From positions 14,587 through 78,586 of the forward strand of contig CAWJWC010000004.1 in assembly GCA_963846515.1 (NCBI GenBank): 64,000 nt of DNA, read 5' to 3'. Position 1 is the first letter of the stretch. Each line of letters starts with the position of its first letter. The notes beneath the pieces were generated by a model that searched no databases, was not told the origin of the DNA, and saw only the letters and a list, made by a program, of their open reading frames with translations. Shown here piece after piece: positions 1 through 64,000 of the stretch. The stretch comes from an uncultured Solirubrobacterales bacterium (GTDB lineage Bacteria; Actinomycetota; Thermoleophilia; Solirubrobacterales; 70-9). The translations under genes and the position numbers were made by a program.

Positions 1-694
1 TGAACTGGATGAAGTCGGCGGCGTCGACCAGGGCGCCGCCGGTCTCGCCGATGCCCTGCACGCAGTCAAAGACGTCGGGGGCGCCGATCTCCTCCTTCCA
101 GGCCTTGACCACCTCGGCGAGGCCGAGCGGGGTGAACTCGGAGGGCTTCACGACGACCGCCGCGCCCGCCTGCAGAGCCGGGATCGCGTCGCCGAGCGCG
201 AGCGTGAGCGGGAAGTTCCAGGGGCTGATGATGCCGACCACCGGGAAGGGCCGGTACTGGATCGTCAGCTTCTTCGCGGCGAGCAGCGGCGAGTGGGGGC
301 GGACGCTTTCGTCGCCGATGAACTTCTCGGCCTTGCTGCCGTAGAAGTTGATCAGGTTGGTCAGGTAGACAGCCTCGGTGGTCGCGTCGGCGCGGACCTT
401 GCCGGTCTCCGCCTGCATCGTGTCGGCAACCCGCTGCGCGTTGTCGAGCAGCCAGTCGCGCAGCTTGCCGAGCCAGTTGTAACGCCCCTCGATTCCGAGC
501 GCCTCCCACTCAGCTTGGTTGGTGCGCACACGCGCCACCGTCTCGGCGACGCTCGCCGGCGAGTCGATCGCGACCGCGCCGGCGCGGTCGCCGGTCGCCG
601 GGTTGATCACCTCGATCTGCTCCGACGCGCCGCCGTTCGCCCCGTTCGTCGAAGTGCTCGCCTCGCTGCCGGTCTCGACCGTCCCGCTCTCCAC
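1..694 (-). CDS. NAD(P)-dependent aldehyde dehydrogenase (N-terminal part; gene runs off the left edge)
   Basis: My own minus-strand translation. This frame is absent from the ORF track because it has no stop in the window. GTG at 694 is preceded by GGAAGGGAG. The product reads ...IEVINPATGD...YRPFPVVGIISPWNFPLTLALGDAIPALQAGAAVVVKPSEFTPL, the classic ALDH WNFP / NAD-binding region. Confidence 0.85.
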   Translation of the reverse strand, partial: MESGTVETGSEASTSTNGANGGASEQIEVINPATGDRAGAVAIDSPASVAETVARVRTNQAEWEALGIEGRYNWLGKLRDWLLDNAQRVADTMQAETGKVRADATTEAVYLTNLINFYGSKAEKFIGDESVRPHSPLLAAKKLTIQYRPFPVVGIISPWNFPLTLALGDAIPALQAGAAVVVKPSEFTPLGLAEVVKAWKEEIGAPDVFDCVQGIGETGGALVDAADFIQF

Positions 695-770
695 TGGTGC
701 TCCCTTCCTCGCCCGTCGCCGTTTGGCTGCTCAGCCAAACTCTAGCCGGCTAACGCGGATCCGGCCGAAT

Positions 771-1121
771 CTAAACGATTTGAGTGGCAATCAGCGTGAC
801 GACAAGAGTCAGAAAGCCGGTTAGCAGCATGTTCTGCAGCCGGTCAAAGCGCTGGTTCATTTCCGACCGCAGCTCTGCGAGTTCCTGCCGCGAGCTCTTC
901 TCCGCGAGCTCTTTCCTGAGGTCGATCTGGTCGGCATGCACCTGCGCGAAGCGAGCGTCGACCTGGGCGAAGCGAGCGTCGACCTGGGCGAAGCCGTTGT
1001 CAACGCGGACGACGAGGTCGTCCATGCGGTCGTCGGTCCAACGTTCTCTCACAGCCTCCATGATGCCACTGTAGACAATAAGATGCGACCTGTTGCGCGC
1101 CGACTGTCCCAGAAGTGTCAC
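771..1121 (-). CDS. tail-anchored coiled-coil protein with FAQVDAR heptad repeats (function unknown)
   Basis: ORF track, 116 aa. GTG at 1121 overlaps the TGA of the upstream gene (GTGA); an alternative ATG lies at 1061. A 7-aa unit occurs about 3 times, encoded by a 21-bp tandem repeat. The C-terminus is hydrophobic (LLTGFLTLVVTLIATQIV). Confidence 0.6.
   Translation of the reverse strand: MTLLGQSARNRSHLIVYSGIMEAVRERWTDDRMDDLVVRVDNGFAQVDARFAQVDARFAQVHADQIDLRKELAEKSSRQELAELRSEMNQRFDRLQNMLLTGFLTLVVTLIATQIV
942..1004. repeat. 3 x 21-bp tandem repeat (CTG[C/G]GCGAAGCGAGCGTCGAC; third copy diverged) inside the CDS
   Basis: Direct reading: copies at 942-962, 963-983 (near identical) and 984-1004 (partly diverged). 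Confidence 0.85.
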
Positions 1122-2320
1122 TTCTGGACGAGGCGGAAGACCGGGCCTTCGAGCGAGGTGACGTAGAGGTGGCCGCGGGTGTCTTCGCCGAAGGAGCTGG
1201 GGCTGGAGACGGCGAGGCCGAGCTTGCGCTCGCCGCTGGCCCGTTTGAGGTGGGGAACAAGGCTGCGCAGCTCGCCCTCGCAGAAGTCGGCGTAGACGTA
1301 GCGCTTGTAGAGCGAGCGCAGGCTGCGGTCGCGAACGACGTAGCCGCCGGTGACCGAGCAGCTGCCGCCGCGGCTGTGGGCGAAGTCGAAGATCGGCTTC
1401 ACGGTGGCGCCGGGGTCGGGCGTGCCGCTGCTTTCGCCGCGGTAGGGGGAGAAGCCCTCGAAGGCGTCCCAGCCGAAGTTGGCGCCGGCCGCGGCGGCGA
1501 CGGTGGTGTAGTCGATCTCCTCGATCTCGTTCTGGCCGACGTCGCCGATCGCGATCCGCCGCTGCGCCGCGCTGACGGTGTCGAAGGAGAAGCGGAACGG
1601 GTTGCGCAGGCCGTAGCTGTAGATCTCGTCGCGACCGGGCTCGCCGACGAACGGGTTCGAGGCGGGCACCGAGTAGGGCTGGCCGCCGGACGGCCGCGGG
1701 TCGATCCGCAGCAGCTTGCCGAGCAGGGCGTTGCGGTTCTGGGCGTTGTTGGGCGGGTCGCCGCCGGCGCCGCCGTCGCCCGTGCCGAAGTAAAGGAGGT
1801 TGCCGAGGAACTGCAGCTGGCCGCCATTGTGGTTGCTGTTGATCGGGTGGAGAATCTCGATCACCCGCCGCTGCGAGTCGGCGGCGGCGCGGGTGGCGCT
1901 GCGGCGCTTGAATTCGTCGACGCGGATGTTGCCGACGCTGTCCGTGTAATAGACGTAGAAGCTCCCGCTCTGCTCGTAGTCGGGCGGGAAGGCGAGCGAG
2001 AGCAGCCCCTCCTCGCCCCCGTAGCCGACCTGCGAGCGCAGGTCGAGGAAGGTGCCGCGCTTGCGGTCGCCGCTGAGGACCTCGATTCGGCCCGGCTGCT
2101 CGACCACGAACAGCAGCTTCGGAAAGCCGGGCGCGCCGCTCACGTAGACCGGCTCCTCGAAGTTGCCGATCCGCTTCAGGCCGATGCCGCGGCCAGGCCT
2201 CTCGCCGCCGGGGCGTGCAGCCGACCGATCGGTCTCGTCTGCGGAGCCGCAGGCCGGCAGCGCGAGAGCAGACAGGGCGGCGATCAGAAGGGCCGTTGCG
2301 GTGCGTCGCATGCCTGCCAA
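1118..2320 (-). CDS. PQQ-dependent sugar dehydrogenase (soluble glucose/sorbosone dehydrogenase family), lipoprotein
   Basis: 400 aa. Signal peptide with lipobox LALPAC. Family motifs HPINSNHNGGQLQF, GTGDGGAGGDP and YSYGLRNPFRFSFD. Confidence 0.85.
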   Translation of the reverse strand: MAGMRRTATALLIAALSALALPACGSADETDRSAARPGGERPGRGIGLKRIGNFEEPVYVSGAPGFPKLLFVVEQPGRIEVLSGDRKRGTFLDLRSQVGYGGEEGLLSLAFPPDYEQSGSFYVYYTDSVGNIRVDEFKRRSATRAAADSQRRVIEILHPINSNHNGGQLQFLGNLLYFGTGDGGAGGDPPNNAQNRNALLGKLLRIDPRPSGGQPYSVPASNPFVGEPGRDEIYSYGLRNPFRFSFDTVSAAQRRIAIGDVGQNEIEEIDYTTVAAAAGANFGWDAFEGFSPYRGESSGTPDPGATVKPIFDFAHSRGGSCSVTGGYVVRDRSLRSLYKRYVYADFCEGELRSLVPHLKRASGERKLGLAVSSPSSFGEDTRGHLYVTSLEGPVFRLVQK

Positions 2321-2342
2321 CGCTACCCCGGGCCGGCGCGGG

Positions 2343-3029
2343 TTACTCCCCGCGGCCCTCTCGCTGGGTCCCTTTCTCGATCACATCGCCGCTGTCGGTC
2401 ACTTCGACGTCGGGTGGGACGCTGGAGATCTCGGCGACGAAGGAGCCACCGGGAGCGATGTCGCCCCTGGTCCGCGCCTTGGCGCTGCCGCTGAGGTTGG
2501 CGGCGACGGTGTAGCGCAGGGTGTAGTCGCCGGCTTTGACCGCGCTCAGCTTCCAGACCGCCCTGGTCGTCTCCCCGGGCTCGAGCGGCCCGAAGGCGAA
2601 GGTCTTGTCGTTCGAGGTCTCGGCGCCGCCCGGGTCCGCGGAGCCCTGTAGGCGCGGGTAGGTTGCGGCCAGGACCCAGACCGGGCGGTCGGGCTGGGCC
2701 AGTTCGGCGGTGGAGTCGCGGATCCCGAACGGGAGCATCGAGGTCTGGCCCGCCCTGCCGGCGATCGAGATCGTCACCGCCAGACTCGGTACCGCCTTCT
2801 CGCCGTCGTTGCGGAAGCCGAGCCGCAGCAGCGAGGTCTGGCCGAGCTGCTGCTCGGTCGGGAAGCTGGCCTCGGTGACGCGGACGTCGTAGGTGCCGCC
2901 CGGTTCGTTTGCGTCGGAGGAAGATTCTCCGCCGCAGGCGGCAAGCAGCGCCGCCACCGCCACGGCGGCAACCCCAGTCGCGGTGGCTCGGAGGCGGGAA
3001 GTCCGGCGCTGTCTTCCGGTTCCCCGCAA
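2343..3029 (-). CDS. secreted lipoprotein, unknown function
   Basis: 228 aa. Arg-rich N-terminus followed by lipobox LLAACGG. High-GC3 frame, 22 nt upstream of the dehydrogenase gene on the same strand. Confidence 0.65.
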   Translation of the reverse strand: MRGTGRQRRTSRLRATATGVAAVAVAALLAACGGESSSDANEPGGTYDVRVTEASFPTEQQLGQTSLLRLGFRNDGEKAVPSLAVTISIAGRAGQTSMLPFGIRDSTAELAQPDRPVWVLAATYPRLQGSADPGGAETSNDKTFAFGPLEPGETTRAVWKLSAVKAGDYTLRYTVAANLSGSAKARTRGDIAPGGSFVAEISSVPPDVEVTDSGDVIEKGTQREGRGE

Positions 3030-3201
3030 AGCGGCCGCAACATAGCACGGGGTTTCCCTGCTTTAAGGCGCTTTTCGCGGCGCCGGAAAGGGTTAGTCGG
3101 ATCTCAACACAAGGCCGGCCGTGGGGGCTGATCGATCCCATAGACTCAGGTTCACCGAGTGGGGTGCCGCGGGCCTGCGGCGCAGCTCGACGGAGGAGCA
3201 G

Positions 3202-4008
3202 ATGGTCGGATCCGCGGTAAACAGGGCGTTCCTGCCCGCCAAGTCGCTGTTCGAGCAGGTCGGGGACATGATGATCCTCACTGCGCGCACGATCGTTTCC
3301 GCGGTCAAGCCACCGTATCCATACGGCGAGGAGTTCATCGGCCAGTTCCTCTTCGCGCTGCAGCTCTGCTGGTTCCCGCTGTTGGTCTCGACCGTGGCCT
3401 TCGGCTTCGGTGCCCCCGGACTGCAGGCCGCCAACTTTCTCTCGTTGTTCGGCGCGCTCGACCGACTCGGCGGTTTCTTCGTGCTCGCCTCGATCCGCGA
3501 GTTCGCCCCCTTCGTCACCGCGGTCGTCGTCGCCGGCGTCGCCGGCACCGCGATCACCGCCGACCTCGGCGCGCGCAAGATCCGCGAGGAGCTCGACGCC
3601 TTGCAGGTTTTGGGCGTCGATCCGATCAAGAACCTGGTCGTGCCGCGCTTCCTCGCCCTGATGCTGATCACCGGGCTGCTCGACATCTATGCCCTGGTCT
3701 TCGGGATCAGCGGCGGCATCCTCACCGAGATGCTCTACAGCCAGCCGCTCGGCGGCTTCTTCGCGACGCTCTTCTCCAATGCCTCGATCCTCGACCTCGC
3801 TGGCTCGGTGCTCAAGTGCACCCTGTTCGGCGCGATCGTCGCCGTGGTCTGCTGTTACAAAGGCATGACCGCCTCGGGCGGTGCTGCCGGAGTCGGACGC
3901 GCCGTAAACCAGGCCGTCGTCATCTCCTTCATGGGCGTCTTCGCCTTCAACTACGTCTTCACCCAGACGATGCTCGCTACCAACCCGGAGCTGCAGACGA
4001 TCCGATGA
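3202..4008 (+). CDS. MlaE/YrbE-family ABC permease (YrbEA-like)
   Basis: Multi-TM protein with the conserved KIREELDALQVLGVDPIKNLVVPRF motif of MlaE/YrbE permeases. ATG at 3202 lies behind GGAGGAG. The track start at 3121 adds a non-coding-looking extension. Confidence 0.85.
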   Translation: MVGSAVNRAFLPAKSLFEQVGDMMILTARTIVSAVKPPYPYGEEFIGQFLFALQLCWFPLLVSTVAFGFGAPGLQAANFLSLFGALDRLGGFFVLASIREFAPFVTAVVVAGVAGTAITADLGARKIREELDALQVLGVDPIKNLVVPRFLALMLITGLLDIYALVFGISGGILTEMLYSQPLGGFFATLFSNASILDLAGSVLKCTLFGAIVAVVCCYKGMTASGGAAGVGRAVNQAVVISFMGVFAFNYVFTQTMLATNPELQTIR

Positions 4009-4802
4009 ACGCCTGGCTCGAAGTGCCGCGCGGTTGGCTCGACTCGCTCGGGGAGATCGCCCGCTTCGGCTCGCGGGTCGCCGGTCTCGTCTACTCCGGC
4101 CGCGTTTTCCGCTTCTTCGGCGAGAGCCTGCGCCAGGCCGGCATCCTGATCCTCGGCTCGGCGCTGATCATCTGGGGCCTCGTCTTCACGCTCGGCCTGC
4201 AGTGCGGGATCGAGGGGGCCTACCTGCTGCGCGCCCAGGGCGCGCCCGCCTACGCCGGCGTCTTCTCCGCCTGGTGCGACCTGCGCGAGATCATGCCCTA
4301 CGCCTTCGGCTACATGCTCGCGGCCAAGGTCGGGACCGGGATCGTCGCCGAGCTCGGCGCGATGAGGATCTCCGACGAGATCGACGCGCTCGAGGTGATG
4401 GGCGTGCCGCCGGTCACCTTCCTCTGCGCGACCCGTCTGCTCGCCGCTTGGATCGCCTTCCCGTTCATGTACCTGGTCGGGATCGGGATCATGTACCTGG
4501 CCAGCTACATCGCCGTGGTCGAGCAGATCGGCGACGTCTCCTCGGGCGGCTACTTCCTGATCTTCTGGATGTTCCAGAACCCGCCCGACCTGATCTTCAG
4601 CCTGATCAAGGGCATGGTGATGGCGACCGCGATCGTGCTGGTCGGCTGTTACTACGGCTACACGGCCTCGGGAGGCCCGGTCGGGGTGGGGACCGCGACG
4701 GCGAAGTCGATGGTCCTCAACATCGTCTTAGTCCACATCATCGGGATGCTTGGGACCCTGGTCTTCTGGGGAGCCAACCCGAGGGCGCCAATAGGAGGCT
4801 GA
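4005..4802 (+). CDS. MlaE/YrbE-family ABC permease (YrbEB-like)
   Basis: The ATG at 4005 overlaps the upstream TGA (ATGA). Motif RISDEIDALEVMGVPPVTFLCATR plus TM segments. The track ORF 3159..4802 is an upstream shadow extension of the same frame. Confidence 0.85.
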   Translation: MNAWLEVPRGWLDSLGEIARFGSRVAGLVYSGRVFRFFGESLRQAGILILGSALIIWGLVFTLGLQCGIEGAYLLRAQGAPAYAGVFSAWCDLREIMPYAFGYMLAAKVGTGIVAELGAMRISDEIDALEVMGVPPVTFLCATRLLAAWIAFPFMYLVGIGIMYLASYIAVVEQIGDVSSGGYFLIFWMFQNPPDLIFSLIKGMVMATAIVLVGCYYGYTASGGPVGVGTATAKSMVLNIVLVHIIGMLGTLVFWGANPRAPIGG

Positions 4803-4803
4803 G

Positions 4804-5787
4804 TTGCAGCACGACGACGAGAACCGGATCGAAGAAGAGCAGCTTCAGGACGAGGCGGCGAGCAGCGCGGAAGCGCCGCCGGAGATAGCCGACGAGCCCG
4901 CTCCCGCCGCCGCGGGTCCTTATACCGGCGAGGACGGGGCGGTGATGGGGCGCGACTTCGTGATTCCCGGCGTCGACCCGACCGAGGCCGATCCCTACCG
5001 CTTCCACACCGGGCGCAAGCGCGACCACGGCGGCGAGGACGCGATCGAGATCATCGACCTGGTCAAACAGTTCGGCCGCGCCCGCATCCTCAACGGCCTC
5101 AACCTCGGCCTGCCCGAAGACCAGGTCTCGATGGTGCTCGGCCCCTCCGGAACCGGCAAGAGCGTGCTGATCAAGCACATCGTCGGGCTGCTTTACCCGG
5201 ACTCGGGCGACGTCCTCGTGCACGGCGAGTCGATCCCGAACATGACCGACGACGAACTCTTCGAGGTGCGCAAAAAGTTCGGCCTGCTGTTCCAGGACGG
5301 CGCCCTCTTCGGGTCGATGAACATCTACGACAACACCGCCTTCCCGCTGCGCCAGCACACCGACAAAGGCGAGGAGGAGATCGGCGAGATCGTCAACCGG
5401 CGGCTGCGCGAGGTGGGTCTCTCCGAGGCCACCTACAAGATGCCGAACGAGCTCTCCGGCGGGATGCGCAAGCGCGCCGGCTTCGCCCGGGCGCTGGTCC
5501 TGGAACCGGCGATCGTGATGTTCGACGAGCCCGACTCCGGGCTCGACCCGGTGCGCACGGCGCTGCTCTGCGAGCTGATCCGCGAGGTCCACGCCGAGCA
5601 CGGCGGCTGTTACCTGGTGATCAGCCACGACCTCGGCACCGCCCGCCGCATCGCCGACTTCATCGCGGTGCTGTGGAGCGGCAAGATCGTCGAGTCGGGC
5701 CCGAAAGACGAGCTGTTCGACTCGAGTAACCCGTTTGTGAGCCAGTTCCTGAATGCGGACGTGACCGGTCCGCTCACGATGGATTGA
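4804..5787 (+). CDS. ABC transporter ATP-binding protein, MlaF/Mkl type, with acidic N-terminal extension
   Basis: Walker A GPSGTGKS, signature LSGGMRKRAGFARAL, Walker B IVMFDEPDSGLD. TTG start 7 nt after AGGAGG and 1 nt after the upstream stop. Confidence 0.9.
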   Translation: MQHDDENRIEEEQLQDEAASSAEAPPEIADEPAPAAAGPYTGEDGAVMGRDFVIPGVDPTEADPYRFHTGRKRDHGGEDAIEIIDLVKQFGRARILNGLNLGLPEDQVSMVLGPSGTGKSVLIKHIVGLLYPDSGDVLVHGESIPNMTDDELFEVRKKFGLLFQDGALFGSMNIYDNTAFPLRQHTDKGEEEIGEIVNRRLREVGLSEATYKMPNELSGGMRKRAGFARALVLEPAIVMFDEPDSGLDPVRTALLCELIREVHAEHGGCYLVISHDLGTARRIADFIAVLWSGKIVESGPKDELFDSSNPFVSQFLNADVTGPLTMD

Positions 5788-5788
5788 G

Positions 5789-8359
5789 TTGAACGCGGGG
5801 CGGTGGTTCGGCCGCGTCGCGGCGTGGGCCGCCGGCCATGCGCGGGCGGTCTTGGTCGTCTCGGCTCTGCTCGCCCTCGTCGCGGCGCTGGGGGCGACGC
5901 GGATCCCGACCGACGCCGGGGTCGGGACGCTGACCGACACCGACGCCGAGACTTACCGGGCGACGCAGGAGGTGCGCGACGCCTTCGGCGAGGAACCGGT
6001 CGTCGTGCTGGCGGCCGGGGACCTGCAGGAGATGATCCTCGGCCCCGACCTGTTCCAGCTGCTGCGGCTCGAGGGCTGCCTCTCGGGGAACGTCCCCAAA
6101 GGCGCCGAGCCGATTCCCGGACCCTGTGCCGAGCTGGCCCGGCTCGACCCGGTCGAGTTCGTCGCCGGGCCGGCGACCTTCCTCAACGAGGCGGTGGTCC
6201 AGATCGACCGCCAGCTGCGCCGGCTCTCGCAGCGGATCTCGCCGGGGGCGTTCCGCGAATTCCTGCTCTCGGTCGCGACCCGCTACGGCATCACCACCCT
6301 GCCCACCCTCGACAACCCGGAATTCGTCGCCACCGCCGTCTTCGATCTCAGCCGCGCCCGCAGCACGCCGAAGGCGCGGCTCTCTTACCTCTTCCCGACC
6401 GGCCGCTCGGCCCAGATCGTGGTCCGGCTGAGGCCGGACTTGAGCGCAGCCGAACGCGAGCGGGCGCTGGAGCTGATCGAGGCGGCGGTCGAGGAGACGA
6501 CGCCGCGCAAGGCCTGCGCCACTGAGCGGAAGGGCGAGCCGGCGCCCTGCTTCGAGCTCGACGGGGGCACGTACCTGGTCTCCGGCGCGCCGGTCGTCGT
6601 CGACGGACTCGCTGAGGCCCTGGAGGAGGCGCTGCTCGTCCTCTTCGCCGTCGCCGTCGCCGTCATGGCGGCGACCCTGCTGCTCGTCTTCCGCTCGCGC
6701 CTGCGGCTCCTCCCGCTCGCCCTCGCCCTCGTCGCCGCGGCCCTGACCTTCGGCCTGCTCGCCCTCAGCGGTGGCGCCCTGACCATGGCCACGATCGCCG
6801 CCCTGCCGATCCTGATCGGCCTTGCCGTCGACTACGCGATCCAGTTCCAGGCCCGCTTCGACGAGGCGATCGACGGAGGCGCTTCAAATGCCGACGCAGC
6901 TCGGCAGGCCGCCACCGCCGGAGCCCCCACCATCGCCACCGCTTGCCTGGCGACGGCCGCGGGCTTCCTAGCTCTCCAACTATCCCCGGTCCCAATGATC
7001 CGCAGCTTCGGCCTCTTGCTGATCTTGGGCGTCGCCATCTCCTTCCTGCTCACCCTTGTAGCCGGCTCCGCCGCACTCAGCTTGCGATCCGCCGGCGGCG
7101 GGAGGAACGCGCTCCTCGGGCGGGTGGCGCGGGGAGGGGTCCGAGAACGGACACACTTGCCCGCCCGCAGGACCCCTCCCCGGGACAGGACCCGCCCGCC
7201 AGAGCGCGCTGGACCCGGCGTGGGCAGCTGGCTCCGCGACTGGTCCCTCTGGCTAGCCCTCGAGCACCGCGTCCCGGTGCTTGCCGTCGCCGTGACCCTG
7301 GCAGCCGCCGGCTGGGCCGCCGGAACCCAGGTCGAGACGACGTCGGACATCCGCGACCTCGCACCCCAGAGCCTCGACGCCGTCGACGACCTCAACCGGT
7401 TGCAGGAGACGACCGGGGTCTCCGGCGAGCTCGACGTCAGCGTCGTCGCCCCCGACCTGACCGCCCCGGCGACGATCGGGTGGATGGCTGCGTTCAAGCA
7501 GCGGGTCCTGCGCGAGAACGGGTTCAGCGGCGAAAACCCGAGCTGCCTCGAGGCCGACCTCTGTCCCGGCCCGGCGCTCTCCGACTTCCTCACCCGCGGC
7601 GATGACGAGCTGACCCGTAGCGGCATCGACGCGACGCTGGCGGCGCTCTCGCCCTATGCCTTGCGGCAGGTGGCGCCGCTCGATCCCGAGCGCGGCGAGA
7701 TCGGGCGGCAGGCCCTGCTCTCGTTCGGGATCCGGGCCCAGTCGCTGGAGGACCAGCAGGCGCTGGTCGACCGCGTCCGCGCCGCGATCGGCGAGCCCGA
7801 CACCCCCGAGGGCCCGCCCAAGGGGGTCGAGGTGCGGCTCGCCGGCCTGCCGGTGATCGCCGCCGAATCGGCGACCGACCTCTCCGCCAGCCGCTACTGG
7901 CTCACCCTCGCCGGCCTGCTCGCCGTCGGCTTGGTCCTGCTTCTGGCCTACCGTTCGCCAGCCCGGATCCTGATCGCCCTCGCTCCCGCCGTGCTGGCGA
8001 CCGGGTGGGCATCGCTGATCCTCTGGCTCAGCGGCGTCCCGCTCAACCCGATGTCGGCGGCCCTGGGAGCGCTGACGCTCGCCATTGCGACCCAGTTCGC
8101 GGTGATCCTCAGCGGCCGCTTCGAGGAGGAGCGGCGCGCCGGGCGCGACCTCGACGAGGCGCTGGAGCGGGTCTACGGGCGCACCGGGGCTGCTGTCTTC
8201 GCCTCCGCGGCGACCGCGATCGCCGGCTTCGCGGTGCTGATCGTCAGCGACGTGCAGATGTTGCGCGACTTCGGCATCGTCACCGTGATCGACCTGGCCG
8301 TGGCGCTGCTTGGGGTGATGCTGGTGCTGCCCGCGGCGCTTTCATGGGGAAGAGAATGA
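5789..8359 (+). CDS. MMPL/RND-superfamily transporter (HpnN-like)
   Basis: 856 aa with two TM bundles separated by soluble domains. Carries the LAVDYAIQF-type RND motif. The start is 1 nt after the ATPase stop. Confidence 0.85.
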   Translation: MNAGRWFGRVAAWAAGHARAVLVVSALLALVAALGATRIPTDAGVGTLTDTDAETYRATQEVRDAFGEEPVVVLAAGDLQEMILGPDLFQLLRLEGCLSGNVPKGAEPIPGPCAELARLDPVEFVAGPATFLNEAVVQIDRQLRRLSQRISPGAFREFLLSVATRYGITTLPTLDNPEFVATAVFDLSRARSTPKARLSYLFPTGRSAQIVVRLRPDLSAAERERALELIEAAVEETTPRKACATERKGEPAPCFELDGGTYLVSGAPVVVDGLAEALEEALLVLFAVAVAVMAATLLLVFRSRLRLLPLALALVAAALTFGLLALSGGALTMATIAALPILIGLAVDYAIQFQARFDEAIDGGASNADAARQAATAGAPTIATACLATAAGFLALQLSPVPMIRSFGLLLILGVAISFLLTLVAGSAALSLRSAGGGRNALLGRVARGGVRERTHLPARRTPPRDRTRPPERAGPGVGSWLRDWSLWLALEHRVPVLAVAVTLAAAGWAAGTQVETTSDIRDLAPQSLDAVDDLNRLQETTGVSGELDVSVVAPDLTAPATIGWMAAFKQRVLRENGFSGENPSCLEADLCPGPALSDFLTRGDDELTRSGIDATLAALSPYALRQVAPLDPERGEIGRQALLSFGIRAQSLEDQQALVDRVRAAIGEPDTPEGPPKGVEVRLAGLPVIAAESATDLSASRYWLTLAGLLAVGLVLLLAYRSPARILIALAPAVLATGWASLILWLSGVPLNPMSAALGALTLAIATQFAVILSGRFEEERRAGRDLDEALERVYGRTGAAVFASAATAIAGFAVLIVSDVQMLRDFGIVTVIDLAVALLGVMLVLPAALSWGRE

Positions 8360-9018
8360 GGGACCGCTACTCGATCGCCGTCGGCCTGATCTTCCTCGCG
8401 GTGATCGCGGTCGCGACGATTCGGACGTTGGGCGGCGGGGGCGAGGGGGGGACCCTGGGGATCGACCGCCAACCGCCGCGCTGGCCGCTGCCGGAGTTCG
8501 CCGTGCCGGCCGCCGCCGGGTCGCTCGAAGGCGACGCCAACGTCGCCCAGGACGACTGCGAAAGCGCCGCCGTCCCTTGCCCGCAGGACGGCCGGCGCAC
8601 GCCTGCCTGCCGGATCGAGACGGCCGGCGCGATCCGCGTCTGCGACTTCTTCGACCGGCCGCTGGTGATCTCGTTCTGGTTCTCCAAAGGGAGCGACTGC
8701 GAGCGCCAGCAGGACGTGGTTAACGCGGTCTACGGGCGCTACCGTGGACGGGTGAACTTCCTCTCGCTGAACGTGCGCGACGCTCGCGACGCCGTTCGCG
8801 AGCTGGTCCTCCAGCGTGGCTGGCAGCTGCCGGTGGGCTACGACCGCGACGGCGCCGTCGCCGGCCTCTACAGGGTCGGCGTCTGCCCGACCTTCGCCTA
8901 TGCCTACCCCGGCGGCACCCTGCAGGGTGCCAGCATCGGCGAGCTCGGCGTCGGGCAGCTGAGCGCCCGCGTCGAGGGCCTGCTGGACGCAACCCGGGCG
9001 GCGGAGCGGCCGCGATGA
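8356..9018 (+). CDS. membrane-anchored thioredoxin-fold (TlpA/redoxin-like) protein with degenerate active site
   Basis: The ATG at 8356 overlaps the MMPL TGA (ATGA); an alternative ATG is at 8344. N-terminal TM segment, then LVISFWFSKGSDCERQ where TlpA proteins have FWASWCxPC. The fold signature VCPTFAY is present. Confidence 0.6.
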   Translation: MRDRYSIAVGLIFLAVIAVATIRTLGGGGEGGTLGIDRQPPRWPLPEFAVPAAAGSLEGDANVAQDDCESAAVPCPQDGRRTPACRIETAGAIRVCDFFDRPLVISFWFSKGSDCERQQDVVNAVYGRYRGRVNFLSLNVRDARDAVRELVLQRGWQLPVGYDRDGAVAGLYRVGVCPTFAYAYPGGTLQGASIGELGVGQLSARVEGLLDATRAAERPR

Positions 9019-9680
9019 GCGGCGGCGCCGCCGAGGCGAGGATCGGTTGGGACCCCTCACCGCAGCAGGGCTGGGTCGCGCCCCATATCGCCGCCGAGTT
9101 CCCGGGTCTCGGGATCGCCTGGGTCGAGGTCGACGCCCGCCCCGGCCGCAGCCCGGAGCCGCTGCGGCATCGGCTCCGCGACCTCTCCGACCGCTTCTAC
9201 GGTGCCCACGCGATCCACCTGCGCGAACGGCCGATCCCCTGGGCCTACCGCGTCTTCTATCGCCAGATCGGTCTCGACCCGGACCGGACCCGAACCCCGG
9301 TCGAGCAACTCGCCTTCGACCGCCTCAACGAGGGCGCGTTCAAGAGCCGCGGCCTACCGGCCGACGCGCTCAACGTTGCGATCGTCGAGACCGGGGTGGC
9401 GCTGCGTGCCTTCGACGCCGATCGCATCGAGGGTCGGCTCTGCATCCGCGACTCCGGGCCGGGCGAGTCGCTGCCCGGACACCCCGGTGAGCTCGCGCTG
9501 GGCACGCTGACCGTCGCCGACGAGCGTCGCCCGGTCGGGCTGCTGTTCGGGGAGACCGGCGAGGGCTTTGCGGTCGAGTCGCGCAGCCGCCGCCTCGCGA
9601 TCGTCGCCGTGCAGGTCAAGGGGGTGCCGCAGATGGCTGTTGACGAGGCGTTATGGATGACGGCTGCGGCCCTGCGGTGA
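9015..9680 (+). CDS. B3/4 domain-containing protein (PheT B3/B4-like, stand-alone)
   Basis: ATGA overlap with the upstream gene. The pattern FYRQIGLDPDRTRTPVEQLAFDRL...GLPADALNVAIVETGVALRAFDADRIEG matches the stand-alone B3/4 family. Confidence 0.65.
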   Translation: MSGGAAEARIGWDPSPQQGWVAPHIAAEFPGLGIAWVEVDARPGRSPEPLRHRLRDLSDRFYGAHAIHLRERPIPWAYRVFYRQIGLDPDRTRTPVEQLAFDRLNEGAFKSRGLPADALNVAIVETGVALRAFDADRIEGRLCIRDSGPGESLPGHPGELALGTLTVADERRPVGLLFGETGEGFAVESRSRRLAIVAVQVKGVPQMAVDEALWMTAAALR

Positions 9681-9700
9681 TCTACACTCGGGGCAGGTAA

Positions 9701-10675
9701 ATGCTGGATCTGCTCGCAACAGAGAGCCCGATTGCGCTTCGCGTCGAGGTCGACGAGCGCCTCGCCCGGGTCGAGCTGCGGCGTCAGATCGGCCGGCTCG
9801 AGCGCGATCTCGCCGGCCTTCTGGCGGAGGGCTTCGGGCGGGTCGAGGTCGCCTACCGCGTCGCCGCGCTGGCACCGGCCCCGCGGGTGCTCGATCTCGG
9901 CGAGCTGGAGCGGCTGCGCGACGAGCTCGCCGACCGCGTCGCCGAGGCGCGGCAGACTCTGCGCGAGCAGGACGCGGTCGAGACCCGCAATCGCGAGCTG
10001 CTGCGCCGCATGATCGCCTCGCCGGCCGACTTCAAGTGGGTCCGGGTCAGCCGCGACGACCTCGGGCTGCCGGGCTGCGGCCACTGGCACTCGCGTCCCC
10101 GGCTCGGGCCGATCGGGATGCTGATGGGCTGGTGGCGGGTCAAGGTCTCCTCGGGATGCCCGTTAGCCGGGCGGCTTGCGGCCGTTGAGCAAGTCACGCA
10201 GGGGCAAGAAGTCCTCCTCCTCCTCCTCCTCCTCCTCCTCCTCCTCCTCCTCCTCCTCCTCAAAGCCGGCGCCGCGCGTCACCGCTTCGGACGAGCGCCC
10301 GCCCGCGCCCTGGGGCACGTTCCCCCTCGCCGAGCTGGTCATCTTCGCCGGCATCGTCTTTCTGCTGATCGGCCTATTCGGCGGCAACCCGACCATGCTC
10401 GGGGTCGGGGTCGCCTGCGCCGGCCTGGGCGGGCTCGAGATCGCGATCCGCGAGCATTTCGCCGGCTACCGCTCCCACACCACGCTGCTGGCCGGGGCGG
10501 TCTTCGTGCTTGCCACCGGCGCCGTCTTCTACCTCGGCGACCAGATCCTCGCGGTCGCGCTGGCGATCGGCGCGGCCCTTGGCGCGGTTGCTTTCTACCT
10601 GGCGCGCCGCGCATTCCAGCGCGCTTCCGGCGGCCTCAGCTACCGGATCGGCGGAATGCGCGGCTGAGCGCCTAG
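9701..10675 (+). CDS. coiled-coil hypothetical protein; only about the first 155 codons look coding, and there is no in-frame stop until 10675
   Basis: The N-terminal 155 aa (…GPIGMLMGWWRVKVSSGCP) have good coding character. From about 10166 the frame reads poly-Leu and then Arg/Pro-rich nonsense, while another frame carries the real gene 10176..10667. Coordinates given are the formal ORF; the true 3' end is uncertain. Confidence 0.45.
   Translation: MLDLLATESPIALRVEVDERLARVELRRQIGRLERDLAGLLAEGFGRVEVAYRVAALAPAPRVLDLGELERLRDELADRVAEARQTLREQDAVETRNRELLRRMIASPADFKWVRVSRDDLGLPGCGHWHSRPRLGPIGMLMGWWRVKVSSGCPLAGRLAAVEQVTQGQEVLLLLLLLLLLLLLLLLKAGAARHRFGRAPARALGHVPPRRAGHLRRHRLSADRPIRRQPDHARGRGRLRRPGRARDRDPRAFRRLPLPHHAAGRGGLRACHRRRLLPRRPDPRGRAGDRRGPWRGCFLPGAPRIPARFRRPQLPDRRNARLSA
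10176..10667 (+). CDS. membrane protein with N-terminal 17-residue poly-serine tract
   Basis: TTG start 4 codons after an in-frame TAG. Very high GC3 in this frame. About 4 TM segments (LAELVIFAGIVFLLIGLFGG and others). Ser17 is encoded by 16 TCC plus one TCA. Confidence 0.7.
   Translation: MRPLSKSRRGKKSSSSSSSSSSSSSSSSSKPAPRVTASDERPPAPWGTFPLAELVIFAGIVFLLIGLFGGNPTMLGVGVACAGLGGLEIAIREHFAGYRSHTTLLAGAVFVLATGAVFYLGDQILAVALAIGAALGAVAFYLARRAFQRASGGLSYRIGGMRG
10212..10261. repeat. perfect trinucleotide microsatellite (TCC)16.7
   Basis: Direct reading of 50 nt with uninterrupted TCC periodicity. Confidence 0.95.
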
Positions 10676-11052
10676 ACGGGGACGGGCTCGCGTCCGGCGC
10701 CGCTGCCGGAGCCGCGGGCGGCCAACTCGGCCGCGAGCAGGCCGCGCTGGCGGGAGGTGAGAGTCCCGAGCTGCTTGTTCTCGTTCAGCGCCAGGGGGAG
10801 GAGGAACTTGCGGGCGCGGGTGCGGCCCCAGCGCCGCTGGCTGGTCAGGAGCTCGGCGATCGTCATGCTCTCGGTCTCCCAGGGACAGTCGCGGACGACC
10901 TCGGAGGCCTCGGCGTCGCCGCGCGCGATCGCGCGCTTCAGCTCGGCGCGCGCGAGCCTCACGGAGTTGGCTCGTTCGAGCGCCCGCATGTGTTGCGGGG
11001 TCTCGACCGAGGATGCGATCGTCGTTGCGGGTGCCGTTGCGGCAGCGTCCAC
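10672..11052 (-). CDS. mihF: integration host factor, actinobacterial MihF-like
   Basis: GTG at 11052 lies 5 nt after GGGAGGAG. The RLARAELKRAIARG...ELL...LGTLTSRQRGLLAAELAA architecture resembles mIHF. The track ORF extends to 11214 through non-coding-looking sequence. Confidence 0.65.
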   Translation of the reverse strand: MDAAATAPATTIASSVETPQHMRALERANSVRLARAELKRAIARGDAEASEVVRDCPWETESMTIAELLTSQRRWGRTRARKFLLPLALNENKQLGTLTSRQRGLLAAELAARGSGSGAGREPVPV

Positions 11053-11354
11053 TGGGACTCCTCCCTTCAAGGAATCGGTTAACTGGGTATCTCGCTCCCG
11101 ACCGGCGACCAGCGGCTTTGGGGGGCCATGGTCCGGGCCGGACCGAGTTCTCAATTCGTCCACCCCGCCCGGGGTGTTCGGCGAGAAGGCCAAGCTATGC
11201 CGTGCGGGTGGCAATCGTCAACCCGCTGCTGCTGCCGCGGTCCTCGGCCCGGTCGCTAAGAGCAACAATTTCGACCTTGCCAAGGCCTTGCTCCCAATCG
11301 GACAAGGCTGAAACTACCCCCGACGGGGGATGTCAAGAATCCGTTACCGCCGGA

Positions 11355-12611
11355 TTAGGAACGAGGAAGCTCGGGGAAGTCTTCGATCGCTCTGGCGATC
11401 GTTCCCAGCGCGCCGTCGAGGTGCTCGCGCTCGTGGGTCGCCATCAGGCTGGTCCGCAGCAGCGCTCCCCCGGGAGGGACCGCCGGATGGATTGCGACGT
11501 TGGTGTAGACGCCGGCCTCGAACAGAGCCTTCCAGAGCAGCACCGCCTGCCAGTCGTCGCCGACCACGACCGGGATGACCGGGGTGGTGGCGACGCTGCC
11601 GTCGGGAAGCGTGCCCGGCTCGACCACCGCAAGGCCGAGGTGGCGCAGCCCCTCGCGCAGGTACTCCGCGTTGGCGAGCAGCGCCTCGAATAGCTGCGGC
11701 CCCTCCGCGCGGATCACCCGCAGCGCCGCCAGGGCGGCGCCGACGGCGGCGGGGACGGCGCTGGCGCTGAAGACGAAGGAGCGTGAGCCGATCCGCAGGT
11801 ACTCGACCACGTCGGTCGGCCCGGCGATGAAGCCGCCGCAGGAGGCGAGGCTCTTTGAGAAGGTCCCCATCCTCAGGTCGACTTCCTGCTCGAGCCCGAA
11901 CAGCTCACAGGCGCCGGCCCCGCGGGCGCCGAGCACGCCGGCCCCGTGCGCCTCGTCGACCATCAGCCGGGCGCCGTAGCCCTTGCAAAGCTCGACGATC
12001 CGGGGCAGGTCGCAGACGTCGCCCTCCATCGAGAAGACGCCGTCGACGACGACGAGCACGCCGCCGCCGTCCTCGGCCGCGCGCTGCAGCATCTTCTCCA
12101 GCTTGTCCATGCGGTTGTGGCGGAAGGGGCGCAGCTTGGCGCCGGAGAGGCGGCAGCCGTCGAGGATCGAGGCGTGGTCGCCGGAGTCGCAGATCACCGT
12201 GTCGCCGGGGGCGAGGATCGTGCCGATGCAGCCGACGTTCGCCTGGTAGCCGGTGGTGTAGACGATCGCGTCCTCGGTCCCCATCCACTCGGCCAGCTCG
12301 CGCTCGAGGTCGACGTGCAGCGGCGTCGTCCCGTTCAGCAGCCGCGAGCCGGTGACGCCGGTGCCGTAGATCTCCAGCGCCTCGCGGGCGGCGTCCTTGA
12401 CCCGCTCGTCGCCGGTCAGCCCGAGGTAGTTGTTGGAGCCGAGCATGATCGTCTCCCGCCCCTCCATCTCGACCACCGGGCCGGCCTGCGAGGTGAGCAG
12501 GCGGAAGTAGGGGAGGAGGTCGTGCTGCTTGGCCGCTTCGAGCTGCTCGAGCCGGTCGTGGCTGCGCGCCTTCTCGAAGACATCGACCGGGGCCTTCACG
12601 GTCTCGCTCAT
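11355..12611 (-). CDS. PLP-dependent alpha-oxoamine synthase family (8-amino-7-oxononanoate synthase / KBL / serine palmitoyltransferase-like)
   Basis: 418 aa from the ATG at 12611. Motifs SNNYLGL, DEAHGAGVLG and the PLP-lysine motif GTFSKSLASCGG. Track ORF 11355..13376 is a 5' shadow extension. Confidence 0.9.
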   Translation of the reverse strand: MSETVKAPVDVFEKARSHDRLEQLEAAKQHDLLPYFRLLTSQAGPVVEMEGRETIMLGSNNYLGLTGDERVKDAAREALEIYGTGVTGSRLLNGTTPLHVDLERELAEWMGTEDAIVYTTGYQANVGCIGTILAPGDTVICDSGDHASILDGCRLSGAKLRPFRHNRMDKLEKMLQRAAEDGGGVLVVVDGVFSMEGDVCDLPRIVELCKGYGARLMVDEAHGAGVLGARGAGACELFGLEQEVDLRMGTFSKSLASCGGFIAGPTDVVEYLRIGSRSFVFSASAVPAAVGAALAALRVIRAEGPQLFEALLANAEYLREGLRHLGLAVVEPGTLPDGSVATTPVIPVVVGDDWQAVLLWKALFEAGVYTNVAIHPAVPPGGALLRTSLMATHEREHLDGALGTIARAIEDFPELPRS

Positions 12612-12638
12612 CGCCCCAGAGTGTAGGTTGCGGCCCCC

Positions 12639-13775
12639 ATGGGAAGCGTGTCGATACGGCCGGTGCGGACCCGCCGGGAGCTGAAGCGCTTCGTCAAGGT
12701 GCCGTTCGACATCCACCGCGACCACCCGCAGTGGGTGGCGCCGCTGATCTACGAGCGGATGCAGTTCCTCAACCGCGCGAAGAACCCCTACTTCGAGCAT
12801 GCCGAGGCGGAGTACTTCGTGGCCGAACGGGAGGGTGAGCCGGTTGGCCGCATCAGCGCCCAGCTCGACCAGCGCTGGGACGAGTACCAGGGGGGCAGCG
12901 ACGCGATGTTCGGCTTCTTCGAGACCAGCGAGAACGCCGAAGTCACCGCCGCCTTGCTCGACGGCGCCGCCGAGTGGGCGGCGGACAAAGGGCGCGACCG
13001 CATCGTCGGGCCGATGGACTTCACCACCAACGACGAGTTGGGGATCCTGATCGAGGGCTTCGAGCAGCGGCCGATGATTCTCGAGAACTGGCACCCGCCC
13101 TACTACCAGCGGCAGATCGAGGCGCATGGCTTCGCCAAGGCGATGGATCTGCTGATGTGGGAATTGAACTTCGGCGACCTCAAAGAGGGTGAGCGCTTCG
13201 ACCCGGCGATCCACGCCGCCGCGACGAAGGCGCTGCGCGACGAAGGGGTGGTCATCCGCAACATCGACAAGGGCAACCTGGAGCGCGAGATGCGCCTCTT
13301 CACGCCGATCTACATCGAGGCCTGGTCCAAAAACTGGGGCTTCGTCCCGCCGACCGACGCCGAGGTCACCTTCCACGCCAAATTGCTGAAGCAGGTGCTG
13401 GACGAGGACTGGGCCTATATCGCCGAAAAGGACGGTGAGGCGATTGGGGCAGCGTTGACGCTGCCGGACATCAACCAGGTTATGGCGAGGCTAAACGGGC
13501 GTCTCTTGCCCTTCGGCTGGGCCAAGTTCCTGCTTGGCAAGCGCAAAGTCGATCGACTGCGGGTCTTCGCGCTCGGCGTCAAAAACGCGTACCGCCATTC
13601 CGGCGTTGCCGCCGGTCTCTATCTCAAGCACCTGGAGACGGCGCAGAAGCCGGGGGCGATCGAAGGCGGCGAGATGGGCTGGATCCTGGAGACGAACGAG
13701 GCGATGAACCGGGCGATGGAGGGGATGGGCGGCAAGGTTGTCAAGCGGTACCGTATTTACGAGCGGGCGTTGTAG
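12639..13775 (+). CDS. GNAT-fold-like acyltransferase family protein (378 aa, function unknown)
   Basis: High-GC3 ORF. Features GRISAQLD...GFFE in the N-lobe and VKNAYRHSGVAAGLY...GWILETNEAMN (acyl-CoA-binding-type segment) in the C-lobe. Its start is 27 nt from the divergent synthase start. Confidence 0.75.
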   Translation: MGSVSIRPVRTRRELKRFVKVPFDIHRDHPQWVAPLIYERMQFLNRAKNPYFEHAEAEYFVAEREGEPVGRISAQLDQRWDEYQGGSDAMFGFFETSENAEVTAALLDGAAEWAADKGRDRIVGPMDFTTNDELGILIEGFEQRPMILENWHPPYYQRQIEAHGFAKAMDLLMWELNFGDLKEGERFDPAIHAAATKALRDEGVVIRNIDKGNLEREMRLFTPIYIEAWSKNWGFVPPTDAEVTFHAKLLKQVLDEDWAYIAEKDGEAIGAALTLPDINQVMARLNGRLLPFGWAKFLLGKRKVDRLRVFALGVKNAYRHSGVAAGLYLKHLETAQKPGAIEGGEMGWILETNEAMNRAMEGMGGKVVKRYRIYERAL

Positions 13776-13789
13776 AGCGGGCGTTGTAG
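13762..13789. repeat. 2 x 14-nt tandem duplication AGCGGGCGTTGTAG that includes the stop codon
   Basis: Direct reading: 13762-13775 and 13776-13789 are identical. The TAG at 13773-13775 is the CDS stop. Confidence 0.9.
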
Positions 13790-13790
13790 G

Positions 13791-13856
13791 GGAGCCCCGG
13801 GCGGGACTCACCTGCGCGACTGATGGGGAGGCTTGGCGAGTCCCGCCCGGGACTCC
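13791..13856. repeat. hairpin element family 1, copy A (22-bp stem, conserved 22-nt loop)
   Basis: Arms 13791-13812 and 13835-13856 pair with 2 mismatches (both C/A type on the + strand). The loop TGCGCGACTGATGGGGAGGCTT is nearly identical to the loop of copy B at 29891-29913. Confidence 0.8.
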
Positions 13857-13921
13857 CTCAATGTCCGCAGTTTGCGGTGAGCGTTGGGGAGGCGACTTGG
13901 GGTCTCGCTAGAGTCGGCTGG

Positions 13922-14233
13922 GTGAGTGATTTCGAGGTCGAGGGCGAAGTGATCGCTGAGGAAGACGCGGCTCCGGGCGAGGCCGCGCCCGTGCGGGCGC
14001 TTCAGGCTTATGAGGAGCCGGCTTCGCCGGTTTTGCGGGGTGAGGTTCGCAGTGCCGCGCTTGCCGCTGCCGGCGGAGTGCTGGCCGGGGCGGCCACCGT
14101 CGCCGCCGTGCGCGCGGTCAGCGCTGTGCGGCCGAAGAACCGGACCACGCGCCGCCTCTCGCGCCGCCGCGACCGCCGCGACGTGGTCGCCAGCCGCTCC
14201 TTCCTGGTCGACGTCCACCTGCTCGGCCGCTAA
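13922..14233 (+). CDS. small hypothetical protein with one hydrophobic segment
   Basis: GTG at 13922 (VSDFEVEGEVIAEED...). Ala/Gly-rich TM-like stretch AALAAAGGVLAGAATVAAV and a basic tail. The track start at 13823 lies inside the hairpin element. Weak support. Confidence 0.4.
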   Translation: MSDFEVEGEVIAEEDAAPGEAAPVRALQAYEEPASPVLRGEVRSAALAAAGGVLAGAATVAAVRAVSAVRPKNRTTRRLSRRRDRRDVVASRSFLVDVHLLGR

Positions 14234-14238
14234 CCGCC

Positions 14239-14289
14239 GGCCGATGGGCCGAAAACCGCCCTATATCAGCGGAAATCGGCCCATCGGCC
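14239..14289. repeat. hairpin element family 2, copy A (51 nt)
   Basis: GGCCGATGGGCCGA-AAA-CCGC-CCTATATCA-GCGG-AAA-TCGGCCCATCGGCC. Perfect 14-bp outer stem, symmetric AAA/AAA internal loop and a 4-bp inner stem. The second copy is at 58151-58201. Confidence 0.85.
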
Positions 14290-15227
14290 CGCTGGAAGTG
14301 GAGGTGTTGGCGCGGCAGCCGTACCGGTTGCCGCGGGGGAGCGACGACGGCACGCTGCGGATTCGCGGCGGGGTCGCCACCCGGCTGCTGCAGGTCGAGG
14401 GAAAGCCGGTGTTGGCGCGGGCCTGGCAGCTGGTCGGCGGCCGGGTCGCGCTGCGGGCCGAGCCGGTCGATCCCGGCGGACTGACCCTGGCGCCGATCGC
14501 CACCGGGTGCGAGCCGGAGCCGGCGGAGGAGACGGAGCTGGAGGTGGCGATCGAGCGGATGCGGTTCGTGCTCGGCCTCGACTACGACCTCGGCGCGTTC
14601 CACCGCCGCTTCCGCCGCGACCCGCTGCTGGGGCCGCTGATCCGCCGCATGCCCGCCTTCCGGCCGCGGCGACGGGTGTGGCCCTGGGAGGCGCTGGCCG
14701 CGGCGGTGGTCGGGCAGCTGATCGAGGCGCAGCGCGCGGTCACGATCGAGCGCCGCATCGTCGGGCGCTGGGGGGCGCGGCTCGGCCAGGGACGGGAGGC
14801 GCTGCGCGACGTTCCGGGACCGGCGGCGATCGCCGGTCGCGCCCCGGCCGAACTGGCGTCGATGGATCTCGCCCCGAGCCGGGCGACGGCGCTGCGGCGG
14901 GTCGCGCGGATCGCCGCCTCCGGTCGCTGCCGGCCGGAGCGCGCGGAGGACGACCGCCGCCTGCTTTCGTTGCCCCAGATCGGTCCCTGGACCGTTCAGT
15001 GCCTGGCCCTGTTCGGGCGCGGCGAGATGGACGCGCTGCCGGCCGGCGACCTCGGCTACATCAAGCTGGTCGGCCGTCTCGCCGGCCTCGGCCGCCGCGC
15101 CACCGTTGCCGAGGTCGAGGAGTTCTTCGCGCCGTACGAGCCGTTCCGCGGGCTGGCCGGGACGCTGGCGCTCGCCGGCTTGCAGCGGCGGATCGCCCAG
15201 GGCCCGCCGCTGCGCCTCGCGGCGTAG
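14244..15227 (+). CDS. DNA-3-methyladenine glycosylase II family (AlkA-like, HhH-GPD)
   Basis: HhH-GPD motif LPQIGPWTVQCLALFGRGEMDALPAGDLGYIKL. The start is uncertain: ATG 14244 lies inside the repeat, with alternative GTGs at 14298 and 14304. The track start at 14010 overlaps the previous gene. Confidence 0.8.
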   Translation: MGRKPPYISGNRPIGPLEVEVLARQPYRLPRGSDDGTLRIRGGVATRLLQVEGKPVLARAWQLVGGRVALRAEPVDPGGLTLAPIATGCEPEPAEETELEVAIERMRFVLGLDYDLGAFHRRFRRDPLLGPLIRRMPAFRPRRRVWPWEALAAAVVGQLIEAQRAVTIERRIVGRWGARLGQGREALRDVPGPAAIAGRAPAELASMDLAPSRATALRRVARIAASGRCRPERAEDDRRLLSLPQIGPWTVQCLALFGRGEMDALPAGDLGYIKLVGRLAGLGRRATVAEVEEFFAPYEPFRGLAGTLALAGLQRRIAQGPPLRLAA

Positions 15228-15308
15228 CCGGGGCTCCGGCGCCTGCACGACTTCGTGCCTGGACAGACGTGCGGTCAAGCGCCTGGACCATCTGTCGATA
15301 ACGACGCG

Positions 15309-17606
15309 ATGCCTGGTTTAGGGGACAGGAACTGGCCCGACCACGAGGTCAGCGAATTCCTCGACCAGATAACCGCTGGCGGTCAGGACTACCGGCGCCT
15401 GGTCGAGCGCCTGCCGGTGATCGTCTACAGCTCCGAAATCGGCGAGCAGGGGGAGTGGCACTACGTCAGCCCCCAGGTCGAGGAGATTCTCGGCTACGCC
15501 CCCGAGGAGTTCAAGGAGGACCCCGGACTCTGGGCGCGGCTGCTGCACCCCGAGGACCGCGAGCGGGCGCTGGCGAACGAAAAGGTCGATCTGCTCGGCG
15601 AGCGCAATACGAGCCCGGTCGAGTACCGGCTCTGCACCCGCGACGGCGGCGTGGTCTGGATGCTCGACGAGGCGGTGCTGGAGGCCGACGAGAAGGGTGT
15701 GCCGATCTGGCACGGCGTCCTCTACGACATCAGCGAGCGCAAGCGGACCGAGACCGAGCTGCAGCGGGCGCTCTCGCAGCAGGCCGTGGTCGCCAAGCTG
15801 GGTGAGCGGGCGCTTCAGGATGGCGACCCGGAGTCGCTGATGCGGGCCGCAACCACCTTGATCGCCGAAGTCGACGGCGTCCACAGCGCCTGCATCTGGG
15901 AGCTCGGCCGCGACGGCCGCCGCCTCAACCTTCTCGCCGGTCTCGAGCAGGAGGTGATCGGGGCCGGCCGCCGTGTCTCCGCTGCCCGCGATTCCCACGC
16001 CGGCGCCGCGCTGGAATCGGGCATGCACGCGATCGTCTCCGATTGGGAGAGCGAGAAGCGCTTCACGATGCCGCCGGTGCTACGCGCCTTCGGCGCCGCC
16101 AGCAGCCTCGCGGTGATGATCGACGGCAAGGACCACCCATTCGGCGTGCTCGACCTGCACGCAACCGAGTCGCACCGCTTCAGCGCCAAAGACGTGCCCT
16201 TCCTGCAGGCCGCCGCCAACGTCCTCGCCGACGCGATCGAGCGCCACGCCGCCGATCAGGCGCTGCGCCACCGGGTCCTCCACGACTCGCTGACCGGGTT
16301 GCCGAACCGGCTCAGCTTCGTCGACGCGCTCGGCGAGGCGCTACAGCGCGCGAGCGTCTCCGGCTCCCCAGTGGGGATCCTCTTCCTCGACCTCGACCAC
16401 TTCAAGCTGATCAACGACAGCCTCGGCCATCATGCCGGCGACGCCCTGCTGCGCGGGGTAGCGCCGCGCCTGCGCTCCCACCTGCGGCCCGGCGACGTCG
16501 TCGCCCGTTTCGGCGGTGACGAGTTCGGGATCCTGATCGACCGCCTCGCCGACGAAGAGGAGGCGGTGGCGATCGCCGACCGCGTCTCGGCCGCCTTCGC
16601 CCAGCCCTTCTCGATCGATGGGGTCGAGCACTTCATCACCGCCAGCATCGGCATCGGCGTCGCCCGCCCTGCCGACCAGCGTGGGGCCAGGGCCGAGATG
16701 CTGATCCGCGACGCCGACGCGGCGATGTACCGGGCCAAGGAAAGCGGCCGCGCCCGCTGCGTGCTGTTCGACGCGGCGATGCGGGCGAGCGCGATGCGCC
16801 GGCTAGAGGTCGAACGCGAGCTGCGCCACGCGCTCGAGCGCAAAGAGATGGCCCTGCACTACCAGCCGGTGGTCAGCCTCCGTTCCGGCGAGATCAGCGG
16901 CCTCGAGGCGCTGGTCCGCTGGCGCCACCCCGAGCGCGGCCTACTCGACCCGGCCGAGTTCGTCTCGATCGCCGAGGACAGCGGCCTGATCGAGCCGATC
17001 GGCCGCTGGGTCCAAGAGCGGGCCTGCCGCCAGATCCTCGCGTGGCACGAGCAGCGCCCGGACGCGCGCCCCTTCGACGTCGCCGTCAACCTCTCCGCCC
17101 GCCAGGTCGCCCACCGCGACCTGCCCGCGACGGTGGCCGAGATCGTCGCCCGCACCGGGCTCGACCCGGTCCACCTGCGCCTGGAGATCACCGAGAGCGT
17201 CCTGGTCGAGGAGTCGGCCAGCGCGATCGCCTCGCTGGAAGCGCTGAACGAGATCGGCGTGCGGCTCGTCCTCGACGACTTCGGCACCGGTTACTCCTCG
17301 CTCGCCTACCTCAACCGCTTTCCCTTTCACGCGCTCAAGATCGACCGCTCCTTCGTCGACGGGCTCGGGATCGAACAGGAGCGCACGGCGATCGTCGAGG
17401 CGATCATCGGCATGGCGCGGGCGCTCTCGCTCGAGGTGATCGCCGAGGGGGTCGAGAACGAGGTGCAGCTAGCGGAGCTGCGACGGCTTGGCTGCGACTA
17501 CGCCCAGGGGCACCTCTTCCACCCGGCCCTACCCGAGGGCGAGGTGAGCCGGCTGCTGCGCGAAGGGGCGCTTGGCTACTCGGGGATCTCCTCGCCCGGC
17601 AGGTAG
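15309..17606 (+). CDS. PAS-GAF-GGDEF-EAL signalling protein (c-di-GMP turnover)
   Basis: PAS region (VIVYSSE...WHYVSPQVEEILGY), a GAF-like segment, intact RFGGDEFGIL and intact EALVRW...DDFGTGYSSL. ATG 15309 or GTG 15255. Confidence 0.9.
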   Translation: MPGLGDRNWPDHEVSEFLDQITAGGQDYRRLVERLPVIVYSSEIGEQGEWHYVSPQVEEILGYAPEEFKEDPGLWARLLHPEDRERALANEKVDLLGERNTSPVEYRLCTRDGGVVWMLDEAVLEADEKGVPIWHGVLYDISERKRTETELQRALSQQAVVAKLGERALQDGDPESLMRAATTLIAEVDGVHSACIWELGRDGRRLNLLAGLEQEVIGAGRRVSAARDSHAGAALESGMHAIVSDWESEKRFTMPPVLRAFGAASSLAVMIDGKDHPFGVLDLHATESHRFSAKDVPFLQAAANVLADAIERHAADQALRHRVLHDSLTGLPNRLSFVDALGEALQRASVSGSPVGILFLDLDHFKLINDSLGHHAGDALLRGVAPRLRSHLRPGDVVARFGGDEFGILIDRLADEEEAVAIADRVSAAFAQPFSIDGVEHFITASIGIGVARPADQRGARAEMLIRDADAAMYRAKESGRARCVLFDAAMRASAMRRLEVERELRHALERKEMALHYQPVVSLRSGEISGLEALVRWRHPERGLLDPAEFVSIAEDSGLIEPIGRWVQERACRQILAWHEQRPDARPFDVAVNLSARQVAHRDLPATVAEIVARTGLDPVHLRLEITESVLVEESASAIASLEALNEIGVRLVLDDFGTGYSSLAYLNRFPFHALKIDRSFVDGLGIEQERTAIVEAIIGMARALSLEVIAEGVENEVQLAELRRLGCDYAQGHLFHPALPEGEVSRLLREGALGYSGISSPGR

Positions 17607-18592
17607 TCGTTGCTGAGCAGTTCCGCCGGCTCGGGCAGCGACTCGATCAGCTCGTTGTCGCGCATCCAGGCGGTGAAGGTCTTCCACTCGGCCGGGTCCA
17701 TGTAGCCGTAGGGCTGCCCGGCGGTACGGGCGCCGAGCAGGGGCAGCGTTGCTTCGACCTCGGCTTCGGTCAGTTTCGGGTCGAGGTCGTTATTGGCTTC
17801 GAGCACCGCTTTGGTGGCGGCGTTTGGCTGCGCGACGGCGACCTCGGTGCCGCGCTCGAGCGCGGCGAGGAAGAGGCGGAACTTCTCCGGCTCGGCTTCC
17901 AGCCGCGCGCGGTTGGCGACGAGGACGAGCTCGTCGTAGGTGGGGACCCCGAGCTGGTCGACCGGGGTGACGACTGGGTCTTTACCGCGCTGGCGCAGAT
18001 CGACGCCCTCGACGTTGAGAAAGCCGCCGAGCATCGCCTCGGCGCTGCCGCTGACCAGGGCGGGGAGGAGGCCGAAGCCGACGTTGACCGATTTGACGTC
18101 TGAGGGAGTGAGCCCGACGCGGCCGAGGATCGTCTGCAGGAAGGCGTCCTGGTAAGGGATGCCGGCGGTCGCGATCGTCTTGCCTTTGAGGTCGCCGACG
18201 CCTTTGACCTCGGATTTCCCCAGCCAGATCATCGAGGTCAGCGGCCGGTTGACCAGGGCGCCGATCGCGATCACGTCGAGGCCCTGCTCGTGGGCGAGCG
18301 CGACCTCCGGCTCGTAGGAGATCGCCAGGTCGGTTTTTCCAGCCGCGACCAGCTTCATCGGCGCCGTTGGGTCGGCAGGGGCGTCGATGCCGACGTCGAG
18401 CCCGGCTTCCTCGAAGTAGCCGAGTTTCTCGGCCATATAGATCCCGGCGTGGTCGGGGTTCGGGTAGAAGTCGAGCGTCAAGCTCAACGGCTGCGCTTCG
18501 TCGCCGCCTTCCTCGGACTTCTCGCCGCAGGCGGCGAGGGCGAGGGCGAGCAGGACCAGTGCGGCGATCACCGTGATTCGGGGTGGCTTCAT
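17576..18592 (-). CDS. ABC transporter substrate-binding lipoprotein, NMT1/THI5-like (NitT/TauT family)
   Basis: Lipobox LALAAC. LDFYPNPDHAGIYMAEKLGYFEEAGLDV is typical of NMT1/THI5-type binding proteins. Last gene of the ABC operon. Confidence 0.85.
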   Translation of the reverse strand: MKPPRITVIAALVLLALALAACGEKSEEGGDEAQPLSLTLDFYPNPDHAGIYMAEKLGYFEEAGLDVGIDAPADPTAPMKLVAAGKTDLAISYEPEVALAHEQGLDVIAIGALVNRPLTSMIWLGKSEVKGVGDLKGKTIATAGIPYQDAFLQTILGRVGLTPSDVKSVNVGFGLLPALVSGSAEAMLGGFLNVEGVDLRQRGKDPVVTPVDQLGVPTYDELVLVANRARLEAEPEKFRLFLAALERGTEVAVAQPNAATKAVLEANNDLDPKLTEAEVEATLPLLGARTAGQPYGYMDPAEWKTFTAWMRDNELIESLPEPAELLSNDYLPGEEIPE

Positions 18593-18602
18593 CCCCTGTG
18601 TT

Positions 18603-19355
18603 CTATCGCCATCTGACGACGCGTCGCTCGGCGAGGGCGATCAGGCCGATCAGAGCGAGGGCGATCGCGGAGAGGACGGCGACCGCCGCGAACTGCCGCG
18701 CGACCTCCAGCTTGGCCCCGTCAGTGAGGATCAGGTGTCCAAGGCCGGAGTCCCCGCCCACCCACTCGCCGAAGACGGCCCCGATCGGAGCGAGGACGGC
18801 GGCGATCTTGACTCCCGTGAAGACATTCGGGAGCGCGTTTGGTCCCTCGACCCGGCGCAGGATCTGCCAGCGCGACGCATCGAGGCTGCGCATCATCTTG
18901 ATCGCGCCAGGATCGGCTCCGCGCAGGCCGTCGACGGCGTTCACGGTGATCGGAAAGAAGCAGATCAGCGCCACCACGACCAGCTTCGGGCCTAATCCAA
19001 ACCCGAGCCAGATCAGCAGGATCGGGGCGATGACGAGAATCGGAATCGTCTGTGAAGCGACCATCAGTGGGTAGGCCGCATAGCGGAGCGTCTCGGAAAG
19101 GTGCATGGCCGCGGCGAGGCCAAGTCCGGCAACGAGCGCGCAGCCAAGGCCGAGCAGGATCTCCTGCAGCGTCACCCAGGCGTCTTCTGCGAGCAGTTCG
19201 CGGCTCTCCCAGAGCGCGCTGGCGATTTCGGCGGGGGAGGGGACGAGGAAGTCGTCGAGCCCGAGCACGTCGGCCATCGCGCCGCTCGCCGCGGCGAGCT
19301 GCCAGGCGCCGAGCAGCGCCGCCAACAGCAGGGCGGGGAGCAGCCAGCGCCTCAT
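18603..19355 (-). CDS. ABC transporter permease (NitT/TauT/SsuC family)
   Basis: 250 aa from the ATG at 19355 (ATGA overlap with the ATPase stop). 6 TM segments and an EAA-like loop MMRSLDASRWQILRRVEGPNALP. Track ORF 18603..20123 is over-extended. Confidence 0.9.
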   Translation of the reverse strand: MRRWLLPALLLAALLGAWQLAAASGAMADVLGLDDFLVPSPAEIASALWESRELLAEDAWVTLQEILLGLGCALVAGLGLAAAMHLSETLRYAAYPLMVASQTIPILVIAPILLIWLGFGLGPKLVVVALICFFPITVNAVDGLRGADPGAIKMMRSLDASRWQILRRVEGPNALPNVFTGVKIAAVLAPIGAVFGEWVGGDSGLGHLILTDGAKLEVARQFAAVAVLSAIALALIGLIALAERRVVRWR

Positions 19356-20104
19356 CGCATTCCCGCGTGCAGGGCCCGCATCGCTTCCTCGCGGACTGCG
19401 ACGAAGGCAGGGTCGGTGACGACGGCATCGCGGTCGGCGGCCCGCGGCGCCGGCGCGCTCAGCTCCGCGACGACTTGGGCCGGCCGGGGGGAGAGGACGG
19501 CGACGCGGTCGGAGAGGTAGAGCGCCTCCTCGATGTCGTGGCTGACCAGGACGACGGTGCGGGGGTCGGTCCCCAGCGCCTCGGCAAGCCACTGCTGCAT
19601 CTCCTCGCGGGTGATCGCGTCGAGCGCGGCGAAGGGCTCGTCGAGCGCGAGCAGCGGCTTGCCGGCGACCAGCGTGCGCAGGAAGGCGACCCGCTGGCGC
19701 ATCCCGCCCGAGAGCTCGCCCGGCGCGGCCGCCTCGAAGCCGTCGAGCCCGAAACGCGCGAATAGCTCGCCGGTCCGGCGCCGCGCCTCCGCCTTGCCGA
19801 GGCCGCGGTTGCGCAGGGCCAGCGCGGCGTTGTCGAGCGCCGAGTACCAGGGCAGCAGCTGATCGCTCTGGGGCATGTAGGCGCAGTGCGCGAGCCGTTC
19901 GCCCGCGCTGCGGCGGCCGTCGACGGCGACGCTGCCGGCGCTCGGGCCCTGCAGGCCGCAGATCAGCTCCAGCAGCGTCGACTTGCCGCAACCCGATGGG
20001 CCCACCAGCCCAACCACCTCGTGCTCGGCGACCTCGAGGTCGAGCCGCTCGATCGTCTGCAGCTCGGCGTATGCGTGGCCGAGGCCGCGAATCGAGACGG
20101 ACAT
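19352..20104 (-). CDS. ABC transporter ATP-binding protein (NitT/TauT family)
   Basis: Walker A GPSGCGKST, signature LSGGMRQRVAFLRTL, Walker B LLALDEPFAALD. ATG at 20104. Track ORF 19352..21157 is over-extended. Confidence 0.9.
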   Translation of the reverse strand: MSVSIRGLGHAYAELQTIERLDLEVAEHEVVGLVGPSGCGKSTLLELICGLQGPSAGSVAVDGRRSAGERLAHCAYMPQSDQLLPWYSALDNAALALRNRGLGKAEARRRTGELFARFGLDGFEAAAPGELSGGMRQRVAFLRTLVAGKPLLALDEPFAALDAITREEMQQWLAEALGTDPRTVVLVSHDIEEALYLSDRVAVLSPRPAQVVAELSAPAPRAADRDAVVTDPAFVAVREEAMRALHAGMR

Positions 20105-20130
20105 CCCTGGTATCCTGCCGCACACCGCGC

Positions 20131-20151
20131 TCCTGACCAAAGAGGTCAGGA
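20131..20151. promoter_or_regulatory. 8-bp perfect inverted repeat TCCTGACC-aaaga-GGTCAGGA in a divergent promoter region (candidate operator)
   Basis: Direct reading. It lies in the 78-bp spacer between the ABC operon start (20104) and the tauE-rrf2 start (20183). Confidence 0.4.
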
Positions 20152-20182
20152 AAGTCGATAAGTATTCGCGCGGACCCGGCAG

Positions 20183-21124
20183 ATGGATCCAGCGATAGTC
20201 ATCTTCGGCTTCGGTATCGGAGCGATGGTCGGCATGACCGGCATGGGCGGGGGAACCCTGATGACCCCGCTGCTGATCCTGCTCTTCGGAGTCAAGCCGG
20301 TGACCGCGATCGGCACCGACATCTTCTACGCCGCCGTGACCAAGACCGTCGGCGGCTGGCGCCACCTGAAGATGGGCACGGTCAACATCCGGCTTTCGTT
20401 CTGGCTCGCCGCCGGCAGCGTCCCGGCCGCGGTCGCGGGGGTCTGGGCGATCTCGATCCTGCAGAGCAGAGTCGGCGAAGAGCGCCTCGACTCGATCGTC
20501 TACGCGCTGCTCGGCGGCACCCTCTTGATGGTCGGGATCATCACCCTGGCGCGGGCACTGATCCTCAGCAAACTGGTCGAAGAGCGCGATGACTTCGAGC
20601 TGAAGCGCCGTCACAAGGTCGCGGCGGTGGCGATCGGCGCCACCACCGGCTTCGTGATCGGGATCACCTCGGCCGGCTCCGGCACGGTGATCGCGATCCT
20701 CCTGATCGCGGTCTTCCGCCTCACCCCGCAGAAAGTCGTCGGCACCGACGTCTTCCACGCCGCGATCCTGCTCTGGGCCGCCGGCATCGCCCACTGGGTC
20801 GACGGCAACGTCGACTTCGTGCTCGCCGGCAACATCCTGCTCGGCAGCGTCCCTGGCGTGATCGTCGGCTCCCATTTCGCGACGCGGGCGCCGACCGGGT
20901 TCCTGCGCACCGCGCTTGGGGTCGTCCTTGTCGCCTCCGGGATCGTCACGGTGCAAAAGGGAGACCCGGTGGTCTGGCCGATTGCGGCCGCCGTTGCCGG
21001 CATCGGCCTCAGCCTGTTGATCTGGTTCCCGCGCTGGTGGAACCGGCGCCGGGTCAAACGCGAAGCAGCCGAACGGCAAGGGCGCGACCGCAGCGACGAT
21101 CTCGCGCCTGACACGATCGGCTGA
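20183..21124 (+). CDS. TauE/SafE-family sulfite/organosulfonate exporter-like membrane protein
   Basis: 313 aa, about 8 TM segments. N-terminal GFGIGAMVGMTGMGGGTLMTPLLILLFG is typical of the TauE/SafE family. Confidence 0.8.
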   Translation: MDPAIVIFGFGIGAMVGMTGMGGGTLMTPLLILLFGVKPVTAIGTDIFYAAVTKTVGGWRHLKMGTVNIRLSFWLAAGSVPAAVAGVWAISILQSRVGEERLDSIVYALLGGTLLMVGIITLARALILSKLVEERDDFELKRRHKVAAVAIGATTGFVIGITSAGSGTVIAILLIAVFRLTPQKVVGTDVFHAAILLWAAGIAHWVDGNVDFVLAGNILLGSVPGVIVGSHFATRAPTGFLRTALGVVLVASGIVTVQKGDPVVWPIAAAVAGIGLSLLIWFPRWWNRRRVKREAAERQGRDRSDDLAPDTIG

Positions 21125-21140
21125 TTGATTAACTAGACGC

Positions 21141-21596
21141 ATGCGCGTCTCAGCCAAGGCTGACTATGCGGTCAGGGCGGCGGTCGAGCTGGCCGCCGCC
21201 GACGAGGGGCCGGTCAAGGGCGAGCGCCTCGCCGAGGCCCAGGACATCCCCCTGCAGTTCCTCGAGCACATCCTGCTCGAGCTCAAGCACCAGGGGATCG
21301 TGCGCGCCCGCCGCGGTGCCAAGGGCGGCTACTGGCTGGCGAAGCCGGCGGACGAGGTCACGGTTGCCGAGATCATCCGCGCGGTCGAGGGGCCGATTGC
21401 GCACGTGCAGTCGCTGCCCCCGCAGGACGTCGAGTATCGCGGCAACTCCGAGCACCTGCAGGAGGTCTGGATCGCTGTTCGCGCTAGCCTCCGCTCGGTC
21501 CTCGAGGAGGTCACCCTGGCCGACCTCGTCTCGGGCGAACTGCCGGAGATCGTCGGCGAGCTGGCCGCGGCGCCGGACGCCTGGCTCGCCCGCTGA
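21141..21596 (+). CDS. Rrf2-family transcriptional regulator (no Cys cluster; CymR-like rather than IscR-like)
   Basis: MRVSAKADYAVRAAVELA... with wHTH FLEHILLELKHQGIVRARRGAKGGYWLAK. The sequence contains no cysteine. Confidence 0.9.
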   Translation: MRVSAKADYAVRAAVELAAADEGPVKGERLAEAQDIPLQFLEHILLELKHQGIVRARRGAKGGYWLAKPADEVTVAEIIRAVEGPIAHVQSLPPQDVEYRGNSEHLQEVWIAVRASLRSVLEEVTLADLVSGELPEIVGELAAAPDAWLAR

Positions 21597-21784
21597 GCCG
21601 GCCTGGAGCCAGTGCAGCCATCGCCGATTGGCGGTTTTGTCAAGCGACCGCTACGATCCGAGCTACGGGTCGCGTCGACGCTCCTTTCGAGAGTCGGCGG
21701 ACACGTCACCGCAAAAAAGGCCAGACCGAATCGAGGTGAAATGCCTCGCCGGGACCTTCGAAAACCAGCACCCAGGGGGCCCTG

Positions 21785-22129
21785 ATGGCTACGGAACAAA
21801 AGCGCGATATCTCCGATGGCCTGCTGACCGTTCGCGTCGTCGTCGAGGACGGCTCAACCTCTGTCATCGGCCTCGGCGGCGAGCTCGACCTCGCCAATGC
21901 CGCTACCGCCGAGGCGGAGCTGGAGGCGGCGATGACGGCGGCGGCGAACGTCATCGTCGACATGCGCGAGCTCGAGTTCATCGACTCGACCGGGATCGCC
22001 CTGCTGGTCAGCGCGATGACCAGCAACGGCGGCTCGGCCCAGGTCAGCTTCATCCCAAGTAGCTTCCCGGCTGTCACCCGGGTGCTCGAGGTGACCGGGA
22101 TCGCCGACCGGATGCCGCTGGCGATTTAG
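21785..22129 (+). CDS. STAS-domain protein (anti-sigma-factor antagonist family)
   Basis: 114 aa. GELDLANAATAEAEL...VIVDMRELEFIDSTGIALLV is the SpoIIAA/RsbV-type signature, including the DST phospho-site context. Confidence 0.85.
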   Translation: MATEQKRDISDGLLTVRVVVEDGSTSVIGLGGELDLANAATAEAELEAAMTAAANVIVDMRELEFIDSTGIALLVSAMTSNGGSAQVSFIPSSFPAVTRVLEVTGIADRMPLAI

Positions 22130-23040
22130 CGCTCGGCGGGGGCCGCCTTGGTCGGCACGAGGTCGAACTCGGTCCCCAGGCGCAGCTCGCTGTAGCGCTT
22201 CGCCCAGTCGTCGTTGAGGAGGTCCGACTGGCGCTTCATCCGCGGCTCGAACTCGAAGCCCTCGGGCGGGGCGAGGCCGAGCCGTTGCAGCAGGTTGAGC
22301 GTGCTGGTCTCGTAGTCGGCCTCGAAGTTCTCGTAGAGGACGAGGATCGGCTTGACGTGGGCGTGCTCGAAGAAGGCGTCCCAGCTCGCCTCTTCGGCGA
22401 GGATCTGCGCCAGCAGGTGGTCGATCGCCCTGAAGTGGAAGCGCAGCTGCGGGCGGTGCTCCTCGATGAAGGTGCGGTAGGGCGGGGCGCCGTCGCCCTC
22501 GACCGAGGCGGCCTTGGCGCTGGCCTGGTCCTCGCGCCAGGTCGCGGTCTGCACCGCCTTCCAGAGCGAGACCGCCTGGCGCACCTTGTTCGCCCGCACG
22601 ACCCGGACCAGGGTTAGATCCGGGAATACGGTGGGCAGGATCTCGGCGAGGGGAACGTCGCGGTAGGCGGGGATGTTGCGCAGCAGGCTGACGAGCTCGC
22701 CGAAGTAGCCCCACATCAGCTTCGCGCCGAAGACGCCGTTGGGCGTCGTCCCCGCCTCGAACGTCCACTCCAGGTAGCGGTCGTAGGCGGCGCGGCTCCA
22801 GAGCGGCGAGCGCGGCTGCAGCTCGCTGCCGATTGCGCGCTCGCCGAGGTGGTCGCGGATCGACTGGTCCTCGGTGCCGAGGAAGTATTCCTCCGGCCGC
22901 CGTGGCCGGCCGCTGTGCCGCAGCGCCTCGAAGTACTCCTCCGGCTTACCGGCGACGCCGGTTTTCTCCAGCGCGTGGCAGACCAACGTGCTGCCGCTGC
23001 GGGGCGTGGCGCAGACGAGGTAAGAACGCTCGGGCTTCAT
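22126..23040 (-). CDS. Stf0-like (PAPS-dependent) sulfotransferase
   Basis: N-terminal YLVCATPRSGSTLVCHALEKTGVAGKPEEYFEA is the Stf0-family PAPS-binding (PSB loop) signature. 304 aa. Confidence 0.8.
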   Translation of the reverse strand: MKPERSYLVCATPRSGSTLVCHALEKTGVAGKPEEYFEALRHSGRPRRPEEYFLGTEDQSIRDHLGERAIGSELQPRSPLWSRAAYDRYLEWTFEAGTTPNGVFGAKLMWGYFGELVSLLRNIPAYRDVPLAEILPTVFPDLTLVRVVRANKVRQAVSLWKAVQTATWREDQASAKAASVEGDGAPPYRTFIEEHRPQLRFHFRAIDHLLAQILAEEASWDAFFEHAHVKPILVLYENFEADYETSTLNLLQRLGLAPPEGFEFEPRMKRQSDLLNDDWAKRYSELRLGTEFDLVPTKAAPAER

Positions 23041-23126
23041 TTGCTGAGTAAGTTAACCGACAAAGAAGATAAAATTTGTCTCTCGCTAGTCTGAGTTCAG
23101 TACCCGTCCATGGAGGGGAATCACGC

Positions 23127-24458
23127 TTGAGCACGTCGCCGAACATCCTCTATATCCACTCCCACGACACCGGCCGCTACGTGCAGCCGTACGGGTTTCA
23201 GGTGCCGACCCCGAATATCCAGCTACTCGCCGACCAGGGCGTGCTCTTCCGCGAGGCCTTCTGCGCCGCCCCGACCTGCTCCGGCAGCCGGGCCAGCCTG
23301 CTGACCGGGCTCTACTGCCACAACAACGGCATGCTCGGGCTGGCGCACCGGGGCTGGGAGCTGAACGACTACGGACAGCACTGGATCCACGCCCTGCGCC
23401 GCGGCAGTTACCGCTCGACCCTGATCGGCGAGCAGCACATCTCCGTCGACCCCGGCGCGATCGGCTACGACGAGGTCGTCCCCGTCGACTCCAACCACGC
23501 CGAGTACGTCGCACCGCTGACGATCGAGGCACTGCGGGAGGCGCCTCCGGAGCCATGGTTCATGTCGGTCGGTTTCTTCGAGACCCACCGCGACTTCTTT
23601 GCCCCGACCTCGGTTCGGGACACGCTCTACTCGCTGCCGCCACCCAACCTGCCGGACGTCGTCGCGACGCGCCGCGACATGGCCGCCTTCAAGGCCAGCG
23701 CCCGCTCGCTCGACCAGGGGATCGGCTCCGTGCTGCACGCCCTCCACGACTTCAACCTGGTCGAGAACACGCTGGTGATCTGCACCACCGACCATGGGAT
23801 CGCCTTCCCCGGCAGCAAGGCGACCCTCTTCGACCGCGGGATCGGGGTGATGATGATCGTGCGCGGTCCGGGCGGTTTCGCCGGCGGCAAGGTCCTCGAC
23901 GCGCCGGTCAGCCACCTCGACGTCTACCCGACCCTCTGCGAGCTGGCGGGGGTCGAGCCGCCGGCCTGGCTGCAGGGCTCCTCGCTGATGCCACTGGTAC
24001 GGGGCGAGGTCGAGCGCCTGCACGACGCGATCTTCGCCGAGGTCACCTACCACGCGGCCTACGAGCCGCAGCGGGCGGTTCGCAGCGAGCGCTGGAAGTA
24101 CATTCGCCGCTTCGACGACTACCCGCACCCAGTGCTCGCCAACTGCGACGACAGCGACACCAAGTCGTTCCTCGTCGACGCCGGCTGGGGCGAGCGGGTG
24201 GTGCCCCGCGAGCAGCTCTACGACCTCGTGCTCGATCCGGCCGAGGGGAGTAACCTCGCCGCGCAACCGGGCTACAGCGAGCAGTTGGGCGAGCTGCGCG
24301 AGCGGCTTGAGGCGTGGATGCGGGAGACCGAAGACCCTTTGCTGGACGGCCCGGTGGCGCCGCCGACGGGGGCCCTAGTCAACGAGCAGTGGCAGATCTC
24401 GCCGGAGGAAACGCCGCGCCCGATCAAGGCGGATCCCACGGCCGCTCCATCCAGCTGA
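23127..24458 (+). CDS. sulfatase-family hydrolase with non-canonical C-S-G-S-R active-site motif
   Basis: TTG at 23127, 8 nt after GGAGGGG. ILYIHSHDTG (metal site), PTCSGSRASLLTGLY, TTDHGIAFPGSK. Divergent from the sulfotransferase gene. Confidence 0.85.
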   Translation: MSTSPNILYIHSHDTGRYVQPYGFQVPTPNIQLLADQGVLFREAFCAAPTCSGSRASLLTGLYCHNNGMLGLAHRGWELNDYGQHWIHALRRGSYRSTLIGEQHISVDPGAIGYDEVVPVDSNHAEYVAPLTIEALREAPPEPWFMSVGFFETHRDFFAPTSVRDTLYSLPPPNLPDVVATRRDMAAFKASARSLDQGIGSVLHALHDFNLVENTLVICTTDHGIAFPGSKATLFDRGIGVMMIVRGPGGFAGGKVLDAPVSHLDVYPTLCELAGVEPPAWLQGSSLMPLVRGEVERLHDAIFAEVTYHAAYEPQRAVRSERWKYIRRFDDYPHPVLANCDDSDTKSFLVDAGWGERVVPREQLYDLVLDPAEGSNLAAQPGYSEQLGELRERLEAWMRETEDPLLDGPVAPPTGALVNEQWQISPEETPRPIKADPTAAPSS

Positions 24459-24987
24459 GGCAGACCCAGCCCGGAACGAGCGCCCCGGAGGGGTCCCTGT
24501 ACTCGTCGCGCGCGAAGGTGGTGAGGCCGCAGTTGTGCGAGCCGAGGCTCCAGATGCTGGCTGCCAGCGGCGGCTCGAACGCGTCGCCGAGGACCGAGTC
24601 GAGCAGGAAGAAGCGGGCGAAGATGCCGTGGCCGACGACGAGCGGTCGGTCGTCGGCGCCGGCCCCCTCGAGCTCCGCCTTGAGCCGGCGCACCCTGGCG
24701 ACGATCTGCTCGAAGCCTTCGCCCGCGGCCAGCTCGTGCAGGTAGGGGAGCGTCACCGGCTCGAGCCGGAGCGCGCTGCCGACGATTGCCGCGGTTTCGC
24801 TCGCCCTTCGCAGCGGGCTGGTCACGAGGCGCGTCGCGTCGCACCCGGTCAGGCCCCGGCCGGCGGCCTCGGCCTGGGCGCGACCGCGCTCGGTGAGGCG
24901 GTCGCCCTCCTCGTCGGCGAGAGTCTCGCTGCCGGTGTGCGCGTTGTGGGCCGACTCGCCGTGGCGCAGGAAGAGCGCCCGGCTCAT
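24424..24987 (-). CDS. histidine phosphatase family protein (phosphoglycerate mutase-like)
   Basis: The ATG at 24987 overlaps the VWA gene stop (ATGA). LFLRHGESAHN RHG motif, SPLRRASETA, VVGHG. Confidence 0.8.
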   Translation of the reverse strand: MSRALFLRHGESAHNAHTGSETLADEEGDRLTERGRAQAEAAGRGLTGCDATRLVTSPLRRASETAAIVGSALRLEPVTLPYLHELAAGEGFEQIVARVRRLKAELEGAGADDRPLVVGHGIFARFFLLDSVLGDAFEPPLAASIWSLGSHNCGLTTFARDEYRDPSGALVPGWVCLSWMERPWDPP

Positions 24988-26396
24988 TCCGCCGCCGGGA
25001 CGCCGCCGGCGACGACGTCGACGAAGTTCTCCAGATGCCGGGTGGTCCAGCACTCGAAGGCGCCGTCGCAGTAGCGCTCGTAGGCGGCCATCACCGAGTC
25101 GCCGTAGTTCCAGTAGAGCTTCGGCTCCGGGTTGAGCCAGAACAGGCGGCCGGCCCGTTCGGCGACCTGGGCGAAGACCTCGGCGTGCGGCTCGCGGCCG
25201 TTGGTGCGGGCGTCGCCGAGCACGATCACGGTTGAGCGCGGATCGAGCTCGTCGGAGATCTCGGTCAGGAACTCAAGCCAGACGCGGCCGTAGTCGGTGT
25301 ACCCGGAGACGTCGGCGACGCCGCCCTCGCTGGAGATCCGCTCGGCGACGACGCGGAAGTCGCGCTCGTGCTCGAAGACGTCGGTCACCTCCGAGATCCG
25401 CTCGATGAAGACGAAGCTGCGCAGTTTCCGGAACGAGTCGTGCAGCGCGTGCAGGACCGAGAGGAAGAAGACGCTGGCGGAGGTGACCGAGGTGGAGACG
25501 TCGCAGAGCACGTAGATCTCCGGCCGCCGCGGCCGCTTCGGCCGATATTTGAGCCGCAGCGGCACGCCGCCGGTCTCCAGCGAGGCGCGCATCGTGCGCC
25601 GCACGTCGACCGTGTTTGCCTGGCGCCGGCCGCGCTGCTCGTGGCCGAGCGTCGCCAGCCGCCGCTTCATCTGCGAGACGGCGCGGTGCACGGCGGCGAG
25701 ATCTTGGGTCGGGCTGGTCGGCAGGGTGCGGTCGAGCTCGGCCAAGGGACGGGAGGGAGGCAGGGTCTCGGTGCGCTCGATCAGGTCGCGTTCGAGCTCG
25801 CGCCGCAGGTGGCGCTCGAAGCGGTTGAGCTGGTCGCGGTCGATCGGCGGGCGCTCCTCGCCGTCCTCGGTCGGTGGTTGGGCGCCGGCGGTGAGCCCGA
25901 GCGTACGGCGGATTCGCTGCACGTCGACCCCGACCACGCCGGAGCCCTCGCCGCGGCCGAAGGCGGCGATCGCCAGCCGCGCAAGATCGCGCAGCCGGTC
26001 CTCGTCGCCCTCCATGATCGCCTCGCGGATCTGCTCGCGCAGCTCCTCCATGTCGAGCCGCTCTCCGCCCTCGCCCGCTTCGCCGCCCCCCTCGCCGCGC
26101 TCGGTGACTTCGCGCTGGACCGCCTCGGCCTCGGCGGCGCGGAAGAAGTAGCGCTCGAACAGCAGCTCGAAGACGCGGCGGTCGTCCTGGGACTTGGCGA
26201 TCGTCGCCGCCAGCGCCTCGCGGAAGTCGGCCTGCGAGGTCCACTCGACCCGTTCGAGCGCCGCGAAGGCGTCGAGGATCTCCGAGGTTCCGACCGCAAC
26301 CCCCTCGCCGCGCAGCTCCTCGCAGAAGCCGAGCAGCTTCGCCGCCAGTCCCGGCGGACCGGCATCGGCCTTGGGTCCGTAGGGCGAGCCGGCCAC
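24984..26396 (-). CDS. VWA domain-containing CoxE-like protein
   Basis: 470 aa. CoxE-type N-terminal region. The VWA MIDAS context is EIYVLCDVSTSV, in the segment ...RPRRPEIYVLCDVSTSVTSASVFFL... Confidence 0.85.
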   Translation of the reverse strand: MAGSPYGPKADAGPPGLAAKLLGFCEELRGEGVAVGTSEILDAFAALERVEWTSQADFREALAATIAKSQDDRRVFELLFERYFFRAAEAEAVQREVTERGEGGGEAGEGGERLDMEELREQIREAIMEGDEDRLRDLARLAIAAFGRGEGSGVVGVDVQRIRRTLGLTAGAQPPTEDGEERPPIDRDQLNRFERHLRRELERDLIERTETLPPSRPLAELDRTLPTSPTQDLAAVHRAVSQMKRRLATLGHEQRGRRQANTVDVRRTMRASLETGGVPLRLKYRPKRPRRPEIYVLCDVSTSVTSASVFFLSVLHALHDSFRKLRSFVFIERISEVTDVFEHERDFRVVAERISSEGGVADVSGYTDYGRVWLEFLTEISDELDPRSTVIVLGDARTNGREPHAEVFAQVAERAGRLFWLNPEPKLYWNYGDSVMAAYERYCDGAFECWTTRHLENFVDVVAGGVPAAE

Positions 26397-26400
26397 GCCC

Positions 26401-27279
26401 TCAGCCCGTTGGCGTCGGCCCGGCGAGCTTCACCCCGACCCGCTCCGCCACCAGGTCGATGTCGGTGCGGTGCTTGACGATGATCGACATCGACTGCTCG
26501 AAGGTCTCGCGGTCGATGTCCTCGGCGCCCATCAGGAGCAGCGTTCGGGCCCAGTCGATCGACTCGGCGATCGAGGGCGGCTTCTTCAGGTCCAGCCCCC
26601 GCACCATCCCGATCACCTCGACCAGCCGTCGTGCCAGCGTCTCGTCGAGCTCCGGCGCGTGGAGGCGGACGATTTCCATCTCGCGCTCGACGCTCGGGTA
26701 GTCGAGCCAGAGGTAGAGGCAGCGTCGCTTCAGCGCCTCGGTCAGCTCGCGCGAGTCGTTCGAGGTGAGGACGACGATCGGCATCGTCGTCGCCGACACC
26801 TGGCCCAGCTCGGGGATCGTGATCTGGAAATCAGAGAGCAGCTCGAGCAGCATCGCCTCGAACTCCTGGTCGGTCTTGTCGATCTCGTCGATCAACAGCA
26901 CGACCGGCTCGGGGCTGGCGATCGCCTGCATCAGCGGCCGCGTGAGCAGGAACTCGGAGCTGAAGATGTCCTCCTGCACGTCTTCCCAGCCGGTCTCGCC
27001 GCCAGCCTGGATCCGCAGCAGCTGCTTACGGTAGTTCCACTCGTACATCGCCTTCGCCTCGTCGAGGCCCTCATAGCACTGCAGACGCACCAGCTCGCGG
27101 CCGCTGGCGCGCGAGAGCGCCTTCGCCAGCTCGGTCTTGCCGACCCCCGCCGGGCCCTCGACCAGAACCGGCTTGCCCAGCTCCTGGGCGAGATAAGAAA
27201 CCAGGGCGGCGGGCTCGTCGGCGAGGTAGCCGACCTTCGCCAGCGCCTCCTTCACCTCTGCCACGGAGCTCTCTGCCAT
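26401..27279 (-). CDS. MoxR-family AAA+ ATPase (CoxD-like)
   Basis: Walker A GPAGVGKTELAKAL, Walker B VVLLIDEIDK. RLQCYEGLDEAKAMYEWNY is typical of the MoxR/CoxD subfamily. 4 nt upstream of the VWA gene. Confidence 0.9.
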   Translation of the reverse strand: MAESSVAEVKEALAKVGYLADEPAALVSYLAQELGKPVLVEGPAGVGKTELAKALSRASGRELVRLQCYEGLDEAKAMYEWNYRKQLLRIQAGGETGWEDVQEDIFSSEFLLTRPLMQAIASPEPVVLLIDEIDKTDQEFEAMLLELLSDFQITIPELGQVSATTMPIVVLTSNDSRELTEALKRRCLYLWLDYPSVEREMEIVRLHAPELDETLARRLVEVIGMVRGLDLKKPPSIAESIDWARTLLLMGAEDIDRETFEQSMSIIVKHRTDIDLVAERVGVKLAGPTPTG

Positions 27280-27302
27280 GCGGGCGATGATAATCCCGGT
27301 CC

Positions 27303-27545
27303 GTGTTCGACCTCGCGCTGCCGCTCGCCGACCTGCTCCCGACCAGCCCCGGGCCCTACATCGCGCTGATGCTGATCGGCTTCGCGATCGGGATCCTCGG
27401 CCACCTCAGCGGGGCGAAGTCGCTGGTCGCCGCCGGCATCGTCCTGATCTTCCTCGGCGCCCTCCTGTTCCCGCTGCTCGTCAACGTCACCACCGAGGAC
27501 CGGCCTCCGCCGGTCGAGGAAAGCCGCACCGGCGACTCCGGTTGA
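27303..27545 (+). CDS. small 2-TM membrane protein (80 aa)
   Basis: Strong GC3 bias in frame and two clear hydrophobic helices. GTG start only 23 nt from the divergent MoxR start. Confidence 0.55.
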   Translation: MFDLALPLADLLPTSPGPYIALMLIGFAIGILGHLSGAKSLVAAGIVLIFLGALLFPLLVNVTTEDRPPPVEESRTGDSG

Positions 27546-27611
27546 GGCGTCGGCGGCCGCGAGCTTCTACGATCCAGGGCGAATGCTTTCGATTTAGGAG
27601 GAGCCGAACCC

Positions 27612-28730
27612 TTGAGCCGTCTTCGCATTTTCGTCCTGTTCGCCGCGCTGGCAGCGCTGGCAACCGTGTTTGCCGCCTGCGGTAGCAGCGACAGCAGCAG
27701 CGAGGACCCGCAGGCGGTTCTCGACAGCGCCACCCTCGAAGGGGTGGAGAGCGGCAACCTCGACCTGACGCTGGCGATTAAGGCCGCCGGCAAGGAAGGC
27801 GGCGACGTCGACGTCAGCGTCTCCGGCCCGTTCCAAAGCGAAGGGGCGAAAGACCTGCCCAAGCTCGACCTCACGGCGAGCGCCAACGGCACCGTCGAGG
27901 GCGACCCGGTCGATTTTGAGGGCGGCATCACGCTGCTCTCCGACCGCGCCTACGTGAACTACGAAGGGACCGAGTACGAAGTCGATCCAACCAGCTTCGG
28001 CTTCGTTAAGTCGAGCTTCGAACAGGCCCAAAAAGAAGGCGGCTCGAATGGCAATCCGGCCGATGTCAGCGCCTGTCAGGAGGCGGCCGAAGGGTTCAAA
28101 GTCGGCGACTTCGCCGATCGCCTCACCAACGAAGGCAGCGCCGACGTCGAAGGCGCCAGCACGACGAAGATCAGCGGTGAACTCAACGTCTCCGGCGTGA
28201 TCGACGCGCTGATCAAACTGACCGAAGACCCGGCCTGTGCAACCCAGCTCGAAGCCGCCGGCCCGCTCCCGATCGGCGAACTCGAAGAAGCGAAGGGCGA
28301 ACTTTCGAGCTCTGTCAAAAAAGCTCAAATCGAGGTCTACGTGGGTGACGACGACATCATCCGTCGCATCGTTGCCGACCTGACCGCGGAGCCGGAGGGG
28401 GGCGAAAAAGTCGAAATCGACCTCGACCTGGTGCTCAGCGGCGTCAACGAGGAACAGGAGATCAGCGCTCCCGCGAACGCGAAACCGCTCGAAGTCCTGT
28501 TCCAGAAACTAGGCATCAACCCGATCGAATTGCTGGAAAGCTTCAGCAGCGGCGAAGGCATCGGCGATCTGCTGAAAGAAGTGATCGGCGAGGACCTGTC
28601 GCTCGGCGACCTGCCCGGCGGATCGTCGGGCGGCGGCGGGGTAGGCGGGGCGCAGCAGGCCTACCTCGAGTGCCTCAAAGACGCCCGCACGCCGGCCGAC
28701 CTGCAGCAGTGCGCGAGCATGATCCAGTAG
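27612..28730 (+). CDS. secreted lipoprotein, unknown function (acidic, Lys/Glu-rich)
   Basis: TTG start 8 nt after AGGAGGAG. Signal peptide and lipobox VFAACGSS. Codon usage is visibly less GC-biased than in neighbouring genes. Confidence 0.75.
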   Translation: MSRLRIFVLFAALAALATVFAACGSSDSSSEDPQAVLDSATLEGVESGNLDLTLAIKAAGKEGGDVDVSVSGPFQSEGAKDLPKLDLTASANGTVEGDPVDFEGGITLLSDRAYVNYEGTEYEVDPTSFGFVKSSFEQAQKEGGSNGNPADVSACQEAAEGFKVGDFADRLTNEGSADVEGASTTKISGELNVSGVIDALIKLTEDPACATQLEAAGPLPIGELEEAKGELSSSVKKAQIEVYVGDDDIIRRIVADLTAEPEGGEKVEIDLDLVLSGVNEEQEISAPANAKPLEVLFQKLGINPIELLESFSSGEGIGDLLKEVIGEDLSLGDLPGGSSGGGGVGGAQQAYLECLKDARTPADLQQCASMIQ

Positions 28731-29861
28731 ATGGAGGCCGATCCCGAGCGGCCGCGGCTCTCCGCCGCCTTCTTCTTCACCCCGCACGGGTGGCCGTACC
28801 TACTGGTGCCGCTGATCCCGGTCGCGGTGGTGCTGGAGCTGACCCACGCCGCGGCGACGGTTGTCTTCGCTGCCTCGGCGCTGGGCATCGTCCCCACCGC
28901 GGCGCTGATGGGGCGCGCGACCGAGGAGCTCGCGGCGCGCTCGGGGCCGGGCATCGGCGGCCTGCTCAACGTCACCTTCGGCAACGCGCCGGAGCTGATT
29001 ATCGCCCTCTTCGCGCTCGGCCAGGGCCTGCAGGAGGTGGTCAAGGCCTCGCTCGTCGGCTCGATCCTCGGCAATATCCTGCTCGTGCTCGGGGCGGCGA
29101 TGCTGGCCGGCGGCCTCGGCCGCGACAAACAGACCTTCAGCCGCATCAGCGCCAGCGTCCAGAGCACGATGCTGATGCTTGCCGCGGCCGCGTTGCTGAT
29201 GCCGGCGATCTTCGAGCTGGTCGAGGGGCAGGGGCTGCCGGGTCCCGGCAGCGAGTCGACCAACTACGACTCGACCGTCGAGCACCTCTCGCTGGCGGTC
29301 GCGATCGTCCTCATCGGGACCTACGTCGTCGGCCTCGTCTTCTCGTTGAAGACGCACCGCGCGATCTTCAACCCCGAGTACGAGGAGGAGGACACCTGGG
29401 GCTGGTCGACCCGGACCTCGGTGATCGCGCTGGCGGTCGCCGGCCTCCTGGTCGGGCTGATGTCCGAGGTCCTGGTCGGCTCGATCAGCGAGGCCTCTGA
29501 GGCAATCGGCCTCTCCGAGTTCTTCGTCGGCGTGATCGTGGTCGCGATCGTCGGCAACGCGGCCGAGCACTGGGTCGCGGTCCTGGTCGCGATGAAGGAC
29601 AAGATGGACCTGGCGGTCAACATCGCGATCGGCTCCAGCGCCCAGATCGCCCTCTTCGTCGCCCCGGTGCTGGTGATCGCCTCCTTTTTCCTCGGCCCCT
29701 ATCCGCTCGCCCTCGTCTTCAACGGCTTCGAGCTCGGCGCCATCGTTCTGGCGATCCTGATCGCCAACTACGTCACCCAGGACGGCGAGTCCACCTGGTT
29801 CGAGGGGGTTCAGCTCTTGGCGATCTACTTGGTCTTCGGGCTGGCTTTCTATTTCGCTTGA
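28731..29861 (+). CDS. Ca2+/H+ antiporter (CaCA family, ChaA/Cax type)
   Basis: Two alpha-repeats: GNAPELIIALFAL...SLVGSILGNILLVLG and GNAAEHWVAVLVA...IAIGSSAQIALFVAP. The ATG immediately follows the upstream TAG. Confidence 0.9.
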   Translation: MEADPERPRLSAAFFFTPHGWPYLLVPLIPVAVVLELTHAAATVVFAASALGIVPTAALMGRATEELAARSGPGIGGLLNVTFGNAPELIIALFALGQGLQEVVKASLVGSILGNILLVLGAAMLAGGLGRDKQTFSRISASVQSTMLMLAAAALLMPAIFELVEGQGLPGPGSESTNYDSTVEHLSLAVAIVLIGTYVVGLVFSLKTHRAIFNPEYEEEDTWGWSTRTSVIALAVAGLLVGLMSEVLVGSISEASEAIGLSEFFVGVIVVAIVGNAAEHWVAVLVAMKDKMDLAVNIAIGSSAQIALFVAPVLVIASFFLGPYPLALVFNGFELGAIVLAILIANYVTQDGESTWFEGVQLLAIYLVFGLAFYFA

Positions 29862-29869
29862 GCGGGGGC

Positions 29870-29934
29870 GAGTGCCAGGCGGCACTCGCCTGCGCAACAG
29901 ATGGGGGAGGCTTGGCGAGTGCCGCCTGGCACTC
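29870..29934. repeat. hairpin element family 1, copy B (21-bp perfect stem, conserved 23-nt loop)
   Basis: GAGTGCCAGGCGGCACTCGCC / GGCGAGTGCCGCCTGGCACTC pair perfectly. Loop TGCGCAACAGATGGGGGAGGCTT. Starts 9 nt after the cax stop. Confidence 0.85.
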
Positions 29935-29971
29935 ATCGTCGGTTCAGGCATACAGATAGCCTGCCGCGCTC

Positions 29972-30973
29972 ATGGAAGTAGTCCTCCTGCTGATCAGCTT
30001 TGCGGTAGTTCTCGCCGGGGCGTTGTTGTTTACGAACGCGGTTGAGTGGATTGGGCACAAGCTCAATCTTGGAGAGGGTGCGGTGGGGAGCATCTTGGCC
30101 GCGGTTGGGACCGCGATGCCGGAGACGCTGATCGCGATCGTCGCCCTGATCAACGTCAGCGAGGGCTCCGAAGACGTCGCGATCGGGGCGATCGTCGGGG
30201 CGCCGTTCCTGCTCGCGACCCTGGCGATGGGCCTGGTCGGTCTCTTTGCCTACCTCTACCGCGACCGCCGCGAGCAGGGCCTGCGGCTCAAGGCCCACCG
30301 GCCGACCCTGGAGCGCGACCTGATCTTCTTCCTCATCTTCTTCGCCGGCGCCGGCGCGCTCTCGTGGGGGCCGCCGACCGCGGTGCGGATCGTCGTCGGC
30401 CTGCTCTTCCTCGCTGCCTACCTCGTCTACATCACCCGCACGCTGCGCGGCGGGGGGGAGGTCCAGGAGGAGGAGACGCTCAACCCGCTGATCTTCGACC
30501 GGCGGCCGGAGCGGCGCTCCGATCCGGCGCTCGCCTTCTGCATCGCGCAGCTCCTCGTCGGCCTCGCGGCGATGGTCGGCGGCGCCCACCTCTTTGTCGA
30601 GGAGCTGCTTCACATCGCCGAGAGCATCGGCGTCGAGGCGCTCGTCCTGGCGCTGATCCTGGCGCCGCTGGCGACCGAGCTGCCGGAGAAGGTGAACAGC
30701 TTCTTCTGGGTGCGCGAAGGCAAGGACGCGCTGGCGCTCGGCAACATCACCGGCGCGATGGTCTTCCAGTCGACGATCCCGGTCGGAATCGGCGTGCTCT
30801 TCACCGACTGGGCGCTGACCGGCACCGCCGTGCTCTCGATCGGCCTCGGCGTCGTCGGCGGCCTCATTGCCTACGAGAGCCTGCATCGCTCCGGCGTCTT
30901 CAAGCTGCCGGCGGTGATTGGCTGGTTCGTGCTCTACACCAGCTTCATCGTCGCTGTGGTTGTCAGCGCCTGA
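29972..30973 (+). CDS. sodium/calcium exchanger family membrane protein (CaCA, YrbG-like)
   Basis: Alpha-repeat motifs GSILAAVGTAMPETLIAIVA and GNITGAMVFQSTIPVGIG. About 10 TM segments. Confidence 0.85.
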   Translation: MEVVLLLISFAVVLAGALLFTNAVEWIGHKLNLGEGAVGSILAAVGTAMPETLIAIVALINVSEGSEDVAIGAIVGAPFLLATLAMGLVGLFAYLYRDRREQGLRLKAHRPTLERDLIFFLIFFAGAGALSWGPPTAVRIVVGLLFLAAYLVYITRTLRGGGEVQEEETLNPLIFDRRPERRSDPALAFCIAQLLVGLAAMVGGAHLFVEELLHIAESIGVEALVLALILAPLATELPEKVNSFFWVREGKDALALGNITGAMVFQSTIPVGIGVLFTDWALTGTAVLSIGLGVVGGLIAYESLHRSGVFKLPAVIGWFVLYTSFIVAVVVSA

Positions 30974-31070
30974 GCACGCTTCTGGCTGTGTCCTCGGTCG
31001 GTCGCCAGCGGGTCACGCACTTGAGTGCGCTCCCCTCGTCGGCCTCCCTGCTTCCTTGCCAGAAACGGGC

Positions 31071-31556
31071 TCAGGCGCTGATAAGGGCTTTGAGAACCAA
31101 GTCGTCGTGCTTTTTCGGCTGGATCTTGGGAAAGACCCGCGCGATTTTCCCATCGGGGTCGACGATGAAGGTCGAGCGGATGATCCCCATGTACTTCTTC
31201 CCGTACATCGACTTCTCACCCCAGGCACCGTACTTCTCGGCGACCTCGTGGTCGGGGTCGGCGAGCAGGGTGAAGTCGAGCCGCTGCTTGTCGGCGAACT
31301 TGCGCAGCGCCTCCGGCTCGTCCGGCGAGATCCCGAGCACCCGCGCCCCCAGCGCGCGGTACTCGTCGCCGCGGTCGCGGATGCCGCAGGCCTGGGTGGT
31401 ACAACCCGGGGTTTCAGCCCGCGGATAGAAGTAGACGACCACCGTCTCGCCCTTTAAATCTGAGCGCTTGACCGGATCGCCGTTTTGGTCCGGCAGCTCG
31501 AAGTCGGGGGCGTTGTCACCAGGTTGAAGCACGGCCGGGGACCCTATCGTGGGCAT
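31071..31556 (-). CDS. bcp: thiol peroxidase, peroxiredoxin Bcp type
   Basis: GDNAPDFELPDQNG...VVVYFYPRAETPGCTTQACGIRD matches the Bcp active site. ATG at 31556. Confidence 0.9.
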   Translation of the reverse strand: MPTIGSPAVLQPGDNAPDFELPDQNGDPVKRSDLKGETVVVYFYPRAETPGCTTQACGIRDRGDEYRALGARVLGISPDEPEALRKFADKQRLDFTLLADPDHEVAEKYGAWGEKSMYGKKYMGIIRSTFIVDPDGKIARVFPKIQPKKHDDLVLKALISA

Positions 31557-31650
31557 TGCGCACGCCGATATCCGGCAAACTTCCGATCTGACGGCTTCCT
31601 TCAGGCTGTGTCCCATATGATTGGCCTTTATTTATTACTTAGGGAGATTC

Positions 31651-31968
31651 ATGATGGCGACCGAGCAGCGGGATCTGAAGGCAACACTGGCCGAACTCGA
31701 AGAGGCGGCGAAGGACCCAGAGAAACGCAAAGAGCTTGCGGACTTCGGCAGGCTCGAAGCCGTTCTCGACGAACTCATGCCCTGGGAAGACTCGATCAAG
31801 CCCGGCTACGACAGAGCGACCCTCTTCGAGGCGAATCCGTGCGAGGGATGGATCACGACATTCTTCTACGCCTTTGACAGGTTCGTCCACGGAGGACCAG
31901 AGCAGTCGATCTGGCTGGACCGGGCACGTGTCTGCGCCGAAGAATACGAAGCCTGCGCGGAGGTCTAG
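31651..31968 (+). CDS. hypothetical protein (105 aa)
   Basis: ATGATG start 5 nt after AGGGAG in an AT-rich spacer. Moderate coding bias. I recognise no motif. Confidence 0.5.
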   Translation: MMATEQRDLKATLAELEEAAKDPEKRKELADFGRLEAVLDELMPWEDSIKPGYDRATLFEANPCEGWITTFFYAFDRFVHGGPEQSIWLDRARVCAEEYEACAEV

Positions 31969-31988
31969 GCGGAGAGCTGCTGCGGGAC

Positions 31989-32348
31989 CTAGTCTTCGAG
32001 GTCCTCGCGCTCGTTGTCCTCGCGGCCGGGGTCCTGACCGTCCTCGTCCCCGTCGAGTTCGTCGTCGCCCTGTTCGAGCGCGGTTTCGGAGACCGAGCCG
32101 GCTGAGCCGGGGTGGTATTGGCTCTGGAAGCTCTCGAGGGCGCGGTCGCGGCCGTCTTCGTCGATCGGCACGTCCTCGGAGATCCGTACCCAGTCAGCCC
32201 CCTCGTAGGCCTCCATGTTGAAGATCTCCTGGTCGATCGAGGCAGAGTCGTCGACCACGACGACGACCTCGGTCTGGGGGTTGAAGTAGGTGCCGGGCTG
32301 GATCAGCAGTTGCTCGATCTCGTAGAGGTGGTCCTCTGAGCTCGCCAT
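31989..32348 (-). CDS. highly acidic hypothetical protein (119 aa)
   Basis: The ATG at 32348 shares its A with the TGA of the upstream gene. Good GC3. The C-terminal third is almost entirely D/E. Confidence 0.6.
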   Translation of the reverse strand: MASSEDHLYEIEQLLIQPGTYFNPQTEVVVVVDDSASIDQEIFNMEAYEGADWVRISEDVPIDEDGRDRALESFQSQYHPGSAGSVSETALEQGDDELDGDEDGQDPGREDNEREDLED

Positions 32349-32812
32349 CACCGCGATCCTACGAAATCGGCGAGCTGACGCTCGGTCTCGGCCTCGACGT
32401 CTAGCGGCTCCAGGCCCTGACGCAGCCGCCGCTCGTTGCGGCTGACGACCAGCTGGCGGACTTCCTTCCGCAGAGTTGCCTCCTGCTTGGCGGCGGGGTC
32501 TGTTTCCTGCGCGCCGCTCGCGAGCAGTCGCTCGGCCTCCGCCTCCACGTCCAGCGGGGTCTCGCCCTGCCGCTGCAGCCGTTCCGCCTTGGCCCTCAGC
32601 ATCTGCCGCACCTCGGCCGCCTGGATCGCCGGGTCGACCGCGCGCTCGGGGCTGCGCATGTAGCGCGGCAGCGGTAAGTCCTGGTCGATCGCCAGCGGGC
32701 CTTTGCCGATCGAGTCCCAACCGCCGCCGACGCGCCAGAAGAGGAGTCCGATCAGGGGTGCCGCGACACCGGTGAAGAGCAGCACGGTTGCGCACTTCTC
32801 AGCCGCCGACAT
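32348..32812 (-). CDS. N-terminally membrane-anchored protein with internal duplicated R(L/Q)RQG-x-PLDVEAE-x-ER motif
   Basis: ATG at 32812 (MSAAEKCATVLLFTGVAAPLIGLLFW). The track start at 32866 adds low-GC3 codons. Two about 20-aa repeats are seen in translation. Confidence 0.55.
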   Translation of the reverse strand: MSAAEKCATVLLFTGVAAPLIGLLFWRVGGGWDSIGKGPLAIDQDLPLPRYMRSPERAVDPAIQAAEVRQMLRAKAERLQRQGETPLDVEAEAERLLASGAQETDPAAKQEATLRKEVRQLVVSRNERRLRQGLEPLDVEAETERQLADFVGSR

Positions 32813-32884
32813 CGCCACCACCAAATCCACGCCCCAAGGGTAAACAGCCCCTTGCCGGCGGGCCATCCGCTACGCTTCCCTTGG

Positions 32885-32900
32885 TTGACTGACCAGTCAA
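32885..32900. promoter_or_regulatory. inverted repeat TTGACTG-AC-CAGTCAA (candidate TetR/FadR-type operator) upstream of the acyl-CoA dehydrogenase gene
   Basis: Direct reading. It lies in the divergent spacer, 71 nt upstream of the GTG at 32971. Confidence 0.4.
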
Positions 32901-32970
32901 TCGGCGGAACGCTCGCCCGTCGGCGGCGCTCCAGAACAGACTTGACGACTGACGAAAAGGAGCACCGAGA

Positions 32971-34200
32971 GTGGCGGTTGACTTCACCCTGACCGACGAA
33001 CAGAAGGATCTGCGCGAGCTCGCCCACAGCTTCGCCGAGAAAGAGATGCGCCCAGTCGCCTGGGAGTACGACGTGGATGGCACCTGGCCCCAGGACATCA
33101 TCGACAAGGCCTGGGAGGTCGGGTTGATGAACACCCACGTGCCCGAGGCCTACGGCGGTCCCGGGCTCGATTACCTCTCCGGCTGCCTGATCGAGGAGGA
33201 GGTCGGCTGGGGCTGCTCCGGAATCGGCACCTCGCTGATGGCCAACGGTTTGGCCTCGGCCCCGATCACGCTCGGCGGCTCCGAGGAGACGAAAAAGAAG
33301 TACCTGGGGATGCTCACCGAAGGCCCCAAGCTCGCTTCCTTCGGCCTCACCGAGCCGGACGCCGGCTCCGACGTCTCGGGGATGAAGACCCGCGCCGTTA
33401 AGAAGGGCGACAAGTACGTGATCAGCGGCTCCAAGTGCTTCATCACCAACGGCACCTACGCCGACTACTTCACCGTCTTCGCCAAGACCGACCCCGAGGC
33501 CGGTCACCGCGGGATCAGCGCCTTCGTCGTCGACGCCGACCTCCCCGGGGTCAGCGTCGACAAGAAGGAGGACAAGATGGGCCAGCGGGCTTCCAACACC
33601 GCGACCATCTCCTTCGACGAAGTCGAGATCCCGGCCGAGAACCTCCTGGCCGAGGAAAACAAGGGCTTCAAACTGGCGATGATGACCCTCGACCGGACCC
33701 GCCCCGGCGTCTCGGCGATGGCCGTCGGTATCGCCCGCGCGGCGCTCGAGTACGCGACCGAGTACTCGAAGGAAAGGGTCCAGTTCGGCGTGCCGATCGC
33801 GATGCACCAGGCGATCCAGTTCATGATCGCCGACATGGCGACCAAGGTCGAGGCCGGCCGCCTGCTGGTCTGGAGTTCCGCCTTCCTGCTCGACCAGGGC
33901 GTACGCAACAGCAAGGTCTCCTCGATGGCGAAGCGCTTCGCCGCCGACTCGGCGATGGAGGTCACTACCGACGCCGTCCAGGTCTACGGCGGCTACGGCT
34001 TCATCAAGGAGTACCCGGTCGAGAAACTGATGCGCGACGCGAAGATCATGCAGCTCTACGAGGGCACCAGCCAGATCCAGCGTCTGGTCATCGCCAAAGA
34101 AGTGCTGCTGCCACGCCAGGCCGCCGACGCCCCAGCGCCGGACGCCAAGGCGCAGGAGTCCGAGCAGAGTCAGTCCGAGCAGGCAGCCGCTACGGTCTGA
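32971..34200 (+). CDS. acyl-CoA dehydrogenase
   Basis: GTG 8 nt after AAAGGAG. Motifs FGLTEPDAGSDVSGMKTRA, ITNG and YEGTSQIQRLVIAKE. Has an about 30-aa Ala/Gln/Glu-rich C-terminal tail. Confidence 0.9.
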   Translation: MAVDFTLTDEQKDLRELAHSFAEKEMRPVAWEYDVDGTWPQDIIDKAWEVGLMNTHVPEAYGGPGLDYLSGCLIEEEVGWGCSGIGTSLMANGLASAPITLGGSEETKKKYLGMLTEGPKLASFGLTEPDAGSDVSGMKTRAVKKGDKYVISGSKCFITNGTYADYFTVFAKTDPEAGHRGISAFVVDADLPGVSVDKKEDKMGQRASNTATISFDEVEIPAENLLAEENKGFKLAMMTLDRTRPGVSAMAVGIARAALEYATEYSKERVQFGVPIAMHQAIQFMIADMATKVEAGRLLVWSSAFLLDQGVRNSKVSSMAKRFAADSAMEVTTDAVQVYGGYGFIKEYPVEKLMRDAKIMQLYEGTSQIQRLVIAKEVLLPRQAADAPAPDAKAQESEQSQSEQAAATV

Positions 34201-34203
34201 GCC

Positions 34204-35580
34204 ATGAACGTCTCCGAGCGCGTCGCCACCGGTAAGGCGGCGCGCTCGGCTTCTCCTCGCTCTGGGCACGCCGGCTGGGGGCCGGGGGAGGACCTCGAGG
34301 ATCCCGTTGCGATCCTCGAGGGCCAGGCCGCGACCCGCGTCACGGAGCTGGTCCCGATCCGCTACGGGCGGATGGCTGCCTCGCCCTTCGCCTTCTACCG
34401 CGGCTCCGCCGCGGTGATGGCCGCGGACCTCGCGACGACCCCGATCTCGGGCCTGTCGGTGCAGGCCTGCGGCGACGCCCACCTCTCCAACTTCGGCGCC
34501 TTCGCCGCGCCCGACCGCCGCCTCGTCTTCGACCTCAACGACTTCGACGAGTCGCTGCCGGCGCCATGGGAGTGGGATGTGAAGCGGCTCGCCAGCTTCG
34601 CGATTGCCGGCCGCGAAAACGGTCTGAGGCGCAAGCAGCGGGCGGCGGCGCTGCTGACCGCTGGGCGCAGCTACCGCGATGCGATGCGCAGCTTTGCCTC
34701 GCAGCGCAATCTCGAGGTCTGGTACGCGCGGCTCGACATCGAGGCGGCGCTGGCTGAGATCGAGGACGAGGCTCCCGAGGAGGAGGTGAAGCGGGTCCGC
34801 AAGGGGGTCGCGAAAGCGCGCTCGAAGGACAGCTTGCGGGCGCTCGAAAGGCTTACCGAAGAGGTCGACGGCGAGCTGCGCTTCGTCAGCCGCCCGCCGT
34901 TGATCGTCCCGGCCGAGGAGCTGTTGGCGGCGGGGGAGGCCCGCGATCTGCAGGAGACGCTCTCGGGGGTGCTCGCCGCCTACCGCGAGACCCTGCCCGG
35001 CGATCGCCAGCACCTGCTCGACGGCTACCGCCTGCGCCACATCGCCCGCAAAGTCGTCGGGGTTGGCAGCGTCGGCACCCGCGCTTGGGTGATCCTGCTG
35101 ACCGGCAACGACGACGCCGACCCCCTCTTCCTGCAGGCGAAGGAGGCTGAGGCCTCGGTGCTCGAGCCCTACGCCGGCCCCAGCCGTTTCCGCAACCACG
35201 GCCGGCGCGTGGTCGAAGGCCAGCGGCTGATGCAGGCGGCGAGCGACATCTTCCTCGGCTGGTGCCCGGCGGTCGGGCTCGATGGCCGCTCCCGCGACTT
35301 CTACGTGCGTCAGCTCTGGGACTGGAAGCGCTCCGCCGAGGTCGAGCGCCTCAGCCCGCGCGGGCTCGAGGTCTACGCGCGCGTCTGCGGCTGGACCCTG
35401 GCCCGCGCACACGCTCGCTCCGGCGACCGCGTCGCGATCGCCGCCTACCTCGGCTCCGGCGATTCCTTCGACCAGGCGATCGCCAGCTTCGCCGAGGCCT
35501 ACGCCGACCAGGCCGAACGTGACCACGAGGCACTGGTCGCGGCAATCGACTCAGGGCGGATCGAGGCCGAAGAGATCTGA
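34204..35580 (+). CDS. DUF2252 domain-containing protein
   Basis: PIRYGRMAASPFAFYRGSAAVMAADL...GDAHLSNFGAFAAPDRRLVFDLNDFDE matches the DUF2252 family as I recall it. Confidence 0.8.
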   Translation: MNVSERVATGKAARSASPRSGHAGWGPGEDLEDPVAILEGQAATRVTELVPIRYGRMAASPFAFYRGSAAVMAADLATTPISGLSVQACGDAHLSNFGAFAAPDRRLVFDLNDFDESLPAPWEWDVKRLASFAIAGRENGLRRKQRAAALLTAGRSYRDAMRSFASQRNLEVWYARLDIEAALAEIEDEAPEEEVKRVRKGVAKARSKDSLRALERLTEEVDGELRFVSRPPLIVPAEELLAAGEARDLQETLSGVLAAYRETLPGDRQHLLDGYRLRHIARKVVGVGSVGTRAWVILLTGNDDADPLFLQAKEAEASVLEPYAGPSRFRNHGRRVVEGQRLMQAASDIFLGWCPAVGLDGRSRDFYVRQLWDWKRSAEVERLSPRGLEVYARVCGWTLARAHARSGDRVAIAAYLGSGDSFDQAIASFAEAYADQAERDHEALVAAIDSGRIEAEEI

Positions 35581-35591
35581 GCCCAACCGGC

Positions 35592-37202
35592 TCAGGCGGG
35601 CGCCGGCGGCGGCGCGGGCGCAGGCTGCAACTGGTCGAAACGCCGGGTCGGCAACCGTCGCGTCGCGAAGAAGGAGGCCAGGCTGAGCAGGGCGGCGCAG
35701 AGGAAAGCCGTCTTCAGGGCCGCGAGCTGGGCGTCTTCGTAGTCGGTGACCACCTTGGTGACGCTCTCGGGCTCGACGCCGAGAGCCTCGGCGCTCGCCT
35801 CGACCTGATCGGCGGCGACGAAGCTCGCGCCGGCGGCGATTTTCACCTGCGCCTGTTCCCTGACCTCGTTTGAGAGTTGCCGGTTGTTGGCGATGCTGGT
35901 CGAGAAAGAGGAGACGAGCCCGGTGATGACGATTGCCCCGAGCAGGGCGGTGCCGAGCGAGGAGCCGAGCTGCTGGGCGGTGTTCTGCAGGCCGCCGGCT
36001 TCGCTGCGGTCGGGGTCGCCGATGGCGGACTGAACGACGTTCCCGAGCTGGGAGACGATCAGGCCCATGCCGACGCCGAGCACTCCCATTGCGGTCAGAA
36101 AGGAGCCGTTGTCCAGCGCCGGCTCAACCGTGTCCAACAGCAGCAGGGTCGCGACGAAGGTGACGGCGAGACCGGCCCGCACCAGCGTCCGCGCCGCGAA
36201 CCGTTTCGAGAGCGCCGAGCCGGCGAGGGCGGTGACGAACAGCCCGATCGACGCCGGCAGCATCCGGACGCCGGTTTCGAGCGCGTCGAGGCCGTGGACG
36301 ATCTGGAGGAAGAGCGGCACCGTGAAGAAGACCCCCATCAGGATCAGGTTCTGGGCGAGCAGCATCGCGACGCCGCCGCGCAGGCGGGGGATGCTCAGCA
36401 AGCGCAGACGGATCAGCGGTTCCTCGCCGCGAGACTCGCGGCGGCGCTCCCAGCTGCTGAAGGCGGCCAGCAGCAGCGCTCCTGCGGCGATCACGAACGG
36501 GGTCAGCGAGAAACCGAACGGCTCGATCGGGGAGCTGCGCGGCTGCAGCCATCCCCAGTTGCTCGCCTGGATCACCCCGAAGACCATCGTCCCCAGTCCG
36601 AGCGCGGAGAGCATCGCCCCAACCCAGTCGAGGCCCGACGCGCTGGGACGGGTGGGCTCCTTGACCAGCCTCAGGCCGAGCAGGATCCCCGCCGCGACCA
36701 CGACCTCTCCGACGAAGACCACGCGCCAGGTCAGCTCGGTGGTGGCCCAGCCCCCGAGGATCGGCCCGACGGCGATGCCGGCGCCGGCGACGCCGCCGAG
36801 CACGCCGTAGGCCAGCGCCCGCTCCTGCCCCTGGAAGTTGCCCGCCACCAGGGCGACCATCGCCGGCAGCACCAAGGCGGCGCCGATGCCCTCGAGGATC
36901 GACCAGCCGAAGGTCAGCGACGGCACGCTCCAGGAGGCCGCGGTCAGGGCCGAGCCGGCGGCGTATATGCAGAGGCCGATCCCAAACGCGCGCCGCCGGC
37001 CGATCAGGTCGCCGAGCTTGCCCCCGGTCAGCATCAGCCCCGCCATCACCAGCGCGTAGAGGGCGATCACCGCCTGGATCGTGGTCACGGTGGTGTCGAA
37101 GTCGGCGACCAGCTGGGAGATCGCCACGTTCATCACCGCCTGGTCGAGGACCATCAGGAACTGGGCCGCGGCCAGGACGGCCAGCACTCCCCATTTCGCC
37201 AT
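35592..37202 (-). CDS. MFS transporter, DHA2 (EmrB/QacA) 14-TMS type
   Basis: ATG at 37202. Motifs LDQAVMNVAISQL and GKLGDLIGRRRAF (motif A). About 14 hydrophobic segments. Confidence 0.9.
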   Translation of the reverse strand: MAKWGVLAVLAAAQFLMVLDQAVMNVAISQLVADFDTTVTTIQAVIALYALVMAGLMLTGGKLGDLIGRRRAFGIGLCIYAAGSALTAASWSVPSLTFGWSILEGIGAALVLPAMVALVAGNFQGQERALAYGVLGGVAGAGIAVGPILGGWATTELTWRVVFVGEVVVAAGILLGLRLVKEPTRPSASGLDWVGAMLSALGLGTMVFGVIQASNWGWLQPRSSPIEPFGFSLTPFVIAAGALLLAAFSSWERRRESRGEEPLIRLRLLSIPRLRGGVAMLLAQNLILMGVFFTVPLFLQIVHGLDALETGVRMLPASIGLFVTALAGSALSKRFAARTLVRAGLAVTFVATLLLLDTVEPALDNGSFLTAMGVLGVGMGLIVSQLGNVVQSAIGDPDRSEAGGLQNTAQQLGSSLGTALLGAIVITGLVSSFSTSIANNRQLSNEVREQAQVKIAAGASFVAADQVEASAEALGVEPESVTKVVTDYEDAQLAALKTAFLCAALLSLASFFATRRLPTRRFDQLQPAPAPPPAPA

Positions 37203-37298
37203 GGCCCGGCACAGTAACCGTCGCGCCGGAGCGCGAGTCGCCAGCGTCAAGCTTGCCGCGGGGGGAGAGATAAGGGTGCGGCAGTCATTACAACCGCT

Positions 37299-38237
37299 AT
37301 GCGGAAGAAAAGACTGCCGCACTCACATCAGGCTCTTGCCGAGATGGCGAAACGGCAGCACGGTGTTGTCTCTATTCGGCAACTGCTCGGTCCACTTGGC
37401 TATTCGCAGACCGCGGTGGCTCGAGCGACGAGGGATGGACGCTTGCACCGCCTTCACAGGGGCGTTTACGCAGTTGGCCATATTGGACTCTCGGTTCACG
37501 GGAAATGCCTCGCCGCGGTTCTCGCCTGCGGCCCCGACGCCTTGCTCAGCCACTATTCGGCGGCATGGCTTTGGGGCCTCACAAGAACTTCGCCGATCCC
37601 GGTGCACGTCACCACGCCGATCCCTCGCAAGGCGCATCCCCCGATTCGAATCCACCACTCGCGAGTGCTGAAGCCTGAAGATCGTGGCCTCGAGGGGATG
37701 ATTCCCGTCACAGCCGTGCCGCGAACACTCCTCGACTCGGCCGCGACACAACCCTTCACTCGCCTTCAGTGGATGCTCGAGCGCAGTGAAGAGCTCCAGC
37801 TATTCGATCTCGGACCGGTCGAGTCATTACTCGATCGCACCCACGGTCACCATGGCTGGGGACGGCTTCGGCGAGCGATTGCGCTTTACCAGCCGGTTCC
37901 GTTCACGCGGTCCCAGTTCGAGCTCGCGTTTTTCGAAGCGGTCGTGCGAGCTGGGTTGCCACGCCCGGCCACCAACTTCGTCGAGGCCGGCTTCGAGCTG
38001 GATGTGTACTGGCCCGAGTGCCGGTTCGCGGTCGAACTCGACACCTACGGAACCCATGGAACGCATGGCGCCTTTGAGCGCGACCGCCTCAGGCATGAGG
38101 ACCTAAAGCTGGCTGGGATCGAGATGATTCGCGTGACCGACGTCCGCTTCCAGCGCGAACCGCGCGCGGTGCTGGCAAGGGTCCGTCGTCTACTCGAGGA
38201 TCGGCGCGAGGAGATGCGGGTGCGGGTGAGCCGCTGA
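37299..38237 (+). CDS. DUF559 (Vsr-like endonuclease fold) protein with AbiEi_4-like N-terminal wHTH domain
   Basis: The N-terminus QHGVVSIRQLLGPLGYSQTAVARATRDGRLHRLHRGVYAVG matches the AbiEi-type domain. The C-terminus ELDVYWPECRFAVELDTYGTHGTHGAFERDRLRHEDLKLAGIEMIRV matches DUF559. G+C is visibly lower than in the flanks. Confidence 0.8.
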   Translation: MRKKRLPHSHQALAEMAKRQHGVVSIRQLLGPLGYSQTAVARATRDGRLHRLHRGVYAVGHIGLSVHGKCLAAVLACGPDALLSHYSAAWLWGLTRTSPIPVHVTTPIPRKAHPPIRIHHSRVLKPEDRGLEGMIPVTAVPRTLLDSAATQPFTRLQWMLERSEELQLFDLGPVESLLDRTHGHHGWGRLRRAIALYQPVPFTRSQFELAFFEAVVRAGLPRPATNFVEAGFELDVYWPECRFAVELDTYGTHGTHGAFERDRLRHEDLKLAGIEMIRVTDVRFQREPRAVLARVRRLLEDRREEMRVRVSR

Positions 38238-38257
38238 GCCGGCTCTCGCGGATCTGG

Positions 38258-40099
<1,842 letters not shown>

Positions 40100-40130
40100 C
40101 GGGATGAGAGGGTAGGGAAGGTGTCCTTGC

Positions 40131-40160
40131 AAAACGAAGCCCGCCAGGAGGCGGGCTTCG
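40131..40160 (-). terminator. intrinsic terminator downstream of csp
   Basis: On the minus strand: CGAAGCCCGCC-TCCT-GGCGGGCTTCG followed by TTTTG, 27 nt after the csp stop. Confidence 0.75.
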
Positions 40161-40186
40161 CAGACTGGTTTAAATGTGGTTCTTCG

Positions 40187-40393
40187 CTACGAAGTCTGCT
40201 GGACGCTCGCGGCGGCCGGGCCCTTCGGGCCTTCCTCGGACTCGTAACTCACTTTGGCGCCCTCGGTCAGGGACTTGAAGCCCTCGCCGAGGATGGCGCT
40301 GTGATGAACGAAGACGTCCTTCGAGCCGTCGTCGGGCGTAATGAACCCGTAGCCCTTGTCGTCGCTGAACCACTTAACAGTTCCGGTCGGCAT
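40187..40393 (-). CDS. cspA: cold-shock protein (CspA family)
   Basis: [34 protein letters not shown] carries the RNP1 and RNP2 motifs. 68 aa. A long upstream spacer of about 200 nt is typical of csp leaders. Confidence 0.95.
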
Positions 40394-40589
40394 GCATTGC
40401 CTCCACTTTGTGTGCTGCGAACGCGGAGGATGCGGTGAAGCAACGACGCGAGCGCTACGCACGAACTTTGCCGGTATCAACCGGCCCTAACGCAGGGGAC
40501 CGTAGCAGGATCGCCGGGCCCGATTGCGCTCGGAATACGGTCTGATCGTGTTTCAAGGAATACCTAGCCGTGTCGATACCTCGCATCAG

Positions 40590-43058
40590 ATGATCGTCGG
40601 GTTCGGTTCGCGCCGCCCTCAGGCACGACGCACGTTCGTCGCGATCGCGGCTGCCTGCGCGCTGGCGCCGGGCTCGGCCGCGGCGATGTCCGCACCCGAG
40701 CAGGCCCCGAACCTCTCGCCGCGATTGGCGGAGTTGGCGCAGCCGGGACTGCGCGCGGCGTCGCCGGCCCGCCAGGCGGCCCGCCTCGCCCTCGCCCCGA
40801 GCGGTCCCGGCAGCCTCCTGCGCGACGGCGACCGGGTCCTTCTCGACGTTCGCTTCGGCCGCGGCGGGGTCGGTGTCAACGCGCTGCGAGCCGCCGGGGC
40901 GGAGATCGTCCACGTGGCTCGTCGCTACCGCACCGCGACCGTCGCCGTGCGGCCCGCGAACCTGCCGGCGCTCGGCAAGCTCGCCGGCGTCGCCGGCGTG
41001 ACCGAGGTGCTTGCCCCGGTCGCGCGCGGGGCCGACTGCGGCGGCAGCTTCCGGTCCGAGGGCGACGTGCAGCTGCGCGCTGCCGACGCCCGTGCCGGCT
41101 TCGCGCTCGACGGCAGCGGCGTCACCGTCGGCATCCTCTCCGACTCCTTCGACCGCGATTCGACCGCGGCGACCCACGCCGGTGGCGACGTGGCCAGCGG
41201 CGACCTTCCGGGGCTCGGCAGCCCCTGCGGCTCGAGCGCCCCGGTCAGCGTCCTCGACGACTCCGCCCCCACCGTCTTCGGGCCGCTCTCCGACGAGGGC
41301 CGGGCGATGGCACAGATCGTCCACGACCTCGCGCCCGGCGCCGACCTCAGCTTCGCCACCGCCTTCACCGGCGAACTAGCCTTCGCCGCCAACATCCGCG
41401 CCCTCGCCGCGGCGGGGGCCGAGGTGATCGTCGACGACGTCTCCTACTTCCAGGAGCCGTTCTTCCAGGACGGGCCGGTCGCGGTCGCCGTCGACGAAGT
41501 AGCGGCATCCGGCGTCTCCTATTTCTCGGCGGCCGGCAACGACAACCTGATCGACGCCGAAGGTCGCGACATCGCCTCCTGGGAAGCGCCCGCCTTCCGC
41601 AACTCCGGCGCCTGCCCGGCGGCGATCGTCGAACTCTCGGAAGCGCGGGAAGAAGAAGAAATCGAAGAAGCCGAAGAAGAAAGCGAAACGCCGGACCCGG
41701 TCGGGCTCCACCCCGAAAACTGCATGGACTTCGATCCGGCCGCGACGACGGACGAAACCTTCGGGATCGTGGTCGAAGCCGGCGAGGAGCTGACGGTGGA
41801 TCTGCAGTGGGCGGAGCCGTGGAACGGGGTTGACACCGACTTCGACGCCTTCCTGCTCGACGACGAAGGCAAACTCCTTCCCGGCTTTCCCTTCGGCGGG
41901 GCCAAAGACAACGTCGGCGTCACCCAGCGGCCCTTCGAGTTCCTGACCTGGGAGAACGAAGGCCCCGAACGGGAAGTCCGGCTCGTGGTCAACCGCTTCA
42001 GCGGCGCGGAACCGCGGCTCAAGGTGGGCCTGCTCGAGAACGGACGCGGGGTCAGCGCGACCGAGTTCCCGGAATCGCTGGAAGGCGACGTCGTCGGCCC
42101 GACCGTGTTCGGCCACGCCGCCGCGGGCGGCGCGATCGCCGCTGCTGCCGTCCGCTACAACGACGCGACGAAACCGGAGGCCTTCTCCTCGCGCGGTCCG
42201 GTCAAGCACTACTTCGGTCCCGTCGCCGGCGCCGGCGCCGCGGCGCCGACCGTGGAGCAGGCGATCGCCAAGCCGGACCTGGCTGCGACCGACGCCGGCG
42301 CCAACACCTTCTTCGGCCGCTTCCTCGCCGGGACCTGGCGCTTCTTCGGCACTTCATCGGCGGCGCCGCACGCGGCGGCTGTCGCCGCGCTGATCCACCA
42401 GGCCAACCCCGCCGCCGGCCCGGCCCAGATCCGCGCCGCGCTGAGCACGACGGCGGATCCGATCGGTGCCTTCGGCCCGACCGCGGTCGGTGCCGGCCTC
42501 GTCGATGCCTTTGGCGCGGTCGCGGCGCTGGCGCTGGCGCCGACCGTCGCGATCACGAAAGCGCCGGAGCCGCTCAGCCGCAACCGCCTGCCGGCGATCG
42601 AGTTCAGCGCCAACCGGCCCGTCGCCTTCGGCTGTCAGGTCGACGGCGGCACTCCACAGCCCTGCGCCTCGCCCTTCGTCGTCCCGGCGCCGCTCGCTGA
42701 CGGGGTCCACGGGATCGCGGTCAGTGGCGTCGACCTCGCCGGCCGCAGCGCCAGCAGCGGCAGCGCCTTCTTCGAGATCGACACCACCGCTCCGCGCACC
42801 ACGATCGCCAGGCACCCGCCGAAGCTGATCCGCACCGAGCGCCGCCGCGTCCGCGGCGTCTTCCGCTTTCGCTCCAACGAGGCCGACGTGGCCTTCGCCT
42901 GCAAAGTCGACCGCGGCCTGCTGCGTTTCTGCGGCAGTCGGATCTCGCGCCGCTTTGGCGCTGGCAAGCACGTGGTCCAGGTCCGCGCTCACGACCGCGC
43001 CGGTAACGTCGACCCCACGCCCGCCGTCTTCCGCTTCCGCGTCGAGCGGACTGGCTGA
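40590..43058 (+). CDS. secreted subtilisin-like serine protease (peptidase S8) with two C-terminal Ig-like repeats
   Basis: Signal peptide FVAIAAACALAPGSAAA. Catalytic context VTVGILSDSFD (Asp) and GTSSAAPHAAAVAALIH (Ser). The C-terminal unit C-x-VDGG...C...H/V...D.AGN...F.. occurs twice. Confidence 0.85.
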   Translation: MIVGFGSRRPQARRTFVAIAAACALAPGSAAAMSAPEQAPNLSPRLAELAQPGLRAASPARQAARLALAPSGPGSLLRDGDRVLLDVRFGRGGVGVNALRAAGAEIVHVARRYRTATVAVRPANLPALGKLAGVAGVTEVLAPVARGADCGGSFRSEGDVQLRAADARAGFALDGSGVTVGILSDSFDRDSTAATHAGGDVASGDLPGLGSPCGSSAPVSVLDDSAPTVFGPLSDEGRAMAQIVHDLAPGADLSFATAFTGELAFAANIRALAAAGAEVIVDDVSYFQEPFFQDGPVAVAVDEVAASGVSYFSAAGNDNLIDAEGRDIASWEAPAFRNSGACPAAIVELSEAREEEEIEEAEEESETPDPVGLHPENCMDFDPAATTDETFGIVVEAGEELTVDLQWAEPWNGVDTDFDAFLLDDEGKLLPGFPFGGAKDNVGVTQRPFEFLTWENEGPEREVRLVVNRFSGAEPRLKVGLLENGRGVSATEFPESLEGDVVGPTVFGHAAAGGAIAAAAVRYNDATKPEAFSSRGPVKHYFGPVAGAGAAAPTVEQAIAKPDLAATDAGANTFFGRFLAGTWRFFGTSSAAPHAAAVAALIHQANPAAGPAQIRAALSTTADPIGAFGPTAVGAGLVDAFGAVAALALAPTVAITKAPEPLSRNRLPAIEFSANRPVAFGCQVDGGTPQPCASPFVVPAPLADGVHGIAVSGVDLAGRSASSGSAFFEIDTTAPRTTIARHPPKLIRTERRRVRGVFRFRSNEADVAFACKVDRGLLRFCGSRISRRFGAGKHVVQVRAHDRAGNVDPTPAVFRFRVERTG

Positions 43059-43079
43059 GCCGCAGCTCCCGGCCCCGGC

Positions 43080-45203
43080 TCAGGCGCGCAGCCGGTCGGC
43101 CAGGCCGGAGTGGCGGCCGCCGCCCTCGTCGCGCCGCACCGCCGTCGCCAGCGTCGCCGGGTCGCCGACCAGGACGCAGCTCTGGCGGGCGCGGGTGATC
43201 GCGGTGTAGAGCAGCGGCCGGGTCAGCATCCGCGCGTGCGAGCGGTGGCAGACGGCAACGACGACCGGGACCTCGCAGCCCTGTGCCTTGTGGACCGAGA
43301 TCGCGTAGGCGAGGCGTAGGGTCGCCGTCTCGTCGTAGGGGATCGGCAGCGAGCCGCCCTCGTCGGTGTCGACGCGGATCGTCTCCTCGTCCGGGTCGTC
43401 CTCGCGGAGGAAGACGATCGAGCCGTTCATCAGGCCCAGCTCGTGCGAGTTGCGGGTCTGGATCAGGCGGTCGCCGATCCGGAAGCGGTCGTTCAGGGCG
43501 CGCTTCCCGTCCGGGTTGAGCTGGTCCTGGAGGCGCTCGTTGAGGGCGTCGATCCCGACCGTGCCGCGGTACATCGGGGCCAGCACCTGGACCTCGCGGA
43601 TCGGGTCGACCGCGAACCGCTTCGGTGCCCGCTCGGCGACGACCTCGACCACCGTCTCCAGCGCCCGCTCGGGGTTCGCTCGGTCGATGAAGAAGAAGTC
43701 ATGGTCCTGGTCCTGCTCCGGCTGCAGGTGCGGGGACCGGCCCTGGTTGATCTCGTGGGCCGCGGTCGTGATCATCGAGCGCGCCGCCTGGCGGAAGATC
43801 TGGGTGAGCCGCACGACCGGCGCCGCTCCGGAGGCGATCAGGTCCTCGAAAGGCTTGCCGGCGCCGATTGGCGGCAGCTGGTCGGCGTCGCCGACGAAGA
43901 CCACGTGGGTCGTCTCGGCGAGGCCGGCGAGGAGGATCTCGGCGAGGCGCAGGTTCAGCATCGAGGACTCGTCGACGATCACCAGGTCGGCCGGCAGCGG
44001 CCGGCCCGGCTTGTAGGCGGGCTCGCGTCCGGGCATCCACTCGAGCAGCCGGTGGATCGTCTGCGCTTCGTGCCCGGTCGTCTCCTCGAGCCGGCGGGCG
44101 GCGCGGCCGGTCGGGGCGCAGAGGGCGATCGTCGCGTTGGCCGCTTTCGCCTCGGCGACGATCTCCCTGGTGCAGACGGTCTTGCCGACGCCGGGGCCGC
44201 CGGTGAGGACGGAGACGCGGGCGGCAAAGGCGCCGCGCACCGCCGCCCACTGCTCGTCGGTGAGCCGCTCGCGCGGGCTCTCCCCGGGGTCATGGTCGAG
44301 ATGGGGTGGGGCGGCGGTACGGGCGAGCAGGGTCGCGGCGACGGCGAGCTCGCTGGCGTGGGTCAGCTCGCGGTAGACCCGGCCCTCGTCGACCAGCAGG
44401 CCCGGCGCCTCGCTCAGCACGTCGGGATCGGGCGCGAGCCCGATCAGCCGTGCCGTGCGCCGGGTCAGCTCGTCCAGAGGCAGGTAGCTGTTGCCCTGCT
44501 GCTCCGCTTCGACGAGGGCGAAGACCGCGGCGGCCTGGGCGCGCCGGGTCGACTCGGGCGGGACGTCGGTGGCGAGGGCGATCTTGTCGGCGCGGGCGAA
44601 GCCGACCCCGTCGACCTCGGTCAGACGGTAGGGGTCCTCGTGCAGGATGGCCATCGAGTGCTCGCCGAAGCGGGCGTGGATCGGCGCCGCCAGGTGCGCC
44701 AGCCCGTGCGGGGCGAGCTGGACGTGGAGGTCGCGCACGGCGCGGCTCGCGTGCCACGACTCGGCTGCCGCTGCGGCCTGGCCTTCGCTGACTCCCCGCA
44801 GCGCTGCGAAGACACCGTGCGGATCGGCGGCGATCGCCTGCAGCACGTGCTCGCCGTGCTCGTCGACCAGCCGCTCCGCCCGCGCCGGCCCGATGTGGCG
44901 CAGCGAGGTCAGGTAGGCGACCTGGCCCTCGCGGTCGGCTGGGTCGAGTGGCAGCGCGCCCTGCGCCCGCAGCTGCCGCCCGTAGCGGCTGTGGGTCTGC
45001 CAGTCGCCGCTCACTTCGGCCCGGTCGCCGGCGCCGAGGTGGGCGACCGGGCCGACCAGCGCGAACCCCTCGCCGGAGTCGGCGTCCTGGACCTCGAGCA
45101 CCGCGTAGCCGTCGTCCTCGGCGCAGAAGATCACGCCGAGCACCTCGACCGTGCCGGTGTAGGCGGCCGCGTCGGCGTCGAAGAGGGTCGCGCTGCCGTT
45201 CAC
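43080..45203 (-). CDS. recD2: SF1B DNA helicase RecD2 (RecD-like, stand-alone)
   Basis: Walker A LTGGPGVGKT, VIVDESSMLN, VFVGDADQLPPIG, and C-terminal AISVHKAQGCEVPVV...LLYTAITRAR. Confidence 0.9.
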   Translation of the reverse strand: MNGSATLFDADAAAYTGTVEVLGVIFCAEDDGYAVLEVQDADSGEGFALVGPVAHLGAGDRAEVSGDWQTHSRYGRQLRAQGALPLDPADREGQVAYLTSLRHIGPARAERLVDEHGEHVLQAIAADPHGVFAALRGVSEGQAAAAAESWHASRAVRDLHVQLAPHGLAHLAAPIHARFGEHSMAILHEDPYRLTEVDGVGFARADKIALATDVPPESTRRAQAAAVFALVEAEQQGNSYLPLDELTRRTARLIGLAPDPDVLSEAPGLLVDEGRVYRELTHASELAVAATLLARTAAPPHLDHDPGESPRERLTDEQWAAVRGAFAARVSVLTGGPGVGKTVCTREIVAEAKAANATIALCAPTGRAARRLEETTGHEAQTIHRLLEWMPGREPAYKPGRPLPADLVIVDESSMLNLRLAEILLAGLAETTHVVFVGDADQLPPIGAGKPFEDLIASGAAPVVRLTQIFRQAARSMITTAAHEINQGRSPHLQPEQDQDHDFFFIDRANPERALETVVEVVAERAPKRFAVDPIREVQVLAPMYRGTVGIDALNERLQDQLNPDGKRALNDRFRIGDRLIQTRNSHELGLMNGSIVFLREDDPDEETIRVDTDEGGSLPIPYDETATLRLAYAISVHKAQGCEVPVVVAVCHRSHARMLTRPLLYTAITRARQSCVLVGDPATLATAVRRDEGGGRHSGLADRLRA

Positions 45204-45267
45204 AGGCCAAAGCTAGCCCGATGCGAGGCGGGAGTCGCGGCAGCCAAGCCGCAAATAGCATTGAGAT

Positions 45268-45726
45268 GTGAGCTCTGAGGCTGACCGGCTCCCCTATGTG
45301 GACGAGCACTCGCTGGTCATCGACGCCGGCCGCGAGGCGACCTGGGCGGCGCTGCTGCACGTGACCGAGGCGATGATGTCCGGCGCCGCAGCCCCCCGCT
45401 ACGCGCGCCTCGTCGGTTGCGCCGACACCGAGGCCTCTGGGCCGCGACCGCTGGCCGAGGGCTCGGCTTTTCCCGGGTTCCATGTCGCCGTCGCCGCGGC
45501 GCCCGACGAGTTCGCCCTGGCCGGCAGCCATCGCTTCTCCGACTACGCGCTGATCTTCCGGCTCGAGGCCTGCGATCGTGGGCGCACCCGCGTGCGGGCC
45601 GAGACCCGGGCCGGGTTTCCCGGCCTCAAGGGCGCCGTCTACAAGGGCTTGGTGATCGGCACGCGCATGCACGTACTCGCCACTCGCCGCGCGCTCGGCG
45701 GCGTCAAGCGTCGCGCCGAGCGCTGA
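45268..45726 (+). CDS. SRPBCC/START-like hypothetical protein
   Basis: GTG start. Length and pattern (HSLVIDAGREATWAAL...) resemble polyketide cyclase/SRPBCC-fold proteins. The product call is weak. Confidence 0.55.
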   Translation: MSSEADRLPYVDEHSLVIDAGREATWAALLHVTEAMMSGAAAPRYARLVGCADTEASGPRPLAEGSAFPGFHVAVAAAPDEFALAGSHRFSDYALIFRLEACDRGRTRVRAETRAGFPGLKGAVYKGLVIGTRMHVLATRRALGGVKRRAER

Positions 45727-45763
45727 GCGTGCGGTCTCTCGCGGGACCGGTGGAGATCGCGGC

Positions 45764-45973
45764 GTGAGCGAGCGCGTTCCCCGTCCCCCCGCCGGTCTCT
45801 GCGACAGCTGCCGGCACCAGCGGCGCATCCCCAACACCCGCGGCTCGGTCTTCTCGCTCTGCGAGCGCTCGCGCGAGGACCCGGCCTACCCGCGTTACCC
45901 GCGGATCCCGGTGCTCAGCTGCCCGGGTTTCGAGCCGGAATCGGGTCGGACGGATCGCGGGCCGCGCCGATAG
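45764..45973 (+). CDS. small Cys-rich protein (CxxC ... C ... C, 69 aa)
   Basis: CDSCRHQRRIPNTRGSVFSLCERSREDPAYPRYPRIPVLSCPGFE has a zinc-ribbon-like spacing. Its 3' end overlaps the convergent gene by 59 nt. Confidence 0.5.
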   Translation: MSERVPRPPAGLCDSCRHQRRIPNTRGSVFSLCERSREDPAYPRYPRIPVLSCPGFEPESGRTDRGPRR

Positions 45974-46826
45974 CGACTCCGATCAGGCCGAGCCCGAAGA
46001 CGACCGCGGCGAGGCCGACCACGAGGCCGAGCAGGGGGACCAGGGCGGCGACTCGGAGGATCGCCAGGCCGGCGAGGAAGGAGAGGACGCGGTGGCGCGG
46101 CGGCTTCAGGACGCGCCTGCCGATCGCGTAGGCCGAGACCGCGTACGCGACCGCGCCGAGCGGCAGCAGCGCCAGCCCGATGCCGAACGCCAGCGGCAGG
46201 CCGAAGAGGGTGATCGCAGCGAGCAGCGCGACCAGGGGCAGGACGACGACGATCGCGATGCCGATCGCGATCGTCGGCCCGACCCGCTCCCGCGAGCGCG
46301 CCTCGAGCGCGTCGGCGGCGCGTGGCGCGATCAGCAGCAGCAAAGCGCCGAGGACGAAGGTCGAGAAGCCGATCGCGAGCCAGAGGAGAAAGCCGCCGAC
46401 CCAGGGCACGAGGCCGCCGAGGTCGGGCCAGCTCTCGCGCTCGACATCTCCGTGGACGCGTGCGTCGAGGGACACCTGCGGACGCTCGTCGCCGTATTGG
46501 ACGTCCCCGGTCACTTCCGCGCGCGGCAGTAGGTGCGCCTGGCCGGCGGCGGTGAAGAGGCTGCCGTCGATCCGGCCGGAGACGAGGACGTCGCCGTCGA
46601 GCACGACCACGTCGCCCTCGACCCGGCCGGCGATGCGGGCGTGGCCGCTGGCGATGAAGACGCCATCGACCGTTTCGCCGCGCGGCACGACGACGTCGCC
46701 GACCGCGACCACCACGGCGTCGTCGCTGCCGCGGGCTCCGCCCACCGTCGCCGTAGCGGCGCTGGCGTTGGCGGCGAACGCCAACCCCATCAGCAGCGCC
46801 GCCAGGAACGGGAGGCTTCGGGACAC
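45915..46826 (-). CDS. membrane protein with N-terminal bactofilin-like (polymer-forming, GDV-repeat) domain
   Basis: Signal/anchor segment, repeated G(D/R)V..DVVVL.GDVLVSGRIDG beta-helix-type repeats, then about 5 TM segments. Confidence 0.65.
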   Translation of the reverse strand: MSRSLPFLAALLMGLAFAANASAATATVGGARGSDDAVVVAVGDVVVPRGETVDGVFIASGHARIAGRVEGDVVVLDGDVLVSGRIDGSLFTAAGQAHLLPRAEVTGDVQYGDERPQVSLDARVHGDVERESWPDLGGLVPWVGGFLLWLAIGFSTFVLGALLLLIAPRAADALEARSRERVGPTIAIGIAIVVVLPLVALLAAITLFGLPLAFGIGLALLPLGAVAYAVSAYAIGRRVLKPPRHRVLSFLAGLAILRVAALVPLLGLVVGLAAVVFGLGLIGVAIGAARDPSDPIPARNPGS

Positions 46827-46835
46827 GCCCGCAGC

Positions 46836-47249
46836 CTAAGGGACTTCGACCCGCCCTTCGCTCTCCGCCATCGGGTCGGGTTCGCCCAGCTTGCTGATGT
46901 CCGGCGGCTCGTAAAGCTTGCCCGGCACCCCGCCGAGGAGCAGGACGCGGATCCCCTCCGGCCCCGGCCAGATCTTCCGCTTCGCCTCCGGGGCGACCCG
47001 GGCGACGTGCGATTCGTCGAGCGGGAAGCGCTCGCCGTCGATCTCGATCTCGCCGCTGCCGCGCATCGCCAGGAAGACCTCCTCCTGGTCGTCATGCGTG
47101 TGGTCGTGCTCGGGGTAGCGGTCGAAGTTTGGCGGCAGGTCGAGGATCTGCATCCCGAACGACTCCACCCCGAGCTCGGCGCGGGCCCGCTTGAAGGCGC
47201 CGAGGTAGACGGCCTCCATCTCGTCGATGTTCTTCACGGTGCTGCTCAC
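46836..47249 (-). CDS. cupin domain protein
   Basis: GTG at 47249, 4 nt after AGGAGGAG. HDHTHDDQEEVFLAMRGSGEIEIDGERF is the cupin metal-binding motif 1 region. Confidence 0.75.
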   Translation of the reverse strand: MSSTVKNIDEMEAVYLGAFKRARAELGVESFGMQILDLPPNFDRYPEHDHTHDDQEEVFLAMRGSGEIEIDGERFPLDESHVARVAPEAKRKIWPGPEGIRVLLLGGVPGKLYEPPDISKLGEPDPMAESEGRVEVP

Positions 47250-47297
47250 TGGTCTCCTCCTGTCGACTGGCAGTTGCGTCGTCATCCTAAGCGATTT

Positions 47298-47313
47298 GCA
47301 CGAACGTTCGTGC
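47298..47313. promoter_or_regulatory. perfect 16-bp palindrome GCACGAACGTTCGTGC (candidate TetR operator)
   Basis: Direct reading. It lies 20 nt upstream of the TetR ATG (47333), in the 83-bp spacer shared with the divergent cupin gene. Confidence 0.55.
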
Positions 47314-47332
47314 TTTTTTGTAGCCTGCGGCT

Positions 47333-47929
47333 ATGGGCATGACCACCGAGAGCCCGCAGGCGACCGCCACCAAGGGGGCCCAAACCCGCGCCGCGATTCT
47401 CGAGCGCGCCATCGACCTCGCTTCGGCCGAGGGGCTGGAGGGGCTGACGATCGGCCGCCTCGCCGCCGAGCTGAAGATGAGCAAGAGCGGCCTCTTCGCC
47501 CATTTCGGCTCCAAGCAGGAGCTGCAGCTGGCGACGATCGAGGCCGCCGCCGAGCGCTTCCGCGCCGCGGTGATCGAGCCGGCGATGGCCGCCCCCGACG
47601 GCGCCCCGCGGCTGCGTGCGATGGGGGAGCGCTACCTCGACCACCTCGATCGCTACTCGGGCGGCTGCTTCTGGGCCGCGACCTCGGCCGAGTACGACGA
47701 CCGCCCCGGGCCGGTCCGCGACGCGATCGCCGCCGCCCTCGACGCCTGGATGGCGGAGCTCGAGCGCCAGGCCAAGATCGCCGGCGTCGAGCAGCCACAG
47801 CGCTTCGCCTTCGAGCTCTACGCCGTGGTGATGGGGGCCAACGCCCGCTACCGCCTCAGCGGCGACCCGAAGGTCTTCGAGTACGCCCGCGAAGCTCTCG
47901 CCCGGCTCGAGGCGGAGCTGCCGGAATGA
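47333..47929 (+). CDS. TetR/AcrR-family transcriptional regulator
   Basis: HTH TRAAILERAIDLASAEGLEGLTIGRLAAELKMSKSGLFAHFGSKQELQ. Confidence 0.9.
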   Translation: MGMTTESPQATATKGAQTRAAILERAIDLASAEGLEGLTIGRLAAELKMSKSGLFAHFGSKQELQLATIEAAAERFRAAVIEPAMAAPDGAPRLRAMGERYLDHLDRYSGGCFWAATSAEYDDRPGPVRDAIAAALDAWMAELERQAKIAGVEQPQRFAFELYAVVMGANARYRLSGDPKVFEYAREALARLEAELPE

Positions 47930-48345
47930 GCGACGCCGCCGCCTTCGTCGAGCGCTTCCGCGGTTACTGGCGGGCACCCTCGGTCGAGGGGCTGGAGGCG
48001 CTGCTGGCGCCGGACGTCCGGCTCGTCGCCCCGATGACCCCGACCACCCACACCCTGGCAGAGGGCAAGCGCGCCTTCGCCACGATCCTCGCCCTGACCC
48101 CGGACCTGACCGCGGAGGTCCAGCGCTGGGGCGCCACCGAGGACGGTATCCTGATCGAGTTCACGCTCTCCGGCAGCGTCGCCGGCGTTCCGGTCTCCTG
48201 GCCCGCGGTCGACCGCATCGTCCTCCGCGACGACGGCCTCGCCGCCGAGCGCGTCTCCTACTTCGACACCGCGCCGCTGGTCCTCACCGCGCTCCGCCAC
48301 CCCCGCACCTGGCCGACCTTCCTGCGCAGCCGCCTGCGCCCCTAG
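47926..48345 (+). CDS. SnoaL-like / NTF2-fold protein
   Basis: ATGA overlap with the TetR stop. 139 aa with an FVERFRGYW... pattern. Track ORF 47227..48345 is a shadow extension. Confidence 0.65.
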   Translation: MSDAAAFVERFRGYWRAPSVEGLEALLAPDVRLVAPMTPTTHTLAEGKRAFATILALTPDLTAEVQRWGATEDGILIEFTLSGSVAGVPVSWPAVDRIVLRDDGLAAERVSYFDTAPLVLTALRHPRTWPTFLRSRLRP

Positions 48346-48385
48346 GTTTTTGCCGTGGCTCGATTCGGTTACCGGCGGTGCTGAC

Positions 48386-49231
48386 ATGGATGTCGGCATC
48401 GCACTCCCCAACGCGGTCCCGGGCGCTACAGGGGATCAGCTGACCGAGTGGGCGCGGCGGGCGGAGGCACGCGGCTTCTCCAGCCTCGGCACGATCGACC
48501 GTGTCGCCTACGACAATTACGAGCCGCTGGTCGCGCTCGCGGCCGCGGCGGCCGTGACCGAGCGGATCGGCCTCTGTACCTCGGTCCTGTTGGCGCCGTT
48601 GCGCGACAACGCGGTCGCGTTGGCGAAGCAGGCACTCAGCCTCAACGCTCTCTCCGGCGGCCGCTTCACCCTCGGCCTTGGCCTCGGTGGCCGCGACGAC
48701 GACTACGAGCTGAGCGGGCTCGAGACCGAGGCGCGTGGCAAGCGCTTCGACGCGATGCTCGAACGGATGCGCGAGGTCTGGGATGGGGATCGGGTCGGTC
48801 CCGCGCTGGAGGGGCCGCCGCGCGTCGTCATCGGCGGCGGTGTCGACGCCTCCTTCGCTCGCGCCGCCCACTTCGGCGAGGGCTGGATCGCCGCCGGTTC
48901 CCCACCCGAGCAGTACGCGCCGATGGCCGCGAGGGCGAAAGCGGCGTGGTCGGAGGCCGGCCGCGAGGGCGAGCCACGCCTGATGGGCCTCGCCTACTTT
49001 TCCCTCGGCGACGATGCCAGGACGAAGGCCGAGGCCTACCTGGGCGACTACTACGCCTGGCTGGGCGAGGGCATCGCCTCCTACCTCGTCGCCAGCACCG
49101 CCAAGGACGCCGGCACCGCGCACCGCTACGTCTCCGAGTTCGCCGAGGCCGGCTGCGGCGAGCTGATTTTCTGTCCTTCCTCCAGCGACCCCGCCCAGGT
49201 CGACCTGCTCGCCGACGCCGTCGGTCTCTGA
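48386..49231 (+). CDS. LLM-class (luciferase-like) F420-dependent oxidoreductase
   Basis: MDVGIALPN...ARGFSSLGTIDRVAYDNYEPLVALAAAAAVTERIGLCTSVLLAPLR is typical of LLM-class proteins. Confidence 0.85.
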   Translation: MDVGIALPNAVPGATGDQLTEWARRAEARGFSSLGTIDRVAYDNYEPLVALAAAAAVTERIGLCTSVLLAPLRDNAVALAKQALSLNALSGGRFTLGLGLGGRDDDYELSGLETEARGKRFDAMLERMREVWDGDRVGPALEGPPRVVIGGGVDASFARAAHFGEGWIAAGSPPEQYAPMAARAKAAWSEAGREGEPRLMGLAYFSLGDDARTKAEAYLGDYYAWLGEGIASYLVASTAKDAGTAHRYVSEFAEAGCGELIFCPSSSDPAQVDLLADAVGL

Positions 49232-49263
49232 GCCGGCGCGCGGCACCGCCGTACACTCGCTGG

Positions 49264-50244
49264 GTGGACCGTCCGCTGCTCGACCGCACCCTCGCCGACG
49301 CCGGCGAGCCCGCCTACCGCGCCGGCCAGGTTTGGGAGTGGGTCGCACGAGGTGCGCGCTCCTACGAGCAGATGACCAACTTGCCGGCGGCGCTGCGCGA
49401 GCGGCTCGCCGCTGCGGTGCCGCTCTCGACTCTCTCGCTGCAGGCGGAGGCCAAGTCCGACGACGGCACCGTCAAGTCGCTCTTCCACACCGTCGACGGC
49501 CGCCCGATCGAGGCGGTGCTGATGCGCTACCGGGACGGTCGCCGCTCGGTCTGCCTCTCCTCGCAGTCGGGCTGTCCGCTGACCTGTACCTTCTGCGCGA
49601 CCGGGCAGATGAAGTTCGGCCGCAATCTCAGCGCCGACGAGATCCTCGACCAGGCGCTGCATTTCCGCCGCCTCGAGCCGATCGACCACGTCGTCTTCAT
49701 GGGCATGGGGGAGCCGACGATGAACATCGACGCCGTGCTCGCCGCCTGCGAGCGGCTGCCCGACCTCGGCGTCACCCACCGTCGCACCGCGATCTCGACG
49801 GTTGGCTGGGTGCCAGGGATCGACCGGATCGCCGAGTGCGAGCTGCCGCTCAGCCTGGCGCTCTCCCTGCACGCGCCAAACGACGGGCTGCGCTCGCAAC
49901 TGATGCCGGTCAATGACCGCTACCCGCTCGCCGAGGTGCTGGCCGCCTGCGACCGCTACCGAGCTCGGCGCCGGCGCAAGGTCTTCGTCGAGTACGTGAT
50001 GCTCGCCGAAGTCAACGACCTGCCCGAGCACGCCCGCGAATTGGCGCAGCTGCTCGACCCGCGTATCTACAAAGTCAACCTGATCCCCTACAACCCGACC
50101 GGCAGCTACGACGGCTCCTCGCCGGAGCGGATCGAGCGCTTCCGCGCGATCCTCGCCGAGCACCGGCTTACCGCCACCGTCCGCCTCACCCGCGGCCGCG
50201 ACATCGAGGCCGCCTGCGGCCAGTTGGCCGCCACCGCGGCATAA
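49264..50244 (+). CDS. rlmN: 23S rRNA/tRNA (adenine-C2)-methyltransferase RlmN (radical SAM)
   Basis: YRAGQVWEW..., radical-SAM cluster CLSSQSGCPLTCTFCATG, GMGEP, and SLHAPNDGLR. GTG at 49264 is the only plausible start after the upstream stop. Confidence 0.85.
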   Translation: MDRPLLDRTLADAGEPAYRAGQVWEWVARGARSYEQMTNLPAALRERLAAAVPLSTLSLQAEAKSDDGTVKSLFHTVDGRPIEAVLMRYRDGRRSVCLSSQSGCPLTCTFCATGQMKFGRNLSADEILDQALHFRRLEPIDHVVFMGMGEPTMNIDAVLAACERLPDLGVTHRRTAISTVGWVPGIDRIAECELPLSLALSLHAPNDGLRSQLMPVNDRYPLAEVLAACDRYRARRRRKVFVEYVMLAEVNDLPEHARELAQLLDPRIYKVNLIPYNPTGSYDGSSPERIERFRAILAEHRLTATVRLTRGRDIEAACGQLAATAA

Positions 50245-50262
50245 CTGGCTAGGCAGCCAGTT

Positions 50263-51714
50263 ATGATCGCCGCGATGGCAACCGTCGACACCGCGACCCC
50301 GGTCGCCAAGCCTCCTCAGATGTCCGCCAACCCGCTGCGGCGGGTGGTCGGGGACCTCGCCGTCGAGTGGCGCGAGCGCGGCAAGTACCCACCCGGCCCG
50401 CGCAGCTTCAGCCACACCAGGACCCTCGAAATCGCCCACGATCCACTGCCGTTGCTGCTCGGCGGCTACGAAAAGTACGGCCCGATCTACAGCATGCGCC
50501 TGCTCCACACGCAGGTCGTGATCATGCTCGGACCAGAGGCCAACCACTTCGTTACCGTCGGCCACCCCGAGAACTTCCACTGGCGCGATTCGAGCTTCGG
50601 CGACCTGATCCCGTTGCTCGGCGACGGCCTGCTGACCGTCGACGAGGACTACCACGACCGCGCCCGGGCGATCATGATGCCCGCTTTCCACCGCGAGCAG
50701 ATCGTCGCCTCGGTGGCGGCGATGACGCTCGAGTCGGAGACCGCGCTCGCCCAGCTCCGGGTCGGCGAGACCGTCGACATCTACGACTGGATGCGCAACT
50801 TGGCGATGCGGATCGCGATGCGTGCCCTGCTCGGGCTCGACCCCGACGAGGCCGGCAAGGGCGCCGCCGCTGCCGAGCACTTCGAGCGCGCGCTCGGCTA
50901 CTACGGGATCGATTTCCACCTGCGCCTGCTGCGCGGCCCGCGCTCGCCCTGGCGCAAGATGGTCTCCTCGCGGCGGGTGCTGGACGAAATCGTCTTCGCT
51001 GAGGTCGGCCGTCGCCGCGCCAACCCCGATCCGGCCCGCCAGGACATCCTCAGCCTCCTGGTCGGGGCCCGTGGCGAGGGCGGGGAGGCTTTCACCGACC
51101 GCGAGGTCCGCGACCAGGCGATGACCCTGATGTTCGCCGGCCATGACACCTCGACCTCGACCCTGACTTTCATGATGTACGAGCTGGCCCGCCACCCCGA
51201 GGTGGTCGCGAAGCTGCAGGAGGAGCAGGACCGTGTGCTCGGCGGGGCGACGCCGACGGTCGACCAGCTCGAACGCGAGATGCCCTACCTCGAGATGGTC
51301 CTCGACGAGGTCCTGCGCCTCTACCCGCCGGCCTGGGTCGGTCCCCGCCGCGCCGTGCGCGAGTTCGAGTTCGGCGGCTACACGGTGCCGCGCGGCGCCT
51401 ACGTCAACTACTGCTCCTGGGCCAGCCACCGCATCCCCGAGGTCTTCCCCGACCCGGAGGCCTTCATCCCCGAGCGCTTCACCCGCGAGCGCAAGGCGGC
51501 GCTCCCCAGGGGCTCCTACATCCCCTTCGGCGGCGGCTCGCGGATCTGCATCGGCAAGCGCTTCGGCCAGACCGAGGTGAAGCTGGTCGCGACGATGTTG
51601 CTGCAGCGCCTCCGTCTCGAGGCCCTCCCGGGTCGCACGATGACGATCCGCCAGATGCCGACCCTCTCGCCGCGCGGCGGCCTTGAGATGAAGGTCCGCG
51701 AGCGCGCCGCCTAG
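50263..51714 (+). CDS. cytochrome P450
   Basis: Heme-binding loop FGGGSRICIGKRFG, I-helix MFAGHDTSTS, and ExxR (EVLR). Confidence 0.9.
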   Translation: MIAAMATVDTATPVAKPPQMSANPLRRVVGDLAVEWRERGKYPPGPRSFSHTRTLEIAHDPLPLLLGGYEKYGPIYSMRLLHTQVVIMLGPEANHFVTVGHPENFHWRDSSFGDLIPLLGDGLLTVDEDYHDRARAIMMPAFHREQIVASVAAMTLESETALAQLRVGETVDIYDWMRNLAMRIAMRALLGLDPDEAGKGAAAAEHFERALGYYGIDFHLRLLRGPRSPWRKMVSSRRVLDEIVFAEVGRRRANPDPARQDILSLLVGARGEGGEAFTDREVRDQAMTLMFAGHDTSTSTLTFMMYELARHPEVVAKLQEEQDRVLGGATPTVDQLEREMPYLEMVLDEVLRLYPPAWVGPRRAVREFEFGGYTVPRGAYVNYCSWASHRIPEVFPDPEAFIPERFTRERKAALPRGSYIPFGGGSRICIGKRFGQTEVKLVATMLLQRLRLEALPGRTMTIRQMPTLSPRGGLEMKVRERAA

Positions 51715-51726
51715 ACTCGCGCGTCG

Positions 51727-52934
51727 ATGCGCGCGCTCGTCATCTCCGACACCCACTTCGGCGCCTGGACCGGGCGCGACCTGCTCGCCGAGGAGTTCGC
51801 TCTGGAGCGGCTGGCGCCGGCCCTGAAGGGCGTCGACGAGCTGATCTTCCTCGGCGATCTGTTCGATTTCCTCTTCGGCGCGGTCGAGGAGTGCGTCGAG
51901 GCCGCCGATGGCTTGCTGGGGCTGATCGCCGCGCAGATGCCCGGCAAGCGGCTCGTCTTTCTCGCCGGCAACCACGACCACCATCTCGTCCACCGCGACG
52001 AGGAGAACCGGCTCGAGGCACGACTGGCAGGCGGCGAGGAGCCTGCTGCCGCGCCCGGTCCCGGCTTCTTCCGCCGGTTCCTCGAGCGGCGGCTGCCCGG
52101 GATCGAGGTCGAGATCGCCTACCCGACCTACGAGTTCGGCGGCGTCCTCTTCACCCACGGCCACTACCTCGACCCGCACGCCCGCCTGACCGGCTCGCGC
52201 GGCGACCGGCTACTGACCCGGGCGCTGTGGGCGGTCGCTGCCGGCGGGCCGGAGCAGCCGCGCCGGATCGAGGACTACGAGTCGGTGACGACGCTGCTCA
52301 CCGAGTGGCTCTACATTGCCGCCCAGATGCCGCACGGCACCCACGCCCAGCAAAACGTCTTCCGCGCCGCCCAGCGCGCGGGGCGCTTCGCCTCTGTCCT
52401 GGGCGCACCGGTCAGGGGCGCTGAGCGGCTGGCGGCGAAGCTGCGCGATCGCGGTCTCGGCGATGGCTCCATGCCCTTGCCGAGCGAGGAGCACTTCGAT
52501 GCGATCGTCCGTGACGAGGCCGCGCGCCAGTCGCGCGAGCAGCCGCCGGCTGGGCCGTCGCTCTCGCAGCCGCTCTACCCGGAGCCGACCGTGATCTCGC
52601 GCAGCGATCCCTCCGAGCACCCCTGCGCGCCTTCGAACAGGTCGTCGACAACCTCGGCTGGGCGGAGGGGGCCGAGACGATCGTCTTCGCCCACACCCAC
52701 CAGCCCCTCGCCGACGTCCGCTGCCGCCGCGGCGGCAGCGTCCGCTACTGGAACACCGGCTCCTGGATCTACGAGCCCGACCTCAGCTCGCGCCAGGCCT
52801 ACGCTCGCTACCTCTGCTACGCCTGGCCCGGCACCTCCGTCCTGATCGACACTGACCAACCGCAGCCTCAGCTACTGGAGCTCCTCGCCGATCTGAATCC
52901 ACTAAACGGCGGCCCGGGTCTGCCAAGCGCCTGA
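51727..52934 (+). pseudogene. metallophosphoesterase gene interrupted by a 1-nt frameshift at a C4 run (52620-52623)
   Basis: The N-terminal frame has VISDTHFG, FLGDLFDF, LAGNHDH and THGHY. After ...RSDPSEHP the same frame becomes Ser/Pro/Ala/Thr-rich low-complexity nonsense to 52845. The next frame (open 52515-52934) reads LRAFEQVVDNLGWAEGAETIVFAHTHQPL...WNTGSW, the expected C-terminal motifs. Confidence 0.7.
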
Positions 52935-52986
52935 GTTCGCCCGTCCCTACTCAAGCCAGCCCTGAAGCAAGCACCATGTGGCGTGG

Positions 52987-53098
52987 GAGGGAGTGCGGGT
53001 AGGGATGGAACGTCTTGTACTTTTTCGGCGCGCCGAGTCTCGGACGGCCGGGATTCGATCTCGAAAAAGTTAAGTGGAATCCCTACCCGGACTCCCTC
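52987..53098. repeat. 112-nt extended imperfect hairpin between convergent genes
   Basis: Outer arms GAGGGAGTGCGGGTAGGGAT (52987-53006) and ATCCCTACCCGGACTCCCTC (53079-53098) give 19 of 20 bp. The inner stem is ACTTTTTCG (53019-27) with CGAAAAAGT (53062-70). Confidence 0.8.
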
Positions 53099-53111
53099 TT
53101 CACCCACACCG

Positions 53112-55256
<2,145 letters not shown>

Positions 55257-55464
55257 CGCTGGCTGGTCCTCACTTGGCGCGCGCCCGCTCCGAGGCGCGA
55301 TCGAATTACCGGGTCTCACTCCCTTTTAAAGAGCCAAAAGAGCCTAATGGGCGGGGGCAGATCGCGCCTTTGTACCGGCGTACAGTCTTTGCCGGCCGCG
55401 GGTTATCCCCCGTGTCGGGCACAAAATGCCTGGAGTGGGCGGAAAACCCGTTGAGGTGCTGCGC

Positions 55465-55995
55465 TCAGGCGAGCGGTTCGGCGCTGAACAGGCCGAGCGG
55501 GTGGCGGAGGCGGAAACCGCGAGTCTCGCGCATCTGTTCGGACCAGCCGGGGCCGCTGCGATCGCCGTCTTCGGCGTAGGAGGTGTCCCAGCGCAGGCCG
55601 GCGATCACCGCGAAGACGTGCTCGCGGTTGGCGTAGATCCGCACCCAGCTTCCCGCTCCGCCGCTGCCCCAGCGCATAAACCCGGTCGAGTCGAGGGGCG
55701 ATTCGAGCAGCCCGGCGGCGTGCAGCACGTAGCTGACCGAGCCGGAGCAGTCGTAGCCGCGGGCGTTCCAGCTGCGGTGTCCGCCGCCCCAGTGGTAGGG
55801 CCGGTGACGGATCCGGTTCGCCGCTTCGATCATCGACTTGACCGAGGGCGGGGCCGAAGGCGGAGCGACCGCCCGCCCACCCGGCGTTAGCGTCGCCTCC
55901 GGTACCTGCGAGCTCGCCGGCGCCGCCGCGACGCCGAGCCCGGTGCCGAGGGCGAGCGCGATGGCCAGCGTTGCGATCCAGCTTCCCCTGCGCAT
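55465..55995 (-). CDS. secreted NlpC/P60 (C40)-like protein
   Basis: Signal peptide. PYHWGGGH...GYDCSGSVSYVLHAAGL (catalytic Cys context) and a downstream His (EHVFAVI). Confidence 0.7.
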   Translation of the reverse strand: MRRGSWIATLAIALALGTGLGVAAAPASSQVPEATLTPGGRAVAPPSAPPSVKSMIEAANRIRHRPYHWGGGHRSWNARGYDCSGSVSYVLHAAGLLESPLDSTGFMRWGSGGAGSWVRIYANREHVFAVIAGLRWDTSYAEDGDRSGPGWSEQMRETRGFRLRHPLGLFSAEPLA

Positions 55996-56138
55996 GAAAG
56001 GCGTTTATCGGCAGCTCGGTTGCCGGGCTTGAGGTCCCCCGCATGGACCAAGAACGGCTCGCCGGGCGCGACCGGATAGCCTCCGCGGCCGCGGCGCTCG
56101 CCGCACTGCCAAGCCCAAAACCGGGAGGATTCACCGCA

Positions 56139-58139
56139 ATGTTCGTTTCCAAGGCCGCCGTCGTCGGCGGTGGCACGATGGGGGGCGAGATCGCGCAGGC
56201 GATCGCCGCCGCCGACATCCCAGTCGTCGTCAAGGACATCGACCAGAAGTTCGTCGACGCCGCGGTGGAGAAGGCGCGCGCGGTCACCGAGGGCCAGCTG
56301 GCGCGCCTAGTCAAGAAGGAGAAGCTGACCCAGGAGCAGGCCGACGTCCGCCTCGCCGAGGTCATGGGCAGGGTCATCGGCACCACCAGCTACGAGGAGT
56401 TCGGCGACGTCGACTTCGCGATCGAGGCTGTGCCGGAGAAGATGGAGATCAAGCGGGCGGTCTTCCGCGAGCTCGACGCCGCCACCCCGGGCCACGCGAT
56501 CCTCGCCTCCAACACCTCTTCGCTCTCGATCACCGAGATCGGCGAAGCGACGCTGCGCGCCGACAAGGTCGTCGGCTTCCACTTCTTCTACCCGGCTTCG
56601 ATCATGCCCCTGGTCGAGGTGATCGTCGGCGAGGACACCTCGCGCGAGACCGCCACCGCCGCCTTCAACTTCGCCCAGGCGATCAAGAAGCAGCCAATCG
56701 TCTGCGGCGAGGTGCCCGGCTTCGTCGTCAACAAAATCCTGATGGCGACGATCGGCGAGATCTGGCGTGCACAGGAGGAGCACGGGCTCTCGCTGAAGGC
56801 GATCGACGAGGCGATCGCGGCGGCCCAGGTCGCCCCGATGGGCCCCTTCTTCCTCACCGACCTGCTCGGGCTCGACACCGTTTTGCACGTCGCCGAACAC
56901 CTCAACGAGTCCTACGGCGAGACCTTCTACGTCCACAAGGGGCTGCAGGGGCTGGTCGGGGAAGGCAAGCTCGGCGCCAAGAGCGGCGGCGAGGGGTTCT
57001 TCAAGAACGGCGAGCAGACGATTCCAGGCGACGCCGCCCCCGACGCCGAGGAACTGGTCGCGATGTTCACCGGCCGCGCCCTGGTCGAGTCCTGCCTGCT
57101 GGTCGAGGAGGGCATCTGCTCGGTTCGCGACATCGACCTCGGGATGATGGCCGGGGCGGGGCTCGACCCGCGCAAAGGCCTGCTGCCGCCGTTCTGGAAA
57201 GCCGACGTGGAAGGGCTCGGCAAGGTGCTGGAGCAGCTCGAGCGGCTGCAGGAGAAGCACGGCGACCGTTTCGCGCCGCCGGTCACCCTGAAGCGCCTCG
57301 TCGCCCAGGGGCGTCTTGGCATGGCTTCGGGCCAGGGCTTCTACCCCTACCCGCAGCCGGACGAGGGCGAGCAGGCCGAGACGGTGAAACTGGAGACGCG
57401 CGACGGCGTCGCTGTCGCCTGGCTCGCCAACCTGCCGATGAACGCCGTCTCGCCGGACGTGATCCGCGACCTCGGCACGGTCTGGGAGCGGGTCAAGGCC
57501 GACGAGAGCATCGGCGCGATGGTGATCGCCTCCTCGGTTCCGGTCGTCTTCTCGGCCGGCGCCGACATCAAGGCGTTCACGCAGATGGACGACGCCAGCG
57601 GTGAGGAGCTGATCCACGCAGGCCACGCGCTGCTGCGCGAGCTCGGCACCGCGCGCGTCGCGACGATCGCCGCCGTCAACTCGATCGCCTTTGGTGGTGG
57701 CTGCGAGCTGGCGATGGCCTGCGACGTGCGGATCGGCGCCGAGGCCGCCGTCTTCGGCCAGCCCGAGATCAAGCTCGGGATCATCCCCGGTTTCGGCGGC
57801 ACGCAGCGGCTGGCGCGGCTGATCGGGCCGAGCAAGGCGCTGGAGATGAACCTGACCGGCGACGCGATTCTCTCCGAGGAAGCGCTCGACCTCGGTCTCG
57901 TCAACCGCGTCGTCCCCGACCACGAGCTGTTCGAGACGGCGCTGATGTGGGGTCGTAAGCTGGCCGCCCAGGCCCCGGTCGCGGTCGAGCAGATCAAGGC
58001 CGTATCGCACAAGGGCGATCTCGATGAGGGGATCGCGGCCGAGAAGGAAGGCTTCCGCGACGCCTTCCGCAGCGAGGACGCAAAGGAGGGCATCGCCGCC
58101 TTTCTCGGCAAGCGGACGCCGAGATGGAGCGGCAAGTAG
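56139..58139 (+). CDS. bifunctional 3-hydroxyacyl-CoA dehydrogenase / enoyl-CoA hydratase (dehydrogenase domain first)
   Basis: ATG 9 nt after GGGAGGA. NAD fold AAVVGGGTMGGEIAQ, then the C-terminal crotonase segment FSAGADIKAF...AFGGGCELAMACDVRIG...GQPEIKLGIIPG. Confidence 0.9.
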   Translation: MFVSKAAVVGGGTMGGEIAQAIAAADIPVVVKDIDQKFVDAAVEKARAVTEGQLARLVKKEKLTQEQADVRLAEVMGRVIGTTSYEEFGDVDFAIEAVPEKMEIKRAVFRELDAATPGHAILASNTSSLSITEIGEATLRADKVVGFHFFYPASIMPLVEVIVGEDTSRETATAAFNFAQAIKKQPIVCGEVPGFVVNKILMATIGEIWRAQEEHGLSLKAIDEAIAAAQVAPMGPFFLTDLLGLDTVLHVAEHLNESYGETFYVHKGLQGLVGEGKLGAKSGGEGFFKNGEQTIPGDAAPDAEELVAMFTGRALVESCLLVEEGICSVRDIDLGMMAGAGLDPRKGLLPPFWKADVEGLGKVLEQLERLQEKHGDRFAPPVTLKRLVAQGRLGMASGQGFYPYPQPDEGEQAETVKLETRDGVAVAWLANLPMNAVSPDVIRDLGTVWERVKADESIGAMVIASSVPVVFSAGADIKAFTQMDDASGEELIHAGHALLRELGTARVATIAAVNSIAFGGGCELAMACDVRIGAEAAVFGQPEIKLGIIPGFGGTQRLARLIGPSKALEMNLTGDAILSEEALDLGLVNRVVPDHELFETALMWGRKLAAQAPVAVEQIKAVSHKGDLDEGIAAEKEGFRDAFRSEDAKEGIAAFLGKRTPRWSGK

Positions 58140-58150
58140 GCAAGACAGCC

Positions 58151-58201
58151 AGCCGACGGGCCGAAAACCGCTCTATGTCAGCGGAAATCGGCCCATCGAC
58201 C
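58151..58201. repeat. hairpin element family 2, copy B (51 nt, 46/51 identical to copy A)
   Basis: AGCCGACGGGCCGAAAACCGCTCTATGTCAGCGGAAATCGGCCCATCGACC. All three outer-stem mismatches are C/A type on the + strand, which means G-U on the minus strand. Confidence 0.85.
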
Positions 58202-58939
58202 GAGGTTTTGCGACTCGCGGACCTGGTCCGCGAGTCGCGCTGCACGGTCGCCCTGACCGGGGCGGGGATCTCGGTGCCGTCCGGGATCCCCGACTTCCGT
58301 ACTCCGGAGACGGGGCTGTGGGCGAACGCCGACCCGATGGAGGTCGCCCACATCGACGTCTTCGAGCACGACCCGGCGCGCTTCTGGTCCTACTACCGGC
58401 CGCGCTTCCAGTCACTCGGCGACAAACGGCCGAACCCCGCCCACGAGGCGCTGGCCGAGCTGGAACGACGCGGCCTGGTTGAGGCCGTGATCACCCAGAA
58501 CATCGACCGCCTGCATCGGGCTGCGGGCTCGCGCGACGTGGTCGAGGTGCACGGCTCGATCGAGACCTCGACTTGCCGCGCCTGCGCTACCAGCTTCGAC
58601 CTCGAGCGGGTGGAGGAGCTGTTCGATGCCGACGGCGTGGCGATCTGCTCGGACTGCGGTGGCGCGGTCAAACCAGACGTGGTGTTGTTCGGAGAGCTGC
58701 TGCCCGAGGTCGCAATGGCGCGGGCGCAGGATCTGGCCGAACGCGCCGAACTGATGATCTGCGTCGGCTCCTCGCTTGCCGTCCACCCGGTCGCCGCGCT
58801 GCCCCGGCTCAGCCTCGAACGAGGCGGACGGCTGGTGCTGGTGACGAAGGGGGAGACCCCCTACGACGACGTCGCCGAGCTGAAGCTGGACGGCGAGGTC
58901 GTCGAGGAGCTTGGAGCCCTGCTCGCCGCGCTCGACTGA
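58175..58939 (+). CDS. cobB: NAD-dependent protein deacylase, Sir2 family (CobB-like)
   Basis: The ATG at 58175 lies in the loop of the repeat. LTGAGISVPSGIPDFR, TQNIDRLH, VEVHGS, and Zn-ribbon CRAC...CSDCGG. The track start at 58124 overlaps the previous gene. Confidence 0.88.
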   Translation: MSAEIGPSTEVLRLADLVRESRCTVALTGAGISVPSGIPDFRTPETGLWANADPMEVAHIDVFEHDPARFWSYYRPRFQSLGDKRPNPAHEALAELERRGLVEAVITQNIDRLHRAAGSRDVVEVHGSIETSTCRACATSFDLERVEELFDADGVAICSDCGGAVKPDVVLFGELLPEVAMARAQDLAERAELMICVGSSLAVHPVAALPRLSLERGGRLVLVTKGETPYDDVAELKLDGEVVEELGALLAALD

Positions 58940-58951
58940 GCGCGGGGCTGC

Positions 58952-59419
58952 TCAGAGGTCGGGCCAGCCGATCTCGGGGCGTTTGACGACGAGGATCAGG
59001 GCAGTGACGTCGGGATCCTGGCTGGCGATTCGTTCTGCCGCCGCGGCCCAGGAGATCTGCTCCGGCGGCCGGCCCGAGCGCAGGTCGCGCAACGCCGTCT
59101 CGACCGAGTCCGCCTCGATCACGACAGCGATCCGCGAGGGCGCACTCGCCTCGGCCGCTTCGAGCATCTTCCTGGTCACGTCGTCGGCCGCGCGCAGCGC
59201 CTGCTGCCAGCCGACGTCGTCGTTGCGGGCCTCAAGGTCGATCTCCGCGCCTTCGAGGATCGTCAGCCGGCTTTCACGCGGGGCCCAGTCCTCGCCGCGG
59301 AACTTGAACGGGAGCCCGGCGACCCAGAAGTCGAGCACCTGCTCGCGCAGTTCCGCTTCGTCGACGTTGAGCAGACGGGCCCGATGGAGTGGTGAGCGGA
59401 TCTCGATGTGGAACGGCAT
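58952..59419 (-). CDS. hypothetical protein (155 aa)
   Basis: Good GC3 bias. I recognise no motif. Convergent with the Sir2 gene. Confidence 0.5.
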   Translation of the reverse strand: MPFHIEIRSPLHRARLLNVDEAELREQVLDFWVAGLPFKFRGEDWAPRESRLTILEGAEIDLEARNDDVGWQQALRAADDVTRKMLEAAEASAPSRIAVVIEADSVETALRDLRSGRPPEQISWAAAAERIASQDPDVTALILVVKRPEIGWPDL

Positions 59420-59453
59420 GCCGCGAACTTAGCCGGTTCGCGATGATGCGGCG

Positions 59454-60110
59454 ATGGAGCCCGCCGCCCCGGTCGCCGTCGTCTTCGACAACGACGGACT
59501 CTTGTTGGACACGGAGTCGGTATGGACCAGGGCGGAGCAGGATCTGTTCGAGCGCCGCGGCACCGAGTTCACTGCGGTCGACAAGCGCGAGCTGGTCGGC
59601 ACCTCGGCCGCGATCGCGGGGGCGGTGCTGGAAAGGCGCCTGGGCGAACCGGGCCGAGCGGAAGAGCTGATCGAGGAGCTGAACGCGCTGGTCGTGGCCG
59701 AGCTCGAGCACGGGGTGGAGGCGATGATTGGCGCCCGCGAGCTGCTGCAGACGCTGCGCCGCCGCGGTACCCCGGTCGGCCTCGTCTCCAACTCCCCGCT
59801 TGCCTTCGTCGTGCGGTCGCTCGAGCTGGTCGGCTTCGACGACCACTTCGACATCGTGCTCAGCGCCCACGAAGTCGCGGCCCCGAAGCCGGCGCCCGAT
59901 CCCTACCTCGAGGCCTGCCGGCGGCTCGGGGTGGAGCCCGGTCCGGAGGTCGTCGCCCTGGAGGATTCCCCGACCGGAGTGGCGGCGGCCCGCGCCGCCG
60001 GCCTCACCGTGATCGGCGTCCCCTCGATAGAGGGCGTCGCCCTGGACGAAGCCCACCACCTGGCTGAGTCGCTGCTGGACGACATAGTTGCGAAACGCTT
60101 GGTGATCTAG
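59454..60110 (+). CDS. HAD-superfamily hydrolase (beta-phosphoglucomutase-like subfamily IA)
   Basis: Motif I VVFDNDGLLLDTE, motif II LVSNS, motif IV ALEDSPTGVAAARAAG. Confidence 0.85.
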   Translation: MEPAAPVAVVFDNDGLLLDTESVWTRAEQDLFERRGTEFTAVDKRELVGTSAAIAGAVLERRLGEPGRAEELIEELNALVVAELEHGVEAMIGARELLQTLRRRGTPVGLVSNSPLAFVVRSLELVGFDDHFDIVLSAHEVAAPKPAPDPYLEACRRLGVEPGPEVVALEDSPTGVAAARAAGLTVIGVPSIEGVALDEAHHLAESLLDDIVAKRLVI

Positions 60111-60169
60111 GGATTGGGGAGCACCCTCCGTCGCAAATCTGGAGGCTCCTCCGGGTCCTCTCCAATCCC
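60110..60169. terminator. GC-rich extended hairpin between convergent genes (possible bidirectional terminator)
   Basis: GGGATTGG(60110-17) pairs with CCAATCCC(60162-69). There are further internal pairings (CCTCC/GGAGG). No clear U-tract. Confidence 0.45.
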
Positions 60170-61050
60170 TATCCCCGGAGCACGCGCCGGCGACGCAGCA
60201 CCCTCTCGCAGAGCTCGAGTAATTCCCTGACCTGGGTGGCCTGGTCGACATCGAGCTCGTTCTCGAGGGCTGTGTTCGCTGCCTCTCCAGCCTCGAAGCG
60301 ACGATTGCTGAGCGCCCCCATGTCCTCCTCGTGCCCGGGGTCGGCGAGTGCCCCCTTTAGCTCGATCAGCAGCGCCTCGAGCCCGACCCGCAGCTGCAGC
60401 GCCGCCTCGCGCTCGCGGCCGCCGTCGAGGTCGGCGCGGGCGCGCAGCAGCAGCGTCTCGCAGGCGTCGAGCGACTCGCGGCTGCCCAGCACGCCGGCGA
60501 CCCGTTCCTGCGGGCGCAGGTCTTCCTCGCGCCTCCGCCGGCGCGAGGCGCCGCTGGACCAGACGTCGACCTCGCGGGCGTCGCTGAAGGTGCTCTCGGC
60601 GATCTCCTCGCCGCTGCCATAGCCGATTCGCACGGTCACGGCCCGCTCCGGCCGCACCTCGTGGCCGTAGGGGTCGGCGCCGGCGACGGCTTGGGCATGC
60701 AGGGCACGGTTGAGGAGGCGGACACCGTCGGCGACCAGGGTGTCGACGGTGTCCTCGGCCTCGGTCGCCTCGTCGAGCCAGCGCGTGGCGTCATCCTCGC
60801 TCGCGAGCGGGACGGAGGCGCGCACCACGGTCACGCGAGTGAGCGGCAAGGGGGAGGGGCTGGCCTCCGGCTCAGCCCTGCGCGGGCGCCGTCGGCGCCG
60901 CATCGGAGGCGACGGCGCCCCCAGCGTGCGTACCACCAGCACGCTCTCCCCCTCGACCTCGTCCCGCATCAGGTAGCGGCCGTCGGCCAGCGGCAGGGTG
61001 CCGGCGAAGTCCAACTGCGCAAATCCGAAAAGCTTGCTCAAGCGGGCCAT
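60169..61050 (-). CDS. hypothetical protein (293 aa), Arg-rich linkers, helical C-terminal half
   Basis: Long high-GC3 ORF with its ATG at 61050. I recognise no motif. Confidence 0.6.
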   Translation of the reverse strand: MARLSKLFGFAQLDFAGTLPLADGRYLMRDEVEGESVLVVRTLGAPSPPMRRRRRPRRAEPEASPSPLPLTRVTVVRASVPLASEDDATRWLDEATEAEDTVDTLVADGVRLLNRALHAQAVAGADPYGHEVRPERAVTVRIGYGSGEEIAESTFSDAREVDVWSSGASRRRRREEDLRPQERVAGVLGSRESLDACETLLLRARADLDGGREREAALQLRVGLEALLIELKGALADPGHEEDMGALSNRRFEAGEAANTALENELDVDQATQVRELLELCERVLRRRRVLRG

Positions 61051-61078
61051 TCTCTACCTCCGCTCGGATCGGTGCGGG

Positions 61079-61227
61079 GAGGGGAGTCGGGGGTGCCCGT
61101 GGGTGAATTTGTCGCCCGCCCTGCGGGCGAGGCTCCCGATGTTGCTGCGCGCCTATGGCGCGCAAATACCGGATTGCATTTCCGCCGCTTCGCGACATTC
61201 CCCCACAGGCACCCCCGACTCCCCCCA
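61079..61227 (-). repeat. structured element family 3, copy E1 (about 149 nt; candidate ncRNA / cis-element, minus orientation)
   Basis: Outer arms GGGGAGTCGGGGGTGCCCGTGGGTGAAT and ATTCCCCCACAGGCACCCCCGACTCCCC. The internal core is homologous to the reverse complement of E2. It lies 28 nt upstream of the start of 60169..61050. Confidence 0.7.
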
Positions 61228-61352
61228 ACGACACGGACACCAGCAGCGCTGAAGGGACGGCAGCTGCTCCGAGAGATCGGCTGGTTCGAGCGCCTGGTCG
61301 TCGGAGCTTGCCTTGTGGCATAGCTGAGTGAGTCATGCGAAGCGTTTCGTGG

Positions 61353-61499
61353 GGAGGGGTCTGGTCGTCCTCCGAGCGAATGTCCGCGAAGCGCGCGATA
61401 TGCATTTTGATATTTGCCCGCCATAGGCGGGCTCTCTCTGGGGGAGCTATCCCCTTTAGGGGATGCGACAAATTCATCGGAGGATGACCAGACCCCTCC
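61353..61499 (+). repeat. structured element family 3, copy E2 (about 147 nt; plus orientation)
   Basis: Outer arms GGAGGGGTCTGGTCGTCCTCCGA and TCGGAGGATGACCAGACCCCTCC give 23 bp with one G-T pair. The core GAATGTCCGCGAAGCG...TATTTGCCCGCCATAGGCGGGC...GCGACAAATTC is shared with E1. Confidence 0.7.
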
Positions 61500-61515
61500 T
61501 CGCAAAGACTCGAAC

Positions 61516-63831
61516 TTATTCGCTGCTGGTGCCGCCGCTGGACTTCTGCTTGTCCGGCAGCGAGAACTCGGACGGCTCGATCGGGACCTCGGGATTTTCG
61601 ATCTGGCCGAGGCGGTCGATCAGGCGCTGCCACTGGTCCGGTTTAAGCAGCGCCGAATACTGGGCCTCGAACCTGCCCTCGACCGGGTTGTATCCGACAT
61701 GGACGTGGTCGTGGTGGTCGGCCATCGCGATGCTGGTCGGGCCCGGCAGGTCCTCGAGCGAGATCACCTGGTGCGGGTGCATCGTGCCCTGCAGCAGCAG
61801 CAGCTCGCGGATCAGGTTGCCGGCCAGCGTGCCGGGGCCCTGGTTGCCAATCACCGGCACGCCGTTGATCGCGGCGATGTCGACCGCGTCGCCGGTGCTG
61901 TGCTCGGAGACGTTGCCGGAGGCGGTGAGATAGCCATGGCCGCAGGTGAGCGAGGTGATCGTCAGCTCGAACCCTTTGGTCCGCAGGTACTCGAGCATCG
62001 CGAGGATGCGGCGGTCGGTGAAGCCGCTGGCGATGTCTTCGCGACCGCACTGGTAGATCGAGAGGCCCTCGTCGGCCAGCACCCGCTTCTGCAGCGCCTC
62101 CTTGGAGAGCAGCAGCACGCCGGCCCCGCTGAGTCGGTCGGTGAAGGGGTTCTCGCCCTTTGCGCGGTAGATCGCGGTCGCCTCGAGCAGCTTCCAGCCG
62201 TCGAGGATCGGCTTCGGGTCGATCCGCGGCGCGCCGCGCCCGGCCGGGCGGATCGAGAAGTTGACGTGGGGGTCGACGCCCTCGGCACTGACGCCGATCC
62301 GGGCCAGCACGGTGCCGGCGATCACTTTTGAGCCGACCCGCAGGGCGCCGTTGGTGGCGGCGAGCTCGGCGCTGTCCGTGGCGAGCGCTTCGTCGCTCTG
62401 CTCGCTGTCGGTGGCGCGCTCGGGCAGCGCCCGCAGCCGCGGCCGCAGGTTCTCGCTTTCGACCGGGAGCCGCTGCTCTTTGCCAGTCGGCATCACCACC
62501 AGGCGCTCGCTGCGGACGATCTCGCCCAGCTCGGCGTAGGTGTAGCGGTTGCCGTAGGTGTCTTCGAGGACGACGAACTTACCCAGCTGCGGCGAGCTGC
62601 CGAGCTTGCGGATCGTGCCGTCGTTGACGGCGACGACCGGCGCGCCCTGGCGGGAGAAGATATTGATGCCGCGCCGGGTCGGCGAGGAGGAAATGACTTC
62701 TGCCGCGTTGCCGTAGGACTCGCGCTTGGCGCTGGAGCTGGCCAGCGCCGCCCGGGCCGAGATGTCGTCGGCGTAGCGGGCGTCGGCGGCGACCGGGAAG
62801 TGGGCGCCCTCGGTCAGGCCGGTCAGCGAGCCGACCAGGTCGGAGGGCAGTTTCCCGTAGGCGCGCGCGTAGAGCAGCACCTCCTGCACGTACCAGTCGG
62901 CGTGGTTGTAGGCGAAGATTGCGTCGTAGAGGTCCTTCTTGCCGCCGGCGATCTCGAGGTAGTTCGCGGCGGCGCAGATAGCGTCGACCGGGTTGTAGGG
63001 GTCCTTGCGACCGTCGCCGTTGGCGTCGACGCCGAAGGCCTCCCAGCTCGAGGGCAGGAACTGCATCCAGCCGACCGCGCCGGCGCTGGAGACGTTGAGG
63101 TTGGTCCCGAAGGCGGTCTCGATTTTGTTGATCGAGGCGAGCACCTCCCAGGGGATCCCGTATTCGGTGCCGCAGGCCTGGTAGATCGGCAAGAGGAAGG
63201 GAGGAATCTCGAAGGAGTCGATGACGAAGTTGGGGACGCCGATCGGGGCCGGACCGAAGGGGGCGATCGTCGTCGTCGCGTTGGCCGTGGTCGGGGTGCC
63301 GCCGGTGGCGAACTGAGAGCCCCCGTCGCCCCCCTCGGCCAGCGGCTGATCGCCGTTGCCGGTTGCGCTGGGGGCGTCGACCCCGCCGTCGTTGCCGCTG
63401 CCGCCACTGCTGTCTCCAAGGCTCGAGTTGTGGTTGACCCCTCCGTCGAAGATCTTGGCTTCGTTGTCGCCGCCGCCGATCGAGGCGCCCCGCTCGGTCG
63501 CCGGGGCGCCGCCGGGGCTGGTCGGAGCGGCGGCCGGCGGCGTGACCGGTGCGGCCGGCGTCGCGGGAGCCGTCGGGACCGCCGATTCGGGCGCCTCGTT
63601 GACGTCCTCGGGGGCGGCGCAGTCGGGATCGGCGATGTCGATCAGGCCGTCGCCGTCATCATCGAGCGCGTTGGCGCAGGCCGGCGCCTGCAGCGAGGGG
63701 ACTTCGGTCGTGGTGGTCGCCCCCACCGAGGCGCTTGGGCTGAGCGAGTCGGCGCCGGCCATGCCGACGCCAAGCGCGGACAGTGCCAGGAAGCTGGCGA
63801 GTACGACGATCAGTGCGATCTTGGCTCTCAT
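61516..63831 (-). CDS. secreted three-domain cell-wall hydrolase: SLT lytic transglycosylase + M23 (LytM) peptidase + LAS/M15-like metallopeptidase
   Basis: ATG at 63831 with a signal peptide. SLT: INKIETAFGTNLNVSSAGAVGWMQFLPSSW. M23: VVAVNDGTI...GNRYTYAELG...HVNFSIRP. C-terminal: SEHSTGDAVDI...DHHDHVHVG (H-x-D ... H-x-H). Confidence 0.85.
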   Translation of the reverse strand: MRAKIALIVVLASFLALSALGVGMAGADSLSPSASVGATTTTEVPSLQAPACANALDDDGDGLIDIADPDCAAPEDVNEAPESAVPTAPATPAAPVTPPAAAPTSPGGAPATERGASIGGGDNEAKIFDGGVNHNSSLGDSSGGSGNDGGVDAPSATGNGDQPLAEGGDGGSQFATGGTPTTANATTTIAPFGPAPIGVPNFVIDSFEIPPFLLPIYQACGTEYGIPWEVLASINKIETAFGTNLNVSSAGAVGWMQFLPSSWEAFGVDANGDGRKDPYNPVDAICAAANYLEIAGGKKDLYDAIFAYNHADWYVQEVLLYARAYGKLPSDLVGSLTGLTEGAHFPVAADARYADDISARAALASSSAKRESYGNAAEVISSSPTRRGINIFSRQGAPVVAVNDGTIRKLGSSPQLGKFVVLEDTYGNRYTYAELGEIVRSERLVVMPTGKEQRLPVESENLRPRLRALPERATDSEQSDEALATDSAELAATNGALRVGSKVIAGTVLARIGVSAEGVDPHVNFSIRPAGRGAPRIDPKPILDGWKLLEATAIYRAKGENPFTDRLSGAGVLLLSKEALQKRVLADEGLSIYQCGREDIASGFTDRRILAMLEYLRTKGFELTITSLTCGHGYLTASGNVSEHSTGDAVDIAAINGVPVIGNQGPGTLAGNLIRELLLLQGTMHPHQVISLEDLPGPTSIAMADHHDHVHVGYNPVEGRFEAQYSALLKPDQWQRLIDRLGQIENPEVPIEPSEFSLPDKQKSSGGTSSE

Positions 63832-64000
63832 CCCAGTGCGCCTCGACACCCGGGGTCTCGGACCACGGAAACTGCGCAAAGCGCAGCTGCGTCCTCCCTC
63901 TGCCGCAGGCGAGCCGAGGCTACTGGGTCCCCCAGAGGGGCGCAACGGTCGTGGGGCTCCCCCAACAAGGCCTTAATCAACATTGACGTTATTCTTGATC

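Follow-up and report, generated by a model that had tools for sequence, protein, structure and literature searches.

A new family of structured head-to-head doublet repeats at gene ends in soil Solirubrobacterales

Interspersed palindromic repeats at gene ends have been well studied in Proteobacteria, but hardly in the uncultured Actinomycetota that dominate many soils. The REP/BIME/REPIN repeats of Proteobacteria are linked to RAYT (Y1) transposases, whose genes the repeats typically flank. The ERIC/IRU, RIME and Correia elements are intergenic mosaic repeats of 100-200 bp with orientation-dependent effects on neighbouring mRNAs, and integron attC sites are recombinogenic through their bottom strand. 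Gardner et al. 2011 described the “Tuberculosis Rho-independent terminator” (TRIT) motif, a palindrome of conserved sequence that occurs 147 times at gene termini in M. tuberculosis and that they report as confined to Mycobacterium (PMC3152330). Termination sites later mapped by Term-seq hardly overlap the TRIT predictions (10.1101/2022.06.01.494293). The element described here combines a size, a structure, a polarity and an antisense folding strand that “terminator hairpin” or “selfish palindrome” accounts leave, taken together, unexplained.

The window analyzed, a stretch of 64,000 nt (contig positions 14,587-78,586) from contig CAWJWC010000004.1 of an uncultured Solirubrobacterales bacterium (GCA_963846515.1), contains two full repeat units, delimited by covariance-model matches and RNA folding: E1 (61079-61227), which folds in the minus sense, and E2 (61351-61501), which folds in the plus sense. 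Together they form a head-to-head doublet, their 5' ends turned towards a spacer at 61228-61350. E1 scores 159.4 and 147.0 bits with covariance models R1 and R2, respectively, and E2 138.3 and 128.8 bits. The initial annotation had described two inverted copies of about 150 nt with a conserved core and differing closing helices, a description borne out by repeat search, alignment and folding; every shared block that it named was recovered upon aligning the reverse complement of E1 with E2. The core match consists of 48 nt at 79% and 19 nt at 84% identity, and the window contains exactly two occurrences of the 22-nt core block TATTTGCSCGCCATAGGCGSGC, where none is expected. Each unit comprises a conserved core of ~95 nt closed by a 23-bp stem, the two stems being unrelated in sequence; repeat search detected the self-complementary outer stems as 28 nt at 93% in E1 and 30 nt at 87% in E2. 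The RNA folds reach −106.5 kcal/mol (z −9.45) for E1 and −92.2 kcal/mol (z −9.15) for E2, with z-scores of −8.2 to −9.5 against dinucleotide shuffles on either strand, and of −7.5 to −8.9 on either strand when DNA energy parameters are used. The distances to the adjoining genes are those given initially. The 3' end of E1 lies 28 nt before the start codon, at 61050, of a 293-aa conserved hypothetical gene (60169-61050, minus strand) that lies outside the element and whose product has more than 3,700 homologues and no Pfam domain. The 3' end of E2 abuts, at 14-16 nt, the stop codon (61516-61518) of the convergently read SLT/M23 cell-wall hydrolase gene (61516-63945, minus strand; Pfam SLT, SLT_2 and Peptidase_M23), a placement typical of the family.

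Units are 150-165 nt long and share one fold, in which a long stem, P1, and a GAAU/AUUC helix, P1b, enclose three hairpins (P2-P4) arranged around invariant unpaired junction bases. On the plus strand of E2, the P1 arms found by repeat search and folding (61353-61375 and 61477-61499) pair with each other, and the nearly invariant GAAU of P1b (61378-61381) pairs with AUUC at 61472-61475. There follow P2, a covarying stem (GU-CCGC-GAA-GCG-C-GC, 61382-61396), the conserved junction GAUAUGCAUUUUG (61397-61409; family consensus from the alignments GA(A/U)AUGCAAUCYG), and P3 (GCCCGCC-AUA-GGCGGGC, 61416-61432); the segment 61443-61469 holds a conserved GGAGC, the P4 hairpin AUCCCC-UUUA-GGGGAU and a conserved GCGAC, P3 and this segment being assigned by family covariation. 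On the minus strand of E1, the 5' arm of P1 (61202-61224) pairs with its 3' arm (61081-61103), again as found by repeat search and folding. P2 of this unit is GUCGC-GAA-GCGGC (61184-61196, from the fold and alignments), while the fold and family covariation define P3 as UGCGCGCC-AUA-GGCGCGCA (61146-61164) and P4 as CGCCCGC-loop-GGGCGGGCG (61113-61129).

Maintenance of this fold by compensatory change was shown in an alignment of 120 copies, where 93.8% of cells pair and double changes occur at 46 of 50 pairs (1,052 cells), a level reached by none of 500 shuffles; slid controls pair at only 39-54%. The covariation signal is as strong as that of bona fide structured RNAs. All 19 pairs of the main P1 helix carry double changes in these copies; arm-against-arm alignment gives an average P1 stem of 31 bp, with 37 of 126 stems perfect. 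P1b is paired in 97.5% of cells. P3 has double changes at all 8 pairs, with 94.9% of cells paired and an AUA loop in 77 copies, and the helices of the P4 region (7 and 8) are 95-98% paired, helix 8 having double changes at 6 of 6 pairs. Conservation runs from the invariant interior junction, through a semi-conserved outermost P1 (GGAGGG/CCCUCC), to the most variable arm middles. The earlier view of the element as a conserved fold of one strand, free in helix sequence and constrained in pairing, is supported, and the two hairpins it had proposed correspond to P3 and P4, which covary across the copies. Its inner helix survives in part. The GAAU/AUUC pairing is P1b, but the proposed continuation GTCGC/GCGAC is rejected, because GUCGC sits in a local hairpin, P2, that covaries (CGC-GAA-GCG, GGCC-GNNA-GGCC, GCGC-GAA-GCGC) while GCGAC remains unchanged. 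P2 ends in GT..GC in 117 of 117 copies and has a GAA loop in 84; its closing G-C and U·G pairs are invariant in the family. A micro-ORF running from an AUG in the junction to a UAG in the P3 loop (MQSxxCxP*) is kept in copies with an AUA loop and lost in those with other loops; from the alignment it was judged coincidental.

The strand on which the element folds could be assigned from wobble pairs. In each outer stem of the doublet, the transition mismatch is a G-U pair when E2 is read on the plus and E1 on the minus strand, as originally proposed, and the assignment holds family-wide, P1 wobbles numbering 56 in the sense and 21 in the antisense reading (p = 8e-5). These counts come from a structure-independent arm-against-arm alignment; wobble counts fitted to the model, together with apparently conserved U·G pairs at alignment columns 25/198, were set aside as partly artefacts of register. 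Read in the minus sense, the T/C mismatch pointed out in E1 is a G·A apposition, and 43 of 126 family members share it. Judged by the G·U wobbles and the invariant U·G of P2, folding takes place on the strand antisense to the abutting gene.

The initial annotation had suggested a covariance-model search and a survey of the genes beside other copies. With these models, some 200 copies came to light: 30 at genome loci surrounding the 293-aa gene, and ~170 on 120 soil metagenome contigs, out of more than 120 that matched the search pattern. R1 gave 103 sense copies on the soil contigs and R2 then 67. No further copies were found by the models in 1.5 Mb of flanks around the 293-aa gene. The neighbours are diverse: the 119 proteins flanking copies fall into 74 clusters and 126 Pfam families, and the genes include those for ATP synthase epsilon, ABC transporters, histidine kinases, IlvC and RNase J, with no transposase family among the 25 commonest Pfam families. 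At gathering thresholds, Rfam 15 gave no match in the whole window, in agreement with the earlier failure to recognize a known family, and a permissive scan of 60900-61700 returned only long-hairpin microRNA precursor models far below threshold (best, MIR1437, 40.1 bits against 168). A blastn search of the region against plasmid and phage collections gave no match, two pattern scans of viral contigs did not find the element, and no such element was found in the literature on repeats and structured RNAs in Solirubrobacter and Conexibacter. E1 and E2 are copies of a previously undescribed repeat family dispersed in soil Solirubrobacterales. The covariance model can be used to mask or label the elements in Solirubrobacterales MAGs, which would stop their being miscalled as locus-specific riboswitches, small RNAs or ORFs. 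At one locus (L002), the called start codon overlaps an element.

Placement of the copies is strongly polar. Within 150 nt on the 3' side lie 84 stop codons, at a median distance of 18 nt, and 19 start codons, the latter arrangement being that of E1; the 5' side holds a partner copy in 74 cases. Among 68 adjacent pairs, 65 are minus-plus (head-to-head), two plus-plus and one plus-minus, with spacers of 49-327 nt, mostly ~100-125 nt. Spacer column identity among orthologues is 54%, and detectable spacer similarity is kept in only 10 of 106 same-site locus pairs. Since the spacers are mostly unrelated even at orthologous sites, a single conserved mobile unit consisting of doublet plus spacer was rejected. 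The repeats themselves fare differently: orthologous copies remain intact, with stem changes compensated, in species whose flanking protein is ~75% identical, and such persistence of old copies beside decaying spacers speaks for selection acting locus by locus and against neutral decay of dead copies. Target-site duplications are absent around both single units and doublets: single units have a longest flanking direct repeat of 3.9 nt on average (controls 4.0), and doublets one of 3.7 nt (controls 3.7). The 1.9 kb enclosed by one wide doublet (locus L084) carries unrelated ORFs of 139 and 384 aa and no transposase.

The locus itself turned out to be one site among many. Of 80 species with orthologous 293-aa loci, 17 carry the element at this site and 63 do not, and at the gene of the closest relative (L021) the intergenic region spans 45 nt and lacks it. 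On the first 80 of at least 120 soil contigs, the 293-aa gene lies beside the element in none and the SLT gene in two. The tie to the 293-aa gene that the initial annotation had implied thus does not hold, and the association is incidental.

We consider it about an even bet (probability near 0.5) that E1 and E2 form a head-to-head doublet of a dispersed, lineage-specific Solirubrobacterales repeat family comparable in kind to REP/BIME/REPIN and TRIT. Our best reading of the family is a new structured doublet repeat, kept by selection at gene ends and acting as RNA or single-stranded DNA. In its support we also count gene conversion within doublets, in which core identity reaches 0.91. The doublet would be the unit that arises and persists, and single units would mostly be stop-proximal survivors of doublets. 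P1 is sequence-symmetric and so forms in transcripts arriving from either direction, where, lying between adjacent transcription units, it might serve as a 3'-end cap, a pause or an insulator hairpin. The junction, which is conserved and asymmetric, may provide a docking site on the model-sense strand for a family-specific protein, and the combination of features could indeed point to a dedicated protein partner. One possibility is an RNA-binding factor whose targets are transcripts running towards the gene end from outside; just as plausible would be a RAYT- or HUH-type DNA enzyme that is strand-specific and copies the element. Several observations sit uneasily with this reading. The folding strand is antisense, and a “terminator of the abutting gene” would leave the conserved asymmetric core unexplained. 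The flanks are C/G-rich, with no T run and no U-tract on either side, and a terminator scan found nothing at E1 or E2; without a U-tract, P1 is not a canonical intrinsic terminator, and even TRIT-type motifs overlapped few of the termination sites mapped in M. tuberculosis (10.1101/2022.06.01.494293). In REP and REPIN elements the arms are conserved and the loop is variable, the reverse of what is seen here, and the commonest flanking families include no RAYT-like or other transposase. The absence of extra copies from the flanks of the 293-aa gene and the 19 units that, like E1, abut a start codon also count against it.

The account that competes most directly is a selfish mobile element that folds as single-stranded DNA, its fold serving transposition or recombination instead of an RNA function: either a giant doublet of the REPIN or PATE kind, of which a strand-specific Y1/HUH enzyme makes the copies, or a recombination site resembling attC. 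We regard it as possible, if on the unlikely side. Dispersal of the family, the dominance of head-to-head doublets, the patchy presence at the SLT/293-aa site and the wide doublet with 1.9 kb of unrelated genes inside would all suit such an element, as would the absence of target-site duplications, which HUH, IS200/IS605 and RAYT systems share. As with the recombinogenic bottom strand of integron attC sites, the strand that folds is the template of the abutting gene. The element also folds well under DNA energy parameters, and the hairpin loops are mostly C-GNA-G triloops, P2 containing GCGAAGC, known for forming an exceptionally stable DNA mini-hairpin. Against these points, neither a transposase nor an integrase lies beside any copy, co-oriented arrays and attC R/L boxes are lacking, searches of phage, plasmid and viral collections did not find the element, and old orthologous copies stay intact while the adjoining spacers decay.

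A bolder proposal, which we hold to be doubtful, is that the conserved four-way-junction core, with its freely varying stems, is the recognition or catalytic module of an undescribed system, either an element folding as single-stranded DNA or a polar RNA module. If so, the DNA form would represent a new class of element copied by an undescribed strand-specific enzyme that targets gene ends, and the RNA form an insulator, processing site or ribozyme on transcripts entering the 3' end of a gene; in either form, the element would be more than another REP-like hairpin.

Each unit might instead be its own small RNA gene, the members of a doublet being transcribed divergently from promoters in the spacer and each RNA ending at its own P1 stem just before the neighbouring gene. 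The 5'-to-5' layout around a ~100-nt spacer suggests divergent transcription, and the excess of wobbles on the sense strand is in keeping with that direction. Some 40 nt of 5' flank are also conserved among orthologues and some paralogues, with CGTGTC immediately before P1 and, in a few copies, TGAACC 19 nt upstream of it. ECF promoters usually have a spacing of 16-17 nt; TGAACC-N19-CGTGTC is a candidate ECF-type promoter of over-long spacing in a handful of copies, which we treat only as a lead. By its sequence, CGTGTC resembles the M. tuberculosis σL −10 element, CGTGNC(A)AG (PMC6372665). Other observations run the other way: no σ70-type promoter was found in the spacer at 61228-61350, a TANNNT −10 box lies within 45 nt upstream in only 3 of 126 copies, a CGTGTC-like motif (5 or 6 of 6 positions matching) occurs in only 62 of 126, and the spacing to the candidate −35 element, at 18-20 nt, is longer than usual. 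Moreover, an outer helix, P0, can be formed from the CGTGTC bases and the 3' flank instead. With no terminator U-tract, and given that dozens of near-identical genes placed against stop codons would be unusual, separate small RNA genes appear distinctly improbable.

A classical MITE, in the sense of a DDE-transposon derivative that is not autonomous and has terminal inverted repeats as well as target-site duplications, could account for the dispersal of the family, for each unit being a long inverted repeat and for the semi-conserved outermost GGAGGG/CCCUCC of P1. As the initial annotation had already argued, the interior is conserved more than the arms and termini; in addition, neither single units nor doublets have flanking direct repeats longer than those of controls, every helix shows compensatory change, and copies are retained at orthologous sites across species, so that this origin is very unlikely. 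A cis-regulatory, riboswitch-like leader of the 293-aa gene with E2 as a decoy, which the sense orientation of E1 28 nt upstream of the start codon and the same arrangement in ~15 related species might have suggested, is refuted by the family distribution (63 of 80 orthologous loci without the element; the gene alongside in 0 of the first 80 of at least 120 element-bearing soil contigs; stop codons abutted four times as often as starts), and its 23-31 bp closing stem leaves no room for switching.

Set beside the systems described so far, the element shares with Rfam 15 structured RNAs the conserved junction nucleotides and variable helices that define a structured RNA family, although no Rfam family matches it at gathering score. 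Like integron attC sites, it lies directly after stop codons, conserves structure over sequence and has a functional folded strand complementary to the coding strand of the gene. However, attC sites form co-oriented cassette arrays beside intI and attI and carry conserved R/L core boxes at the stem base, whereas the present copies are single or in inverted doublets, have housekeeping neighbours and lack arrays or an integrase; the family alignments show no RYYYAAC/GTTRRRY boxes at that position. ERIC/IRU, RIME and Correia elements are of similar size, intergenic and able to form long imperfect hairpins when transcribed, but they are conserved over their full length or at their termini and several have target-site duplications. 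No family of this type is known to combine a conserved multi-hairpin junction with stems that vary freely, or to come obligatorily as head-to-head doublets. The likeness to REP/BIME/REPIN is closer. Both consist of many extragenic palindromic copies in unrelated contexts, concentrated just behind stop codons and between genes; in both, inverted doublets are common and singlets appear to be remnants, target-site duplications are absent and stems are kept by compensatory change. REP units, in contrast, are simple hairpins of 20-40 nt with conserved arms and a 5' tetranucleotide, while the present units, at 150-165 nt, have a branched core and variable arms and are therefore not short conserved-arm palindromes; their doublet spacer is ~100 nt and their host lineage is Actinomycetota. 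TRIT, finally, is likewise a lineage-restricted actinobacterial conserved palindrome, scattered over the genome, concentrated at gene termini and devoid of a classical U-tract. TRIT hairpins are short and simple, have their centre near position −8 from the stop codon and are described as largely bidirectional, whereas the present element is 3-4 times longer, branched, polar and doublet-forming, and lies a median of 18 nt beyond the stop. The two have no sequence relationship and the analogy is functional only, but for both a protein factor recognizing the conserved sequence has been suggested.

E1 (61079-61227, minus sense) and E2 (61351-61501, plus sense) are inverted structured units of about 150 nt, and such a pair is referred to here as a doublet. 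Inspection of the sequence at 61079-61499 bore out its description in the initial annotation: the common blocks named there are all present when E1, reverse-complemented, is aligned to E2 across the central ~100 nt (I1 and I6 among the inverted repeats), and the closing helices are indeed unrelated, each copy having its own long stem (I3, 28 nt, 93%; I2, 30 nt, 87%). Both units fold far better than shuffled controls on both strands, whether RNA parameters (z −8.2 to −9.5) or DNA parameters (z −7.5 to −8.9) are used, and the 64-kb window contains just two occurrences of a 22-nt core block, against a chance expectation of none. The initial annotation did not recognise the units as a known Rfam family; Rfam 15 gave no match at gathering thresholds, and a permissive search returned only long-hairpin microRNA models with scores far below threshold. 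Nothing resembling E1 or E2 was found in the plasmid, phage and viral collections searched. The window is chromosomal Solirubrobacterales DNA, with housekeeping neighbours (HAD hydrolase, Sir2, FadB-like and type III glutamine synthetase).

The gene downstream of E1 (60169-61050, minus strand) encodes a conserved hypothetical protein of 293 aa with no Pfam domain and more than 3,700 homologues, the named ones solely in Solirubrobacterales MAGs; the family is well conserved, with an invariant RRRRR(P/A)R stretch and a C-terminal CER(V/I)LRRRR(V/I) motif. Gene order is conserved, from the SLT/M23 cell-wall hydrolase gene (61516-63945, minus strand, in the window) through the 293-aa gene to HAD. 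At L002, a locus of a related genome (same contig as L036), both elements occupy matching positions and their closing stems differ again, one being a perfect 30 bp. The called start of the 293-aa homologue at this locus (6001) falls inside the unit at 5866-6016, and protein alignment puts the true start further downstream; the elements can thus mislead gene callers. Loci around the 293-aa gene were fetched from 80 species and searched with a covariance model, R1, built from four copies. Only 17 of these loci gave a hit at the SLT/293-aa site. Two more copies lie near the 293-aa gene at other sites, one downstream of that gene (L040) and one upstream of a PNP gene (L078). A search for long inverted repeats, made independently of the model, agrees with this picture. 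On a tree of the 293-aa protein, element presence is patchy inside one large clade, and L021, whose protein is closest to that of the window, has a 45-nt intergenic region without the element. The element thus has no fixed link to the 293-aa gene, and the locus-specific function read from the position of E1 upstream of that gene had to be abandoned. Between the SLT and 293-aa genes, L001 (4904-6000; it shares its contig with L006) has no doublet but instead a gene for a GNAT acetyltransferase and, on the minus strand at 5848-5921, one for tRNA-Arg(TCT).

A pattern search with conserved junction blocks of the element found more than 120 soil metagenome contigs among the matches listed, and model searches of matching contigs recovered 103 copies from the first 80 and, from the remaining 40, 67 copies on the sense strand. 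Extending the covariance model beyond the locus, as the initial annotation had suggested, thus revealed many further copies in unrelated contexts: on the first 80 contigs the SLT gene adjoins the element in only 2 and the 293-aa gene in none. For the soil contigs listed, the nearest flanking ORFs form 74 clusters and match 126 Pfam families, including ATP synthase epsilon, ABC transporters, histidine kinases, Orn/Lys/Arg decarboxylase, His biosynthesis, IlvC, RNase J and sigma-70, with no transposase within the 25 commonest. Several of these clusters recur across contigs, indicating that related organisms have the element at corresponding sites. A refined model, R2, found no additional copies in the 1.5 Mb flanking the 293-aa gene; element density is therefore modest, and copies per genome probably number in the tens by our estimate.

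Placement was analyzed relative to the model sense, the strand on which a unit folds as modelled. The stop codon of a convergently oriented gene lies within 150 nt of the 3' side in 84 cases (median distance 18 nt; 66 within 40 nt), and a start codon in only 19. On the 5' side, 74 cases show a partner unit, and a gene hardly ever lies within 40 nt. Adjacent units are head-to-head, minus then plus with their 5' ends facing each other, at 28 + 26 metagenome loci and 11 genome loci (the window included), while two pairs are tandem; single units are mostly the stop-proximal member. Doublets are equally frequent between tandem and convergent genes and are therefore a property of the element itself, which rules against their being a by-product of the separate hairpins of two converging genes. 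The window doublet is of the standard type in a tandem-gene setting, with E2 abutting the SLT stop codon and E1 as its partner. The sole tail-to-tail junction seen is in a four-unit row (minus, plus, minus, plus) at L200 9100-9817, with 19 nt between the inner 3' ends. At L084 424-2620 the doublet members are 1.9 kb apart and enclose two co-oriented ORFs (139 and 384 aa) unrelated to the flanking ATP synthase gene, which suggests that doublet spacers can take up inserted DNA.

The anatomy of the unit was read from alignments of 28 and 120 copies. The closing stem, P1, has a mean of 31 bp and is perfect in 37 of 126 stems by an arm-against-arm alignment independent of the model; its outermost part is semi-conserved (GGAGGG/CCCUCC) and its middle varies freely. 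The GAAU/AUUC helix, P1b, is nearly invariant, with a G.A apposition just outside it in 43 of 126 copies. Hairpin P2 starts with GU and ends with GC in 117 of 117 copies, so that its closing U.G pair is invariant; its loop is GAA in 84 copies and its stem alternates among CGC/GCG, GGCC/GGCC, GCGC/GCGC and CGCC/GGCG. The junction consensus is GA(A/U)AUGCAAUCYG. P3, an 8-bp hairpin with loop AUA in 77 copies and UUUA in 20, is followed by conserved GGAGC, the P4 hairpin (loops GCA, GAA, UUUA or UUCA) and conserved GCGAC. With the curated structure on the 120-copy alignment, standard pairs occupy 93.8% of cells and 46 of 50 pairs show both-sided changes (1,052 cells), values somewhat inflated by the fitting of this alignment to the model. 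None of 500 shuffles attained the observed pairing and double-change values, and sliding the 3' partners by 1-3 columns lowered pairing to 39-54%. Compensation is seen likewise in the arm-against-arm analysis and in raw sequences; at one orthologous site a P1 segment reads, by species, TGGCGACC/GGTCGCCA, TGGGGACC/GGTCCCCA or TGCCGACC/GGTCGGCA. The structural proposal of the initial annotation was largely right in its conserved fold and covarying helices, but its inner GUCGC/GCGAC helix is unsupported because GCGAC stays constant while the P2 stem changes.

The folding strand, earlier deduced from two mismatches, proved to be the same across the family. Transition mismatches of P1 in the model sense are G.U or U.G 56 times versus 21 times A.C or C.A, which are wobbles only on the opposite strand (binomial p 8e-5), and these counts are unchanged once similar stems are collapsed. 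P3 shows a like bias (8 versus 1), and the invariant U.G of P2 becomes a C.A mismatch if the opposite strand is read. It follows from this bias that the folding strand is antisense to the abutted gene, the most puzzling feature of the family. Transcription-associated deamination from the abutting gene was rejected as its source, since it predicts the opposite bias. P1 is sequence-symmetric and forms in transcripts of both directions, polarity being confined to the core.

Orthologous copies persist full-length, their stems intact and compensated, where the 293-aa proteins are only 70-80% identical. By contrast, the spacer between doublet members has only 54% column identity among aligned orthologues, with detectable similarity in only 10 of 106 same-site locus pairs; this difference is evidence that selection keeps the units where they sit. 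Core identity plateaus at ~0.76 for orthologues and paralogues alike; values of up to 0.91 within doublets indicate gene conversion between the inverted members. P1 is nearly perfect despite fast sequence turnover, which would reflect either strong selection for an unbroken duplex or mutual correction of the arms through DNA-level template switching. A truncated unit at L003 9548-9690, with its 5' arm and core intact and the P1 3' arm missing, appears to be a decaying copy. In the SLT-proximal position, L024 (9547-9656) and L043 (9536-9658) carry shorter hairpins, likewise products of decay, that keep a perfect ~25-bp outer stem of the local type and have an unrelated ~60-nt segment in place of the conserved core.

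A TANNNT box was found in the 45 nt upstream of only 3 of 126 copies, and no sigma-70-like promoter was found in the window spacer. CGTGTC or a near match, resembling the M. tuberculosis sigma-L −10 element (PMC6372665), stands directly 5' of P1 in about half of the copies, with TGAACC 19 nt further upstream in a few; the bases of the CGTGTC motif can alternatively form a short outer helix, P0, with the 3' flank. Given the rarity of TANNNT, a CGTGTC motif that is not general and the long TGAACC spacing, the unit is not obviously an autonomous small-RNA gene. Neither flank contains a T-run, and a canonical intrinsic terminator was rejected on that ground. The 45 nt 5' of P1 are enriched in a GTC(C/T)C motif, often in the form CCGTCCCGG (38 of 126 copies, for example at 61262-61270 of the window, CCGTCCCTT on the minus strand, and in L132, L153, L108 and L109); some 3' flanks contain it too. 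One subfamily has ~40 nt of 5' flank (CGCACC/GAACC...GGCCGTCCCGG...GCGTGTCG) common to different genomic sites. The same intergenic regions hold a second, far smaller hairpin repeat (GTGGTTCCTTT...AAAGGAACCAC), often in or beside doublet spacers (L089 380-418, L120 684-722, L138 10926-10964, L146 12047-12085 and L176 543-581), and similar sequences occur in L087 and L092.

The evidence best supports a new family of interspersed structured repeats, specific to this lineage, whose units form head-to-head doublets at gene ends and are retained under selection. No literature on this family was found and, absent from Rfam, it appears to be undescribed. The symmetric P1 hairpin may cap transcript ends or insulate neighbouring transcription units, and the polar invariant junction would be a docking site for a dedicated protein on the model-sense strand. 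The main rival, compatible with this account, holds that the fold serves strand-specific single-stranded-DNA copying of the HUH/RAYT type; the absence of target-site duplications, the triloops of C-GNA-G type, the GCGAAGC mini-hairpin and an attC-like strand logic all favour it. Against it, no candidate enzyme was found (no transposase being among the 25 commonest flanking Pfam families) and resident copies are conserved long-term. Integron attC sites too sit behind stop codons and fold on the bottom strand, but the absence of arrays, integrase and R/L boxes led us to reject this identity. A DDE-type MITE, already discounted in the initial annotation, is rejected because the interior is conserved above the arms and flanking direct repeats, checked as possible target-site duplications, are no longer than controls around single units or doublets.

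On this account the family is of a kind with REP/BIME/REPIN elements and with TRIT of mycobacteria (PMC3152330). In M. tuberculosis, Term-seq showed that few real termination sites overlap TRIT-type predictions (10.1101/2022.06.01.494293), a caution for a terminator reading. What sets the family apart is its conserved core with variable stems and a folding strand antisense to the abutted gene.
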